Assembly: GCA_947631135.1 (NCBI GenBank)
Contig: CANRKE010000002.1
Span: 1-38,750 of the forward strand
Source: an uncultured Bacilli bacterium
GTDB taxonomy: Bacteria; Bacillota_I; Bacilli_A; RF39; UBA660
Length of the DNA: 38,750 nt
Direction: 5' to 3'
Part shown: one piece after another, positions 1-38,750 of the stretch
How the letters are laid out: each line of letters starts with the position of its first letter
Position numbering within the stretch: position 1 is the stretch's first letter
Notes under the pieces: generated by a model
The model's input: the letters and a program-made list of their open reading frames with translations, nothing else
What the model was told of the DNA's origin: nothing
Database searches by the model: none
Translations under genes and position numbers: made by a program

Positions 1-2302
<2,302 letters not shown>

Positions 2303-2311
2303 TTAAATTAA

Positions 2312-2339
2312 AGCAATGCTTCTAATTAGAGGCATTGCT
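2312..2339 (+). terminator. Stem-loop after dnaK (weak terminator or processing-site candidate)
   Basis: AGCAATGCTTC-TAATTA-GAGGCATTGCT forms about 11 bp including one G-U pair. There is no clear U-run, so it is probably leaky. Confidence 0.35.
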
Positions 2340-2368
2340 GCAATTTGTATAAATAGAAAGGTAGCACT

Positions 2369-4171
2369 ATGGAAAATTATAAATCAAGATTGAATGTTCC
2401 TGATAAATATAAATGGGATTTAAACGATTTTTATAAAAACATTGAAGAATGGGAAGATGAAAGAAAATATTTAAATTCTGAAATGAAAAAACTAGAAGAA
2501 TATAAGGGTAAAATAAACGATCCAAAATTAATGGAAGAATATTTGGATTTATATAATAATATAAAATGTAGATTATTAAATTTATATGCATATGCATATT
2601 TAAATCATGATGTTGATTTAAATAATAGTAAATATATGAAAATATTACAATCAGTAACTAGTATGTATACAGATTTTAATATTGCAATTGCATTTTTTAA
2701 TCCTGAATTATTAGATATTAGTGAAGAAGATTTTAATAATCTATTTATAAAAAATAAAAATCTAATAAAATATAAAAATATGTTAGAAAAAATATATGAA
2801 AAAAAGAAATATACTCTATCTCAAGAAAAGGAACAACTAATTAGTATGTTATCTGAAACTTATGATAGTTATGAAAATATATCAACATCATTATTAAATA
2901 GTGAAAATGATTATGGAAGAATTACTACAAGCGATGGGGATAATGTAGAAATATTGCTTAGTAATCTTAGAAAATTAAAACATGATAAAAGCGATAAAAT
3001 AAGAATGAAAGTAGATAGAAAATTTTATAAAGTAATAGAAAGATATCAAAATACTTATGCTTCATTATTAAATAATTTTGTTAAAAATAATGTTGTTTTA
3101 GCTAAAGTACATAATTATGATTCTGTTTGGGATATGTATTTAAAAGATGCAAAATTAACTAATAAAATTTTTAAATCATTACAAAGTGCTTGTGATAAAA
3201 AAATAGATGTAAATAAAAAGTATTTTTATTTAATGAAAAAAGTTTTAAATTTAAATATTTTACATTCATATGATACATCTTTAGATTGGAATGAATCATC
3301 TTTTGAATATACAATAGAAGAAGCAAATAATATTGTTATTAATTCACTATCTATGTTAGGTAGGGAATATACTGATAAACTTAAAAAAATATTTGATAAT
3401 CATTATATAGATTATTGTGGATATAAAGGTAAAACAAATGGAGGATATAGTTATTCTACATATGATAAGCCATCAAGAATATTGATGAACTTTAGAAATA
3501 CATTTGATGATATACTAACTATCGCACATGAAGCAGGACATAATGTTCATCATCAATTTGTAAATGAAGATAATTATCCATGGTATAGAAGTCAAGCAAT
3601 AATAATATGTGAAGTTGCTTCACTTACTAATGAATTTTTATTAACTAATTATTTTATTAATAATAGTAAATCTAAAAAAGAAAAATTATTAGGACTTGAA
3701 AATATAATTAAGACTTATCAAGCAAACTTTTTTGGAGCTATTATGGAAGGACAATTAGAAGTTAAAATGTATGACCTCGTTGAAAATGGTTCAAGTATTA
3801 CCTCAGATTTTTTAAATAATGAAATAAGTAAATTGTTAAAAAAATTTGAAGGTGATAGTGTTAAAAGAAATAAATACTCAAAGTATATTTGGGCAATTCG
3901 TAAACATTATTATATGGTTTATTATTTACTTAGTTATGCAATAAGTGTATCTGTTGCTTCTAATCTTGCTAAAAGAATAATAAATAAAGAAGAAGGTATT
4001 TTAGATAAATATTATAAATTCTTGAAATGTGGAAGTGATATGGATCCTATTAATGTATTTAAAATTTTAGATGTTGATATAGAAGATGAAGATGTATTTA
4101 TAAAAGGAATTGAATATTTTGATGAACAACTTAATCTATATGAAAAAATTTATAATGATAAGGAGGTATAA
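2369..4171 (+). CDS. M3B family oligoendopeptidase (PepF-like)
   Basis: 600 aa with the zinc motif [11 protein letters not shown] (HExxH). Size and layout are typical of oligoendopeptidase F. The stop lies 2 nt before the dnaJ start. Confidence 0.8.
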
Positions 4172-4173
4172 CG

Positions 4174-5307
4174 ATGAACAAAAGGGATTATTACGAAGTA
4201 TTAGGTGTTGATAAAAATGCTAGCGATAAAGATATTAAAAGTGCTTTTAGACGTCTTGCAAAACAATACCACCCAGATGTAAATAAAGATCCTGGAGCAG
4301 AAGATAAATTTAAAGAGATTCAAGAAGCATATGCAGTGTTATCAGATGAAAATAGAAGAAAACAATATGATCAGTTTGGTCATGCAGCATTCCAAGGTGG
4401 TCCTAGTGCATCTGGTGGATTCTCTGGATTTGATTTTAGTGATTTTGATTTTTCTGATATATTCTCAGATTTGTTTGGTGGAAGTAGTTTTGGATTCAAC
4501 TTTGGTGGTGGAGGATTTACTGGTAGATCTTCTGGAAAAGTACGTGGACGTGATAAAGTAATAAGTATGAATTTGACATTTGAAGAAGCAGTATTTGGGT
4601 GTTCAAAAGATATACAACTAGATATAATGGATACTTGTGATGACTGTGATGGCTTAGGTGGACATGGTGAAGAGAAGTGCGATGAATGTAATGGTCGTGG
4701 TACTATTGAACAACAACAAAGAAGTATATTAGGTACATATATAACACGTAGTACTTGTCCTAAATGTGGAGGTACAGGTAAAACTTATAAGACGACCTGC
4801 TCTACTTGTCATGGAAAAGGTAAAATACGCAAAAACAAAGAAATTACTGTTAAAGTTCCTGCCGGTGTTGATACTGGTAATCAATTAAGATTAGCATCTA
4901 AAGGTGAAGCTGGTTCTAATGGTGGACCTAATGGAGATTTATATATAGAATTTAATGTTAAATCTCATCCAATTTATGAACGTGAAGATGATAATATATA
5001 TCTAACTTTACCACTTAATATTGTTGATGCAACATTAGGATGTAAAAAAGAAGTACCAACATTATATGGAAATATCAACTTAGTTATTCCTGCTGGTAGT
5101 CAAAGTGGTGATAAACATAGATTACGTGGTAAAGGTGTTGAAAATGTCAGCACTAAAAGAAAAGGTGATATGTATATAATACTTGATGTTAATATTCCTG
5201 AAAAATTATCTAGAGATCAAAAGAAATTATTTGAACAACTTAAGAAAACTGAACTTTCTACTCCTAAAATCAAAAAGTATAACGAATTTTTAGATAAAAA
5301 TAGATAA
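4174..5307 (+). CDS. dnaJ: Co-chaperone DnaJ (Hsp40)
   Basis: J-domain (YYEVLGV...QYHPDVNKD), a Gly/Phe-rich region and four CxxCxG zinc-finger repeats (CDDCDG, CDECNG, CPKCGG, CSTCHG). Confidence 0.97.
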
Positions 5308-5341
5308 ATTATAAAAAGTGTATTGAATAATTAAAAAAAAT

Positions 5342-5480
5342 TTGATAATATTGAATTGTAATAGAAAAAGGTAGGTCCTCCTCGTATTGAACATGTACAA
5401 ACATATGTTCGATATGGGGAGGGTCAATATTATTCTTATAAGGCCAATTCACTTACCTTAGATATGTAAGTGAATTTTTT
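5342..5480 (+). promoter_or_regulatory. Conserved structured 5' leader, copy A (riboswitch/attenuator-like)
   Basis: The block recurs at 7023..7159 and 23377..23518. It contains a TTGATA box at 5342..5347 and AAGGTAGGT at 5368..5376. A helix pairs 5374..5383 (GGTCCTCCTC) with 5416..5425 (GGGGAGGGTC). An inner hairpin lies at 5389..5410 and a terminator at 5446..5480. Confidence 0.6.
5446..5480 (+). terminator. Intrinsic terminator closing leader copy A
   Basis: AATTCACTTAC-CTTAGATAT-GTAAGTGAATT is an 11-bp perfect stem followed by a T-run. It ends 44 nt before the ATG at 5524. Confidence 0.7.
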
Positions 5481-5523
5481 GATTAAATAATTATTAATAA
5501 TAAATAATAGGAGAGTGATTGTT

Positions 5524-6981
5524 ATGGAAGACCAATCTAATAAGAAAATAGGTATAATGATAGGTGCGATAATATTAGTGTCAATATTAATTGTTGGAAT
5601 AACTTATGCATATTTATCAGCTAATAAAAAAGCAAATGATCGAACAGTAAAGGCAGGAACATTATTAATAGAGTACGAAGATGATAATGTAAATTCAGTA
5701 AAACTAGAAAATATAGTACCAATAGATGACAGTGATATGATGACTAATGCAAATAAAATAGCATTTAAAGTAAATAATAAAGGTACAGCTTTAGCTTATG
5801 TTGATATTAGTATAACAAACATAAGTTTACCAGATGCGCTTAAAAGTACAGAATTTAAATGGGCTTTATATTCAAATAATGAAAAAGTGAATTCAGGTAA
5901 TTTTTCAAATGTTGAAGATGAGGGAATGTCACTTGTAAAAAATCAGGAGATAGCATCAAAAGCAAGTAAAAATTATGAATTATATATTTGGATAACTGAA
6001 ACAGATCTAGATCAATCAAGTATGATGGAAAAAACATTTTCAGGTAAAATAACAATAAATGGACACCAATATAAAGTAGAACAAAAAGAATTATTATCTG
6101 ATATAATAAAAAATAATAATTCACCAATAGATACAAAAGAACCAGATTTTACAACAACAGCAGAAACAAATGAAGGTTTAATTGAAGGTGAAGATTCAGA
6201 TGGAAAAACATATTATTTTAGAGGTAATGTTAATAATAATTATGTAAAAATAGAAGGATTAAAATGGACAGATGATGATGGAAATTATCACAGAAAAGAT
6301 GAAGACATGTTATTTAGGATAGTTAGAATCAATGGAGATAATTCTATCAGAATAATAGCAAATGGTTCTATTGGAACATGTAAATTCAATGAAAATATGG
6401 ATATGGAACAATATGTAGGATATACATTTAATAATAATAAAGTGTGTACAAAGGATGCAAAATGTGATGGAACAGAGGGAACACCATCAAAAATAAAAAC
6501 TTACTTAGATGATTGGTATAAAAATAACATTGAAGAAAAATATGATTCACTATTTACAACATCAAGATATTGTAATGACACATCGGGTACAACAAATTCA
6601 TATGGAGCAAAAGATAGATTGGAAACAAAAAATACACCAACATTTATATGTCCAGATACAGAAAAAATGTATGGTGGAGAATATAATTTAAAAATTGGTT
6701 TATTGTCAGCAGATGAAGCAGTGTTTGCTGGTGGAAAATATAATACTATAAATCAAAACTATTATTTGGTGGGAAGTAGTAACATGAGATGGTTCCTTTC
6801 ACCTAATCGCTTTGATGGTAGTGCATTTGCATTTGAATTATACTTTAATAATCTTATTAATAGTGATTATGTTCATAATGAATATGCTTCAGTTCCAGTC
6901 TTAAATTTACGTTCTGATACATCATTTACAGAAGGAAATGGAGAAAAAAACACACCATATTTGGTACGAGTTAAAAATTAG
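5524..6981 (+). CDS. Secreted or surface protein, paralog A: SipW/TasA-like signal and N-domain plus conserved C-terminal module
   Basis: RBS AGGAGAG lies 8 nt before the ATG at 5524 (the listed GTG at 5515 overlaps the RBS). The N-terminal anchor KIGIMIGAIILVSILIVGITYAYLSA resembles SipW-cognate signals (TasA ...GGGTWAAFND). It is followed by AGTLLIEYEDD..V.L.NI, as in the first strands of TasA. The C-terminal part carries YYFRG, RINGD, RYCNDTS, LLSADE, FAGG, W.LSP and VPVLNLR. Confidence 0.85.
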   Translation: MEDQSNKKIGIMIGAIILVSILIVGITYAYLSANKKANDRTVKAGTLLIEYEDDNVNSVKLENIVPIDDSDMMTNANKIAFKVNNKGTALAYVDISITNISLPDALKSTEFKWALYSNNEKVNSGNFSNVEDEGMSLVKNQEIASKASKNYELYIWITETDLDQSSMMEKTFSGKITINGHQYKVEQKELLSDIIKNNNSPIDTKEPDFTTTAETNEGLIEGEDSDGKTYYFRGNVNNNYVKIEGLKWTDDDGNYHRKDEDMLFRIVRINGDNSIRIIANGSIGTCKFNENMDMEQYVGYTFNNNKVCTKDAKCDGTEGTPSKIKTYLDDWYKNNIEEKYDSLFTTSRYCNDTSGTTNSYGAKDRLETKNTPTFICPDTEKMYGGEYNLKIGLLSADEAVFAGGKYNTINQNYYLVGSSNMRWFLSPNRFDGSAFAFELYFNNLINSDYVHNEYASVPVLNLRSDTSFTEGNGEKNTPYLVRVKN

Positions 6982-7022
6982 CAAAATATTTTGTCCAAAT
7001 ATATTGCACTTTCTCCAAAATT

Positions 7023-7159
7023 TTGATAGTATTGAATTGTAATAAAAAGGTAGGTCCTCTCCATAAAAGAACATGTACAAACATATGTTCGTGTTGGGGG
7101 GGGTCACTATTATTCTTATAAGGCCAATTCACTTACCTTGAATAGGTAGGTGATTTTTT
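7023..7159 (+). promoter_or_regulatory. Conserved structured 5' leader, copy B
   Basis: Near-identical to copy A. A helix pairs 7053..7062 (GGTCCTCTCC) with 7096..7105 (GGGGGGGGTC). An inner hairpin lies at 7069..7090, AAGGTAGGT at 7047..7055 and a terminator at 7129..7159. Confidence 0.6.
7129..7159 (+). terminator. Intrinsic terminator closing leader copy B
   Basis: TCACTTACC-TTGAATA-GGTAGGTGA forms 9 bp including one G-U pair, followed by TTTTTT. Confidence 0.65.
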
Positions 7160-7219
7160 GTATTGTTAAAATAATCAATGATATTTATTAAATAAAAAAA
7201 GTAGGAGAGTGAAAAAAAG

Positions 7220-8854
7220 ATGGAAAAGGAAAATAATAAGAAAAAAATAGGAATATTAATAAGTGCGATAATATTAGTATTAGTTCTAATAGTTGGAATA
7301 ACATATGCATATCTATCATCACATCTAAATACTGATAATCGTGATTTGCAAGCAGGAACATTACTAATAGAATATGAAGATGATAATGCAAATACAGTAA
7401 GATTAGATAATATACAATCAATATATGATAAAGATATAAAAGAAAAAGCTAGTAAGATAAGTTTTAAAGTAAACAATACAGGAACAGCTAAAGCTTATGT
7501 TGATATTAATATAACAGATATTAGTTTACCTCCTGAACTGGCAGATTTAGAATTTAAGTGGACATTATATTCAGGTGAAGAAAAAATAAATAATGGAAAC
7601 TTTAGAAATGTATTAGATAATAAAATATTACTTATAAATAATCAAGAAATTGCTAGTAAAGGAAATAAAATTTATGAATTATATATATGGATAAGTGAGA
7701 CAGGAAAAGACCAATCAGATATGATGAATAAAACTTTTTCTGGAAAAATAACAGTAGTAGGGCATCAAAAAAAACAATCAGAATTATTATCTAAAGTAAT
7801 TAAAAACAATAATCCATTACAAATAAATGATCCAAATTTTAACAAGGTTGCTGTTGCACAAGATTATTATGATATATTAACTGAAAGTACAAATCCTAAA
7901 CAATCTGAAGCAACTGTAGAAAACGGATTGTATGCAGGTGAAGATGCTGATGGAGAAACATATTATTTTAGAGGTAATGTAGAAGATAATTATTTAAAGA
8001 TTGAAGGTTTAAAATGGCCTAGTGATTCAAAACCAGCATATCTATTATCAAAAGCTAATATTATCTTTTTTTCAATTGGAAGTGTAGAAACAAATTGTGA
8101 TAATAACTATTCTACTTATGGTTATATATCAAATGAAGAATGTAAAGCAGATATAATGGAAGTAGGAGCACAGCCAGGTGAAGATATGTTATTTAGAATA
8201 ACGAGAATTAATGGAGATGGAACAATCAGAATAATAGCAGATGGTTCTGTCGCAAATTATCCATTTAATCAAAACCATAATTTAGAAAAATACGTAGGAT
8301 ATACATATGACAACAGTAAACCAAACATTCAAAATGGGAATCCTTCAAATATTAAAAGATATTTGGATAATTGGTATAAAAAAAACATGACTGATTATGA
8401 TAAAATACTAGCAAGTACAAGATATTGTAATGATACATCAGTATACAATATAAATGGAAATTCTATATATTATGGTGCATATAATAGAATAAGAAAAACA
8501 ATAACTCCGACATATATATGTCCTAATACAAATAAAACTTATGGTGGAGAATATGATTTAAAGATAGGACTATTATCAGCAGATGAAATTGTATTTGCTG
8601 GTGGAAATTACGGATTATCTAACAAAAGTTATTATTTATATGGAAGTATTGCATATAAATGGCTTATGTCACCATATTATTACAGTGGTAGTAATACTTC
8701 TGAATTTGGCACTCATATAGGAGGTAACATAGATTATAATTATAATTACAATAATGAAGCTGTTGTACCTGTCCTAAACATACGTGCAGATACACCTTTT
8801 ACAGAAGGTAATGGAACTAAAGATAATCCCTATTTGGTACGAACTGAAAATTAG
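7220..8854 (+). CDS. Secreted or surface protein, paralog B (same family as 5524..6981)
   Basis: RBS AGGAGAG lies about 10 nt before the ATG. It has the same signal (KIGILISAIILVLVLIVGITYAYLSS), N-domain and C-terminal motifs as paralog A. It also carries an extra Cys-containing insert of about 50 aa that is shared with paralog C. Confidence 0.9.
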   Translation: MEKENNKKKIGILISAIILVLVLIVGITYAYLSSHLNTDNRDLQAGTLLIEYEDDNANTVRLDNIQSIYDKDIKEKASKISFKVNNTGTAKAYVDINITDISLPPELADLEFKWTLYSGEEKINNGNFRNVLDNKILLINNQEIASKGNKIYELYIWISETGKDQSDMMNKTFSGKITVVGHQKKQSELLSKVIKNNNPLQINDPNFNKVAVAQDYYDILTESTNPKQSEATVENGLYAGEDADGETYYFRGNVEDNYLKIEGLKWPSDSKPAYLLSKANIIFFSIGSVETNCDNNYSTYGYISNEECKADIMEVGAQPGEDMLFRITRINGDGTIRIIADGSVANYPFNQNHNLEKYVGYTYDNSKPNIQNGNPSNIKRYLDNWYKKNMTDYDKILASTRYCNDTSVYNINGNSIYYGAYNRIRKTITPTYICPNTNKTYGGEYDLKIGLLSADEIVFAGGNYGLSNKSYYLYGSIAYKWLMSPYYYSGSNTSEFGTHIGGNIDYNYNYNNEAVVPVLNIRADTPFTEGNGTKDNPYLVRTEN

Positions 8855-8876
8855 AAAAAAATTTATAAAAAAATAT

Positions 8877-8950
8877 ACACAAACATATGTTCGGTATGGG
8901 GGGGGTCATACTTAAAAGACCTTAAGTACTTATCTTAAAAATTTGATAAT
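8877..8950 (+). repeat. Truncated fourth copy of the leader (3' half only)
   Basis: ACACAAACATATGTTCGGTATGGGGGGGGTCATA...AAGACCTTA matches the 3' half of copies A-C. The 5' GGTAGGTCCTCTCC strand is missing and no paralog gene follows. Confidence 0.7.
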
Positions 8951-8993
8951 TTTAATAATAACGTGTAAACTATTTTTACAATATTATAATTAT

Positions 8994-9022
8994 TTGACTT
9001 ATAATAAAGTGGATAGTATAAT
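8994..9022 (+). promoter_or_regulatory. Sigma-A-type promoter for the U32 peptidase gene
   Basis: TTGACT (8994..8999), a 17-nt spacer, then TATAAT (9017..9022), about 40 nt upstream of the ATG at 9062. Confidence 0.65.
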
Positions 9023-9061
9023 ATATTTATACAACACTTTTTTAATTTTGGAGGAATTTTT

Positions 9062-11236
9062 ATGATTGAATTATTATCTCCAGCAGGTGATATTGAAAGC
9101 TTGTATTATGCAATATATGCTGGTTGTGATGCAGTTTATATTGGTGGCAAAAATTTTGGAGCACGTAAATATGCTAAAAACTTTAGTGATGAAGAACTTA
9201 AGCAAGCTAGATATATAACAAAATTATATGGAGTAAAATTATATATTACATTAAATACATTAGTATATGATAGTGAATGGGAAGAGATAACAGAGTATAT
9301 TAGATTTTTATATAAATTAGGTGTAGATGCAGTAATAGTACAAGATATTGGATTAGTTGATTATATAAATAAAAAATTCCCTAATCTTACAATTCATGCA
9401 TCAACACAAATGAATGCACATAATAAAAATACACTAGAAAAACTAAAACAAATGGGAGTAAAAAGAGTAGTGTTAGCTCGTGAAGTAAGTCTTGATAATA
9501 TTAATAATATTGATACTGATATAGAAAGAGAAATATTTATTCATGGAGCACTCTGTGTGTCATATTCAGGATGTTGCTTGCTTAGTAGTTACATCGGTAA
9601 AAGAAGTGGTAATAGAGGAGAATGTGCAGGAACATGTAGATTACCATATGAACTATATAATGGCAATGATAAAATAAATACTGATGGAAAATATTTGCTA
9701 TCAATGAAAGATTTATGTACACTAGAAAAATTAGATCAAATATTAAAATCAAATGTAAATAGTTTAAAAATTGAGGGAAGAATGAAATCTAAAGAATATG
9801 TATATTATGTTACTAAAATATATAGAAAATATATAGATATGTATTATAAATGTGGTAATATAAAAATAGATGAAGAAGATAATAATTTACTTAAGATACT
9901 TTTTAATAGAAATTTTACAAATGGATATCTTTTTGATAGTAAAAATAATATAAATATTAAAACTAGTAATAATATAGGATTATATATTGGTAATGTAATT
10001 GACTATAAAAATAATAAATGTAAAATAAAATTAAATAAAAAATTAGAAGTTAATGATGGTATAAGAATAGTAAATAAAAATAGTGAAATAGGATTAATTG
10101 TAAATAAAATAGAAGAAAATAAAAATAATATAGTAACAATATTTCCTAATCATAAAATAGAAGTTGGTAGTAAAGTATTTATAACATCTAAAAATAATTT
10201 AGTTGTAAATCCTACTAAAATAGATATTAATATGAATATAGAAATAAATGATAATTCTATAATAGTTGAAATATATAATGATAGAAAAAACATTACATGT
10301 AAGAGTAACAATATAATAGAACGTGCTAAAAATAATCCAATAGATATTGAATTTATTAAAAAACATATGTCTAAACTTGGTAATACACCATTTAAAATAA
10401 ATAAGATAAATATAACTAATATACCTAATAATATTTATATTAATATAGGAAAAATAAATGAATTCAGAAGAGAATGTATACAAAAATTTATAGATGAATT
10501 AACTAAAAATGATATTGATTTTATTGAAAATGATTATAATCTAAAAACATATAAATCAAATAGTAATATAGAATATAGTGTATTTGTAAAGAATGAAGCA
10601 CAATTTAATGAAGTAATAAAATATCCATTAAATAGAATATATGTTGATTATAATATATATAATAAATATAAAAATATGTATAATAATTTAGTATTGGTAT
10701 TACCTAGAATAAATTATATTGATTATAAATTAAATAATGAAAGATTATTAATAAGAGAATTAGGATCATTAAAATATGCATCTGATAATTATGTAATAAG
10801 TGATTATACATTGAATGTAACTAATAGTTATTCTGTTAACTATTTAAAAGAAAATAATGTTAAAAGAATTACTCTATCTACTGAATTTGATAAAAATAAT
10901 ATAGATATTAAAGATAAAAATGATTTAGAAATGATTATTTATGGTAAAATAGAATTAGCAATATCTAAATATTGTGTAATTAGTAATGTATTAAATAAAA
11001 ATAAGGGATGTAAATTATGTCGTGATAATAATTTTTACTTATCTGATAGATTAAATAGTAAATATAAATTAATAAATGATGAATATTGTAATTCTATTAT
11101 ATTATCTAGTAGACCATATGATAATATAGATTTAATAGAAAAATATATTGATAGTGGTATAAGTAATTTTAGATTAAATTTCTATGATGAAAGTGAAGAT
11201 ACAATAATTAATATATTAAATAAAATATATAAGTAG
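9062..11236 (+). CDS. Peptidase U32 family protein (collagenase-like, long form)
   Basis: The N-terminus MIELLSPAGDIESLYYAIYAGCDAVYIGG...FGAR and the segments IHASTQMN, ExFIHGALCVSYSGxCLLS and KIEGRMKS are typical of the U32 family. RBS GGAGG lies upstream. Confidence 0.85.
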   Translation: MIELLSPAGDIESLYYAIYAGCDAVYIGGKNFGARKYAKNFSDEELKQARYITKLYGVKLYITLNTLVYDSEWEEITEYIRFLYKLGVDAVIVQDIGLVDYINKKFPNLTIHASTQMNAHNKNTLEKLKQMGVKRVVLAREVSLDNINNIDTDIEREIFIHGALCVSYSGCCLLSSYIGKRSGNRGECAGTCRLPYELYNGNDKINTDGKYLLSMKDLCTLEKLDQILKSNVNSLKIEGRMKSKEYVYYVTKIYRKYIDMYYKCGNIKIDEEDNNLLKILFNRNFTNGYLFDSKNNINIKTSNNIGLYIGNVIDYKNNKCKIKLNKKLEVNDGIRIVNKNSEIGLIVNKIEENKNNIVTIFPNHKIEVGSKVFITSKNNLVVNPTKIDINMNIEINDNSIIVEIYNDRKNITCKSNNIIERAKNNPIDIEFIKKHMSKLGNTPFKINKINITNIPNNIYINIGKINEFRRECIQKFIDELTKNDIDFIENDYNLKTYKSNSNIEYSVFVKNEAQFNEVIKYPLNRIYVDYNIYNKYKNMYNNLVLVLPRINYIDYKLNNERLLIRELGSLKYASDNYVISDYTLNVTNSYSVNYLKENNVKRITLSTEFDKNNIDIKDKNDLEMIIYGKIELAISKYCVISNVLNKNKGCKLCRDNNFYLSDRLNSKYKLINDEYCNSIILSSRPYDNIDLIEKYIDSGISNFRLNFYDESEDTIINILNKIYK

Positions 11237-11238
11237 AG

Positions 11239-11922
11239 GTGATTGTTTTGAATAAAGAAAAAATTAATATTTATATTGATAAAGTTAAGAATATACTTAG
11301 AAGTTCACCAAGATTATTACTTATATTTGGAATATTATTAGGAATTACGTTTACATCATTAGTAGGTAGTATATTTTCTAAAAATAGAAAAGTTGAAAAT
11401 ATCAATAATAGTAAGATAACTTATAAGGATATTGTTGTAAATGAAGATAATAATAGTAATAATAATCAGGATGTAGTTGAATATTTTGATGATACATATA
11501 ATATGATTGCATCATCTGATATTGATGATAGTAGTATGGTAGATAAAATAAAAGAAAGATTAAATATAATATCTAATTTTCTATTTGATGGTGGAGAAAT
11601 TAATGGTTATACATATAGTGAATTAAGTGAAGACGTTAAAATAAAAATAAATAAATTATTATTAAATATAGATAGTAAAATAGACGAGATATTCCCTAAT
11701 TATAAAAATAAAATTAAATCATCATTTAAAAATTTAAAAGCACAGGTTACAATTTTATATTTAGAAGCAGTAGATAAAATATGTGAGGGTAATAGAAAAG
11801 AATATTGTAATGAAGCTAAAAAAGATTTTAATAAAATAAAGAAAACATTTAAGATAACATTTTCTATGATTAAAGATATCATAAAAGAAGGAAAGACTGA
11901 TTTATTAGGATATGTTAAATAA
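11239..11922 (+). CDS. Hypothetical membrane-anchored protein
   Basis: Long ORF tightly following the U32 gene, with one N-terminal TM segment (LLLIFGILLGITFTSLVGSIF). The start could be GTG at 11239 or TTG at 11248 after GAGGTG. No family recognised. Confidence 0.6.
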   Translation: MIVLNKEKINIYIDKVKNILRSSPRLLLIFGILLGITFTSLVGSIFSKNRKVENINNSKITYKDIVVNEDNNSNNNQDVVEYFDDTYNMIASSDIDDSSMVDKIKERLNIISNFLFDGGEINGYTYSELSEDVKIKINKLLLNIDSKIDEIFPNYKNKIKSSFKNLKAQVTILYLEAVDKICEGNRKEYCNEAKKDFNKIKKTFKITFSMIKDIIKEGKTDLLGYVK

Positions 11923-11944
11923 AAGAAGTGGGGTATAATAGTAT

Positions 11945-13741
11945 ATGAAAAAAACTATAATTAATATATTAAAAACTATAGCAGTATCATTCGCACTATT
12001 TGTAAATATAGAAAGTGTATATAAAATTGATTTTAAAAATATGTTTAATATTCAAATAGTACAACTTGCAATAATGATAGTATTAATATATTACGTATTA
12101 AAAAAAGATAATAATAAAAAATATTTAAGTATAAAAATACTTAGTTGTTTATTTTCATTATTTTTTGTAATTGGAGAAAGTTATAGACTTACTAATAGTA
12201 TTAAATATGTATTAGGTAATTATTTAAGTATAATATCATCAATAATAATATTTATTGGTTACTATATAATATTTTCATTTATATTATATAAAATTTATAA
12301 ATTTTTAAGTAATTATAAGCCTAATAATAATATTAAAAAAAATAATAAAATTATAGAACTATTTAAAAAATATCCATTTATATTTAGTTTAATAGTAATT
12401 TTATTTGGTTGGTTAATATACATAATTGCATTTTATCCAGCAATATTATCACCTGATCCAAGTTTTCAAATAAAACAATTTTTTGGAATACAAACAAAGT
12501 ATATGAATTATATAATACCTATTGATAGTAGTGTTACTATAACTAATCATCATCCAGTATTCCATACAATAATATTAGGTGGATTAGTAAAAATTGGAGA
12601 GTTTTTAGGTAATACTAACTTTGGATTCTTTTTATATAGTTTATTACAAATAATTATATTATCAACTACACTTGCATATACAATTAAATTTATGATTAAA
12701 TTAAATACTCCAATAAAATTTGTAATTTTAACACTTATAATATATACATTTACACCTGTTTATGCACTTTATTCTATATCAGCAGTAAAAGATGTAATAT
12801 TTACTTCATTTATAATACTATTTAATATATATGTTTTTAATATATGTACTTCATCTGATAAAATGAATATTAGTAAAATAATACAATTTACTATATTAAT
12901 GATATTAATAATATTATTTAGAAATAATGGTATATATGTAATATTAATTACTTTATTATCATTAATTATAACTAATATTAAAAATAGAAAATTATTTATA
13001 ATATTATTACTTTTAATGTTTGGATTTAATTATTCATATAATAAAATATTATTACCATATTTTAAAATATCTCCTGGTAGTGTTAGAGAGGCATTAAGTA
13101 TACCATTTCAACAAACTGCTCGATATGTAAAATATAATTCGGACTTATTATCAAAAGATGAAGAAAAAGCAATAGATAAAGTACTTAATATTGAAACACT
13201 TGCTGATAGATATAAACCTGAAATATCTGATCCAGTTAAAAATGAATATAATAAATATGCAACTACAAATGATTTAAAAAATTATTTTAGTTCATGGTTT
13301 AAGGGATTACTAAAAAGTCCTGATACATATATAGAAGCAACATTAAATAATACATATGGATATTTTTATCCAAATAAAACAAGATGGTATGTATATTATG
13401 ATTACTATAATATTTTAGATAGTGATGGAATAGAATATCATTATAACAAATTAAGTAATTTAAGAAAGATATTATCTAATTATGCAGTAATATTTCCATA
13501 CATACCACTGATAGGTTTAATAGTAAATATAGGGTTTAATACATTATTATTAATATTTATTACTACATATTTAATAGCAAAGAAAAAGAATATTATATTT
13601 TTAATACCGTCATTAGTATCGTTATTAGTTTGTTTTGCATCTCCTGTAAATGCATATTTTAGATATGCTATGCCATATATATTTAGTATGCAAGTTTTAA
13701 TTTCTATGTTTTTATATACTATAAACACTAATAATAAGTAA
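11945..13741 (+). CDS. Large polytopic membrane protein, unknown function (GT-C-like or DUF6020-like is only a guess)
   Basis: 598 aa with many hydrophobic segments throughout, plus a soluble loop near residues 370-480. RBS GTGGGG lies upstream. Confidence 0.7.
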   Translation: MKKTIINILKTIAVSFALFVNIESVYKIDFKNMFNIQIVQLAIMIVLIYYVLKKDNNKKYLSIKILSCLFSLFFVIGESYRLTNSIKYVLGNYLSIISSIIIFIGYYIIFSFILYKIYKFLSNYKPNNNIKKNNKIIELFKKYPFIFSLIVILFGWLIYIIAFYPAILSPDPSFQIKQFFGIQTKYMNYIIPIDSSVTITNHHPVFHTIILGGLVKIGEFLGNTNFGFFLYSLLQIIILSTTLAYTIKFMIKLNTPIKFVILTLIIYTFTPVYALYSISAVKDVIFTSFIILFNIYVFNICTSSDKMNISKIIQFTILMILIILFRNNGIYVILITLLSLIITNIKNRKLFIILLLLMFGFNYSYNKILLPYFKISPGSVREALSIPFQQTARYVKYNSDLLSKDEEKAIDKVLNIETLADRYKPEISDPVKNEYNKYATTNDLKNYFSSWFKGLLKSPDTYIEATLNNTYGYFYPNKTRWYVYYDYYNILDSDGIEYHYNKLSNLRKILSNYAVIFPYIPLIGLIVNIGFNTLLLIFITTYLIAKKKNIIFLIPSLVSLLVCFASPVNAYFRYAMPYIFSMQVLISMFLYTINTNNK

Positions 13742-13748
13742 TTTAAGA

Positions 13749-13785
13749 GACTGTTCAAAATCATTTACTTAATTTTGAGGCAGTC
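13749..13785. terminator. Possible bidirectional terminator between convergent genes
   Basis: GACTG-T-TCAAAAT...ATTTTGA-GG-CAGTC is an interrupted stem lying between the stop at 13741 (+) and the stop at 13793 (-). Confidence 0.35.
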
Positions 13786-13792
13786 CCTTATT

Positions 13793-14374
13793 TTACTTTA
13801 TTTTTTTATATTCTTTTAATACAGGCTGAAGTTGTTTATTTTCTAAAGCCTTTTCTATTGTCGGTAACAATAAATCATAGTGTGAAATTAAAGAATTTGG
13901 TTTGTTTTCATAGTTATCTTGACCGAATGGTACTATGAAAACACCCTTAGTATTCAATAATTTCATAATATTTTCGCCATTTAATCCAAGCCCATCATTA
14001 GTTGATACTGCAACTACGATAGGTTTTTGATTTCTAATTGTAGCTTTAACTGCTAAGTTTACTGGATTATCAGTTATACCATTTGCCATTTTAGCAATAA
14101 AATCTCCCGTTGCAGGAAGTACTACTGTAATATCCATTTTATTTTTTGGACCAAAAGTTTCAGCTTCAACAATATTTGATATAACATGTTTACCAGTAAT
14201 TTGTTCTAACGTGTTTATAAATTTTTTACTATCACCAAATCTTGTATCATATTTGCATATGTTTTCAGATACAACAGGATATACGTCATGACCAAGTGAA
14301 GTAAGTAACATTACCTGTTCTAGTGCGGTTTTTAAAGTACAAAATGACGATGTCATACAAAAACCAATTTTCAT
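13793..14374 (-). CDS. dpaB: Dipicolinate synthase subunit B (SpoVFB/DpaB)
   Basis: Close match, from memory, to B. subtilis SpoVFB: KATIRN, STNDGLGLNGENIMKLL, PFGQD, KPNS, TIEKAL, QLQP. Confidence 0.9.
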   Translation of the reverse strand: MKIGFCMTSSFCTLKTALEQVMLLTSLGHDVYPVVSENICKYDTRFGDSKKFINTLEQITGKHVISNIVEAETFGPKNKMDITVVLPATGDFIAKMANGITDNPVNLAVKATIRNQKPIVVAVSTNDGLGLNGENIMKLLNTKGVFIVPFGQDNYENKPNSLISHYDLLLPTIEKALENKQLQPVLKEYKKIK

Positions 14375-15222
14375 AATTTTCCCCCTGAAATACTCCTCAT
14401 CTTCATTTCTAATAAATGACCAGATGATACGGGTGAATATTTTGCTGGTATTTTACTATATATAAAATAATTTTTATCTTTAATATCATCTTTTCTTGCA
14501 CCATAAGGAACACTTGAAATATCAAGTATATAGCATTCATCACTTATATCGCTAATTAATTCTTTTGTAAGTATATTTTGTGGAACAGTATTTATAATTG
14601 TATCTGCACATTTTAAATATTTTGAAAATTCATCTTGATTAAATGTATCAAAAACTTTAATTTTCTTATTATATAATTCTAAATAATCATTATAATCTTT
14701 AACACCAACTACTAAATTAGCTCCTAATCCATTTAAAATACTTGCTAATGGTTTACCAATATTACCATATCCAAGAATAACAATGTTAGATGCAAATATA
14801 GTTTTTTCACCTCTATTACTAATTAGATTTTCTAATATGCCTTCTACAGTTATTAATGAATTACCGTTACATACTTCTTTATCATTTAAAAAATTATTAA
14901 TTTCCATATCATCTCTAACCATTTGTTTTAACGAATCTGTTACTTTTCCAGTAAATATTTGAACCCCCCTCATACAATTATCAAATAACTTACTGTCAAG
15001 AACAACTTTTGATTTACTAAATTCAGAATCAACACTATAATCATCTTTAATACCATTAATAGGTAAAACAATTATATTTATATTACTAATATCTCCATTA
15101 AATTTTTTTACATTAGTAAATATAGTATTATCATAACCAATTGTATATATATTATTTTTATCCTTTAAATCTTTAATAATTTTAGCATATCTCATATCTC
15201 CACCAATAAATAGTAAATTCAT
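14371..15222 (-). CDS. dpaA: Dipicolinate synthase subunit A (SpoVFA/DpaA)
   Basis: The N-terminus reads MNLLFIGGDMRY and a Rossmann motif ILGYGNIGK is present. The gene overlaps the dpaB start by 4 nt. The ATG at 15222 sits 5 nt after GGGGGA, whereas the listed ATG at 15240 has no RBS. Confidence 0.85.
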   Translation of the reverse strand: MNLLFIGGDMRYAKIIKDLKDKNNIYTIGYDNTIFTNVKKFNGDISNINIIVLPINGIKDDYSVDSEFSKSKVVLDSKLFDNCMRGVQIFTGKVTDSLKQMVRDDMEINNFLNDKEVCNGNSLITVEGILENLISNRGEKTIFASNIVILGYGNIGKPLASILNGLGANLVVGVKDYNDYLELYNKKIKVFDTFNQDEFSKYLKCADTIINTVPQNILTKELISDISDECYILDISSVPYGARKDDIKDKNYFIYSKIPAKYSPVSSGHLLEMKMRSISGGKL

Positions 15223-15322
15223 AAAATTCCCCCGTTTCATATATATTCTATTTATTTTTTATAATTTTGTGATTAATTTATGTATTTTAACTACAAAAAT
15301 TGATATATTTTTATAATTGTTA

Positions 15323-15331
15323 TGGTATAAT
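15323..15331 (+). promoter_or_regulatory. Extended -10 promoter (TGgTATAAT) for the aminopeptidase gene
   Basis: TGGTATAAT lies about 20 nt upstream of the ATG at 15352. No good -35 was found. Confidence 0.45.
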
Positions 15332-15351
15332 TTTTGATGGAGATGATAATT

Positions 15352-16584
15352 ATGAATAAATTAGAAGAAAAATTAAGAAAGTATGCTAAATTATTATTAG
15401 ATAAATGTTTAGTAATTGAAAATGATGGTCTATATATAAATATTAGTCCTGATGCATATGAATTTGCATATATAATATATGATGAAGCTTTATCACGTGG
15501 AATAGGTGATGTTGTATTAGATTTTAGAAGTGAAAATGTTAAATCGTCATTATTAAAATATAAAAGTGTTGATGAATTATATAAAAGTAAATATTTTGAT
15601 AGAAGTATATTAGATGAATATACTAGAAAAAATTATGCATTTTTATTTTTAGAAGATTTTGAAGAAGTAGATAATAATTACAGTGAAGAAATTAAAAATA
15701 AAGAATTAGTTTTAGATCAATTTTCTAAGAAATCATGTAAATATTTTAGAAAATTAGAAGGATCTATGCAAATATCTTGGTGTATTGCATGTGTTGCTAC
15801 AAAATCTTGGGCAGAAAAGATATTTCCAAGCGATGTAGATGCTTATTATAAATTATGGGATTTGATATTTGATATATGCTATATAAATGATGATGATCCA
15901 GCTGAAAGTTGGAATAAAGAAATAAGTAATAATATTAATCTATATAACAAATTAAATAATTTAAAAATTAAAACACTTCATTATACAAATAGTTTAGGTA
16001 CTGATTTTTATGTTTCAATTTCAAAAAACACTAAATTTATGGGTAGTGGAGAAAAGTTACGTGGTGAAAAAAGTATGATAGTTAATTTACCTAGTTTTGA
16101 AATATTCACATCACCAATTAAAACTAGTGCATCTGGTATTGTTTATTCATCTAAACCATTAGTATATAATGGTAAAGTTATAGATAAATTTTATATAAAA
16201 TTTGAAAATGGTAAAGTAGTTGATTATAATGCAGAAGATGGTTACGATACTTTAGATAGTATAATTAAAACAGATGAGGGAGCATCATATCTAGGTGAGG
16301 TTGCACTTGTTCCATATGATTCTAAAATATCAAAAACAAATATATGTTTTTATCATACATTATACGATGAAAATTCATCTTGTCATTTAGCTTTAGGTGA
16401 TTCATTTCCTGATGCAATTGATGGATTTGATGTTGATAATGAAGATGATTATGAAAAATATGAGCTTAATAAATCAATAACACATGTAGATTTTATGATA
16501 GGTACTAAAGATTTAAATATAAGTGCGACTACATATGATAATAAAGAAATAGATATATTTAAAGATGGTAATTTTGTTATTTAA
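15352..16584 (+). CDS. M29 family aminopeptidase (AmpS/PepS-like)
   Basis: About 410 aa. The N-terminus KLEEKLRKYAKLLL, the GEVALVPY segment and the YDENSSCHLALGDSF motif are typical of M29. The ATG at 15352 follows GGAG. Confidence 0.8.
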   Translation: MNKLEEKLRKYAKLLLDKCLVIENDGLYINISPDAYEFAYIIYDEALSRGIGDVVLDFRSENVKSSLLKYKSVDELYKSKYFDRSILDEYTRKNYAFLFLEDFEEVDNNYSEEIKNKELVLDQFSKKSCKYFRKLEGSMQISWCIACVATKSWAEKIFPSDVDAYYKLWDLIFDICYINDDDPAESWNKEISNNINLYNKLNNLKIKTLHYTNSLGTDFYVSISKNTKFMGSGEKLRGEKSMIVNLPSFEIFTSPIKTSASGIVYSSKPLVYNGKVIDKFYIKFENGKVVDYNAEDGYDTLDSIIKTDEGASYLGEVALVPYDSKISKTNICFYHTLYDENSSCHLALGDSFPDAIDGFDVDNEDDYEKYELNKSITHVDFMIGTKDLNISATTYDNKEIDIFKDGNFVI

Positions 16585-17410
16585 TGTTATCTAGCTTTTG
16601 ACTTATTTTATATCCAAAATACATTAATATAAAACCAATAATAGTATGTAATAAATTAAATGAATATGTAATTACGTTTACAAACATAGTAAAAACAGAT
16701 GATGATATTAATCCAAGTATTATGAATTGGGTTAATATCTTCTTTTTATTAAATAAGTAATTCATAAGTTTAGATATATATATTACTCCTAATACTAGAC
16801 CTATTAATAATGGTATAATAATATCTATATTTGATAATGTACTTTTTATATTAGTTAAATTGCTAATAAGATCTATAATAAGTGAATAGTATCCTATCAT
16901 TACCATAAGTGCAGTTGCTGATACTCCAGGTACTACAGTTGCAAATGCATATGTAAATCCAACAAATATTAATATTAAAAAATTCTTTATATCAATATTA
17001 ATTTCATATGATACTTTTTTTGTATTAATAAATGATAGGGATATAAGTATTAAAGCTATAATAATAGATATTATTATATATTTTTTATTAGATTTTATAT
17101 CTATTTTTTCTAAAGTACTTCTAAATGTACCAATAATTAATCCTATAAATAACATCATAGTTGGTACATAGAACATTAAAATAGATAGTTTAACTACTTT
17201 ACTGATAAGTATAATTGAAGTAATTATTCCTAGAAATATTGGAAAGATAAACTTTAAATTATTTTTAAAATCTTTAAAAAAATTAGATATTATATTTATA
17301 CATTTATCATATAACCCCAGACTTATCGCTAACATACCACCACTAACTCCTGGTATTATTTGACCAATACCTATTATTAAACCTTTTATAAATAAAATAA
17401 AGTTATTCAT
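16577..17410 (-). CDS. DUF368 family membrane protein (PopT-type undecaprenyl-phosphate translocase candidate)
   Basis: Two PGVSGG/PGVSA motifs (GQIIPGVSGGMLAISLGLYD and VVPGVSATALMVMIGYY) in a polytopic membrane protein. The ATG at 17410 sits 5 nt after AAGGTGA. Confidence 0.8.
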   Translation of the reverse strand: MNNFILFIKGLIIGIGQIIPGVSGGMLAISLGLYDKCINIISNFFKDFKNNLKFIFPIFLGIITSIILISKVVKLSILMFYVPTMMLFIGLIIGTFRSTLEKIDIKSNKKYIIISIIIALILISLSFINTKKVSYEINIDIKNFLILIFVGFTYAFATVVPGVSATALMVMIGYYSLIIDLISNLTNIKSTLSNIDIIIPLLIGLVLGVIYISKLMNYLFNKKKILTQFIILGLISSSVFTMFVNVITYSFNLLHTIIGFILMYFGYKISQKLDNIK

Positions 17411-17494
17411 AATTTTCACCTTATTAATAATATGCATATTTAGTAAAAAAAATATAATAAATATAGTAAAATAATAGTAACTAATTCAAAAAAA

Positions 17495-17503
17495 TGATAT
17501 AAT
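17495..17503 (+). promoter_or_regulatory. Extended -10 promoter (TGaTATAAT) for the tagO-like gene
   Basis: TGATATAAT lies about 25 nt upstream of the ATG at 17529. RBS GAGGTG follows. Confidence 0.5.
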
Positions 17504-17528
17504 ATGGTTAGTTTGAGGTGAATAGTAT

Positions 17529-18599
17529 ATGCAATTAAGTATTAGTGAAGCTATTAAAATGGTTTTAATAACATTTATATGTTCTATAATACTTGTTCCA
17601 TTTGTAAAAAAAATAGCAGAACATGTAGGGGCAGTTGATATACCAAATAAAAGAAAAGTTCATAAAGAGCTTATTCCAAGACTTGGTGGTCTTGCAATAT
17701 TTTTATCGTTTTTACTTGGTTATATGTTGTTCGCTAAACAAAGTGTTCAAATGATTTCAATTTTAATTGGTAGTTTTGTTATTATTTTAACTGGTATTAT
17801 GGATGATATAAAGCCATTACCTGCTAAATATAAATTTGCTGGACAACTTATTGCTGCATTAGTTGTGGTATTATATGGTGGTATTGTTTTAGATGAAGTA
17901 ACTGCATTTGGTCTATATATAAAATTTAATCCAATAGTTGGTAAGTTGACTACAATATTTTTAATATTAGGTTGTATAAATTCAATCAATTTAATAGATG
18001 GATTAGATGGACTTGCTTCAGGTATTAGTTCTATATATTTTTTAACTATAGGTATTATTGCATTTGTACTTGGACAAAATACAGGACTAGATATATCTTT
18101 AACTTTTATAATGTTAGGTTCAACTTTAGGATTTTTAGTACATAATTTTTATCCAGCTAGAATATTTATGGGTGATTCTGGTTCTATGTTTTTAGGATTT
18201 ATAATATCTGTAATAGCTCTTTTAGGATTTAAAAATGTTACTTTAACTTCATTAATTGTTCCACTTTTAATACTTGCTATACCAATACTTGATACATCTT
18301 TTGCAATTATAAGAAGATTACTTAAACATGAAAAAATATCAACTCCTGATAGAGAACATTTACATCATCAATTTTTAAATAAGAAAATATCACATAGAAC
18401 AACAGTTATAATAATTTATATAATTGATATATTATTTGCTTTAGCTTCAATTATATATGTATTAAAAGATCCAGTATTAGGTAGAATTATATATATTATA
18501 CTTTTGATAATTGTTTTATGGCTTGTACTTGGTACAAATATTATAAGTGAAAGAAAAATACTAAAAAGTTTTATTAATAAATTTAGAAAGGAAAAGTGA
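17529..18599 (+). CDS. tagO: Glycosyltransferase family 4 (MraY/WecA/TagO-type undecaprenyl-phosphate sugar-1-phosphate transferase)
   Basis: Polytopic protein with MDDIKPL, NLIDGLDGLASG and FMGDSGSMFLGF motifs typical of WecA/TagO. Confidence 0.8.
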   Translation: MQLSISEAIKMVLITFICSIILVPFVKKIAEHVGAVDIPNKRKVHKELIPRLGGLAIFLSFLLGYMLFAKQSVQMISILIGSFVIILTGIMDDIKPLPAKYKFAGQLIAALVVVLYGGIVLDEVTAFGLYIKFNPIVGKLTTIFLILGCINSINLIDGLDGLASGISSIYFLTIGIIAFVLGQNTGLDISLTFIMLGSTLGFLVHNFYPARIFMGDSGSMFLGFIISVIALLGFKNVTLTSLIVPLLILAIPILDTSFAIIRRLLKHEKISTPDREHLHHQFLNKKISHRTTVIIIYIIDILFALASIIYVLKDPVLGRIIYIILLIIVLWLVLGTNIISERKILKSFINKFRKEK

Positions 18600-18608
18600 T
18601 AATGGATT

Positions 18609-19616
18609 ATGAACAAGCATTTAAGAGAAAAACTAAAAAATAAAAGAAATGAAATGATAAATATAAACAAACAAAACAAAAGTGATATTGAAATTTTAAA
18701 TAAATATATATCACCAAAAAGAGTAATGACAAAAATATTATCATTTGCACTAATTTATATTATTATGATTATAATAATTTCGACAATAACAAAAGATATT
18801 TTAACTATGCAATCATTACTTAGAATTATTGGATTTCTAATTTCATATATTGTATCAAATAATATATCAAATATAATAACTGATAAAATTACTTATAAAA
18901 ATTTATTAAAAAATATTAAATATAATGGTAAATTATTAGATATTAAAGATAGTAAATATTTAGATAAAATTTCACCTGAGATTATATTTCAAAAGGAAAT
19001 AGAAATAGAAAACAATAATAATTTACTCAGAGTAATTTCTAAAGTTCAAAATAATGAAAATATACAAGTTAAGGATGAAAAAAAAGAATCACTATTAAAT
19101 GACAAAAAAAGTATAAAAGTTTTATCTACTAAAAAAATATTAAAACAAAATTATAATAAAGTTAATAATGTAACTTCTAAAAAAAATAAAGTATTATTAT
19201 GTATTTTATTAGGAATAATTGGTTTATTATTTGCAAATTCATTATTCTTACCCAATTTAGCATCTATTTTAATATATCCTTATTTTGCTACTATTTTTGT
19301 TGGCGCTGGTGTGATGCTTAATAATATTAAAAAATTAAGTCAAAAGAAGGCATTAGAATATATTAATTCTTCTTTAGATGAAGATAAACTTACTAAAGAA
19401 GAATTATCGGATGATAAAACAGATGAATTAGATTTAGAACTTAATAATGTAATAAATAGAATTTCTAACAATATGTGTAATCATGTAAAAGATGAAAATA
19501 ATATATTGAATAATAATAAATTGAAAAAAGAAAATAATTATTCATATGAGACAAAACTAACAACAACAGAAGAAAATCATAAAACATTAAATAAATCATT
19601 GCAAAGAAAATTTTAA
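18609..19616 (+). CDS. Hypothetical membrane protein
   Basis: 335-aa ORF directly after tagO. It has TM segments at roughly residues 45-90 and 195-235 and Lys/Asn-rich linkers. No family recognised. Confidence 0.55.
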   Translation: MNKHLREKLKNKRNEMININKQNKSDIEILNKYISPKRVMTKILSFALIYIIMIIIISTITKDILTMQSLLRIIGFLISYIVSNNISNIITDKITYKNLLKNIKYNGKLLDIKDSKYLDKISPEIIFQKEIEIENNNNLLRVISKVQNNENIQVKDEKKESLLNDKKSIKVLSTKKILKQNYNKVNNVTSKKNKVLLCILLGIIGLLFANSLFLPNLASILIYPYFATIFVGAGVMLNNIKKLSQKKALEYINSSLDEDKLTKEELSDDKTDELDLELNNVINRISNNMCNHVKDENNILNNNKLKKENNYSYETKLTTTEENHKTLNKSLQRKF

Positions 19617-19709
19617 TACACTAGAATTGTGTAATATATCAAAACAAATATTTGTCTATTAAATATAGGAAAGTAAAATAATAATTATATTAAAAAAGGG
19701 GAAATGTAT

Positions 19710-20231
19710 ATGGAAGCTATGGATGAAAAACAATATTGTATTGATTGGATAGAATATTATAAATTAGCACAAATTTATTTTAATCATTATGGTAATTTGA
19801 AAATGACGAGGGATTTTAGAACATCTGATGGAATAACGTATGATAAAAATGGTATAGATTTGGGTAAATGGGTATTGAAAAATCATAATATGTATATAAA
19901 CAATATATTAGGTGATCAAAAAAATGTTATGCTTCAAAAAATTGGAATAGATTATACAGATAGTACTAATAATAAAGATTGGAATGAAATTTATAAATTA
20001 GCTAGACTATATTGTATTTATAGTGGAAAAAATAGTATACCATTAACATTTAAAACAAAAAATGGGTATGATTATGATAAAAATGGTATAGAAATAGGTA
20101 GATGGATAAATAACCAGAGAATTTTATATAAAAATAAATTATTAAGTGAAGAGCAAATACAATTACTTGAAAAAATTGGCTTTAGACCAAATATTAAAAG
20201 TAATAAAGGTTTTGGCAATGTAAAATATTAA
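19710..20231 (+). CDS. Helicase-associated (HA) domain repeat protein, stand-alone
   Basis: Two repeats of the pattern W..Y..L..Y....G......F.T..G..YD.NG...G.W...Q. The ATG at 19710 is better spaced from GGGGA than the one at 19704. Confidence 0.65.
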   Translation: MEAMDEKQYCIDWIEYYKLAQIYFNHYGNLKMTRDFRTSDGITYDKNGIDLGKWVLKNHNMYINNILGDQKNVMLQKIGIDYTDSTNNKDWNEIYKLARLYCIYSGKNSIPLTFKTKNGYDYDKNGIEIGRWINNQRILYKNKLLSEEQIQLLEKIGFRPNIKSNKGFGNVKY

Positions 20232-20249
20232 TCTTTACATTGTTTTTTT
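20216..20249 (+). terminator. Intrinsic terminator after the HA-domain gene
   Basis: CAATGTAAA-ATATTAATC-TTTACATTG is a 9-bp stem followed by TTTTTTT. Confidence 0.7.
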
Positions 20250-20293
20250 ATAAGGTTTTCGTGGAACAAATTAAAAAAAATTTTAATAATTGA

Positions 20294-20322
20294 TTGACTA
20301 AAAATTTGTCAAAATATATAAT
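20294..20322 (+). promoter_or_regulatory. Sigma-A-type promoter for pflB
   Basis: TTGACT (20294..20299), a 17-nt spacer, then TATAAT (20317..20322). Confidence 0.7.
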
Positions 20323-20353
20323 GAATTTGTATATGTAGGAAGGATTGATTTAC

Positions 20354-22597
20354 ATGAATGAATGGAAAGATTTTAATGAAGGAGTTTGGACTAAAGAAAT
20401 AAACGTAAGTGATTTCATTCAAAAAAACTATAAAAATTATGATGGATCAGATGGAGGTGACGGATCTAGTTTTCTAGTGGGTGTTACTGATAGAACTAAA
20501 AAAGTATGGGACAAGTGTACTGATCTGTTAAAAGAAGAATTAAAAAAACATGTATTAGATATAGATGTTGATCATATGTCTGGAATAAATTCATTTGATG
20601 CTGGTTACATAGATAAAGATAATGAAGTAATAGTAGGATTACAAACAGATGCTCCTCTTAAGAGAATAGTAAATCCATACGGTGGTATACGTATGGTTTA
20701 TCAAGAGTTAGATGCTTATGGATATAAATTAAATAAAGATGTAGATAAATATTTTAATGAATTTAGAAAGACTCATAATCAAGGTGTATTTGATGCATAT
20801 TCAAATGATATTAGAAAAGCAAGACATGTTGGGTTACTAACAGGATTACCTGATGCATATGGTCGTGGTAGAATTATTGGTGACTATAGAAGAGTTGCAC
20901 TTTATGGTATAGATTATTTAATGGAATGCAAGAAAAACGAATGGGACAACATATATCTTGGTGATATGACTGAAGATTTAATTAGAACACGTGAAGAGTT
21001 ATCTATGCAATATCGTGCTTTACAAGATATAAAAGATATGGCACTAAAATATGGATATGATATGTCAAAGCCAGCTAAAAATTCACGTGAAGCAGTTCAA
21101 TGGTTATATTTTGGATATTTAGCTGCAGTAAAAGAAAATAATGGGGCTGCAATGAGCTTAGGTCGTGTTGACGCATTTCTAGATATATACTTTGAAAGAG
21201 ATTTAAAAAATGGTGTAATAACAGAAGAAGAAATTCAAGAATTAATTGATCAATTTGTAATTAAATTAAGATTAGTACGTCATTTAAGAACACCTGAATA
21301 TGATGAATTATTCTCAGGAGATCCAACTTGGGTTACATGTTCAATAGGTGGTATTAATAAAGAAGGAAAATCTATGGTCACTAAAACTTCTTATAGAATT
21401 TTACATACTCTAACTAACCTAGATCCAGCACCAGAACCTAATATGACTGTTTTATGGAGTACAAAACTACCTGAGGCATTTAAAAAATATTGTGCAAAAA
21501 TGAGTATTGCAACTGATGCTATTCAATATGAAAATGATGATTTGATGAGAGAAGTATATGGTGATGATTATGCGATCGCTTGTTGTGTATCTGCAATGAG
21601 AGTAGGACGTGATATGCAATTCTTTGGTGCTCGTTGTAATTTAGCTAAATCATTATTATATTCAATTAATGGTGGTATTGATGAAGTAAAATTTGAAAAA
21701 GTAATTGATGGATTTGAAATAATGGACGATGAAATACTAGACTATGAAAAGGTTAAAAAATCATATTTTAAAATGCTTGAACATGTTGCAGAAATATATT
21801 CTAATGCAATGAATGTTATACATTATATGCATGATAAATATGCTTATGAAGCTGGACAAATGGCACTTCATGATACCGATGTACATAGATATATGGCTTA
21901 TGGAGTTGCTGGATTATCTGTTGCATGTGATTCTTTATCAGCAATTAAATATGCTAAAGTAAAACCAATTAGAAATGAAGATGGTATAGCTATTGATTTT
22001 GAAGTTATTGGTGATTATCCTAAATATGGTAATGATGATGATAGAGTAGATAATATTGCTAAAGAAATATTAGAAAAGATGCATTCAGAACTTGAAAAAC
22101 ATAAAACATATAGAAATGCTGAAGTTACAATGTCAGTACTTACTATAACTTCTAATGTAGTATATGGATCAAAGACTGGTGCAACACCTGATGGAAGAAA
22201 AGCTGGTGTTCCATTTGCTCCTGGTGCTAATCCAATGCATGAAAGAGATAAAAGTGGAGCAATTGCAAGTTTAAATTCTGTTGCAAAACTTGATTATGCA
22301 AATTGTTGTAAAGATGGTATATCTAATACTTTCTCAATAGTACCTGCTACATTAGGTGAAGAGGATAGTGAAAGAATTAAAAATTTAGTAACACTTATGG
22401 ATGGATATTTTGTTCAAGGTGCACATCACTTAAATGTAAATGTATTAAATCGTGAAACTTTAATAGATGCTATGAATAATCCAGATAAATATCCATTACT
22501 AACAATAAGAGTATCTGGTTATGCAGTAAGATTCAATAGATTAACAAAGAAACAACAACAAGAAGTAATATCTAGAACATTCCATGAAAAGATGTAA
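20354..22597 (+). CDS. pflB: Formate C-acetyltransferase (pyruvate formate-lyase)
   Basis: About 747 aa with the glycyl-radical motif [11 protein letters not shown] and the active-site segment [20 protein letters not shown] lies 9 nt before the ATG at 20354. Confidence 0.95.
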
Positions 22598-22601
22598 TTA
22601 A

Positions 22602-23300
22602 ATGGTTGGATATATAAATAAAATTGAATCTATGGGATTAGTTGATGGACCTGGTATTCGTACAGTTATATTTATGCAAGGATGTAATTTAAGATGTATA
22701 TTCTGTCATAATCCCGAATCATGGAATAAAAATATTAACGAAAAATATACTCCAATTGAATTAGTAAATAAAATTAAAAGATTTAAACCTTACTATGGTA
22801 GAGATGGTGGAGTAACATTTTCTGGTGGAGAACCACTTGTACAAACTGAATTTTTAATTGAAACATGTAAATTATTAAAAGAAGAAGGTATTAATATTTG
22901 CCTTGATACTGCAGGCGTTGGATGTACAAATTATGAAATACTTGATTATGTTGATTTAATTATACTTGATATTAAACATATAACTAAAGAAGGATATAAA
23001 TATATTACTGGGTTGGAATTAGATGAATTTAATACATTTTTGAGTGAAGTAATTAAAAGAAATAAAAAATTATGGTTAAGACAAGTTATAGTTCCTGGAA
23101 TAAATGATAATATAGAATATATAAATAAATTGAAAGAATATACTAAAGTTATTCCTAATGTATTAAAAAAAGAATTATTACCTTATCATACAATGGGTGT
23201 ATCAAAATATAAAGGTCTTAATATTCCATATAGATTACTAAATGTTGATAGTATGGATAAATTAAAATGTGAAGAGTTAGAAAAAATATGGAACAACTAA
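22602..23300 (+). CDS. pflA: Pyruvate formate-lyase activating enzyme (radical SAM)
   Basis: ESMGLVDGPGIRTVIFMQGCNLRCIFCHNP (CxxxCxxC) and GGVTFSGGEPL are present. The gene is adjacent to pflB. Confidence 0.95.
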   Translation: MVGYINKIESMGLVDGPGIRTVIFMQGCNLRCIFCHNPESWNKNINEKYTPIELVNKIKRFKPYYGRDGGVTFSGGEPLVQTEFLIETCKLLKEEGINICLDTAGVGCTNYEILDYVDLIILDIKHITKEGYKYITGLELDEFNTFLSEVIKRNKKLWLRQVIVPGINDNIEYINKLKEYTKVIPNVLKKELLPYHTMGVSKYKGLNIPYRLLNVDSMDKLKCEELEKIWNN

Positions 23301-23376
23301 TAAATGCGAATATAAACACAATAACTGTAAAATAATTCTAAAATTTGTATAATTCACTTGTACTTTCCAAATTTTT

Positions 23377-23518
23377 TTGATAATATGAGATTGTAATAAA
23401 AAAGGTAGGTCCTCTCCATAAAAGAACATGTGCAAACATATGTTCGATATGGGGGGGGTCATAAAATTTTTATAAGACCTTAAAAGCTTACCTTAAATAA
23501 GGTAGGTGTTTTATTTGG
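23377..23518 (+). promoter_or_regulatory. Conserved structured 5' leader, copy C (terminal hairpin overlaps the SD and start of the downstream gene)
   Basis: A helix pairs 23408..23417 with 23451..23460 (the G8 run) and an inner hairpin lies at 23424..23445. The terminal hairpin is CTTACCTT (23487..23494)-AAAT-AAGGTAGG (23499..23506), followed by GTTTTATTT. The 8-mer AAGGTAGG is also present at 23402..23409. Confidence 0.6.
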
Positions 23519-25107
23519 ATAAGAATAAAAGAAAGGTAACAACAATAGTAACGACATTAATAGCGATAGTATTACTATTAATAAGTATAACATATGCATA
23601 CATGTCAGCAACAAAAGTAACAACAAAGAATTCAGTACAAGCAGGAACATTATTAATTAATTATGAAGATGATAAATTAAATACAGTAAATTTAAGTAAT
23701 ATACAACCAATATATGATAAAGATATAAAGACTAAAGCTAATAAAATATCATTTAAAGTAAACAATACAGGAACAGCTAAAGCTTATGTAGATATCAATA
23801 TAACAGATATTAACCTACCTAGTGAGTTAGCAGATTTAGAGTTTAAATGGGCACTATATTCTGGTGATGAAAAAATAAGTAATGGTAATTTCAGAAATGT
23901 ATTAGATAATAAATTACTTCTAATCAACAACGAAGAAATAGAATCAACTAAAAATAAAAGTTATGATTTATATATCTGGATAAGTGAATCAGAATTAGAT
24001 CAATCAGATATGATGAATAAAACATTTTCTGCTAAAATAACAGTAGTAGGACATCAAAATAAACAAGCAGAATTACTTTCAAAAGTAATTAAAGATAATA
24101 ATGAACCTAGTACACAAAAACCTGATTTCAACAAAACATCAGAAACAGATGACGGATTAATACAAGATATAGATAAAGATGGAGAAACTTATTATTTTAG
24201 AGGAGCAGTAGAATACAATTATTTAAAAATAGAAGGATTAACATGGCCTGATGATTCAGAGACAGGATATCTAATACCTGGTAGTAAATTATTGATAGTA
24301 TTTCCTACAAAAAATGAGGCAGAAAATACTTGTAATTCATCATATTCACAATATGGATATCAATCAATAGATGAATGTAAAAATGAGATAAAGGAAGTAG
24401 GAGCACAACCAGGTGAATATATGTTATTTAGGGTAGTAAGAATTAATGGGGATAGAACTATTAGAATTATAGCTGATGGATCAATTGGTAAGAGTTCGTT
24501 TAATGTACCATCTAATGAAGAAAAGTATGTAGGGTATACATATAATAACAGTAAACCAAATATTCAAGATGGTGATTCTTCTACAATAAAGGAATATTTA
24601 GATAATTGGTATGACGAAAATATGACAAATTATAATAAGATATTCGCATATACAAGATATTGTAACGATACAACAACAGGACATATAAATAGTAGTGGAT
24701 ATTTATATTATGGAGCATATGATAGATTAGATGTCGATAATAATGGTGCTAATCCACAACCTACATATATATGTCCAAACACAGATAAATTATATGGAGG
24801 AGAATATGATTTAAAAATAGGATTATTATCAGCAGATGAAGTATCATTTGCAGGTGGAAAATATAATTCAATTAATCAAAATTATTATCTATTTGGTAAG
24901 AGTGGTTGGAGATTTCTTGGATCACCTAATTATTTTACAGGTAGTAATTCTAGTGAGTTTAGTATAAATGGATATGGTGGTTTAGGTATTAATAATATTA
25001 AAAATGAAAATTCAGTTATACCAGTCTTAAATCTACGTGCTGACACACCATTTATACAAGGTGATGGAACAAAGAACTCACCGTACATCGTAAGTGTAAA
25101 TAATTAA
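23515..25107 (+). CDS. Secreted or surface protein, paralog C (same family as 5524..6981 and 7220..8854)
   Basis: Same signal (IAIVLLLISITYAYMSA), N-domain and C-terminal motifs as the other paralogs. The TTG at 23515 lies 6 nt after AAGGTAGGTG and gives MDKNKRK..., matching the N-termini of A and B. The listed GTG at 23506 lies inside the SD. Confidence 0.85.
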   Translation: MDKNKRKVTTIVTTLIAIVLLLISITYAYMSATKVTTKNSVQAGTLLINYEDDKLNTVNLSNIQPIYDKDIKTKANKISFKVNNTGTAKAYVDINITDINLPSELADLEFKWALYSGDEKISNGNFRNVLDNKLLLINNEEIESTKNKSYDLYIWISESELDQSDMMNKTFSAKITVVGHQNKQAELLSKVIKDNNEPSTQKPDFNKTSETDDGLIQDIDKDGETYYFRGAVEYNYLKIEGLTWPDDSETGYLIPGSKLLIVFPTKNEAENTCNSSYSQYGYQSIDECKNEIKEVGAQPGEYMLFRVVRINGDRTIRIIADGSIGKSSFNVPSNEEKYVGYTYNNSKPNIQDGDSSTIKEYLDNWYDENMTNYNKIFAYTRYCNDTTTGHINSSGYLYYGAYDRLDVDNNGANPQPTYICPNTDKLYGGEYDLKIGLLSADEVSFAGGKYNSINQNYYLFGKSGWRFLGSPNYFTGSNSSEFSINGYGGLGINNIKNENSVIPVLNLRADTPFIQGDGTKNSPYIVSVNN

Positions 25108-25119
25108 ATTTATTAAAAT

Positions 25120-25175
25120 AAAAAAAAGATACTGTCTAAAATTAAGTAATTAATTTTAGACAGTACCATTTTTTT
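25120..25175. terminator. Bidirectional intrinsic terminator
   Basis: ACTGTCTAAAATTAA-GTAA-TTAATTTTAGACAGT (25131..25164) is a 15-bp stem flanked by an A-run (25120..25127) and a T-run (25169..25175). It sits between the convergent paralog C gene and the RiPP operon. Confidence 0.8.
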
Positions 25176-26457
25176 AATTACCTTCATTGTTATTTTTTTC
25201 AAGTAATAACTTTAGTAAAGGTTTAACAACAAATCTATTACGTACACAAGGTGTTCTCATAGTATTACTTAAGTTTCTATTATATAAGCATCCTCCTAAA
25301 CAAATAGGAAGAAAAGGGCATTCTTTACACTCTTCAAGTGCATATTTGAAATTATGATATTTTTCGGTATCATTTTTATCTACTGATGAAAAGTCTTGAA
25401 CACAAGCATGGGTAGTACCATCTGGAGCTATAACCACTGCATTTGATTTAGAAGCTAAACACCCATTAAATTTAGCTTTAGGAAATAAATCTTTAAGTGT
25501 AATTTTATTATTTGAATTAAGTAATGCTTTAAAAACATCGTAAAAGAAATCTTCTTTTTCAAAATCTTTAATATAGCTGTCAGCCATTTCATGTTCTGGT
25601 GGGAATAAGTAAGTAGGAAATAAATGAAGATTATCAAATTGCATTAAGTCAGATATAGAATCTAAAATTTTAGAAAAACTATCTTTATTGTGATTATCTA
25701 AATGTATTCTTAAATTAACATATACACCAGATTTTAATAGTTCCAATATTCCATCATGCGTTTTTTTAAAAGCACTTTCTCCATTTAAACTAACATTCTT
25801 TCTACGATTATGTTCTTCTTCTACTCCATCAATAGTAATATGCGCTGATTCTAAATGCCATTTATTAGTCATATGCGATATAAGATTTTTTGTAAGTAAG
25901 GTTCCATTAGTTGTAATTGATGAACTCCAGTTGTTATTTTTTAACTTATTCATGGATATTAACTTATCAATTATTTCATCAATTTTGTTAACACATAACA
26001 ATGGCTCACCACCATACCAATCTAGTACACATTTTGAGTTTTCATCTATATTTTTTGCTAAAAAATCTATAATTTTTTCGTTTGACTCTTTAGTTATGGA
26101 CTTCTTGCAATAATTTTCTTCGTAACAATAAAAACATTTAGCATTACAAGCTGTAGTAGGAATTATAGTAAAGAAATTAAGATTATTTTTTTTAGCAATT
26201 TCGATATTAGAAATAAATTTTTCATACTCATTAATATTATTTGGTACAATAAATCCATTTTCGGCTAGAATATGTTTTTCATCTTCTTTACTGCTTAGCA
26301 TATCATAATCTTCATCTATTATTACTACTGCTGAAGAAGCACTATTAAAAATAGCTTTTTTATTAAATTGACATACCTCAATATTATACATTGATTCTTT
26401 ATAAGGTATATCATCTACCAAATTATACTTGTTTTTACTTTCTCTACATATTTCCAT
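25174..26457 (-). CDS. Radical SAM/SPASM domain peptide-modifying enzyme B
   Basis: Radical SAM motif IIPTTACNAKCFYCYE (CxxxCxxC), plus WYGGEPLL and ITTNGTLL. The C-terminal SPASM Cys pattern reads C-x19-C ... CKECPFLPICLGGC...C. The start lies 2 nt after the methyltransferase stop. Confidence 0.85.
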   Translation of the reverse strand: MEICRESKNKYNLVDDIPYKESMYNIEVCQFNKKAIFNSASSAVVIIDEDYDMLSSKEDEKHILAENGFIVPNNINEYEKFISNIEIAKKNNLNFFTIIPTTACNAKCFYCYEENYCKKSITKESNEKIIDFLAKNIDENSKCVLDWYGGEPLLCVNKIDEIIDKLISMNKLKNNNWSSSITTNGTLLTKNLISHMTNKWHLESAHITIDGVEEEHNRRKNVSLNGESAFKKTHDGILELLKSGVYVNLRIHLDNHNKDSFSKILDSISDLMQFDNLHLFPTYLFPPEHEMADSYIKDFEKEDFFYDVFKALLNSNNKITLKDLFPKAKFNGCLASKSNAVVIAPDGTTHACVQDFSSVDKNDTEKYHNFKYALEECKECPFLPICLGGCLYNRNLSNTMRTPCVRNRFVVKPLLKLLLEKNNNEGN

Positions 26458-26458
26458 T

Positions 26459-27253
26459 TTATACCTTCTTTCTAGTAACTATTAATCCATGATTTGATGT
26501 TCCAAGTATTGATTTATTACGACATATTTTTAAATGATATCTCATCCAAATATCAAACTCAGCATCAGTCATTTGATTAATAGTATTTTGAAAAGCAATA
26601 CTTTGTCCATCTGTTGCTAAATGGTCAATAATTTCTAATTTATTATTTATTAAAATTTTTTCAATTTCAGAAGGATCATGAAAATAATTATCAGTCCAAA
26701 AGCAATATGGGCTATTAAACTCAATACAATGATTATCGATAATTTTATCCACTAATTCATTTGAAATCCTGTTTATATCACCTCTAATTGCACATGGAAA
26801 AACTGAAAATGGACTTATATAAGAAAACATAATAATACCATTAGGTTTTACAACTCTAATACATTCTTTTATACATTGATTTTGGTCAGAATTATTTAAA
26901 AGATGATATAAAGGACCCATGCAAAGCACAATATCAAAGCTATTATCTTTAAAAGTAGATAAATTTAATGCATTACAAACCATTGTTTTAATATTAATAT
27001 TTTTTTGTTTAATTATTTCATTAAGACGGTTAATGTGTTTTGGTACTAAATCAATAGAAGTTACATCCAAATTATGTTCCTTTAAATATAAAGAATAAAT
27101 ACCAACACCACACCCGACATCTAAACATTTCATTCCTGAAAAACAATATTTATCTAAAGTATTTATAGTTGTTAAATATTCTACTCTACGTGAAAGTGTA
27201 CTTTGTAGTCTATTTTCTTCGTCAATTTCCTTATATGATTCTATTAAATCCAA
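26459..27253 (-). CDS. Class I SAM-dependent methyltransferase
   Basis: Motif I LDVGCGVGIYS and the post-I acidic VTSIDL are present. The protein is 264 aa with a TTG start and no in-frame ATG alternative. Confidence 0.8.
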   Translation of the reverse strand: MDLIESYKEIDEENRLQSTLSRRVEYLTTINTLDKYCFSGMKCLDVGCGVGIYSLYLKEHNLDVTSIDLVPKHINRLNEIIKQKNINIKTMVCNALNLSTFKDNSFDIVLCMGPLYHLLNNSDQNQCIKECIRVVKPNGIIMFSYISPFSVFPCAIRGDINRISNELVDKIIDNHCIEFNSPYCFWTDNYFHDPSEIEKILINNKLEIIDHLATDGQSIAFQNTINQMTDAEFDIWMRYHLKICRNKSILGTSNHGLIVTRKKV

Positions 27254-27284
27254 TATTATACATCTTCTTTCTAAGAGTAACTTT

Positions 27285-28601
27285 CTATAAATTATTCATT
27301 TCATCAGCTGCTCTTTTTATTAAATCATTTATAGCACCCTTAACTGATGTGCAGGCATGATCTTTTCCATAAGTAAATGCTCTATATTTGCAGCCTCCTT
27401 GACATAGAGGAAGTAATTTACAATTATTACATTTTTCATCCTTAATATATGGGTTAGCAAAAACTTTAGATATTTCACTATTTGTTCTACCAGTAAAAAC
27501 GTTACCACTCGCATATTCTTCATGTCCTAATAATCTATGGCAATCAAAAATATTACCTGATGAATCTATTGTAAGCGATGATTTACATCCTCCATAACAA
27601 CTAGTTGGAATAGGTGTTAAATAATATTTTCTTAAAATAGCATCGTATTTTGTTCCTTCTTCAACTCTTTTATCGTAATTTCCAAAACTGCAATAATCTT
27701 TTTCTGCATCTAATAGTTCAATTAAAGGATGTTTTCTTTGATTTTTAAATTCATCTGTAATTGAAGGTATGTCTTTTGAATCAATAGGTGCTAGATAAAC
27801 AAAAAAGTTTTTATCTGATCCAAATCTGTCTTTTAGATAATCAACTGTTTTAATTGCTTTATCATTTTCTAGTGGATTAAAATTAATTCTAATTCTTACG
27901 TTTATATTATTATCCAAACATCTTTGAATATTATTCATTACAAGTTCAAATGGATTATCTATATTATAGTAATTCTTTATTTCATTATATTCATTATATA
28001 ACGCATCAATAGTTATTTGAATAATCTTTACATTCCATTCATTTACTGCTTTTTTAACAATTTCATCGTTTAATAAAGATCCATTTGTTATAATTTTTGA
28101 ATCAAATTTAACTCCATTTTTATGAAGTTTATCAACAATTAATGAAATTATTTTAGGTTCTAAAAGCGGCTCTCCACCAAACCATTGAATGACAAGATGT
28201 TCATCATCATGATTAGCGATAATATAATCTGCTACAGCCTCAGCTGTTTTTTTAGTCATTTTCTTTTGTTTTACACCTTTTTCAAAGCAATAATAACAAC
28301 GTGCATTACAGCCTGTAGTTGGACATATAATATAATAAGTTGGAGAAGTTTTATTTGCTTCCAACGTCATACATCTTAATGATTCCAAATATGAAAGTTC
28401 ATCATAATCATCATCAATTAAAAATCCCATTTCATGCAAAGATGAAACTTCTTCAGGATATTTTTCATAATCATTTTTTTCAAAAATTGACTCGTACATA
28501 TTTTTTTCTAATTCAACCATTGAAGTAGAAAAAGTAGAATAGAGTAAAACTGTATCAGGAGTTTTTCCCTTTTGTGATATTATAAACTTAGATTTTTTCA
28601 T
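27285..28601 (-). CDS. Radical SAM/SPASM domain peptide-modifying enzyme A
   Basis: Radical SAM motif IICPTTGCNARCYYCFE, plus WFGGEPLL and IITNGSLL. The SPASM pattern reads CYGGCKSSLTIDSSGNIFDC ... CNNCKLLPLCQGGCKY...C. About 90 aa precede the cluster motif, which is a possible RRE. RBS AAGGAG lies upstream. Confidence 0.85.
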   Translation of the reverse strand: MKKSKFIISQKGKTPDTVLLYSTFSTSMVELEKNMYESIFEKNDYEKYPEEVSSLHEMGFLIDDDYDELSYLESLRCMTLEANKTSPTYYIICPTTGCNARCYYCFEKGVKQKKMTKKTAEAVADYIIANHDDEHLVIQWFGGEPLLEPKIISLIVDKLHKNGVKFDSKIITNGSLLNDEIVKKAVNEWNVKIIQITIDALYNEYNEIKNYYNIDNPFELVMNNIQRCLDNNINVRIRINFNPLENDKAIKTVDYLKDRFGSDKNFFVYLAPIDSKDIPSITDEFKNQRKHPLIELLDAEKDYCSFGNYDKRVEEGTKYDAILRKYYLTPIPTSCYGGCKSSLTIDSSGNIFDCHRLLGHEEYASGNVFTGRTNSEISKVFANPYIKDEKCNNCKLLPLCQGGCKYRAFTYGKDHACTSVKGAINDLIKRAADEMNNL

Positions 28602-28631
28602 ATATTACTACTCCTTATTATATAAATAAAT

Positions 28632-28663
28632 ATTGTGTTGGTATAAGCACATACCAACACAAT
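28632..28663 (-). terminator. Hairpin between the precursor ORF and enzyme A (attenuator or partial terminator candidate)
   Basis: ATTGTGTTGGTAT-(6 nt)-ATACCAACACAAT is a 13-bp perfect stem. On the minus strand it is followed by ATTTATTTAT. Confidence 0.55.
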
Positions 28664-28696
28664 ATATTGTTTGTTTGTGCCAATTATAATATATAA

Positions 28697-28819
28697 TTAG
28701 CCATCACTACAATGACATAAACAACTACTTGCCATTTCATTAGCTACGAATTTTTCAGAAGCAGCTGTTTCAAGTTCTTTTGAAGCAATTTCTTGAGAAA
28801 CTTCTCTAATTATTTTCAT
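28697..28819 (-). CDS. 40-aa Cys-rich RiPP precursor candidate (not in the supplied ORF track)
   Basis: Hand translation gives MKIIREVSQEIASKELETAASEKFVANEMASSCLCHCSDG*. AAGGAGGTGAAGTT lies immediately before the ATG. The ORF sits between a consensus promoter and the radical SAM genes on the same strand. Confidence 0.75.
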   Translation of the reverse strand: MKIIREVSQEIASKELETAASEKFVANEMASSCLCHCSDG

Positions 28820-28867
28820 AACTTCACCTCCTTGATAAGGTCAATAAATATTTGTCATGACACCTAA

Positions 28868-28896
28868 AGTATAGCAAACACTTTATCATTTGTCAA
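28868..28896 (-). promoter_or_regulatory. Sigma-A-type promoter of the RiPP operon
   Basis: On the minus strand: TTGACA (28896..28891), a 17-nt spacer, then TATACT (28873..28868). This is about 50 nt upstream of the precursor ATG. Confidence 0.75.
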
Positions 28897-28991
28897 TAAA
28901 TAGTACAATAAATTCTATTCTTAAATTTTATAAAAATACCAAAAATATAGTATTTTATTAATATATATTTAATTCAAAAAATGATCGTATA

Positions 28992-29020
28992 TTGACATAA
29001 TTTTGTCTTTAATATATAAT
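28992..29020 (+). promoter_or_regulatory. Sigma-A-type promoter for the LiaF-like gene (divergent from the RiPP promoter)
   Basis: TTGACA (28992..28997), a 17-nt spacer, then TATAAT (29015..29020). The implied TSS near 29027 favours the ATG at 29064 over the listed TTG at 29025. Confidence 0.7.
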
Positions 29021-29063
29021 TGAGTTGTTAGAATTCATAGTAAATAAAGGGAGATGTTTAATA

Positions 29064-29729
29064 ATGTTATTAGGAATTTTAGTATTAGTTTTAGGGTTAA
29101 TATCACTTATAGAAGTAATATTTCCAACTATTGCATTTACATTTTGGTTTTATGTATCAGTAATTATATTTGTATGTGGATTATATAAGATAATAATTGA
29201 AGAAAAAATTACTATAATTAATGCAATAATAACTATATTAGGTTTATTATTTTCATTAGTTAATTTAGATATATTACCACCATATTTAATAAATGCAATA
29301 ATACCTATTTTAATTATTATATTAGGTGTAACTATAATATATAATACATCATCATTGAAAAAGCCATATTCACGTAATAATAAATCTAAAAGATATAATG
29401 CAATATTATCTGATAATATAGAAAAGATTAAAACATTAGATAAATCTGATATTGAAAGTTATACTGTATTTGGTAATCTAAAATTAGATTTAAGTGATTT
29501 AGAAATAGAAGATGATATAAATATGATTGTCTATACAATATTTGGTGAAAGTACAATTATTGCATCAGACAAATATAATATAGATCTTACATCTACTGCG
29601 GTATTAGGTGAAAATATTAAGAAATTTGATATAGAAGATAGTAAAAATAAAAAGACTATATATATTAATTGTATATCTATATTTGGTGGAGCAAAGATAA
29701 CAAAAAATGATAAAGCAAAGAATAAATAA
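29064..29729 (+). CDS. Membrane protein with a LiaF-like (DUF2154-type) C-terminal domain
   Basis: Four N-terminal TM segments are followed by repetitive beta-like segments (YTVFGNLKLDLSDL, MIVYTIFGESTIIAS, INCISIFGGAKI), as in LiaF-type cell-envelope stress proteins. RBS GGGAG lies upstream. Confidence 0.55.
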   Translation: MLLGILVLVLGLISLIEVIFPTIAFTFWFYVSVIIFVCGLYKIIIEEKITIINAIITILGLLFSLVNLDILPPYLINAIIPILIIILGVTIIYNTSSLKKPYSRNNKSKRYNAILSDNIEKIKTLDKSDIESYTVFGNLKLDLSDLEIEDDINMIVYTIFGESTIIASDKYNIDLTSTAVLGENIKKFDIEDSKNKKTIYINCISIFGGAKITKNDKAKNK

Positions 29730-30567
29730 TAATACAGATTTAAAAACATATTTAAATAATATATTAAATAAAAGTAAAAATAATCTAAAAACATTATGTG
29801 AAAATGATTTTATAATAGTTAATAAAATACCAATAAAGAGATTAGACTATAAATTACATATTGGTGATGAAATAATAATAAAAGATAAATATATAAAAGA
29901 TAAAAAATATAATAAATTAATAGAAATAATATATGAAGATAAAGATATTATAGTTGTAAATAAACCTAGTGGATTACTTAGTATATCAGATAATAAGAAA
30001 CATTACTCATTATATAATATAGTATCTAATTATATTAAAATTAAAAATAAAAACAATAAAATATTTGTTATACATAGATTAGATAGAGATACTAGTGGAA
30101 TCATAATGTTTGCAAAAAGTGAAAAAATAAAGAGATTATATCAAGATAAGTTTCAAAAGCTTGTTAAATTGCGTGAGTATATTGCAATTGTTGATGGAAT
30201 ACTAGATAAAACTGGAGTAATAAACAAGAATTTAATAGAAGATAAAACAACATTTGTACATATAAGTAACAGTAAAAATTCAAAACAAGCCATAACACAT
30301 TATGATCCTATTAAGCATAATAAAAAATATTCTATGATAAAAGTAAAAATATCAACTGGAAGAAAAAATCAAATCAGAGTACATTTATCAAGTATAGGTA
30401 ATCCTGTTGTAGGTGATAAGAAATATGCATCAAGAAGTAATCCAATAAAAAGATTAGGATTACATGCAAATAGATTAGAAATAATAAATCCTATTAACAA
30501 TAAACTTATGATATTTGAAAGTGATATACCAAATATTTTTTATAAAATATTTAAGGAGAAAGATTAA
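29707..30567 (+). CDS. RluA family pseudouridine synthase
   Basis: Catalytic motif HRLDRDTSGIIMFAK, an S4-like N-terminus, and GRKNQIRVH. Confidence 0.9.
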   Translation: MIKQRINNNTDLKTYLNNILNKSKNNLKTLCENDFIIVNKIPIKRLDYKLHIGDEIIIKDKYIKDKKYNKLIEIIYEDKDIIVVNKPSGLLSISDNKKHYSLYNIVSNYIKIKNKNNKIFVIHRLDRDTSGIIMFAKSEKIKRLYQDKFQKLVKLREYIAIVDGILDKTGVINKNLIEDKTTFVHISNSKNSKQAITHYDPIKHNKKYSMIKVKISTGRKNQIRVHLSSIGNPVVGDKKYASRSNPIKRLGLHANRLEIINPINNKLMIFESDIPNIFYKIFKEKD

Positions 30568-30569
30568 GT

Positions 30570-31598
30570 ATGAACAATATATTTAATTATACTAGAGAAA
30601 AATTAGTTAAGTATTTTGACAGTATTGGTGAGAAAAAATATAAAGCTGTACAAGTATTAGAATATTTATATCAAAAAAAGAATTTTAATATAGATAATAT
30701 ATCTAATATTAAAAAAGATACAGTAGAGAAAATAAATAAAGATTTTACATTTGATATGATACAAATATCTGATATTAAACATGGTGAAGATGTAGTTAAA
30801 TACTTATTTAAATTATTAGATGGTGATTATATTGAAGCAGTTTTAATGAAGCATAATTATGGAAATAGTCTTTGTATATCAACTCAAGTAGGTTGTAATA
30901 TGGGATGTAAGTTTTGTGAAAGTGGAAGATTAAAAAAAGTTAGAAATTTAGATACTTATGAGATGGTTGAACAAATACTTTTAGTTGAAAAAAATGATAA
31001 TATTAGAATTAGTCATGTTGTATTAATGGGAATTGGTGAACCATTTGATAATTATGATAATGTTATAAATTTTATTAAAATAATAAATGATGATAAAGCA
31101 CTTGCAATAGGATCTAGGCATATAACGGTATCTACTTGTGGCATTGTACCTAAGATACTTGAGTTTGCTAAATTGGGAATACAAGTTAATTTAGCTATTA
31201 GTCTACATGCTCCTACTGATGAATTAAGAAATAAATTAATGCCTATTAATAAAGTATATAATTTAGAATTATTAATAGATACATTAAAAAAATATATTAA
31301 ACTAACAAATAGAAGAGTAACATTTGAATATATTTTATTAAATAATATAAATGATACTGAGGAATGTGCTTATAATTTATGTAAATTAATAAGTGGTATG
31401 AACGCATATGTCAATTTAATTCCATATAATGAAACACAAAATTTTAATTTTAAGCGTAGTAGTACTAGTAATATTACTGCATTTTATGATATACTTAAGA
31501 AGAACGGTATAAATGTAACTATAAGAAGAGAATTTGGCGGATTAATTGATGCAGCTTGTGGACAATTAAGAGCAAATAAAGGTGGGAATAATTCATGA
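30570..31598 (+). CDS. rlmN: 23S rRNA (adenine2503-C2)-methyltransferase RlmN (radical SAM)
   Basis: CISTQVGCNMGCKFCESG, MGIGEP and the C-terminal IDAACGQL are present. RBS AAGGAG lies upstream. Confidence 0.93.
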   Translation: MNNIFNYTREKLVKYFDSIGEKKYKAVQVLEYLYQKKNFNIDNISNIKKDTVEKINKDFTFDMIQISDIKHGEDVVKYLFKLLDGDYIEAVLMKHNYGNSLCISTQVGCNMGCKFCESGRLKKVRNLDTYEMVEQILLVEKNDNIRISHVVLMGIGEPFDNYDNVINFIKIINDDKALAIGSRHITVSTCGIVPKILEFAKLGIQVNLAISLHAPTDELRNKLMPINKVYNLELLIDTLKKYIKLTNRRVTFEYILLNNINDTEECAYNLCKLISGMNAYVNLIPYNETQNFNFKRSSTSNITAFYDILKKNGINVTIRREFGGLIDAACGQLRANKGGNNS

Positions 31599-32347
31599 AA
31601 GCATATTATATAACAGATACTGGAAAAGTAAGAGATCACAATGAGGATAGTGTAACTATTGTAAAAAATGATGCTGGAGAAGTTTTGATGGCTGTTGCTG
31701 ATGGAATGGGTGGCCATAAAGCAGGTGAAGTTGCATCATCTATAGCAATAACACACTTAGGAACTAGATTTACTTCTATGTCGACTATTGGTAATAAACA
31801 AGATGCAATAAACTGGATTAAAGATACTGTAAATGAAGTAAATGCATTAATATTTAAACATACTAATGAACATCCTGAAAGTAAAGGTATGGGTACAACC
31901 TTAGTTGTTACAGTTGTTACTCCAGAATTTATTTTAATGGGTAACATTGGAGATTCTTCTGGCTTTGTAATAAAAGAAGATAAGATACATAAAATAACAC
32001 AAGATCATACACTTGTTAATCTACTTGTTAAGACTGGAGAGTTAACTGTTGAACAAGCTAAAAATCATCCTAAGAAAAATGTTTTGATGAAAGCATTAGG
32101 CGCGAATGAAATAGTAGAGTTAGATATATTTGATGTAGATCCAAATTTACAGGCAATTCTTTTATGTAGTGATGGACTTACTAATATGTTATCATTTGAA
32201 CAAATTGAAAAAGTATTAACTGATAATGAACTTGATATTGAACAAAGAGTAATGAAACTTGTTAGAAAAAGTAATGCAAGAGGTGGCCTTGACAATATAT
32301 CTATTGCATATTTAGAAAAAGAAAGTGGTGAAAAGAGTGATAGTTAA
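31595..32347 (+). CDS. prpC: PP2C-family Ser/Thr phosphatase (PrpC/Stp)
   Basis: TDTGKVRDHNEDS, VADGMGGH, LCSDGL and GGLDNIS are present. The ATGA start/stop overlaps rlmN. Confidence 0.92.
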   Translation: MKAYYITDTGKVRDHNEDSVTIVKNDAGEVLMAVADGMGGHKAGEVASSIAITHLGTRFTSMSTIGNKQDAINWIKDTVNEVNALIFKHTNEHPESKGMGTTLVVTVVTPEFILMGNIGDSSGFVIKEDKIHKITQDHTLVNLLVKTGELTVEQAKNHPKKNVLMKALGANEIVELDIFDVDPNLQAILLCSDGLTNMLSFEQIEKVLTDNELDIEQRVMKLVRKSNARGGLDNISIAYLEKESGEKSDS

Positions 32348-34193
32348 AGGACAAAAAATCAATGATAGATATCAGATAATAAAGACTATCGGAGAAGGTG
32401 GTATGGCAAATGTTTATTTGGCATATGATACAATATTAGATAGAAACGTTGCTGTAAAAGTTTTACGTGGTGATTTATCTGGAGATGAAAAATTTGTTAG
32501 ACGTTTTCAACGTGAAGCTCTATCATCAAGTAGTTTATCACATCCAAATATCGTAGAAACTTATGATGTTGGTGAAGATGATGGAATGTACTATATTGTA
32601 ATGGAATATATTGAAGGTAAAACTCTAAAACAATTAATTAAAAAACGAGGAGCACTTACATTATCTGAAGTAGTTGATATTATGCTTCAACTTACTGATG
32701 GTATATCACATGCTCATGATTCGTACATTATACATAGAGATATAAAACCACAAAATATTATGATAATGGAAAATGGTCTTGTTAAAATAACAGATTTTGG
32801 TATTGCAATGGCTATGAATGCTACTCAACTAACACAAACAAATTCAGTTATGGGATCAGTACATTACTTACCACCAGAACAAGCAACTGGAAAAGGAAGT
32901 AGTGTTAAAAGTGATATATATTCACTTGGTATTTTAATGTATGAATTACTTACTGGAACATTACCATTTAAGGGTGAAAATGCAGTAGAAATAGCTCTTA
33001 AACAAATGAAAGAACCACTACCTGATGTTACACTTTATAACCCTGAAATACCTATGTCAATAGAAAATATATTATTGAAAGCTACTGCAAAAAATCCAAA
33101 GAATAGATATCAAGATGCTAGAAGTATGCATGAAGATTTAGAAACTTGTTTAGATAAAAATAGAAAAGATGAAGCTAGAGTAGTTTATAAATATAAAGAA
33201 AATGATCTTGATGATACTAAGATAATGGAAAAAATTGAAGATTTAGAAACTATTGATGATGATGTTAAAGAAATAGCAACTAAAGTTGATGAAGAAGAAA
33301 ATGATGAAAAAGAAAGTAAAAAAGATAAAAGAAAGAAAAAGATTGCTCTTATTATATCTTTAATAATCATTGGAGTTATGTTAATTGCTGGTGGTATATT
33401 TGCATTTGTTACTAATTCTAATAATAAAGTAATAACTATTCCTGATGTAAGTGGTATGGACGTTGCTAAAGCTGAGAAAAAATTAGAAAAGTTAGGACTT
33501 GTAGTCAATTTAAAAACAGAAAAAATAGAAAGTGATGAATATAGTGAGGGTGAAGTTGTAAAGACATCTCCTGCTATAGGTAGAAGTGTTAAAAAAGGTA
33601 CTAAGATAACGCTTTATGAATCAAGTGGAACAAATGATGTTGAAATAGAAAATTATATTGGTAAAAATTACTTAGAAGAAAAAGTTAGACTGGAAGAAGT
33701 TGAAGGATTGACAGTAATAATTGAAAAGAAATCAGTAGATAACGTTAGTGAAGACGATGAAAATATAATTATCGATCAAAATCCAAAAGCAGGTGCTAAA
33801 CTATCTAAAGGTGGTACTATAACATTGTATATACCTAATATGGATTTGTATCCTGATATGGTTGGTGAAGCATGGACTAGAGAAGATGTTGAAGAATTTG
33901 CAACTAAATACAATCTAAATCTTACAGTAAATGAAAAAGAATCAACTACTGCAACAGAAGGTACAGTTATATGGCAAAGTAGACGTTCTGGTAGTGCGAT
34001 AAGTGAAGGAGCAAGTTTCTCTGTTACAATTGCTAAAGCTAAGAAAGAAGTACAAGAACAACCAGAAGATAATAATCAAAATAATAATTCATCTGGTGGT
34101 AGTATAATTGAAGATAATACAACTAAAGATAACGAAAATAAAGGAAATCAATCAGAAAATACTGATGATACACAATCAGGAGAAAAATCTTAA
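32337..34193 (+). CDS. prkC: Ser/Thr protein kinase with PASTA repeats (PrkC)
   Basis: Kinase motifs GEGGMANVY, VAVK, HRDIKPQNIM and DFGIA, then a TM segment and three PASTA-like repeats. The GTG at 32337 gives MIVKGQKINDRYQI; the listed alternative start is 32325. Confidence 0.92.
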   Translation: MIVKGQKINDRYQIIKTIGEGGMANVYLAYDTILDRNVAVKVLRGDLSGDEKFVRRFQREALSSSSLSHPNIVETYDVGEDDGMYYIVMEYIEGKTLKQLIKKRGALTLSEVVDIMLQLTDGISHAHDSYIIHRDIKPQNIMIMENGLVKITDFGIAMAMNATQLTQTNSVMGSVHYLPPEQATGKGSSVKSDIYSLGILMYELLTGTLPFKGENAVEIALKQMKEPLPDVTLYNPEIPMSIENILLKATAKNPKNRYQDARSMHEDLETCLDKNRKDEARVVYKYKENDLDDTKIMEKIEDLETIDDDVKEIATKVDEEENDEKESKKDKRKKKIALIISLIIIGVMLIAGGIFAFVTNSNNKVITIPDVSGMDVAKAEKKLEKLGLVVNLKTEKIESDEYSEGEVVKTSPAIGRSVKKGTKITLYESSGTNDVEIENYIGKNYLEEKVRLEEVEGLTVIIEKKSVDNVSEDDENIIIDQNPKAGAKLSKGGTITLYIPNMDLYPDMVGEAWTREDVEEFATKYNLNLTVNEKESTTATEGTVIWQSRRSGSAISEGASFSVTIAKAKKEVQEQPEDNNQNNNSSGGSIIEDNTTKDNENKGNQSENTDDTQSGEKS

Positions 34194-34195
34194 CA

Positions 34196-35050
34196 ATGAT
34201 TAAAGATGGAATAATAACAAAATGTATTAGTAATTTATATACTGTAAAAATAGATGATAAATATATTGAAGTAAAACCAAGAGGGAATTTGAGATGTAAA
34301 AATATCTCTCCCTTAGTTGGTGATAAGGTTATGGTTGATTTAGATAAAAAAGTTATTGATGAAATTTTGGAAAGAAAAAATTTTCTTATAAGGCCTCCAC
34401 TAGCTAATATAGATCAAGTAGTAATAGTAACTAGTTTAAAAAAACCTGATTATTCAAGTTTATTACTAGATAAGATGATTGCTATATTAGAGTATAATAA
34501 TATTAAACCTATAATTTGTTTTACTAAACTGGATTTATGTAGTAAAAATGAAATGAAAGAGTTTAAAAAAATAATGGATTATTATAAGAAAATTGGTTAT
34601 AAAGTAATAACTAATAAGAAAAAATTAGTATTTAAATATATTTTTAAAGATAAATTAACAGTTTTTTCTGGACAAAGTGGTGCAGGGAAATCAACACTAT
34701 TAAACAAAATAGATAAAAGATTATCGTTAAAGACTGATGAAATAAGTAAGTCATTAAATAGAGGTAAACATACTACAAGACATGTTGAACTATTTAATAT
34801 AAATAATGGACTTGTATCTGATACACCTGGTTTTTCATCATTAGATTTATCTAATATAGATAAATCTAAGTTAAAAGATTTATTTATTGAGATAAGTAAA
34901 TATGGTGATACATGTGTATATAAAGATTGTACCCATACAAAAGAAAAAGAATGTAATATTAAAAAATTAGTTAATGATGGTACAATTTTAAAAAGTAGAT
35001 ATGAATCGTACTTAAACCTAATAAATGATGCGGGTAAGAAAGTTAAGTGA
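34196..35050 (+). CDS. rsgA: Ribosome small-subunit-dependent GTPase A
   Basis: Circularly permuted GTPase with FTKLDL, GQSGAGKSTLLN and DTPGF, plus C-terminal zinc-binding Cys/His. It sits in the conserved rlmN-prpC-prkC-rsgA context. Confidence 0.92.
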   Translation: MIKDGIITKCISNLYTVKIDDKYIEVKPRGNLRCKNISPLVGDKVMVDLDKKVIDEILERKNFLIRPPLANIDQVVIVTSLKKPDYSSLLLDKMIAILEYNNIKPIICFTKLDLCSKNEMKEFKKIMDYYKKIGYKVITNKKKLVFKYIFKDKLTVFSGQSGAGKSTLLNKIDKRLSLKTDEISKSLNRGKHTTRHVELFNINNGLVSDTPGFSSLDLSNIDKSKLKDLFIEISKYGDTCVYKDCTHTKEKECNIKKLVNDGTILKSRYESYLNLINDAGKKVK

Positions 35051-35110
35051 TATATTTTGTTAATTTATGTATACTTGTACATAAAAAATATATAATTCAA
35101 ACAAATAGTA

Positions 35111-35139
35111 TTAACATAATTAATATGTTCTGATAAAAT
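35111..35139 (+). promoter_or_regulatory. Candidate promoter for the acyl-AMP ligase gene
   Basis: TTAACA, a 17-nt spacer, then TAAAAT, with a TGn extended -10. Confidence 0.4.
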
Positions 35140-35170
35140 ACGAAATATTTAGAAAGAGGGATTTTTGGAA

Positions 35171-36985
35171 ATGGAAAAAAAGATTGTTAATAATTTACAA
35201 GTTAATAATGTAAAAGAAAATGTTAAATTACAAAGAAAACCAATAATGGAAGGAAAATTAACAGGTTATCCATCAATTGATAAACCTTGGTTAAAATATT
35301 ATGATAAAAAATTATTAGATTCTGATATACCTAGAGATACATTATATGGTTATGTATATTCACAAAATAAAGATTATTTAGATTCTGTAGTATTTAATTA
35401 TTTTGATACAAAAATTACTTATAGAGAATTATTTGATCAAGTAGATAAGATAGCAAAAGGATTAGTATCATTAGGTATAAAAAAGGGGGATATGGTAACT
35501 ATTGGTATGGCTAGTACACCAGAAGCTTATTACTCTTTATATGCAGTTAATAAGATTGGAGCTGTTGCAGATATAATAGATATGTTTGGTAATACGGTAG
35601 AAAATCTAAGAAAGTGCTTAAATGAAACTAATTCAAAGTATTTATTAATTAATGATTTGGTATTGAATAATGTAATGGATATAATTGATAAGACTAATGT
35701 TGAAAAAATAGTTACAGCTAGAATTGATCAATCATTACCATTTAGATTACCAGACCTTCCTGATATTAAATTTAAGTCAAATAATATGTTAATGAACTGG
35801 GAAGATTTTATTGAAAATGGTAAAAATGAAACATATACCGATTCATCATATGTTCCAAACGATTTAGTTGTATTAGAACATACTGGAGGAACATCTGGAT
35901 TTCCTAAAGGTTGTATGCTAACAAATGATGGTTTAAATGGACAAGTTTGGCAATTATCTAATTCACCTCTTCAATTTAAACGTGGAGAAGTTTGGTTAGG
36001 ATTGATGCCTATATTTGCATCATTTGGATTAATGGGTGGACATTTAGCAATATCTCAAGGATTAGAATCTGTTTTAGTACCATTTTATGAACCACAAAAA
36101 TTTGTTGATTTACTAGAAAAATATAAACCAGATAGATATGCTTGTAGTCCTGCATATTTAGAAGCACTATTAAATGATCCAAGAGCACAAAGTCTAGATG
36201 TCAAAAATATGAAAAATCCATTAATTGGTGGAGATACATTAAATTCTAAAACTGAAAAAGCTATTAATAATCTTCTTAAAAATGGTGGAAATAATACAAT
36301 TGTAAATCAAGGATATTCTTTAACAGAATGTTCAGCAGGTAGTACTTGTAACATGGGTAAGGGTATAAACAAAAAAAGAAGTGTTGGTATACCTCTATCA
36401 AAAATAAACTGTAAAATTGTTAATCCTGATACATTAGAAGAATTAGGATATAATGAATATGGTGAAATATGTTTAAATGGTACTAATGTAATGATGGGTT
36501 ACTATAATAAAGTAAAAGAAACTAATGATTCACTTAAAATTCATAGTGATGGTAAATTATGGTTACATACCGGTGATGTTGGTAAAATAGATGAAGATGG
36601 ATTTTTATATCTAACTGATAGAATAAAAAGAATAATTATTAGAAATGATGGTTGTAAAGTATATCCTTCATTTATTGAACAAGAAATATTAAATCATCCT
36701 GATGTATTATATTGTTCAGTAGTTGGAGTTAGAGATTATAACTTTGTACAAGGTGAATTACCTTATGCATATGTTGTATTAAATGATCAAAGACAAAAAA
36801 GTATAGAAGAAATCAAAAAGGAAATAAATGATTTATGCGTTAAAAATTTACCATTATATAGTATACCAATTAATTATGATTTTGTTGATTCTTTAAAGAA
36901 AACAAAAGTAGGTAAAGTTGATTGTATAACACTTAAGAGTGATGCAGAACAAAAAATTAAATCAAAAAAATTAGTAAATAGATAA
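35171..36985 (+). CDS. AMP-binding enzyme (acyl-CoA synthetase / fatty-acid ligase family)
   Basis: AMP-binding motif LEHTGGTSGFPKGCMLTN, plus YSLTE, TGDVGKIDEDGFLYLTDR and KVGK near the C-terminus. The start could be ATG at 35171 or TTG at 35165. Confidence 0.85.
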   Translation: MEKKIVNNLQVNNVKENVKLQRKPIMEGKLTGYPSIDKPWLKYYDKKLLDSDIPRDTLYGYVYSQNKDYLDSVVFNYFDTKITYRELFDQVDKIAKGLVSLGIKKGDMVTIGMASTPEAYYSLYAVNKIGAVADIIDMFGNTVENLRKCLNETNSKYLLINDLVLNNVMDIIDKTNVEKIVTARIDQSLPFRLPDLPDIKFKSNNMLMNWEDFIENGKNETYTDSSYVPNDLVVLEHTGGTSGFPKGCMLTNDGLNGQVWQLSNSPLQFKRGEVWLGLMPIFASFGLMGGHLAISQGLESVLVPFYEPQKFVDLLEKYKPDRYACSPAYLEALLNDPRAQSLDVKNMKNPLIGGDTLNSKTEKAINNLLKNGGNNTIVNQGYSLTECSAGSTCNMGKGINKKRSVGIPLSKINCKIVNPDTLEELGYNEYGEICLNGTNVMMGYYNKVKETNDSLKIHSDGKLWLHTGDVGKIDEDGFLYLTDRIKRIIIRNDGCKVYPSFIEQEILNHPDVLYCSVVGVRDYNFVQGELPYAYVVLNDQRQKSIEEIKKEINDLCVKNLPLYSIPINYDFVDSLKKTKVGKVDCITLKSDAEQKIKSKKLVNR

Positions 36986-37011
36986 ATAAAGATATAATAA
37001 ATTAAATTTAT

Positions 37012-37036
37012 AAAGGTACTTAATGGTATCTTTTTT
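37012..37036 (+). terminator. Intrinsic terminator after the ligase gene
   Basis: AAAGGTAC-TTAATG-GTATCTTT forms 8 bp including one G-U pair and runs into a T-stretch. Confidence 0.55.
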
Positions 37037-37104
37037 ATTATATAAAGTTTAATAAAAAGTATTTACCTTTTACAATTTTAATGATATACTCTTATTGTGT
37101 ATTT

Positions 37105-37147
37105 GAAAAACCCCCATCAAAAATTGAAAAAAATAATGGGGTTTTTC
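37105..37147 (+). promoter_or_regulatory. Inverted repeat or hairpin in the abiEi leader
   Basis: GAAAAACCCC (37105..37114) pairs with GGGGTTTTTC (37138..37147), separated by 23 nt. It lies downstream of a TGaTATACT extended -10 (37082..37090) and just before RBS AAGGAG (37153..37158). Confidence 0.5.
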
Positions 37148-37165
37148 AACAAAAGGAGTGTTAAG

Positions 37166-37708
37166 ATGTTGTATAAAAGAAAAGAAATTATAAAGAAATA
37201 TGGTACGTGGTATAATTTAGAAAAAGCTATTAAAAATAAAGAAATATTTAAATTAGCTAATGGGATTTATTCAGATAAAGATATTGTAGATCCTATGGCA
37301 GTAGTTTGTAAGAAATATTCTAGTGCAATCATTACGATGGATTCAGCTTTTTATTATTATGATTTAACAGATGTAATTCCAACAAAGACTTATATTGCAA
37401 CTAATAGAAACACAGATACTATTAATAAAGAGAACATTGTTCAAATAAAAGTACCTAAAGAAAAATTAAATCAAGGAGCTGAAGTAGTTACAGTTGATTC
37501 ACTTGAAGTTAGAATCTATAATAGAGAACGACTTTTAGTTGAATTAATAAGAAAAAGAAATCAAATACCATTTGATTATTATAAAGAATTGATTACAAAT
37601 TATCGAAAAATTGCTGATGAACTAGATATGCGAAAAATAGAAGAATATATTGCTTTATATAAAAATGAGGTTAATTTAGGAAATGCTTTATTAAGAGAGG
37701 TGTTTTAG
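37166..37708 (+). CDS. AbiEi-family antitoxin / transcriptional regulator (type IV TA)
   Basis: About 180 aa with an AbiEi-like N-terminus (LYKRKEIIKKYG...LEKAIKNKEIFKLANGIYSD). It lies directly upstream of, and overlaps, the AbiEii gene. The ATG at 37166 sits 7 nt after AAGGAG. Confidence 0.7.
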   Translation: MLYKRKEIIKKYGTWYNLEKAIKNKEIFKLANGIYSDKDIVDPMAVVCKKYSSAIITMDSAFYYYDLTDVIPTKTYIATNRNTDTINKENIVQIKVPKEKLNQGAEVVTVDSLEVRIYNRERLLVELIRKRNQIPFDYYKELITNYRKIADELDMRKIEEYIALYKNEVNLGNALLREVF

Positions 37709-38535
37709 TGGACTTAGAAGATTTTGTTAGAAAATATATTAAAGAAGGATATACTTTAAATGATGCTAGATCTAAAGTTTCTCAAGATGTTATATTGATT
37801 AAGATTGCTAAAAGCAATTTTAAAAATCATATAACAATCAAAGGTGGAGTTGTTATGCATAATATGTCTAATTCTGTTCGTAGAGCTACAAGAGATTTAG
37901 ATTTAGACTTTATTAAGTATTCATTAGATGATGATTCAATAAGAAATTTTATATCCAAATTAAACTTGGTAAATGATAACATAAAAATAGAAATAATTGA
38001 TAAAATAACTGAACTTCATCATCAAGATTATGATGGTAAAAGAGTTGTTATAAAAATAACTGATGATAATAATTATAGTATAACTACTAAGATGGATATA
38101 GGTGTTCATAAACTATTTGATTTAAAACAAGAAGAATATTATTTTGATTTTGATATTATTAATAATGGTGTAAATCTTCTTATAAATTCAGTTGAGCAAA
38201 TATTCTCTGAAAAATTAAAATCTTTATTAAAACTTGGATTTAGGTCGACTAGGTATAAAGATTTATTTGATTTTTATTATTTGATAACTAATGATAAATT
38301 AGATAAAAGAAAATTATTAAAAACTATTAAGATTCTTATATTTGATGATAATAATATGTATGAAAATAATTTAAATGATATTTATAATAGATTAAAACAT
38401 ACTCTTAATTTTAAAATTTATAAAGATAATTTAAATAATCCTAAATATAATTGGCTTGATATTTCACTTGATGAAGCTATTAAAGTAGTATTAGATTTTA
38501 TTTTAAAATTAGAAACAGAAGTAGTAAAAGTTTAA
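37708..38535 (+). CDS. AbiEii/AbiGii-family nucleotidyltransferase toxin (DUF1814)
   Basis: ITIKGGVVMHNM....RRATRDLDLDF matches the AbiEii NTase motif (KGG...R.T.DlD). The protein is 275 aa. The GTG start overlaps the abiEi stop (TAGTG). Confidence 0.75.
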   Translation: MDLEDFVRKYIKEGYTLNDARSKVSQDVILIKIAKSNFKNHITIKGGVVMHNMSNSVRRATRDLDLDFIKYSLDDDSIRNFISKLNLVNDNIKIEIIDKITELHHQDYDGKRVVIKITDDNNYSITTKMDIGVHKLFDLKQEEYYFDFDIINNGVNLLINSVEQIFSEKLKSLLKLGFRSTRYKDLFDFYYLITNDKLDKRKLLKTIKILIFDDNNMYENNLNDIYNRLKHTLNFKIYKDNLNNPKYNWLDISLDEAIKVVLDFILKLETEVVKV

Positions 38536-38616
38536 AATATTTTGATTAAAGTATTTTTAATAATGATCAAATATATAAATAATATTTAACTAATATTCAA
38601 AAATAAATTATAAATT

Positions 38617-38644
38617 AATCTCCAGTTTTATTGAGATTTTTTTT
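38617..38644 (+). terminator. Weak terminator candidate after abiEii
   Basis: AATCTC-(10 nt)-GAGATT is a 6-bp stem followed by a T-run. Confidence 0.35.
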
Positions 38645-38750
38645 AATAATTAGGTTGCGAACATTATAGACAGTATGTTATTTATTTAAATAATAACTCA
38701 AAAAAAACAAGTTTTTTTAGTAGTGCATGACAAAATGAGTCACCGAAAAG

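Follow-up and report, generated by a model that had tools for sequence, protein, structure and literature searches.

A repeated, structured 5′ leader with a conserved box and a G run precedes secreted-protein paralogs of uncultured Bacilli: a candidate attenuator family

We analyzed a stretch of 38,750 nucleotides, referred to below as the window, from contig CANRKE010000002.1 of an uncultured Bacilli bacterium (GenBank assembly GCA_947631135.1). A repeated element in the window is, with a probability of roughly 60%, the 5′ mRNA leader of each of three paralogous genes, acting as an attenuator; it would represent a new family, possibly tuned by slippage in a run of G residues. The element is repeated with a conserved architecture, its fold is strand-specific, and compensatory changes occur in the hairpin, in the sequestering helix, and in a long-range helix between the 5′ part of the leader and the terminal hairpin (helix P1).

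The three genes lie on the + strand. Paralog A (5524-6981) codes for a secreted protein of 485 aa with a SipW-type signal peptide, which matches TIGR04088 with 20.9 bits (cut-off 19) and, in its N-terminal part only, PF12389 with 22.7 bits (cut-off 22.5). Paralog B (7220-8854) codes for 544 aa and scores 22.6 bits with PF12389, and paralog C (23515-25107) codes for 530 aa and scores 26.5 bits with TIGR04088. The TTG start of paralog C was fixed by alignment with A and B. The paralogs share 57-60% identity. The PF12389 (TasA/camelysin) match covers residues 7-92 alone, is barely over the cut-off, and is found in A and B, not in C, while TIGR04088 passes in A and C, not in B. The 300 residues at the C-terminus make up another domain, which is unnamed, and relatives match DUF6273 weakly. 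In the relatives, at least 6-12 copies of the gene family are present per genome.

Three full copies of the leader were found on the + strand at 5342-5480 (copy A), 7023-7159 (copy B), and 23377-23518 (copy C), each directly 5′ of one paralog with a SipW-type signal peptide. Copy D (8877-8950, + strand) is a 3′ relic that begins at the box (8880-8893) and continues with a G8 run (8898-8905). Its joiner and hairpin have decayed, it is devoid of promoter, 5′ strands, and gene, and its fold is no better than that of shuffles (z = -0.6). The four positions and the strand are those given in the original prediction. ENA contig L082 has a stretch identical to copy D, and the run is G8 in both. When A, B, and C were used to build a covariance model, it scored these copies with 141-152 bits and copy D with 20.4 bits. 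The 12-mer AACRWWTGTTCG has four exact occurrences in the window, confined to the leader copies; with one mismatch allowed, both strands of the window contain eight occurrences against 0.82 expected. G8 runs are found three times in this window of about 25% G+C, and they are confined to copies B, C, and D.

The leader folds on the + strand with -40 to -45 kcal/mol (z = -5 to -6.5), whereas the z-score on the - strand is -1.4 to -3.7. The claim of a structured element on the transcribed strand, 5′ of every paralog in the window, is supported. Copies A and B had been described as near-identical; their identity over the element is 86% instead. Identity between the copies amounts to 79-86% in the leader, 65-72% in the CDS nucleotides, and 51-56% in the 100 nt further upstream. 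The linker TATAAG(G/A)CC, which had been called conserved, holds within the window alone and is absent from the homologous leaders found elsewhere.

The most prominent feature of the fold is a long hairpin. Its 10-bp helix pairs GGTCCTCTCC with GGGGGGGGTC in copy B (7053-7062 with 7096-7105) and in copy C (23408-23417 with 23451-23460), and GGTCCTCCTC with GGGGAGGGTC in copy A (5374-5383 with 5416-5425), all on the + strand and exactly as previously placed. Three changes in this helix had been presented as pairable. They are compatible with pairing; they are also one-sided, lying opposite a G or an A (e.g., U-G to U-A), and not compensatory. The inner hairpin GAACATGT/ACAAAC/ATATGTTC and the terminal hairpin with a T run, which had been proposed as well, are both present. 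In copy A, the long hairpin occupies 5377-5425 (+ strand) according to the RNAfold MFE structure, the RNAalifold consensus, and the pair counts. Its 5′ side consists of the pyrimidine strand CCTCCTC (5377-5383), GTAT (5384-5387), and U 5388, which wobble-pairs with G 5411, the last base of the box. The inner hairpin follows, with GAACATGT at 5389-5396, the ACAAAC loop at 5397-5402, and ATATGTTC at 5403-5410. The 3′ side is made of ATAT (5412-5415), the interrupted G run GGGGAGGG (5416-5423), and TC. The conserved box CAAACATATGTTCG lies at 5398-5411 (+ strand).

Copies B and C have the same order of parts on the + strand. In copy B, these are the pyrimidine strand CCTCTCC (7056-7062), the inner hairpin (7069-7090), the box (7078-7091), and G8 (7096-7103) with TC; in copy C, they are the pyrimidine strand (23411-23417), the inner hairpin (23424-23445), the box (23433-23446), and G8 (23451-23458) with TC. 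The box is unchanged in copies A-D and has no other occurrence in the window.

The leader ends in a hairpin whose 5′ arm has two possible partners. The original prediction held that a 5′ segment of the leader can compete for this arm. Such a pairing exists, although it is better written as AAGGTAGGT, forming 9 bp with ACTTACCTT. In copy A, the P1 5′ strand AAGGTAGGT (5368-5376, + strand), which is the antiterminator strand, pairs with 5451-5459. The terminator of copy A (5446-5480, + strand) is composed of AATTCACTTAC (5446-5456) and GTAAGTGAATT (5466-5476), an 11-bp stem, with T6 as the T run to 5480. Its 5′ arm holds the P1 3′ strand ACTTACCTT (5451-5459), and this overlap of the two helices was read directly from the sequence. 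In copy B, AAGGTAGGT is located at 7047-7055 (+ strand); the terminator TCACTTACCT/AGGTAGGTGA with T6 (7129-7159, + strand), detected by the terminator scan (7129-7153 and T6) and by the fold, contains ACTTACCTT at 7131-7139. Copy C has the P1 5′ strand at 23402-23410 (+ strand) and a terminal hairpin GCTTACCTT/AAGGTAGGT, then GTTTTATTTG (23486-23517, + strand; 23486-23507 in the terminator scan). The 5′ arm of this hairpin is the P1 3′ strand, and its 3′ arm AAGGTAGGTG serves the TTG start at 23515 as ribosome-binding site, so copy C can act on translation too.

Each full copy is preceded by a putative sigma-70-type promoter on the + strand. For copy A (5323-5351), it consists of TTGAAT (5323-5328), a 17-nt spacer, and TGa-TAATAT, with the -10 at 5346-5351. 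The corresponding sites are TTGCAC (7004-7009), 17 nt, and TGa-TAGTAT (7027-7032) for copy B (7004-7032), and TTGTAC (23358-23363), 17 nt, and TGa-TAATAT (23381-23386) for copy C (23358-23386). The copy A promoter agrees with the consensus at 8/12 positions and has the TG extension. Window-copy promoters of this quality (8/12 and the TG extension) fall under the threshold of the promoter scan and were not listed by it. The promoter-like -35/-10 pairs of A, B, and C stand at the same distance from P1.

The leader is kept in other organisms: ten homologous leaders were found in other uncultured-Bacilli metagenome contigs, 5′ of homologous genes with a protein identity of 41-52%. They come from the E20__bin216 MAG (L010, L019, and L076), from ENA sample ERZ27253194 (L083, L201, L202, L204, and L206, with the truncated L205 in addition), and from BRZ samples (L084 and L203). 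In the protein-guided scan of species-representative genomes, the first search gave no relative, and a broader alignment gave 80 loci. The covariance model from the three window copies alone was too narrow, yet it still gave weak matches to L019 (23 bits) and L010 (17 bits). A metagenome pattern scan for the box with poly-G returned 112 stretches, which is about the number expected by chance; these were mostly GC-rich LexA-like sites or coding poly-G tracts, and the low-GC family-linked matches alone were kept.

All leaders follow a common order: promoter, P1 5′ strand, long hairpin, variable joiner, and P1 3′ strand. The P1 3′ strand is in every case the 5′ arm of either a terminator or a hairpin hiding the ribosome-binding site. 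An intrinsic terminator between promoter and gene is present in A, B, and C, and also in L083, L201, L202, and L204. The joiner between the hairpin and P1 measures 15-40 nt and has no sequence common to the lineages. A sigma-70-like -35/-10 pair with 16-17-nt spacing lies 15-40 nt 5′ of P1 in 12 of the 13 leaders (9 of the 10 from other contigs). The box consensus nAAAC(A/G)WWTGTTCG is found in 12 of the 13 aligned leaders, the exception being L076, whose left half is CGAAC. Pairing between the pyrimidine strand and the G run is found in every one of the 13, and 100% of the cells of this helix are paired in the 11-leader count. The architecture is conserved across four sequence types (lineages).

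Covariation was assessed on several alignments. With a plain MAFFT alignment of eight leaders, RNAalifold gave a long hairpin of 20 pairs and a terminator of 7 pairs, with 5 pairs compensated. On the plain 11-leader alignment it predicted no structure because the G runs were misaligned. A structure-guided alignment of 13 leaders had 95.2% of 312 cells paired compared to 48-55% with slid partners, and double changes at six pairs; these pairing values were reached by none of 500 shuffles. The 95% of paired cells (about 50% when slid) and the six compensated pairs support the antiterminator/terminator leader proposed originally, with part of the covariation counted on an alignment curated to the structure and the independent events being few, essentially two clades and paralog drift. 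P1 itself comprises 9 pairs with 95% of the cells paired and 3 pairs compensated (G-C to A-U twice, U-A to C-G). Compensatory changes in another lineage keep the mutually exclusive pairing that had been proposed: AAGGUAGGU/ACUUACCUU versus AAAACAAG/CUUGUUUU and AAAAUAAG/CUUAUUUU. The sequestering helix covaries between L019 (CCUUUACU/AGUAAAGG) and L084 (CCUUAACU/AGUUAAGG). Between the window and the ERZ27253194 leaders, P1 is homologous, with one G-U to A-U change (MAFFT). The chance of a P1-like complement is 0.002-0.007 per leader in shuffles judged at the observed pair quality; if unlimited G-U pairs are permitted, 1-31% of the shuffles match.

A search of the whole window against Rfam 15, with families such as c-di-GMP-I/II, preQ1, T-box, PyrR, EAR, and ANTAR targets, gave no match at gathering thresholds. 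Nothing overlapping the leader copies was found in 5250-9100 at E up to 10, and L203, L010, and L082 had no match at E up to 1, which agrees with the earlier remark that the copies could not be matched to several known RNA families. Similar DNA was not found in plasmid and phage collections, a scan of viral contigs gave unrelated matches only, and literature searches yielded no description of such a leader.

Based on these data, we propose the following mechanism for the attenuator. Transcription would start about 10-20 nt 5′ of AAGGUAGGU. In the folded leader, the helix of the pyrimidine strand and the G run would enclose a hairpin carrying the box AAAC-R-WW-UGUUCG. The second hairpin would be an intrinsic terminator in A and B, and in C it would also hide the ribosome-binding site; its formation would correspond to the OFF state, which is predicted to be thermodynamically favored. 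In the ON state, the 5′ segment AAGGUAGGU would pair with ACUUACCUU, the 5′ arm of the second hairpin, to form P1. As P1 takes this arm, the terminator or sequestering hairpin could not form. Our best guess is that two inputs together determine which of P1 and the terminator prevails, namely the number of residues in the slippage-prone G run and a candidate factor recognizing the box. The run length would decide whether the long hairpin extends into the P1 5′ strand and locks it away, and each paralog would in this way have a heritable setting, either ON/OFF or graded.

The G run is a hallmark of the gene family, and it had been overlooked by the earlier reader. It is a pure G7-8 in 10 of the 13 leaders, in every case on the 3′ strand of the hairpin, and an A is found within it in copy A, L203, and L206. 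Such an A would lock the run in these three. With G8 in 8 of the 13 leaders, true length polymorphism is barely documented: L084 has G7 and L010 has G8, their downstream genes being 95% identical in protein, and L204 has G7 versus G8 in its paralogs. The window contains tracts of at least 7 G at 7096-7103, 8898-8905, and 23451-23458, the tract of copy A being interrupted (GGGGAGGG). They are located in the transcribed leader, outside any credible ORF, and not in a promoter spacer or a reading frame. In relatives, runs of G6-G14 occur in promoter spacers and in upstream ORFs, the frame of the latter deciding if a stop codon falls inside a terminator. These sites in the relatives are classic for phase variation, and the run can have no role in them other than slipped-strand phase variation.

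Constraint folding was performed to follow the effect of run length. The terminator had its greatest advantage over P1 at G7-G8 in each of the four leaders tested, and this advantage was 3-7 kcal/mol lower at G9-G10. For transcripts ending at the P1 3′ strand, the change from G8 to G9 raised the predicted P1 probability from 0.00 to 0.73 in L019, from 0.37 to 0.96 in L083, and from 0.52 to 1.00 in L201. The predicted effect is weak in the window copies, where P1 has a probability of 0.78-1.0 in the truncated transcript at every length and the terminator is still favored at equilibrium by 1-10 kcal/mol. We put forward only tentatively that the family undergoes phase variation via RNA folding, in which one G more or less decides if the helix extends into the antiterminator strand and locks it away, with heritable and reversible switching of each paralog. 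Switching would then act on the termination of transcription or the initiation of translation, and not on promoter spacing or reading frame. It is possible, again with some doubt, that the same module of box and G run serves two output platforms, namely the cis-pairing hairpin here and an upstream ORF running into a terminator in the relatives. The proposed attenuator mechanism leaves the invariant box unexplained.

The box can also be read at the DNA level, as an operator for a LexA/SinR-type helix-turn-helix repressor, in which case the G run would be the spacer in a phase-variable promoter of the form (A/T)TGTTC, 15-19 nt, TATTAT/TAAAAT, as in related paralogs. The LexA (Cheo) box of Firmicutes is CGAAC-N4-GTTCG; our box resembles this consensus, and L076 has a perfect one. 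The relatives have G runs in promoter spacers, such as TTGACTcG8taaatgcTATACT, and in A, B, C, and the E20 leaders ATGTTC is followed after 16-17 nt by a -10-like hexamer. We nevertheless consider this reading unlikely. The -35 candidate ATGTTC agrees with TTGACA at 2/6 positions, and in A or B a transcript from that promoter would keep the whole terminator and lose the antiterminator. An operator needs no 5′ pyrimidine strand, P1, or sequestering helix, and these three parts are kept by compensatory changes and by G-U wobble changes possible on one strand only. A canonical LexA box was rejected as a candidate: the window contains no GAAC-N4-GTTC, copies A-D all read AAAC in the left half, and L076 alone has CGAACATTTGTTCG.

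A metabolite-binding riboswitch, an initial suggestion for this element, is improbable. P1, the long hairpin, and the joiner would then form an aptamer, and a ligand would stabilize P1 and turn on the gene, in the same way as the pbuE adenine switch works. The expression platform is indeed laid out as in the ON type, with the P1 3′ strand common with the terminator 5′ arm; the 14-nt box is invariant, and the lack of a match to known families leaves room for an orphan class. The reading is unsupported because the joiner, which would close the junction, is not conserved: it varies over 15-40 nt with no sequence common to the lineages. The hairpin has neither a conserved internal loop nor a conserved junction and amounts to a nearly continuous rod; its conservation is highest in a homopolymer and the pyrimidine strand paired with it, and the invariant parts (the box and the G run) are unlike a ligand pocket. 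Moreover, the relatives have the same box and G run in translated upstream ORFs without the hairpin, and the genes, members of a multicopy surface/secreted family, have no connection to metabolism. Of the possible triggers of the attenuator, a small-molecule ligand is the least likely.

We give little credence to an independent small-RNA gene 5′ of each paralog, whose trans-acting transcript of about 110 nt would end at the terminator and might act, for example, with its C/U-rich strand on G runs in other mRNAs of the family, in the manner of RepG and tlpB. The terminators of A and B are strong, 43-60 nt and weak promoter-like sites precede the ribosome-binding site, and a C/U-rich segment acting on a G repeat is the RepG mechanism (PMC8295292). 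Against this, the C/U strand is fully paired in cis, and the 3′ arm of the terminal hairpin is the gene's ribosome-binding site in C, L201, L206, L019, L010, L203, and L076, which makes leader and mRNA one molecule in these seven.

Still less credible is a ribosome-mediated attenuator, in which a short ORF would start at the ATG/TTG of the box and the frame set by the G run would decide if the terminator is covered by the ribosome. Two relatives, L116 and L182, apparently work in this way: they have a Shine-Dalgarno sequence and an ATG upstream ORF with the box and the G run, only one of three frames meets a stop just 5′ of the terminator 3′ arm, and this is the frame seen in both contigs. The ORF that begins at the box ATG of A and B ends within the terminator loop. 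We rejected this ORF since no hairpin-type leader has a Shine-Dalgarno sequence before the box ATG/TTG, the start codon is buried in the inner hairpin, and the stop positions relative to P1 are inconsistent (-40 to +135 nt in 13 leaders). An internal promoter with the G run as its spacer is a weak candidate.

If the attenuator reading is correct, the leader represents a cis-regulatory RNA family not yet catalogued, from uncultured gut Bacilli that form spores, in which, to our knowledge, nothing is known about gene regulation. It would join structured leader RNAs with simple-sequence phase variation, two fields that are usually apart. Should run length set the attenuator, it would be a compact heritable RNA switch over a large family of surface/secreted proteins, which are likely involved in host or phage interaction.

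Several known systems resemble parts of this arrangement. In Mycoplasma hyorhinis vlp and Neisseria opc/porA, a homopolymeric tract lies in the spacer of phase-variable promoters. Common features are a surface/secreted multigene family and a separate G run for each copy, and homologs in related MAGs show exactly that arrangement; in the window, however, the run lies 3′ of the promoter in a transcribed helix, and its length cannot act via the -35/-10 spacing. Like the LexA (Cheo) box, CAAACATATGTTCG is palindromic and only one position off the consensus. It differs in that the critical G of the left half is missing from all window copies, the box lies about 45 nt 3′ of the promoter, and the strand complementary to it has RNA-type wobble changes. 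As in trp/erm leader-peptide attenuation combined with a frame-shifting repeat, L116 and L182 have the stop of an upstream ORF in the terminator, whereas the window leaders have a cis-pairing strand in place of a translatable upstream ORF. ON-type riboswitches (pbuE adenine) and factor-dependent attenuators share with our leader the double use of the P1 3′ strand as the 5′ arm of the terminator or sequestering hairpin and the mutually exclusive states. Unlike these systems, the leader has no Rfam match or conserved junction, and what is conserved is a 14-nt box and a G run. In H. pylori tlpB/RepG, a G run in the 5′ leader pairs with a C/U-rich RNA, and the run length sets the expression level (PMC8295292). 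The homopolymeric G run in the leader and its C/U-rich partner are alike in both cases. In our leader, the partner is located in cis, 33-38 nt 5′ of the run in the window copies, rather than on a separate sRNA; the output would depend on a terminator or a sequestering hairpin, the variation in length and what it does are only predicted, and the hosts are unrelated low-GC Bacilli.

The leader is an uncatalogued, conserved, and real RNA of terminator/antiterminator design, set apart by a homopolymeric G run that forms part of the switch helix. It was found before each of the three secreted-protein paralogs of the window, precisely where it had been described, at positions 5342-5480 (copy A), 7023-7159 (copy B), and 23377-23518 (copy C) of the + strand. 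Among the copies, nucleotide identity is 79-86% in the leader, 65-72% in the coding sequence, and 51-56% in the DNA just upstream. The box conserved in the inner hairpin (AACRWWTGTTCG) occurs in the window only in these copies and in a 3′ relic, copy D, with 0.8 occurrences expected by chance at one mismatch; G8 runs are confined to copies B, C, and D. The + strand of the leader folds much better than its shuffles (z = −5 to −6.5), and the − strand folds much more poorly (z = −1.4 to −3.7) because many of the leader pairs are G-U. The element is thus beyond chance. Its supposed novelty was upheld by Rfam 15, which gave no match to the window at gathering thresholds, none overlapping the leader copies at E up to 10, and none in three homologous loci. 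Relic D (8877-8950, + strand), located 3′ of gene B, begins precisely at the box, with neither promoter nor 5′ strands. A near-identical ENA contig (L082, 3390-3470) matches the window exactly across the relic and the downstream U32 peptidase gene, and its upstream gene (P0007) differs in 5′ end and in neighbours. Either recombination within the family or a low-coverage, chimeric L082 contig would explain this difference.

The window, with a G+C content of ~25%, encodes dipicolinate synthase, dnaK/dnaJ, and pyruvate formate-lyase, indicating a spore-forming low-GC bacterium. The paralogs (gene A, 5524-6981; gene B, 7220-8854; gene C, 23515-25107, with a TTG start; all on the + strand) share 57-60% protein identity. 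Their description as TasA-like held only in part: A and C pass the SipW-type signal peptide model, but the kinship to TasA is thin, and the camelysin Pfam model reaches only the first 90 residues, with a score at the cut-off. The last 300 residues form a separate, cysteine-containing C-terminal domain. Between gene C and the convergent radical-SAM gene (25174-26457) lies a perfect palindrome of 16-18 bp, flanked on each side by a T run (25128-25167), a predicted bidirectional terminator. Elsewhere in the window, a 600-aa protein whose N-terminal domain is that of oligopeptidase F (M3) (2369-4171) is encoded between dnaK (452-2302) and dnaJ (4174-5307), an unusual insertion in an otherwise conserved chaperone operon.

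The protein family is rare and almost confined to uncultured Bacilli of animal-gut metagenomes. About ten further leaders were recovered, every one upstream of a homologous gene: L010, L019, and L076 come from one MAG (E20), L083, L201, L202, L204, L206, and L205 from one ENA sample (ERZ27253194), with a different paralog behind each, and L084 and L203 were found in addition. L205 is 5′-truncated; the others are complete enough for alignment. The L076 leader (3881-3990) precedes a gene for a protein with a prepilin-type N-terminal methylation motif (MKKNGFTLIELV...) and the family C-terminal domain; therefore, the leader goes with the family and not with the signal peptide. PF07963 was found in further relatives too, and, judging from these sequences, the C-terminal domain appears to be borne on two or more distinct modules for secretion or anchoring.

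All leaders consist of ten parts in identical order: a sigma-70-like promoter (TTGnnn, 16-17 nt, TAnnAT, in most cases extended by TG), the 5′ strand of the antiterminator helix P1, a pyrimidine strand, the 5′ strand of the inner hairpin, a loop continuing into the box nAAAC(A/G)WWTGTTCG, 0-5 nt, a G7-8 run, a joiner of 15-40 nt without conserved sequence, the P1 3′ strand, and the 3′ arm of the terminal hairpin. In A, B, L083, L201, L202, and L204 the terminal hairpin forms a terminator together with a U run, and in C, L201, L206, L019, L010, L203, and L076 its 3′ arm contains the ribosome-binding site of the gene.

The structure was examined by RNAalifold on an unedited MAFFT alignment of eight leaders from the window and ERZ27253194, which yielded a long hairpin of 20 pairs and a terminal hairpin of seven, with five compensated pairs. 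A plain alignment of all 11 leaders recovered no structure because it misplaced the G runs in the E20-type leaders, which are shorter; therefore, a structure-guided alignment was made, with gaps entered as N and the P1 register following the MAFFT homology of the window and ERZ strands. In this alignment (13 leaders, 29 pairs), standard pairs fill 95.2% of the cells, and 48-55% when the partners are slid by 1-3 columns. Double changes occur in six pairs, and none of 500 shuffles attained the observed pairing or covariation score. The P1 strands read AAGGUAGGU/ACUUACCUU and GGUAAGU/ACUUACC in the window and ERZ leaders, AAAACAAG/CUUGUUUU in the E20 type, and AAAAUAAG/CUUAUUUU in L076. Since unlimited G-U pairs would make a search for a P1 complement trivial, pair quality was considered; per leader, only 0.2-0.7% of shuffles yield a complement as good as the one observed. 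Covariation is seen in the sequestering helix as well (CCUUUACU/AGUAAAGG in L019 vs. CCUUAACU/AGUUAAGG in L084). The covariation events are not numerous, being in essence those of two clades together with paralog drift, and the structure, though well supported, is not proven.

The mutually exclusive pairing proposed earlier was retained: P1 and the terminator compete for one strand, and P1 is kept with three compensated pairs. Such a contest would produce an attenuator of the ON type. Folding calculations favour the terminator state at equilibrium in all leaders; its margin of 1-12 kcal/mol varies with the leader and with the length of the run. The original prediction had left the choice between riboswitch and attenuator. 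The layout agrees with the latter, and a metabolite aptamer is unlikely, as the joiner lacks conservation, the hairpin forms an almost continuous rod, and invariance is confined to a homopolymer, its pyrimidine partner, and a 14-nt box. A DNA operator with a phase-variable internal promoter, an independent sRNA gene, and leader-peptide attenuation each fail on at least one direct observation.

The left half of the box lies in the hairpin loop, and the box is most likely a site for a protein or RNA partner. A canonical LexA site was rejected on motif search. On other low-GC metagenome contigs (L128, two sites; L131; L117/L187/L096/L115; L173/L185), the box and a G run were found within unrelated short or membrane-protein ORFs, a few codons past a Shine-Dalgarno sequence and ATG. 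All three frames are represented, one 5-kb contig has two such sites, and in some of these ORFs the observed G8 places a stop codon directly after the run. The module may be in use outside this gene family, although it was itself selected for by the scan pattern. G9 tracts in the 5′ coding regions of L126, L149, L183, L162, and L109, whose products start ...MFGGGY.KS.NFELLRQML..., also fit the box pattern and probably reflect translational phase variation of the ordinary kind, without relation to the leader. In L147 (2100-2309, − strand; contig of 57% G+C), ~32-bp tandem units each carry GAAAACGAATGTTCGAAG followed by G9-G12.

G runs also occur in other positions in the family. About 40 related loci (within L002-L081) have homologous genes with a sigma-70-like promoter and a G6-G14 run inside its spacer (e.g., L003 5920-5960, L030 6400-6440, L057 5740-5775, and L069 3127-3140), as in TTGACTcG8taaatgcTATACT and TTGACAattggttttaG9TATAAT. 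Near-identical paralogs of one MAG differ in spacer run (G8 vs. G9). Surface-protein families that vary in phase by strand slippage classically carry a G run in the promoter spacer, and these loci look like such a system in a large surface-protein family of uncultured gut Bacilli. In L003, L005, L006, L008, and L001, a 10-nt motif (TGTGGAAAAC / TGTGGATAAC) stands on both sides of the G-run promoter and may be a pair of operators bound by a regulator specific to the family. In L116 and L182, the same box and a G run lie within an upstream ORF with a Shine-Dalgarno sequence (both on the − strand; ATG at 735 and 5368 of the reverse complement, respectively). A peptide of 41-42 codons results from only one of the three frames, with its stop codon just before the 3′ arm of the terminator that precedes the family gene, and the remaining frames stop after 17-25 codons. 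Both loci are in the long frame despite unequal runs (G9 and G10), and the frame in which the box is read differs among relatives of this type. The ORF is a candidate phase-variable, ribosome-mediated attenuator. With promoter-spacer and upstream-ORF runs, the family thus appears to have at least two further uses for G runs as mutable switches.

In the hairpin-type leaders, the G run invariably occupies the 3′ strand and consists of G alone in 10 of 13, in contrast with P1 and the inner helix, which drift freely. Its length is G7 in L084 vs. G8 in L010, whose downstream genes are 95% identical. In folding calculations, the terminator-state advantage was greatest at G7-G8 and 3-7 kcal/mol lower at G9-G10 in all four leaders tested. 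On transcripts ending at the P1 3′ strand, P1 probability rose from G8 to G9 in L019 (0.00 to 0.73), L083 (0.37 to 0.96), and L201 (0.52 to 1.00), because the long hairpin at G8 stacks into the P1 5′ strand and an added G breaks this extension. In the window copies it was nearly flat over run lengths (0.78-1.0). We infer from this modelling that run length may set the P1/terminator balance, most weakly for the window itself. Among published systems, the tlpB leader of H. pylori comes closest; there the sRNA RepG pairs through its C/U-rich loop with a variable G repeat, and repeat length determines expression (PMC8295292). RepG is a separate sRNA, whereas the C/U strand of the leaders studied here is in cis.

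What the first reader, a model, noticed from the sequence alone, without database searches (positions are those of the whole stretch)
25174..28896. Compact RiPP-like cassette: Cys-rich precursor, two paralogous radical SAM/SPASM enzymes and a methyltransferase, with no protease, exporter or immunity gene
One minus-strand transcription unit is bounded by a near-consensus promoter (TTGACA-17-TATACT, 28896..28868) and a strong bidirectional terminator (25131..25164). It encodes, in order: a 40-aa peptide ending SSCLCHCSDG; rSAM/SPASM enzyme A (438 aa); a class I SAM methyltransferase (264 aa); and rSAM/SPASM enzyme B (427 aa). The last two genes are separated by 1 nt.
Both rSAM proteins show the CxxxCxxC motif (CNARCYYC and CNAKCFYC), GGEPLL and a full C-terminal SPASM cysteine set. 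That set implies auxiliary Fe-S clusters like those of sactipeptide/ranthipeptide synthases, anSME and mycofactocin MftC. Both also have 90-100 residues ahead of the cluster motif that could be a leader-recognition (RRE/PqqD-like) domain.
Two distinct SPASM enzymes plus a methyltransferase acting on a 3-Cys core of about 11 residues predicts at least two radical chemistries plus methylation. The absence of a leader peptidase, ABC exporter or immunity gene recalls SCIFF and mycofactocin-type systems (intracellular, signalling or cofactor-like) rather than bacteriocins. I do not recognise the precursor as SCIFF, subtilosin/thuricin, streptide (KxxxW) or mycofactocin type.
Basis: partly seen in the sequence, partly recalled or inferred. 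Interest (0 to 1): 0.85.

Follow-up and report, generated by a model that had tools for sequence, protein, structure and literature searches.

The report
Modular Cys-rich radical-SAM peptide cassette
This is a real, self-contained four-gene operon that makes a small cysteine-rich modified peptide, from an uncharacterised gut-bacterial family whose tail (Cys-x3-Asp-Gly-end) points to thioether ring chemistry; an extra enzyme pair appears only when the peptide carries a third cysteine.

Summary

Both rSAM enzymes are RRE-rSAM-SPASM peptide maturases. Their best PDB fold match is CteB, and they hit only RiPP-maturase NCBIfam models, all far below cut-off. They are not anSME-like.

The small ORF is a real gene. 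It sits beside A-homologues down to about 40% identity and is under purifying selection. The family hallmark is a C-terminal C-x(1-2)-C-[R/H]-x-S-D-G-COOH, which contains a PapB-like Cys-X3-Asp motif plus an invariant terminal Gly.

New finding: the cassette is modular. Relatives carry pre-A alone, pre-A-MT1, or pre-A-MT1-MT2-B. MT2+B occur only where the residue at -4 is Cys (…C[R/H]CSDG). Loci without them have Val or Ile there (…CRVSDG).

Relatives sit in ICE or prophage-like contexts in gut and rumen Clostridia. No protease, exporter or immunity gene is conserved.

Best reading: a mini ranthipeptide-like RiPP. A makes carboxylate-directed thioethers and MT2+B process the third Cys. The chemistry and function are untested. 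I found no publication on it. I rate it a new variant of a known kind, of moderate to high interest.

The parts
28868..28896 (-). sigma-70-type promoter TTGACA-17-TATACT with an extended -10 TG
   Evidence: 11/12 matches. Its position is 49 nt upstream of the precursor ATG.
28697..28819 (-). Precursor peptide gene (40 aa): leader MKIIREVSQEIASKELETAASEKFVANE, core ~MASSCLCHCSDG
   Evidence: It is conserved in relatives and under purifying selection. It has no Pfam or NCBIfam family.
28630..28665 (-). Perfect 15-bp stem-loop between the precursor and rSAM A; a likely partial terminator or attenuator that gives an excess of precursor transcript
   Evidence: I25. A strong hairpin sits at the same position, with a different sequence, in all 10 relatives examined.
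27285..28601 (-). rSAM/SPASM maturase A (438 aa): RRE-like N-terminal domain, CNARCYYC motif, 8-Cys SPASM
26459..27253 (-). Class I SAM methyltransferase MT2 (264 aa, TTG start)
   Evidence: Orthologues at 57-63% identity always lie directly upstream of rSAM B.
25174..26457 (-). rSAM/SPASM maturase B (427 aa): RRE-like N-terminal domain, CNAKCFYC motif, 7-Cys SPASM
25128..25167 (.). Bidirectional intrinsic terminator (18-bp stem, T-runs on both strands) closing the operon and the convergent 533-aa gene
   Evidence: I2.

Best explanation
The region is a self-contained RiPP operon from an uncharacterised, modular family of very small Cys-rich peptides.

Proposed pathway:
1. The 40-aa precursor has a leader of about 28 residues with an invariant EKFVANE box. 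The leader is bound by the N-terminal RRE-like domains of the two rSAM/SPASM enzymes.
2. Enzyme A is the ancestral core maturase. It most likely makes thioether ring(s) from the two invariant cysteines (-8 and -6) to carbons next to the two carboxylates of the invariant C-terminal Asp-Gly. These would be Asp Cβ within a Cys-X3-Asp motif and/or the terminal Gly Cα. That would be PapB-type, ranthipeptide-like chemistry.
3. MT2 and rSAM B form an accessory module that processes the third cysteine at -4. It performs one further radical step, such as a third cross-link, plus a methyl transfer.
4. A hairpin after the precursor gene probably keeps precursor mRNA in excess.
5. No dedicated protease, exporter or immunity protein is needed or encoded.

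Shown here: the gene content, the domain architecture, conservation of the precursor and its motif, the modular architecture, and the Cys(-4) to MT2+B co-variation.

Inferred: thioether chemistry, the acceptor atoms, which atom is methylated, and the biological role.
For: Enzyme class:
- Both enzymes hit only peptide-maturase NCBIfam models. A: TIGR04463 159 bits, geopeptide 143, PapB 135. B: Clo7bot 134, TIGR04463 128.
- The best PDB sequence and fold match for both is the thioether synthase CteB over about 455-480 aligned columns, followed by SuiB, TigE and anSME.
- The AF2 models are confident (pLDDT 85 and 91), with a β3α3 N-terminal domain in A and a strand-rich one in B that also aligns with CteB's.
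- The SPASM Cys sets are invariant.

Precursor:
- It is conserved beside A-homologues from 100% down to about 40% identity.
- The tail is ...C-x(1-2)-C-[RH]-x-S-D-G. Examples are CLCRCSDG, CLCRVSDG, CPMCRVSDG, CPRCRISDG, CPKCRVQDG and, in L016, CLCLTSDG.
- In the last 19 codons, synonymous changes far outnumber non-synonymous ones in most comparisons.

Chemistry analogy:
- PapB cross-links Cys to the carbon adjacent to a carboxylate in C-Xn-D/E motifs (n = 0-6), and the acceptor must lie C-terminal to the Cys (PMC9413430).
- In vitro, PapB also cross-links to the Cα of a C-terminal Gly in leader-CSANG (PMC12373016).
- More distant relatives of A (30-38% identity) sit next to Cys/Asp-rich cores.

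Module logic:
- MT2+B are present in the window, L090, L092, L220, L217-219, L086/87, L088/89/137/225 and L224. They are also inferred on the contigs of P0247 and P0256. All of these have Cys at -4.
- MT2+B are absent from L001-4, L006/L226, L222/223, L005/L012, L007-9, L011, L139, L141 and L142, and from the second system in L090. All of these have Val or Ile at -4 (contig matching across).
- In the rSAM A tree, the B-minus loci L001 and L006 are nested inside the B-plus clade. This implies one gain and one or two losses, and residue -4 switched each time.
- Homologues of B above 40% identity form a tight group; matching longest-contig lengths place about 15 of them with A-homologues, and every looked-up locus confirms it.

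Operon features:
- The promoter, a hairpin conserved in position, the terminator, and the tight or overlapping MT2-B junction.
Against: - No chemistry was tested.
- Both enzymes score far below the curated cut-off of every characterised family, including PapB (135 against 340 bits). Thioether formation and the acceptor atoms are therefore analogy only.
- The co-variation rests on perhaps 2-3 evolutionary events within one clade.
- One locus (L010, CPKCRCSDG) has Cys at -4, but its contig ends before the downstream genes can be seen.
- With only two carboxylate-adjacent carbons available, the acceptor for a third Cys is unexplained.
- The methyltransferase matches only generic class I families (UbiG, TehB, MftM; weakly LahSB), so its target atom (O, S or N) is unknown.
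- rSAM B is split by a frameshift in L225 and L227. This may be an assembly error at about 2x coverage (L227), or it may mean the module is dispensable.
Confidence: 0.62

Rival explanations
1. A classical sactipeptide-type product. A and/or B link the Cys sulfurs to backbone α-carbons of ordinary residues (such as Ser, Ala or Leu in the core), independently of carboxylates. The Asp-Gly tail would serve recognition or activity rather than acting as the acceptor.
For: The closest solved structure for both enzymes is CteB, deposited under a 'sactipeptide thioether' title, and SkfB also appears in the lists. Two-rSAM sactipeptide systems exist: RumMC1/MC2 (PMC8188230) and thuricin CD TrnC/TrnD (PMC12093266), both found.
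Against: - The core is only about 11 residues, with the Cys N-terminal to an invariant D-G-COOH.
- Wider relatives of A have Cys/Asp-rich cores, which fits carboxylate-directed chemistry.
- Among characterised families, the best catalytic-domain hit for A is PapB, a ranthipeptide maturase.
- CteB's natural product thermocellin is, from my own background knowledge, now classed as a ranthipeptide.
Confidence: 0.15
2. One or both rSAM enzymes do non-thioether chemistry on the peptide. Possibilities are epimerisation, Cys oxidation to formylglycine or a thioaldehyde, or a methyl-dependent cross-link after S-methylation by MT2. rSAM B is the more likely candidate.
For: - B and MT2 are always adjacent and often translationally coupled, which suggests a joint reaction.
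- B shows relatively stronger anSME similarity than A: 4e-8 by sequence, and Foldseek ranks 4-8.
- No third carboxylate acceptor exists for Cys(-4).
- Both enzymes fall below the cut-off of every characterised family.
Against: - B's top HMM and fold hits are still RRE-containing peptide cross-linkers (Clo7bot, TIGR04463, CteB).
- B retains a full 7-Cys SPASM, as thioether synthases do.
- I found no precedent for a class I MT plus SPASM methyl-bridge reaction in the literature searches.
Confidence: 0.15
3. A rival at the level of function. The product is an intracellular or quorum-type signalling, redox or metal-binding peptide, as proposed for SCIFF-type ranthipeptides, rather than a secreted antimicrobial.
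For: - No exporter, leader peptidase or immunity gene is present in the window or conserved in relatives.
- The CxCxC tail could bind metals.
- Ranthipeptides are described as lacking well-characterised antimicrobial activity (PMC13289728).
Against: - Relatives sit in ICE or prophage-like islands next to toxin, defence and recombinase genes, which is typical of competition or defence cargo.
- One locus (L224) has an ABC transporter 1 kb downstream.
- General peptidases and exporters could act in trans.
Confidence: 0.35
4. The enzymes are anSME-like or other protein-modifying rSAMs, and the small ORF is irrelevant.
For: Both enzymes give weak anSME hits: TIGR03942 at 62-65 bits, and 4k36-4k39 in the fold lists.
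Against: - The scores are far below the 349-bit cut-off.
- No sulfatase gene is present in the window.
- Both enzymes have an RRE-like N-terminal domain that, from my own background knowledge, anSME lacks. Consistent with this, the anSME fold alignments span only about 375-400 columns against about 455-480 for CteB.
- The small ORF co-evolves with the enzymes.
Confidence: 0.02

Closest known systems
PapA/PapB (freyrasin) ranthipeptide system, NF047865
   Same: Both use an rSAM/SPASM maturase. The core has a Cys followed three residues later by Asp (CHCSD / CRVSD), with the acceptor C-terminal to the Cys. In vitro, PapB also accepts a C-terminal Gly as acceptor (PMC12373016), and this family ends in an invariant Gly. 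The leader contains a conserved Asn (FVANE), and a leader Asn has been proposed as important for PapA (PMC9413430).
   Different: A scores 135 bits against the 340-bit cut-off, and B scores 102. PapA has six CX3D repeats in a longer core, whereas here there is a single motif at the extreme C-terminus of a 40-aa peptide. A and B carry a fused N-terminal RRE-like domain of about 90 residues, whereas the PapB model (330 positions) aligns only from residue 95. This cassette also has a second rSAM and one or two methyltransferases.
CteB/CteA (thermocellin) and SCIFF systems, TIGR03973/TIGR03974; PDB 5WGG/5WHY
   Same: CteB is the best solved-structure match for both A and B, with the same RRE-rSAM-SPASM architecture. 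Both are Clostridial, with a short Cys-rich precursor and no protease or exporter in the locus.
   Different: The precursor has no match to the SCIFF model. The maturase scores are 89 and 59 bits against a cut-off of 425. SCIFF has six Cys in a roughly 45-aa peptide with a different motif, and it has no tailoring methyltransferases.
Uncharacterised NCBIfam maturase families TIGR04463 (rSAM_vs_C_rich), TIGR04334 (Clo7bot), TIGR04280 (geopeptide) and NF038107 (CefB)
   Same: These are the top HMM hits. All are full-length RRE-rSAM-SPASM enzymes paired with short Cys-rich peptides.
   Different: All scores are 3-5 fold below the cut-offs (159/525, 134/600, 143/400, 128/600). To my knowledge the chemistry of these families is itself undefined.
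Two-rSAM sactipeptide systems: RumMC1/MC2 (ruminococcin C) and TrnC/TrnD (thuricin CD)
   Same: Two rSAM/SPASM enzymes in one RiPP operon of gut Firmicutes.
   Different: Those enzyme pairs serve several or two-component precursors that are longer hairpin peptides. Their loci include exporters, peptidases and immunity genes. Here, the second enzyme is a distant paralogue tied to a single extra Cys and to a methyltransferase.
RiPP carboxyl O-methyltransferases (for example LahSB, PDB 6UAK)
   Same: MT2 gives a weak sequence hit to LahSB (2e-7). The invariant Asp-Gly-COOH tail offers two carboxylates as potential methyl acceptors.
   Different: The similarity is limited to the generic Rossmann core. 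Equally good or better hits go to UbiG, TehB and phosphoethanolamine methyltransferases. MT2 is not a PCMT-type enzyme.

Membership tests
RiPP biosynthetic cassette (generic) | A short precursor gene adjacent to the modifying enzymes, with a bipartite leader and core, conserved across homologous loci | tested here: met
RiPP biosynthetic cassette (generic) | A leader-recognition (RRE/PqqD-like) domain in or next to the maturase | tested here: met
   A's AF2 N-terminal domain is β3α3. Both A and B give full-length Foldseek alignments to the RRE-containing CteB and TigE, and A also to SuiB. There is no Pfam PqqD hit.
rSAM/SPASM subfamily | A CxxxCxxC motif plus the C-terminal CX9-15GX4C ... CX2CX5CX3C ... 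C cysteine set | tested here: met
   Sequence. The Cys are invariant in both families. TIGR04085 SPASM scores 52.8 bits for A against a cut-off of 27.
PapB-family ranthipeptide maturase (NF047865) | A score at or above the curated cut-off of 340 bits | tested here: not met
   A scores 134.8 bits and B scores 102.3 bits.
PapB-family ranthipeptide maturase (NF047865) | A substrate with Cys-X3-Asp/Glu motif(s), acceptor C-terminal to the Cys | tested here: met
   CHCSD in the window, and CR[VCI]SD in relatives down to about 40% identity.
PapB-family ranthipeptide maturase (NF047865) | A thioether from Cys S to a non-α carbon (Asp Cβ or Glu Cγ) | not testable with these tools
   This needs MS/MS and NMR of the product.
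SCIFF (TIGR03973 precursor / TIGR03974 maturase) | The precursor matches the six-Cys SCIFF model and the maturase scores at or above 425 bits | tested here: not met
   The precursor has no NCBIfam hit. A scores 89.1 bits and B scores 58.6 bits.
Sactipeptide | A Cys S to Cα thioether made by an RRE-rSAM-SPASM enzyme | not testable with these tools
   The enzyme architecture is compatible. The bond type is unknown.
Anaerobic sulfatase-maturating enzyme (TIGR03942) | A score at or above 349 bits, and a sulfatase substrate gene | tested here: not met
   The scores are 64.8 and 62.1 bits. There is no sulfatase in the window.
Mycofactocin system | An MftA-type precursor (from my own background knowledge, ending in Val-Tyr), an MftC-type rSAM, and MftM scoring at or above 200 bits | tested here: not met
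   The precursor ends in ...SDG. MftC is not among the top 25 hits for either enzyme. MT2 against MftM scores 53.8 bits.
TIGR04463 / TIGR04334 (Clo7bot) maturase families | A score at or above the curated cut-offs (525 and 600 bits) | tested here: not met
   A scores 158.8 bits on TIGR04463 and B scores 134.3 bits on TIGR04334.
Known anti-phage defence systems (PADLOC) | A specific match to a defence-system protein model | tested here: not met
   Only generic rSAM-core (pVip) and Rossmann (mad2) matches were found.

The most novel reading that the evidence does not exclude
The family would be a natural example of C-terminal-carboxylate-directed thioether formation. A Cys would be linked to the Cα of the invariant terminal Gly, alongside a Cys-Asp Cβ link. 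So far this is known only as an in vitro promiscuous activity of PapB.

In addition, the MT2 and rSAM B pair would perform a reaction on the third cysteine that has not yet been described. One example would be methyl transfer coupled to a radical cross-link, since no carboxylate-adjacent acceptor remains. The result would be a densely cross-linked, methylated peptide of about 11 residues, spread by mobile elements among gut Clostridia.
Probability: 0.15. Interest if true: 0.8.

Novelty: new variant of a known kind. Interest (0 to 1): 0.55.

Why it matters
- **An undetected family.** This defines an uncharacterised RiPP family that is widespread in gut and rumen organisms. One rSAM B orthologue is indexed in 458 blocks of the assembly collection, and the contigs read for it were ENA metagenome contigs. 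The antiSMASH rule cited keys ranthipeptides on the SCIFF precursor model TIGR03973, which this precursor does not match, so that rule would likely not flag it.
- **A ready-made hypothesis.** The natural modularity (pre-A; +MT1; +MT2+B), together with a single-residue switch in the core (Val to Cys at -4), gives a structure-function hypothesis. It tells an experimenter which enzyme to pair with which residue.
- **A possible biological role for known in vitro chemistry.** If enzyme A uses the terminal Gly or Asp carboxylates as PapB does in vitro, the recently reported C-terminal macrocyclisation activity would gain a natural context.
- **A small, tractable target.** The product is tiny and would be easy to make and characterise.

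Tried and rejected
- **Curated families.** Pfam and NCBIfam give no family for the precursor, and none above cut-off for either rSAM.
- **PADLOC.** Only generic hits, so a defence-system reading is not supported.
- **Rfam.** Nothing reached gathering threshold in the whole window, so no riboswitch or leader RNA is known here.
- **Literature.** A full-text search for the tail strings (CRVSDG, CRCSDG, CHCSDG) found nothing. Keyword searches for ranthipeptide plus methyltransferase, S-methylcysteine or mobile elements found no description of this family.
- **First metagenome scan.** The scan with the single protein found nothing. The repeat with an alignment gave only one close locus.
- **Horizontal-transfer signature in the window.** GC content is about 25%, like the flanks. 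There are no flanking direct repeats and no tRNA. Insertion is not demonstrable here, although relatives are clearly on mobile elements.
- **MT1 and Arg(-5).** I considered that MT1 might target Arg(-5). The window is the only locus in the ≥67% clade without MT1, and the only one with His at -5. This is a single event, and the outgroups have Arg without MT1, so I kept it only as a lead.
- **Organism identification.** Cluster-member names gave nothing. The organism is known only as a roughly 25% GC, dpaAB- and PASTA-kinase-bearing Firmicute, also seen in five low-coverage ENA assemblies.

Full report
**1. The observation**

- Precursor: 28819..28697, 40 aa, MKIIREVSQEIASKELETAASEKFVANEMASSCLCHCSDG, preceded by AAGGAGG.
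- rSAM A: 28601..27285, 438 aa.
- A class I methyltransferase, here called MT2: 27253..26459, 264 aa, TTG start.
- rSAM B: 26457..25174, 427 aa.

One nucleotide separates the MT2 stop from the B start.

The consensus scan recovers the promoter TTGACA-17-TATACT with an extended -10 TG (28896..28868). It also recovers the 18-bp bidirectional terminator (25167..25128). Terminator-like sites are enriched in this region (5 found, 0.8 expected). Promoter-like sites are not, so the promoter rests on its quality and position.

Pfam annotation of the rest of the window shows ordinary chromosomal genes. These are grpE-dnaK-pepF-dnaJ, a U32 peptidase, dpaA/dpaB, an M29 aminopeptidase, pflB-pflA, a LiaF-TM-like protein, rluD, rlmN, a PP2C phosphatase, a PASTA kinase and rsgA. 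There is no dedicated exporter, leader peptidase or immunity gene near the operon. GC content is about 25% throughout.

**2. The enzymes**

Both rSAM proteins match only peptide-maturase models in NCBIfam, and all scores are far below the curated cut-offs.

| Enzyme | NCBIfam scores in bits, with cut-off where cited |
|---|---|
| A | TIGR04463 159 (525); geopeptide 143 (400); PapB 135 (340); CefB 128; Clo7bot 122; SCIFF maturase 89; QhpD 89; anSME 65 (349) |
| B | Clo7bot 134; TIGR04463 128; geopeptide 121; CefB 105; PapB 102; anSME 62 |

By sequence, the best solved structure for both is the thioether synthase CteB (5WGG), at 4e-19 for A and 9e-11 for B.

AlphaFold models built on family alignments are confident, with pLDDT 85.3 and 90.8. 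Foldseek against the PDB again puts CteB first for both, over about 455-480 aligned columns. SuiB, TigE and anSME follow.

The N-terminal 85-95 residues also fold as a domain. In A it is three strands followed by three helices, the RRE-type topology. In B it is richer in strands, but it aligns with CteB's N-terminal domain in the same way.

The radical-SAM triad and the SPASM cysteines are invariant across each family. A and B share 28% identity over 407 residues, so they are distant paralogues.

MT2 is a generic class I SAM methyltransferase (Methyltransf_11/25). Its weak best hits are UbiG, MftM and TehB, plus a weak PDB hit to the RiPP carboxyl methyltransferase LahSB. None of these is diagnostic.

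**3. The precursor is real and belongs to a family**

Homologues of A are plentiful in gut and rumen metagenomes. One tier sits at 57-76% identity and a second at about 40-48%.

In every locus with enough flanking sequence, a peptide gene of about 40 aa lies beside the A-homologue.
- Its N-terminus is MK[VI]I.
- In the close tier it carries a conserved EKFVANE box.
- It ends in C-x(1-2)-C-[R/H]-x-S-D-G-stop. Examples are CLCRCSDG, CLCRVSDG, CICRVSDG, CPMCRVSDG, CPRCRISDG and CPKCRVQDG. At 37% identity, L016 has CLCLTSDG and CCCLVNDG.

Codon comparison shows purifying selection. Against L090, the last 19 codons differ at 14 synonymous and only 2 non-synonymous positions.

A profile of the close precursors was searched against 1.84 billion representative proteins. 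It finds only 17 sequences, nearly all with the same tail. The window's His at -5 is unique; nearly all other members have Arg there.

The precursor has no Pfam or NCBIfam model. I found no paper that contains the tail strings.

**4. The cassette is modular, and the module tracks one residue**

Homologues of rSAM B at 42-60% identity form a tight group.

| Architecture | Loci |
|---|---|
| pre-A-MT1-MT2-B, the commonest in the close tier | L086-L089, L092, L137, L217-L220, L224, L225 |
| pre-A-MT1-MT2-B plus a second system (rSAM C with its own ...CPRCRVSDG precursor) | L090 |
| pre(x1-2)-A-MT1 | L001-4, L006, L226 |
| pre-A only | L222/223 and the 40-48% tier |
| pre-A-MT2-B, lacking MT1 | the window only |

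MT1 is a second class I methyltransferase of 270-273 aa. It shares only about 24% identity with MT2.

Every locus with MT2+B has Cys at -4 (…C[R/H]CSDG). Every locus that demonstrably lacks them has Val or Ile at -4 (…CR[VI]SDG or CRVQDG).

Two further contigs fit the rule by contig matching. P0247 sits with P0045 and P0152, and P0256 sits with P0147.

L010 (CPKCRCSDG) is uninformative because its contig ends too soon.

In a neighbour-joining tree of A, the B-minus loci L001 and L006 are nested within the B-plus clade, and the outgroups are B-minus. The pattern therefore reflects about one gain and one or two losses, not many independent events. It is suggestive rather than statistically strong.

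**5. Other conserved features**

A strong hairpin follows the precursor gene in all ten relatives examined. Its position is conserved but its sequence is not. From my own background knowledge, this is the usual bacteriocin/RiPP device for producing excess precursor transcript.

MT2 and B are separated by 1 nt in the window and overlap in relatives, which suggests translational coupling.

The contexts of relatives vary and are rich in mobile-element genes:
- FtsK/SpoIIIE proteins, integrases, serine recombinases and PemK
- a TerY/PP2C/kinase triad and Sel1 proteins
- two IMG/VR contigs

No exporter or peptidase recurs; only L224 has an ABC transporter nearby. In the window the cassette sits between housekeeping genes, with no recombinase, tRNA or flanking repeats.

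**6. The most likely mechanism**

The invariant features of the core are two Cys followed by Asp-Gly with a free C-terminus.

PapB, the best-matching characterised catalytic domain for A, links a Cys thiol to the carbon adjacent to a carboxylate. It accepts C-Xn-D/E with n = 0-6, and it requires the acceptor to lie C-terminal to the Cys (PMC9413430). In vitro it also makes a thioether to the Cα of a C-terminal Gly in leader-CSANG (PMC12373016).

The tail C(-8)-x-C(-6)-[R/H]-x-S-D(-2)-G(-1) therefore offers exactly two carboxylate-adjacent carbons for exactly two invariant Cys. C(-6) to D(-2) has the canonical CX3D spacing.

More distant relatives of A pair with Cys/Asp-rich cores, which fits this chemistry.

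I therefore infer that A installs one or two such thioethers.

The third Cys at -4 has no equivalent acceptor. Its strict association with MT2+B argues that this pair processes it, through one more radical step plus a methyl transfer. I cannot tell whether the methyl goes to a carboxylate, a sulfur or a nitrogen.

All of this section is inference. Nothing about bond type, methylation site, leader removal, export or biological activity is shown.

**7. Comparison with what is known, and novelty**

Functionally, the nearest systems are PapA/PapB and CteA/CteB (SCIFF) ranthipeptides.

Formal membership fails for every curated family tested: PapB, SCIFF, TIGR04463, Clo7bot, geopeptide, CefB, anSME and mycofactocin.

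The combination seen here is not described in the papers I could search:
- a 40-aa precursor with a single terminal CX3DG motif
- a second, distant SPASM paralogue
- one or two class I methyltransferases
- a core-residue switch that tracks an enzyme module

I rate it a new variant of a known kind. Its 'intracellular or cofactor-like' suggestion remains open.

Noticed in passing
window 28992-29020 (+) and 29025-29729 (+): A perfect 12/12 sigma-70 promoter (TTGACA-17-TATAAT) is divergent from the cassette promoter. It drives a 234-aa membrane protein with a weak LiaF-TM match. The same gene lies upstream of the precursor in other assemblies of this organism (L227-L231). A LiaF-like cell-envelope-stress protein next to a peptide cassette could be coincidence or a link.
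   Followed up: partly
window 5515-6981, 7220-8854, 23506-25107 (+): Three paralogous secreted proteins of 488, 544 and 533 aa share 49-60% identity. They have a camelysin/SipW-type N-terminal signal region and no other Pfam domain. The third one converges on the cassette terminator.
   Followed up: partly
L090 7284-8609 and 8708-8830: A second, minimal system sits directly downstream of the full cassette. It consists of a third rSAM (41% identical to A, related to the L010/L138 branch) with its own downstream precursor, MKVANKAVLKEMVKAMKKDATKKFTACNPEKCPRCRVSDG.
   Followed up: partly
L088 2567-2755; L086/L087 ~2572-2763; L006 3101-3313; L226 7628-7840; L137/L225 4502-4687: A conserved 62-70-aa Cys-rich protein (...CGHNCADGCIYWNPYD.DSNGRQYC.HY..YYYPRERQGCLSYKG) often lies next to the cassette in relatives. 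It has no Pfam, NCBIfam or PADLOC family and is absent from the window.
   Followed up: partly
L225 7936-9211; L227 3238-4519: rSAM B is split into two ORFs in two assemblies, including another assembly of the window's own organism at about 2x coverage. This is either an assembly error or ongoing decay of the module.
   Followed up: no
L007 5220-5801; L009 3581-4129: In the 45-48% tier, a conserved GNAT-like ORF of 182-193 aa (by eye, not scanned against any library) lies directly upstream of the precursor. It may be another optional tailoring enzyme.
   Followed up: no
window 37097-38535 (+): An AbiEii-family nucleotidyltransferase toxin (275 aa) is preceded by an overlapping 203-aa ORF with no Pfam hit. 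This is probably an AbiE-type toxin-antitoxin or abortive-infection pair.
   Followed up: no
window 13793-15240 (-): dpaB (a flavoprotein) and dpaA (dipicolinate synthase) are present. Together with the PASTA kinase, they indicate a spore-forming Firmicute at about 25% GC. The organism could not be named with the tools available.
   Followed up: partly
window precursor residue 36 (His), codon at about 28714-28712: The window has His at -5, while nearly all other family members have Arg (one, P0265, has Cys). The window is also the only locus in the ≥67% clade that lacks MT1. This may hint that MT1 acts on or near Arg(-5), but it rests on a single event.
   Followed up: partly

Follow-up and report, generated by a model that had tools for sequence, protein, structure and literature searches.

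A conserved 40-residue peptide encoded beside radical SAM/SPASM genes on a Bacilli contig: probable precursor of an undescribed RiPP family

Introduction

On the minus strand of the window, that is the whole stretch of 38,750 nucleotides analysed here, a 40-codon open reading frame (ORF) lies upstream of genes for radical SAM (rSAM)/SPASM proteins. What does so short a frame encode, if anything? It could be a chance ORF, a regulatory leader peptide, a metal-binding peptide, or the substrate of the neighbouring enzymes. Systems in which rSAM/SPASM enzymes mature a Cys-containing RiPP are already well known as a kind. What is new at this locus, as reported below, is a precursor family with a strictly C-terminal C-R-x-S-D-G signature, and a module made of an rSAM enzyme and a methyltransferase that is linked to one additional cysteine, Cys37.

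Results

Layout of the operon

Features of the region are listed in Table 1. The order in this four-gene operon, entirely on the minus strand, is peptide, read-through hairpin, rSAM/SPASM A (enzyme A), methyltransferase MT2, rSAM/SPASM B (enzyme B) and terminator. No protease, exporter, transporter or immunity gene was found within it. An earlier note on this DNA had described a 40-residue ORF with a good ribosome binding site, and its coordinates, RBS, ATG and TAA were all verified; an ORF listing of the window recovers the same ATG frame. The consensus promoter and the hairpin that it had placed on either side of the ORF were confirmed too; the promoter matches at 11 positions of 12 and the position of the hairpin is kept in 16 of 16 loci. 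The two rSAM/SPASM genes announced downstream of the hairpin are indeed present, but the 264-residue methyltransferase between them had been overlooked.

Table 1. Coordinates of the features of the operon in the window
Feature	Position	Strand	Remarks
Promoter, sigma-70-type, TTGACA-17-TATACT	28868..28896	(-)	extended -10 TG; 11/12 matches
RBS AAGGAGGTG	28825..28833	(-)	7-nt spacer to ATG; GGAGG type in 20/20 homologous genes
Precursor ORF, 40 codons	28697-28819	(-)	ATG at 28819, MKIIREVSQEIASKELETAASEKFVANEMASSCLCHCSDG, TAA ending 28697
Leader, residues 1-30	28730..28819	(-)	N-terminus MK[IV]I.. and box ..EKFVANE.. conserved
Core, residues 31-40, and TAA stop	28697..28729	(-)	tail ASSCLCHCSDG
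Stem-loop, 16 bp	28630..28665	(-)	between precursor gene and rSAM A; z = -3.5 against shuffles
rSAM/SPASM A, 438 aa, core maturase	27285..28601	(-)	CX3CX2C, eight SPASM Cys, predicted RRE-like N-terminal domain
MT2, class-I SAM-dependent methyltransferase, 264 aa	26459..27253	(-)	always paired with rSAM B
rSAM/SPASM B, 427 aa, accessory maturase	25174..26457	(-)	found only where the peptide has Cys37
Intrinsic terminator, 18-bp stem and T-run	25128..25167	(-)	closes the operon; scores on the plus strand too, for the convergent gene

A second promoter stands back to back with that of the peptide gene. It is a perfect (12/12) sigma-70 consensus, TTGACA-17-TATAAT, at 28992-29020 on the plus strand, and faces a LiaF-like gene listed from 29025, the true start of which is probably further downstream.

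The short frame is a gene

Small size alone would make a chance ORF in AT-rich intergenic DNA conceivable. Homologous peptides, 70-83% identical, are already annotated as genes in public assemblies (13 cases), and contig look-ups together with a metagenome scan provided 20 distinct nucleotide versions of the precursor gene. Every version has 40 codons and a GGAGG-type RBS, and the stop codon may be TAA, TGA or TAG. Substitutions follow codon position: all third positions were variable (39/39), compared to 24 first and 21 second positions. The pooled pN/pS ratio was 0.25; by segment it fell from 0.41 (residues 2-20) to 0.15 (21-30) and 0.13 (31-40), meaning that the C-terminal core and the neighbouring leader box are the most constrained parts of the precursor. 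This codon-position pattern and pN/pS, in a frame that is kept in dozens of contigs, refute the chance ORF, the probability of which is negligible. As judged from this comparison of homologous sequences, the precursor ORF is a translated gene under purifying selection.

A peptide family defined by its C-terminus

The earlier note had also proposed that the ORF is a leader-plus-core RiPP precursor serving the neighbouring rSAM/SPASM enzymes, and had asked whether a small ORF is conserved beside homologous enzymes. It is, for all examined rSAM A homologues of at least 40% identity: beside every one of them, an adjoining peptide of 34-41 residues ends in C-R-[V/I/C]-S-D-G-COOH. The pairing of precursor and rSAM A was found in 35 loci of the close family. 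Among relatives with an enzyme A 40-46% identical, a small ORF with a like ending was present in L002 (...ACTCRVSDG), L122 (...KCPICRVSDG), L123 (...CSEDCPRCRVSDG, that is ...CPRCRVSDG), L001 (...CSDDCPRCRVSDG, ...CPRCRVSDG) and L005 (...CNPDHCPRCRISDG, ...CPRCRISDG), and in the last three it lies downstream of the enzyme gene. No such peptide was seen beside rSAM A homologues of 38% identity or less (L003, L004 and L006). The distant L001, L002 and L005 were among the matches listed in a scan of reference genomes, which used the rSAM A alignment and the generic motifs CNARCYYC and WFGGEPLL and missed close relatives. A profile search among 1.84 billion representative proteins extended the range of cores, for example to CFCCVSDG and CVCRISDG.

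In an alignment of 15 divergent peptides, M1, C35, D39 and G40 are the only invariant residues, and S38 is nearly so; in the family of the window peptide the conserved core residues are C33, C35, S38, D39 and G40. On the aligned sequences, the family signature is C-R-x-S-D-G at the extreme C-terminus, preceded at variable spacing by at least one upstream Cys, and the invariant unit is C35-x3-D39-G40-COOH. The same comparison shows a short, Cys-free family leader of the form MK[IV]I..., ...EKFVANE.... None of 7 peptides matched a Pfam or NCBIfam model, even at E <= 10. A full-text literature search for the core strings yielded unrelated acronyms only, and no description of the CRxSDG system was found in the literature on ranthipeptides, SPASM proteins and methyltransferases.

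Two loci contain tandem precursor genes, with cores STCICRVSDG and SSCLCRVSDG, before a single enzyme A (L081:6493-6789 and L107:1258-1546). In L123 (2378-3769), a different 55-residue peptide (...ARCSCEKGCEGCTSW) and a 367-residue rSAM protein are encoded directly upstream of the CRVSDG pair, so that two RiPP systems stand side by side.

The C-L-C-H-C motif of the window copy, on which the earlier note had laid stress, does not define the family. The window copy gathers three Cys and one His within five residues, and metal binding is possible for Cys-rich peptides; the earlier note had conceived of a metal site and of a metallophore or cofactor-like product. This reading fails since His36 is unique to the window (all other close relatives have Arg, and two variants Cys), while many members of the family have Val, Ile or Met in place of Cys37. 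Peptide metallophores are expected to keep their ligands and to come with dedicated maturation and uptake genes; apart from the peptide gene, the four-gene operon consists of two rSAM genes and one methyltransferase gene, the enzymes are of thiol-consuming maturase types, and no MbnB/C-like, TonB receptor or transporter gene is found among them. We consider a metal-binding product very unlikely.

Enzymes A, B and MT2

The radical SAM motif CX3CX2C is formed by C98, C102 and C105 in A and by C104, C108 and C111 in B; it is invariant in both enzyme alignments, and both proteins match PF04055. Enzyme A scores 52.8 bits with the SPASM model TIGR04085, for a cut-off of 27. Its SPASM cysteines are C335, 339, 354, 391, 394, 400, 404 and 417, and those of B, all invariant, are C333, 352, 377, 380, 386, 390 and 404, so that the Cys set for two auxiliary clusters (…CX2CX5CX3C…C) is complete in both. 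AlphaFold2 models of the two enzymes reached a pLDDT of 88 and 90. At the N-terminus of the A model, strands 7-11, 17-22 and 27-32 are followed by helices 33-41, 49-57 and 68-82, and B is analogous. This three-strand/three-helix domain is predicted to be RRE-like (PqqD-like) in both proteins.

By sequence, the closest solved structure is CteB (5WGG), with E values of 4e-19 for A and 9e-11 for B. Foldseek also returned CteB as best full-length match for both models, over ~450-480 columns, then TigE, SuiB and anSME; the epimerase EpeE and SkfB are further neighbours by fold or sequence. The best NCBIfam neighbours are all maturases of Cys-containing peptides (TIGR04463, geopeptide, PapB, CefB and Clo7bot). 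Scores and cut-offs were 158.8/525 for TIGR04463, 134.3/600 for TIGR04334 (Clo7bot), 142.6/400 for TIGR04280, 127.5/600 for NF038107 (CefB) and 89.1/425 for the SCIFF maturase TIGR03974, and the PapB model NF047865 (cut-off 340) gave 134.8 bits with A and 102.3 bits with B. With scores of 100-160 bits for the best neighbours, compared to cut-offs of 340-600, A and B are members of no curated maturase family, and the distant members L001 and L123 likewise remain below the curated cut-offs. On sequence and modelled fold, A and B are RRE-rSAM-SPASM proteins nearest to CteB.

Enzyme B belongs to a small rSAM family that hardly occurs outside CRxSDG-type clusters, with ~55 clusters at 42% identity or more, the next relatives being at 32%. 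In the PDB, MT2 resembles class-I methyltransferases of a generic kind; the RiPP carboxyl-methyltransferase LahSB is found at E 2e-7, too weak a match to assign the methyl acceptor. In a 4.6-kb contig from another sample (L117), peptide and enzyme A are identical to those of the window, and rSAM B is split into ORFs of 169 and 259 residues (3238-4519); coverage was 2.3x, and the split reflects a frameshift or else a faulty assembly.

Residue 37 follows the accessory genes

Loci of the family were compared for gene content. The invariable pair consists of the peptide and rSAM A. Accessories are MT1, a 270-residue methyltransferase whose start overlaps the end of A, and MT2 with rSAM B, which always travel as an adjacent pair. 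The architectures recorded were pep-A (L091/92 and L002), pep×2-A-MT1 (L081-86, L107, L108 and L111), pep-A-MT1-MT2-B (most loci), pep-A-MT2-B-MT1 (L115) and pep-A-MT2-B (the window only). A core made of both rSAM genes was considered and rejected, as many loci are devoid of rSAM B. In the window, MT2 starts 31 nt after enzyme A, with no remnant of MT1 in this interval (27254-27284); the window is the sole B-containing cluster seen without MT1, and the sole copy with His36. Arg36 as the target of MT1 was also rejected, because L091, L002, L122 and others keep Arg36 in the absence of MT1.

Gene content and peptide sequence go together at one position. Residue 37 is Cys in all 15 distinct loci carrying MT2 (and B), namely the window, L087, L089, L094, L096, L100, L101, L103, L105, L109 and L112-L116, among which L114 and L115 are deep lineages and L116 is an out-family cluster. 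It is Val or Ile in 8 of the 8 distinct loci without MT2 and B (L081, L107, L091, L002, L122, L123, L001 and L005). L093 is probably a ninth such locus, ambiguous in that only 677 nt follow MT1, and in L112 Cys37 is kept with an apparently truncated B. A 15/0 against 0/8 split corresponds to p ~ 2e-6 (1/C(23,8)) when phylogeny is ignored. In a neighbour-joining tree of enzyme A (without support values), Val-type lineages are basal and also nested inside the Cys-type ones, which implies several independent coupled changes. We infer from these sequences that MT2 and B act on Cys37 or require it, enzyme A handling the invariant part of the core.

Other tailoring sets were noted. L122 (5421-7786), a 46%-identity relative, has an acetyltransferase and a 611-residue B12-binding rSAM protein after A, in place of MT1, MT2 and B; these form another tailoring set for a CRVSDG core. 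The distant relative cluster L116 (2919-9357) encodes a 34-residue peptide, MTIISSVSYEEIEVEICDSENLTLEHCKCCCEDG, ending in HCKCCCEDG, with the register C-x-C-x-C-x-D-G-COOH, along with three rSAM proteins (464, 454 and 391 residues), an adenosine-deaminase-like protein and an MT2-like methyltransferase. Identities to the window proteins are 33% for the A-like, 32% for the B-like and 45% for the MT2-like product. Sel1-repeat proteins recur beside the cluster (L087:308-940 and 6281-7741; L115:1291-3555; L116:468-2588), and in L087 one such gene separates enzyme A from the peptide gene.

The hairpin between peptide and enzyme genes

A stem-loop separates the peptide gene from enzyme A in each of the 16 loci scored for it. 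It is stable and usually U-tailed, and its sequence differs between loci. Rfam gave no match in the window, so the hairpin belongs to no known riboswitch or attenuator family. It is likely a read-through terminator or an mRNA-stabilising element. In lantibiotic operons, enrichment of precursor mRNA by a read-through terminator is well known.

A short ORF with a Cys-codon-rich end, then a terminator-like hairpin, then biosynthetic genes, is also what would be expected of an attenuator. The small ORF would then be a regulatory leader peptide that senses Cys codons and controls the rSAM operon, rather than a substrate. This reading is contradicted by selection acting at the amino-acid level: purifying selection is strong along the full length of the peptide, and the terminal Asp-Gly is invariant. 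Moreover, the peptide gene lies downstream of the enzyme in L001, L005 and L123, where attenuation is impossible, tandem precursor copies exist in L081 and L107, and residue 37 co-varies with enzyme content. An attenuator is extremely unlikely.

Genomic context and hosts

The window has a GC content of ~26% and housekeeping genes for DnaK/DnaJ, pyruvate formate-lyase (PFL) and its activase, RluD, RlmN and a PASTA kinase, which fits a gut bacterium of the low-GC Bacillota. The operon forms an insert of 3.8 kb on the opposite strand; its GC content (25-27%) is like that of its flanks, so that it bears no signature of foreign DNA, and no mobility gene is found near the window's own copy. Just beyond the cluster, PFL (750 aa) and its radical-SAM activase (232 aa), encoded at 20345-23300 on the plus strand, mark an anaerobic host, which fits an oxygen-sensitive rSAM chemistry. 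Three plus-strand ORFs of 533, 488 and 544 residues (23506-25107, 5515-6981 and 7220-8854) have no Pfam domain. The first of them has a signal peptide of the SipW-dependent type (TIGR04088), converges on the RiPP operon and shares its bidirectional terminator.

Relatives come mainly from human-gut metagenomes, and also from Bacilli and Oscillospiraceae MAGs and from Candidatus Scubalenecus merdavium; a single orthologue cluster accounts for 160 indexed blocks of the contig collection. In relatives, mobility genes (integrases, recombinases) or the end of a prophage often border the cluster. Integrases of the phage and rve types, a serine recombinase, a transposase, and Tn916-type Xis/Int accompanied by a PemK toxin were seen as neighbours (L093:311-1444, L081:1-279, L094:4694-5749, L115:10671-13000, L114:7628-8849). 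Two copies are on IMG/VR contigs (L124 and L125); in L125 (1-8000), a tail fibre, an endolysin, two serine integrases and a tyrosine integrase precede pep-A-MT1-MT2-B. The cluster may be cargo of prophages or ICEs.

Discussion

We propose that the 40-residue ORF is the precursor of an undescribed PapB/CteB-like thioether RiPP family, matured by enzyme A with MT2 and B as optional partners, and put the probability of this reading at about 0.7. The promoter would yield peptide mRNA in excess, because the hairpin would terminate or stabilise part of the transcripts, and the enzymes would be expressed by read-through. The RRE-like N-terminal domain of enzyme A would bind the leader. The enzyme would then abstract a hydrogen beside a carboxylate, at Asp39 C-beta and/or Gly40 C-alpha, and join the activated carbon to the thiols of Cys35 and Cys33, giving one or two C-terminal thioether rings.

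The precedent for such a reaction is PapB, which natively forms thioethers between Cys and the C-beta of Asp in C-S-A-N-D (CX3D) motifs, and in vitro joins Cys to the C-alpha of the C-terminal Gly in a leader-CSANG peptide (PMC12373016). The Cys-X3-Asp/Glu motif, as defined in that work (PMC12373016), is present here as C35-x3-D39, invariant in the 15 divergent peptides, and as it is followed by the C-terminal Gly, two acceptor carbons are on offer. In a count over 15 peptides, the number of Cys does not exceed that of the downstream carboxylates in any single-enzyme system, whereas crown clusters containing B have 3 Cys for 2 carboxylates. From the PapB precedent and this count, we propose that Asp39 and Gly40 are linked by A to Cys35 and Cys33, Cys37 being left to B and MT2. 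In the window version, MT2 and enzyme B, with its own predicted RRE-like domain, would carry out an extra modification that needs Cys37. It could be a third cross-link and/or an S- or O-methylation, the supernumerary Cys37 being dealt with by a different, methyl-involving route.

By analogy, thioether formation is the likeliest reaction of enzyme A; it is not established, since SPASM enzymes of the same fold catalyse other reactions, such as C-C bond formation (SuiB), cyclopropane formation (TigE), Cys oxidation (anSME) and epimerisation. The peptide could be a genuine rSAM-RiPP precursor subject to a chemistry other than PapB-like, carboxylate-adjacent thioethers: a sactionine (S to the C-alpha of any residue), anSME-like oxidation of Cys to formylglycine, C-C or C-O cross-links, epimerisation, or C-terminal oxidative decarboxylation. 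SuiB, TigE, anSME, EpeE and SkfB are all among the neighbours of A and B by fold or sequence, and A and B fall far short of the cut-offs of the PapB and SCIFF maturase models. StsB makes Cys-Gly sactionines from a CxCxC donor motif (PMC10288494), and the choice between ranthi and sacti regiochemistry is, according to the PapB paper, driven by the substrate (PMC12373016). Against this, the sole invariant residues of the core are a Cys followed by an Asp (+4) and the C-terminal Gly (+5), both of which bear a carboxylate, this spacing is the donor/acceptor geometry of PapB, and the top-scoring curated relatives are all Cys-peptide maturases. We therefore regard another chemistry as rather unlikely.

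The PapB-like thioether reading has a bolder extension, which we hold to be doubtful. The family would be a new RiPP class, in which two Cys thiols tied to Asp39 C-beta and Gly40 C-alpha make a compact bicyclic C-terminal cage, the C-terminal carboxylate itself serving as the handle for radical cross-linking, and in which the optional methyltransferase/rSAM module transforms the third Cys in a methyl-dependent way not yet described, for instance by S-methylating it and then attacking the added methyl group by a radical reaction. If this is true, nature would have its own version of the 'unnatural' C-terminal macrocyclisation for which PapB was recently used. Should the C-terminal Asp-Gly prove to be the acceptor, the C-terminal thioether macrocyclisation obtained with PapB in vitro would have its first example in nature.

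The precursor and maturase form a recognisable and widespread family of human-gut and rumen bacteria that is absent from curated models. With its very small, sharply conserved core and a minimal two-gene version, it lends itself readily to reconstitution in a heterologous host. Nature switches an extra Cys on and off together with an rSAM enzyme and a methyltransferase, which assigns substrate residues to enzymes ahead of experiments, and the Cys37 module may expose new radical-SAM/methyl chemistry. Integrase and prophage neighbourhoods hint that the trait may be mobile and serve competition or signalling among gut bacteria.

How does the system compare with those already described? The models that score best with A and B (TIGR04463, TIGR04334, TIGR04280 and NF038107) stand for curated but uncharacterised families, and the scores are 120-160 bits compared to cut-offs of 400-600. 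CteA/CteB (SCIFF, thermocellin) shares a short Cys-rich precursor (~45 residues) and a minimal layout of peptide and maturase, without protease or exporter. The SCIFF peptide has six Cys instead of two or three, the acceptor used by CteB is the C-gamma of Thr, and the curated SCIFF peptide model does not match the window peptide. In StsA/StsB, the donor cysteines are likewise spaced C-x-C-x-C and are followed by Gly acceptors (PMC10288494). The acceptor tract of StsA is GxGxG, and StsB is a member of the MftC group, whereas here the third Cys is dispensable and the one Gly is the C-terminus. Ruminococcin C (RumMC1/2) and thuricin CD (TrnC/D) also have two SPASM rSAM genes per operon in a gut or Firmicute RiPP system. 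Their paired enzymes are reported to work on paralogous or partner peptides or in synergy, unlike the present enzyme B, which is optional and tied to one extra Cys and a methyltransferase. In PapA/PapB (freyrasin), as is proposed here, an RRE-rSAM-SPASM maturase acts on a leader-core peptide, and the donor Cys and the Asp of its CX3D motif have their counterpart in the invariant C-x3-D-G-COOH. PapA carries six repeats of the motif and the present peptide a single terminal one; the family described here differs further by its accessory methyltransferase(s) and second rSAM enzyme, and by its hosts, which are gut Bacillota and not Paenibacillus.
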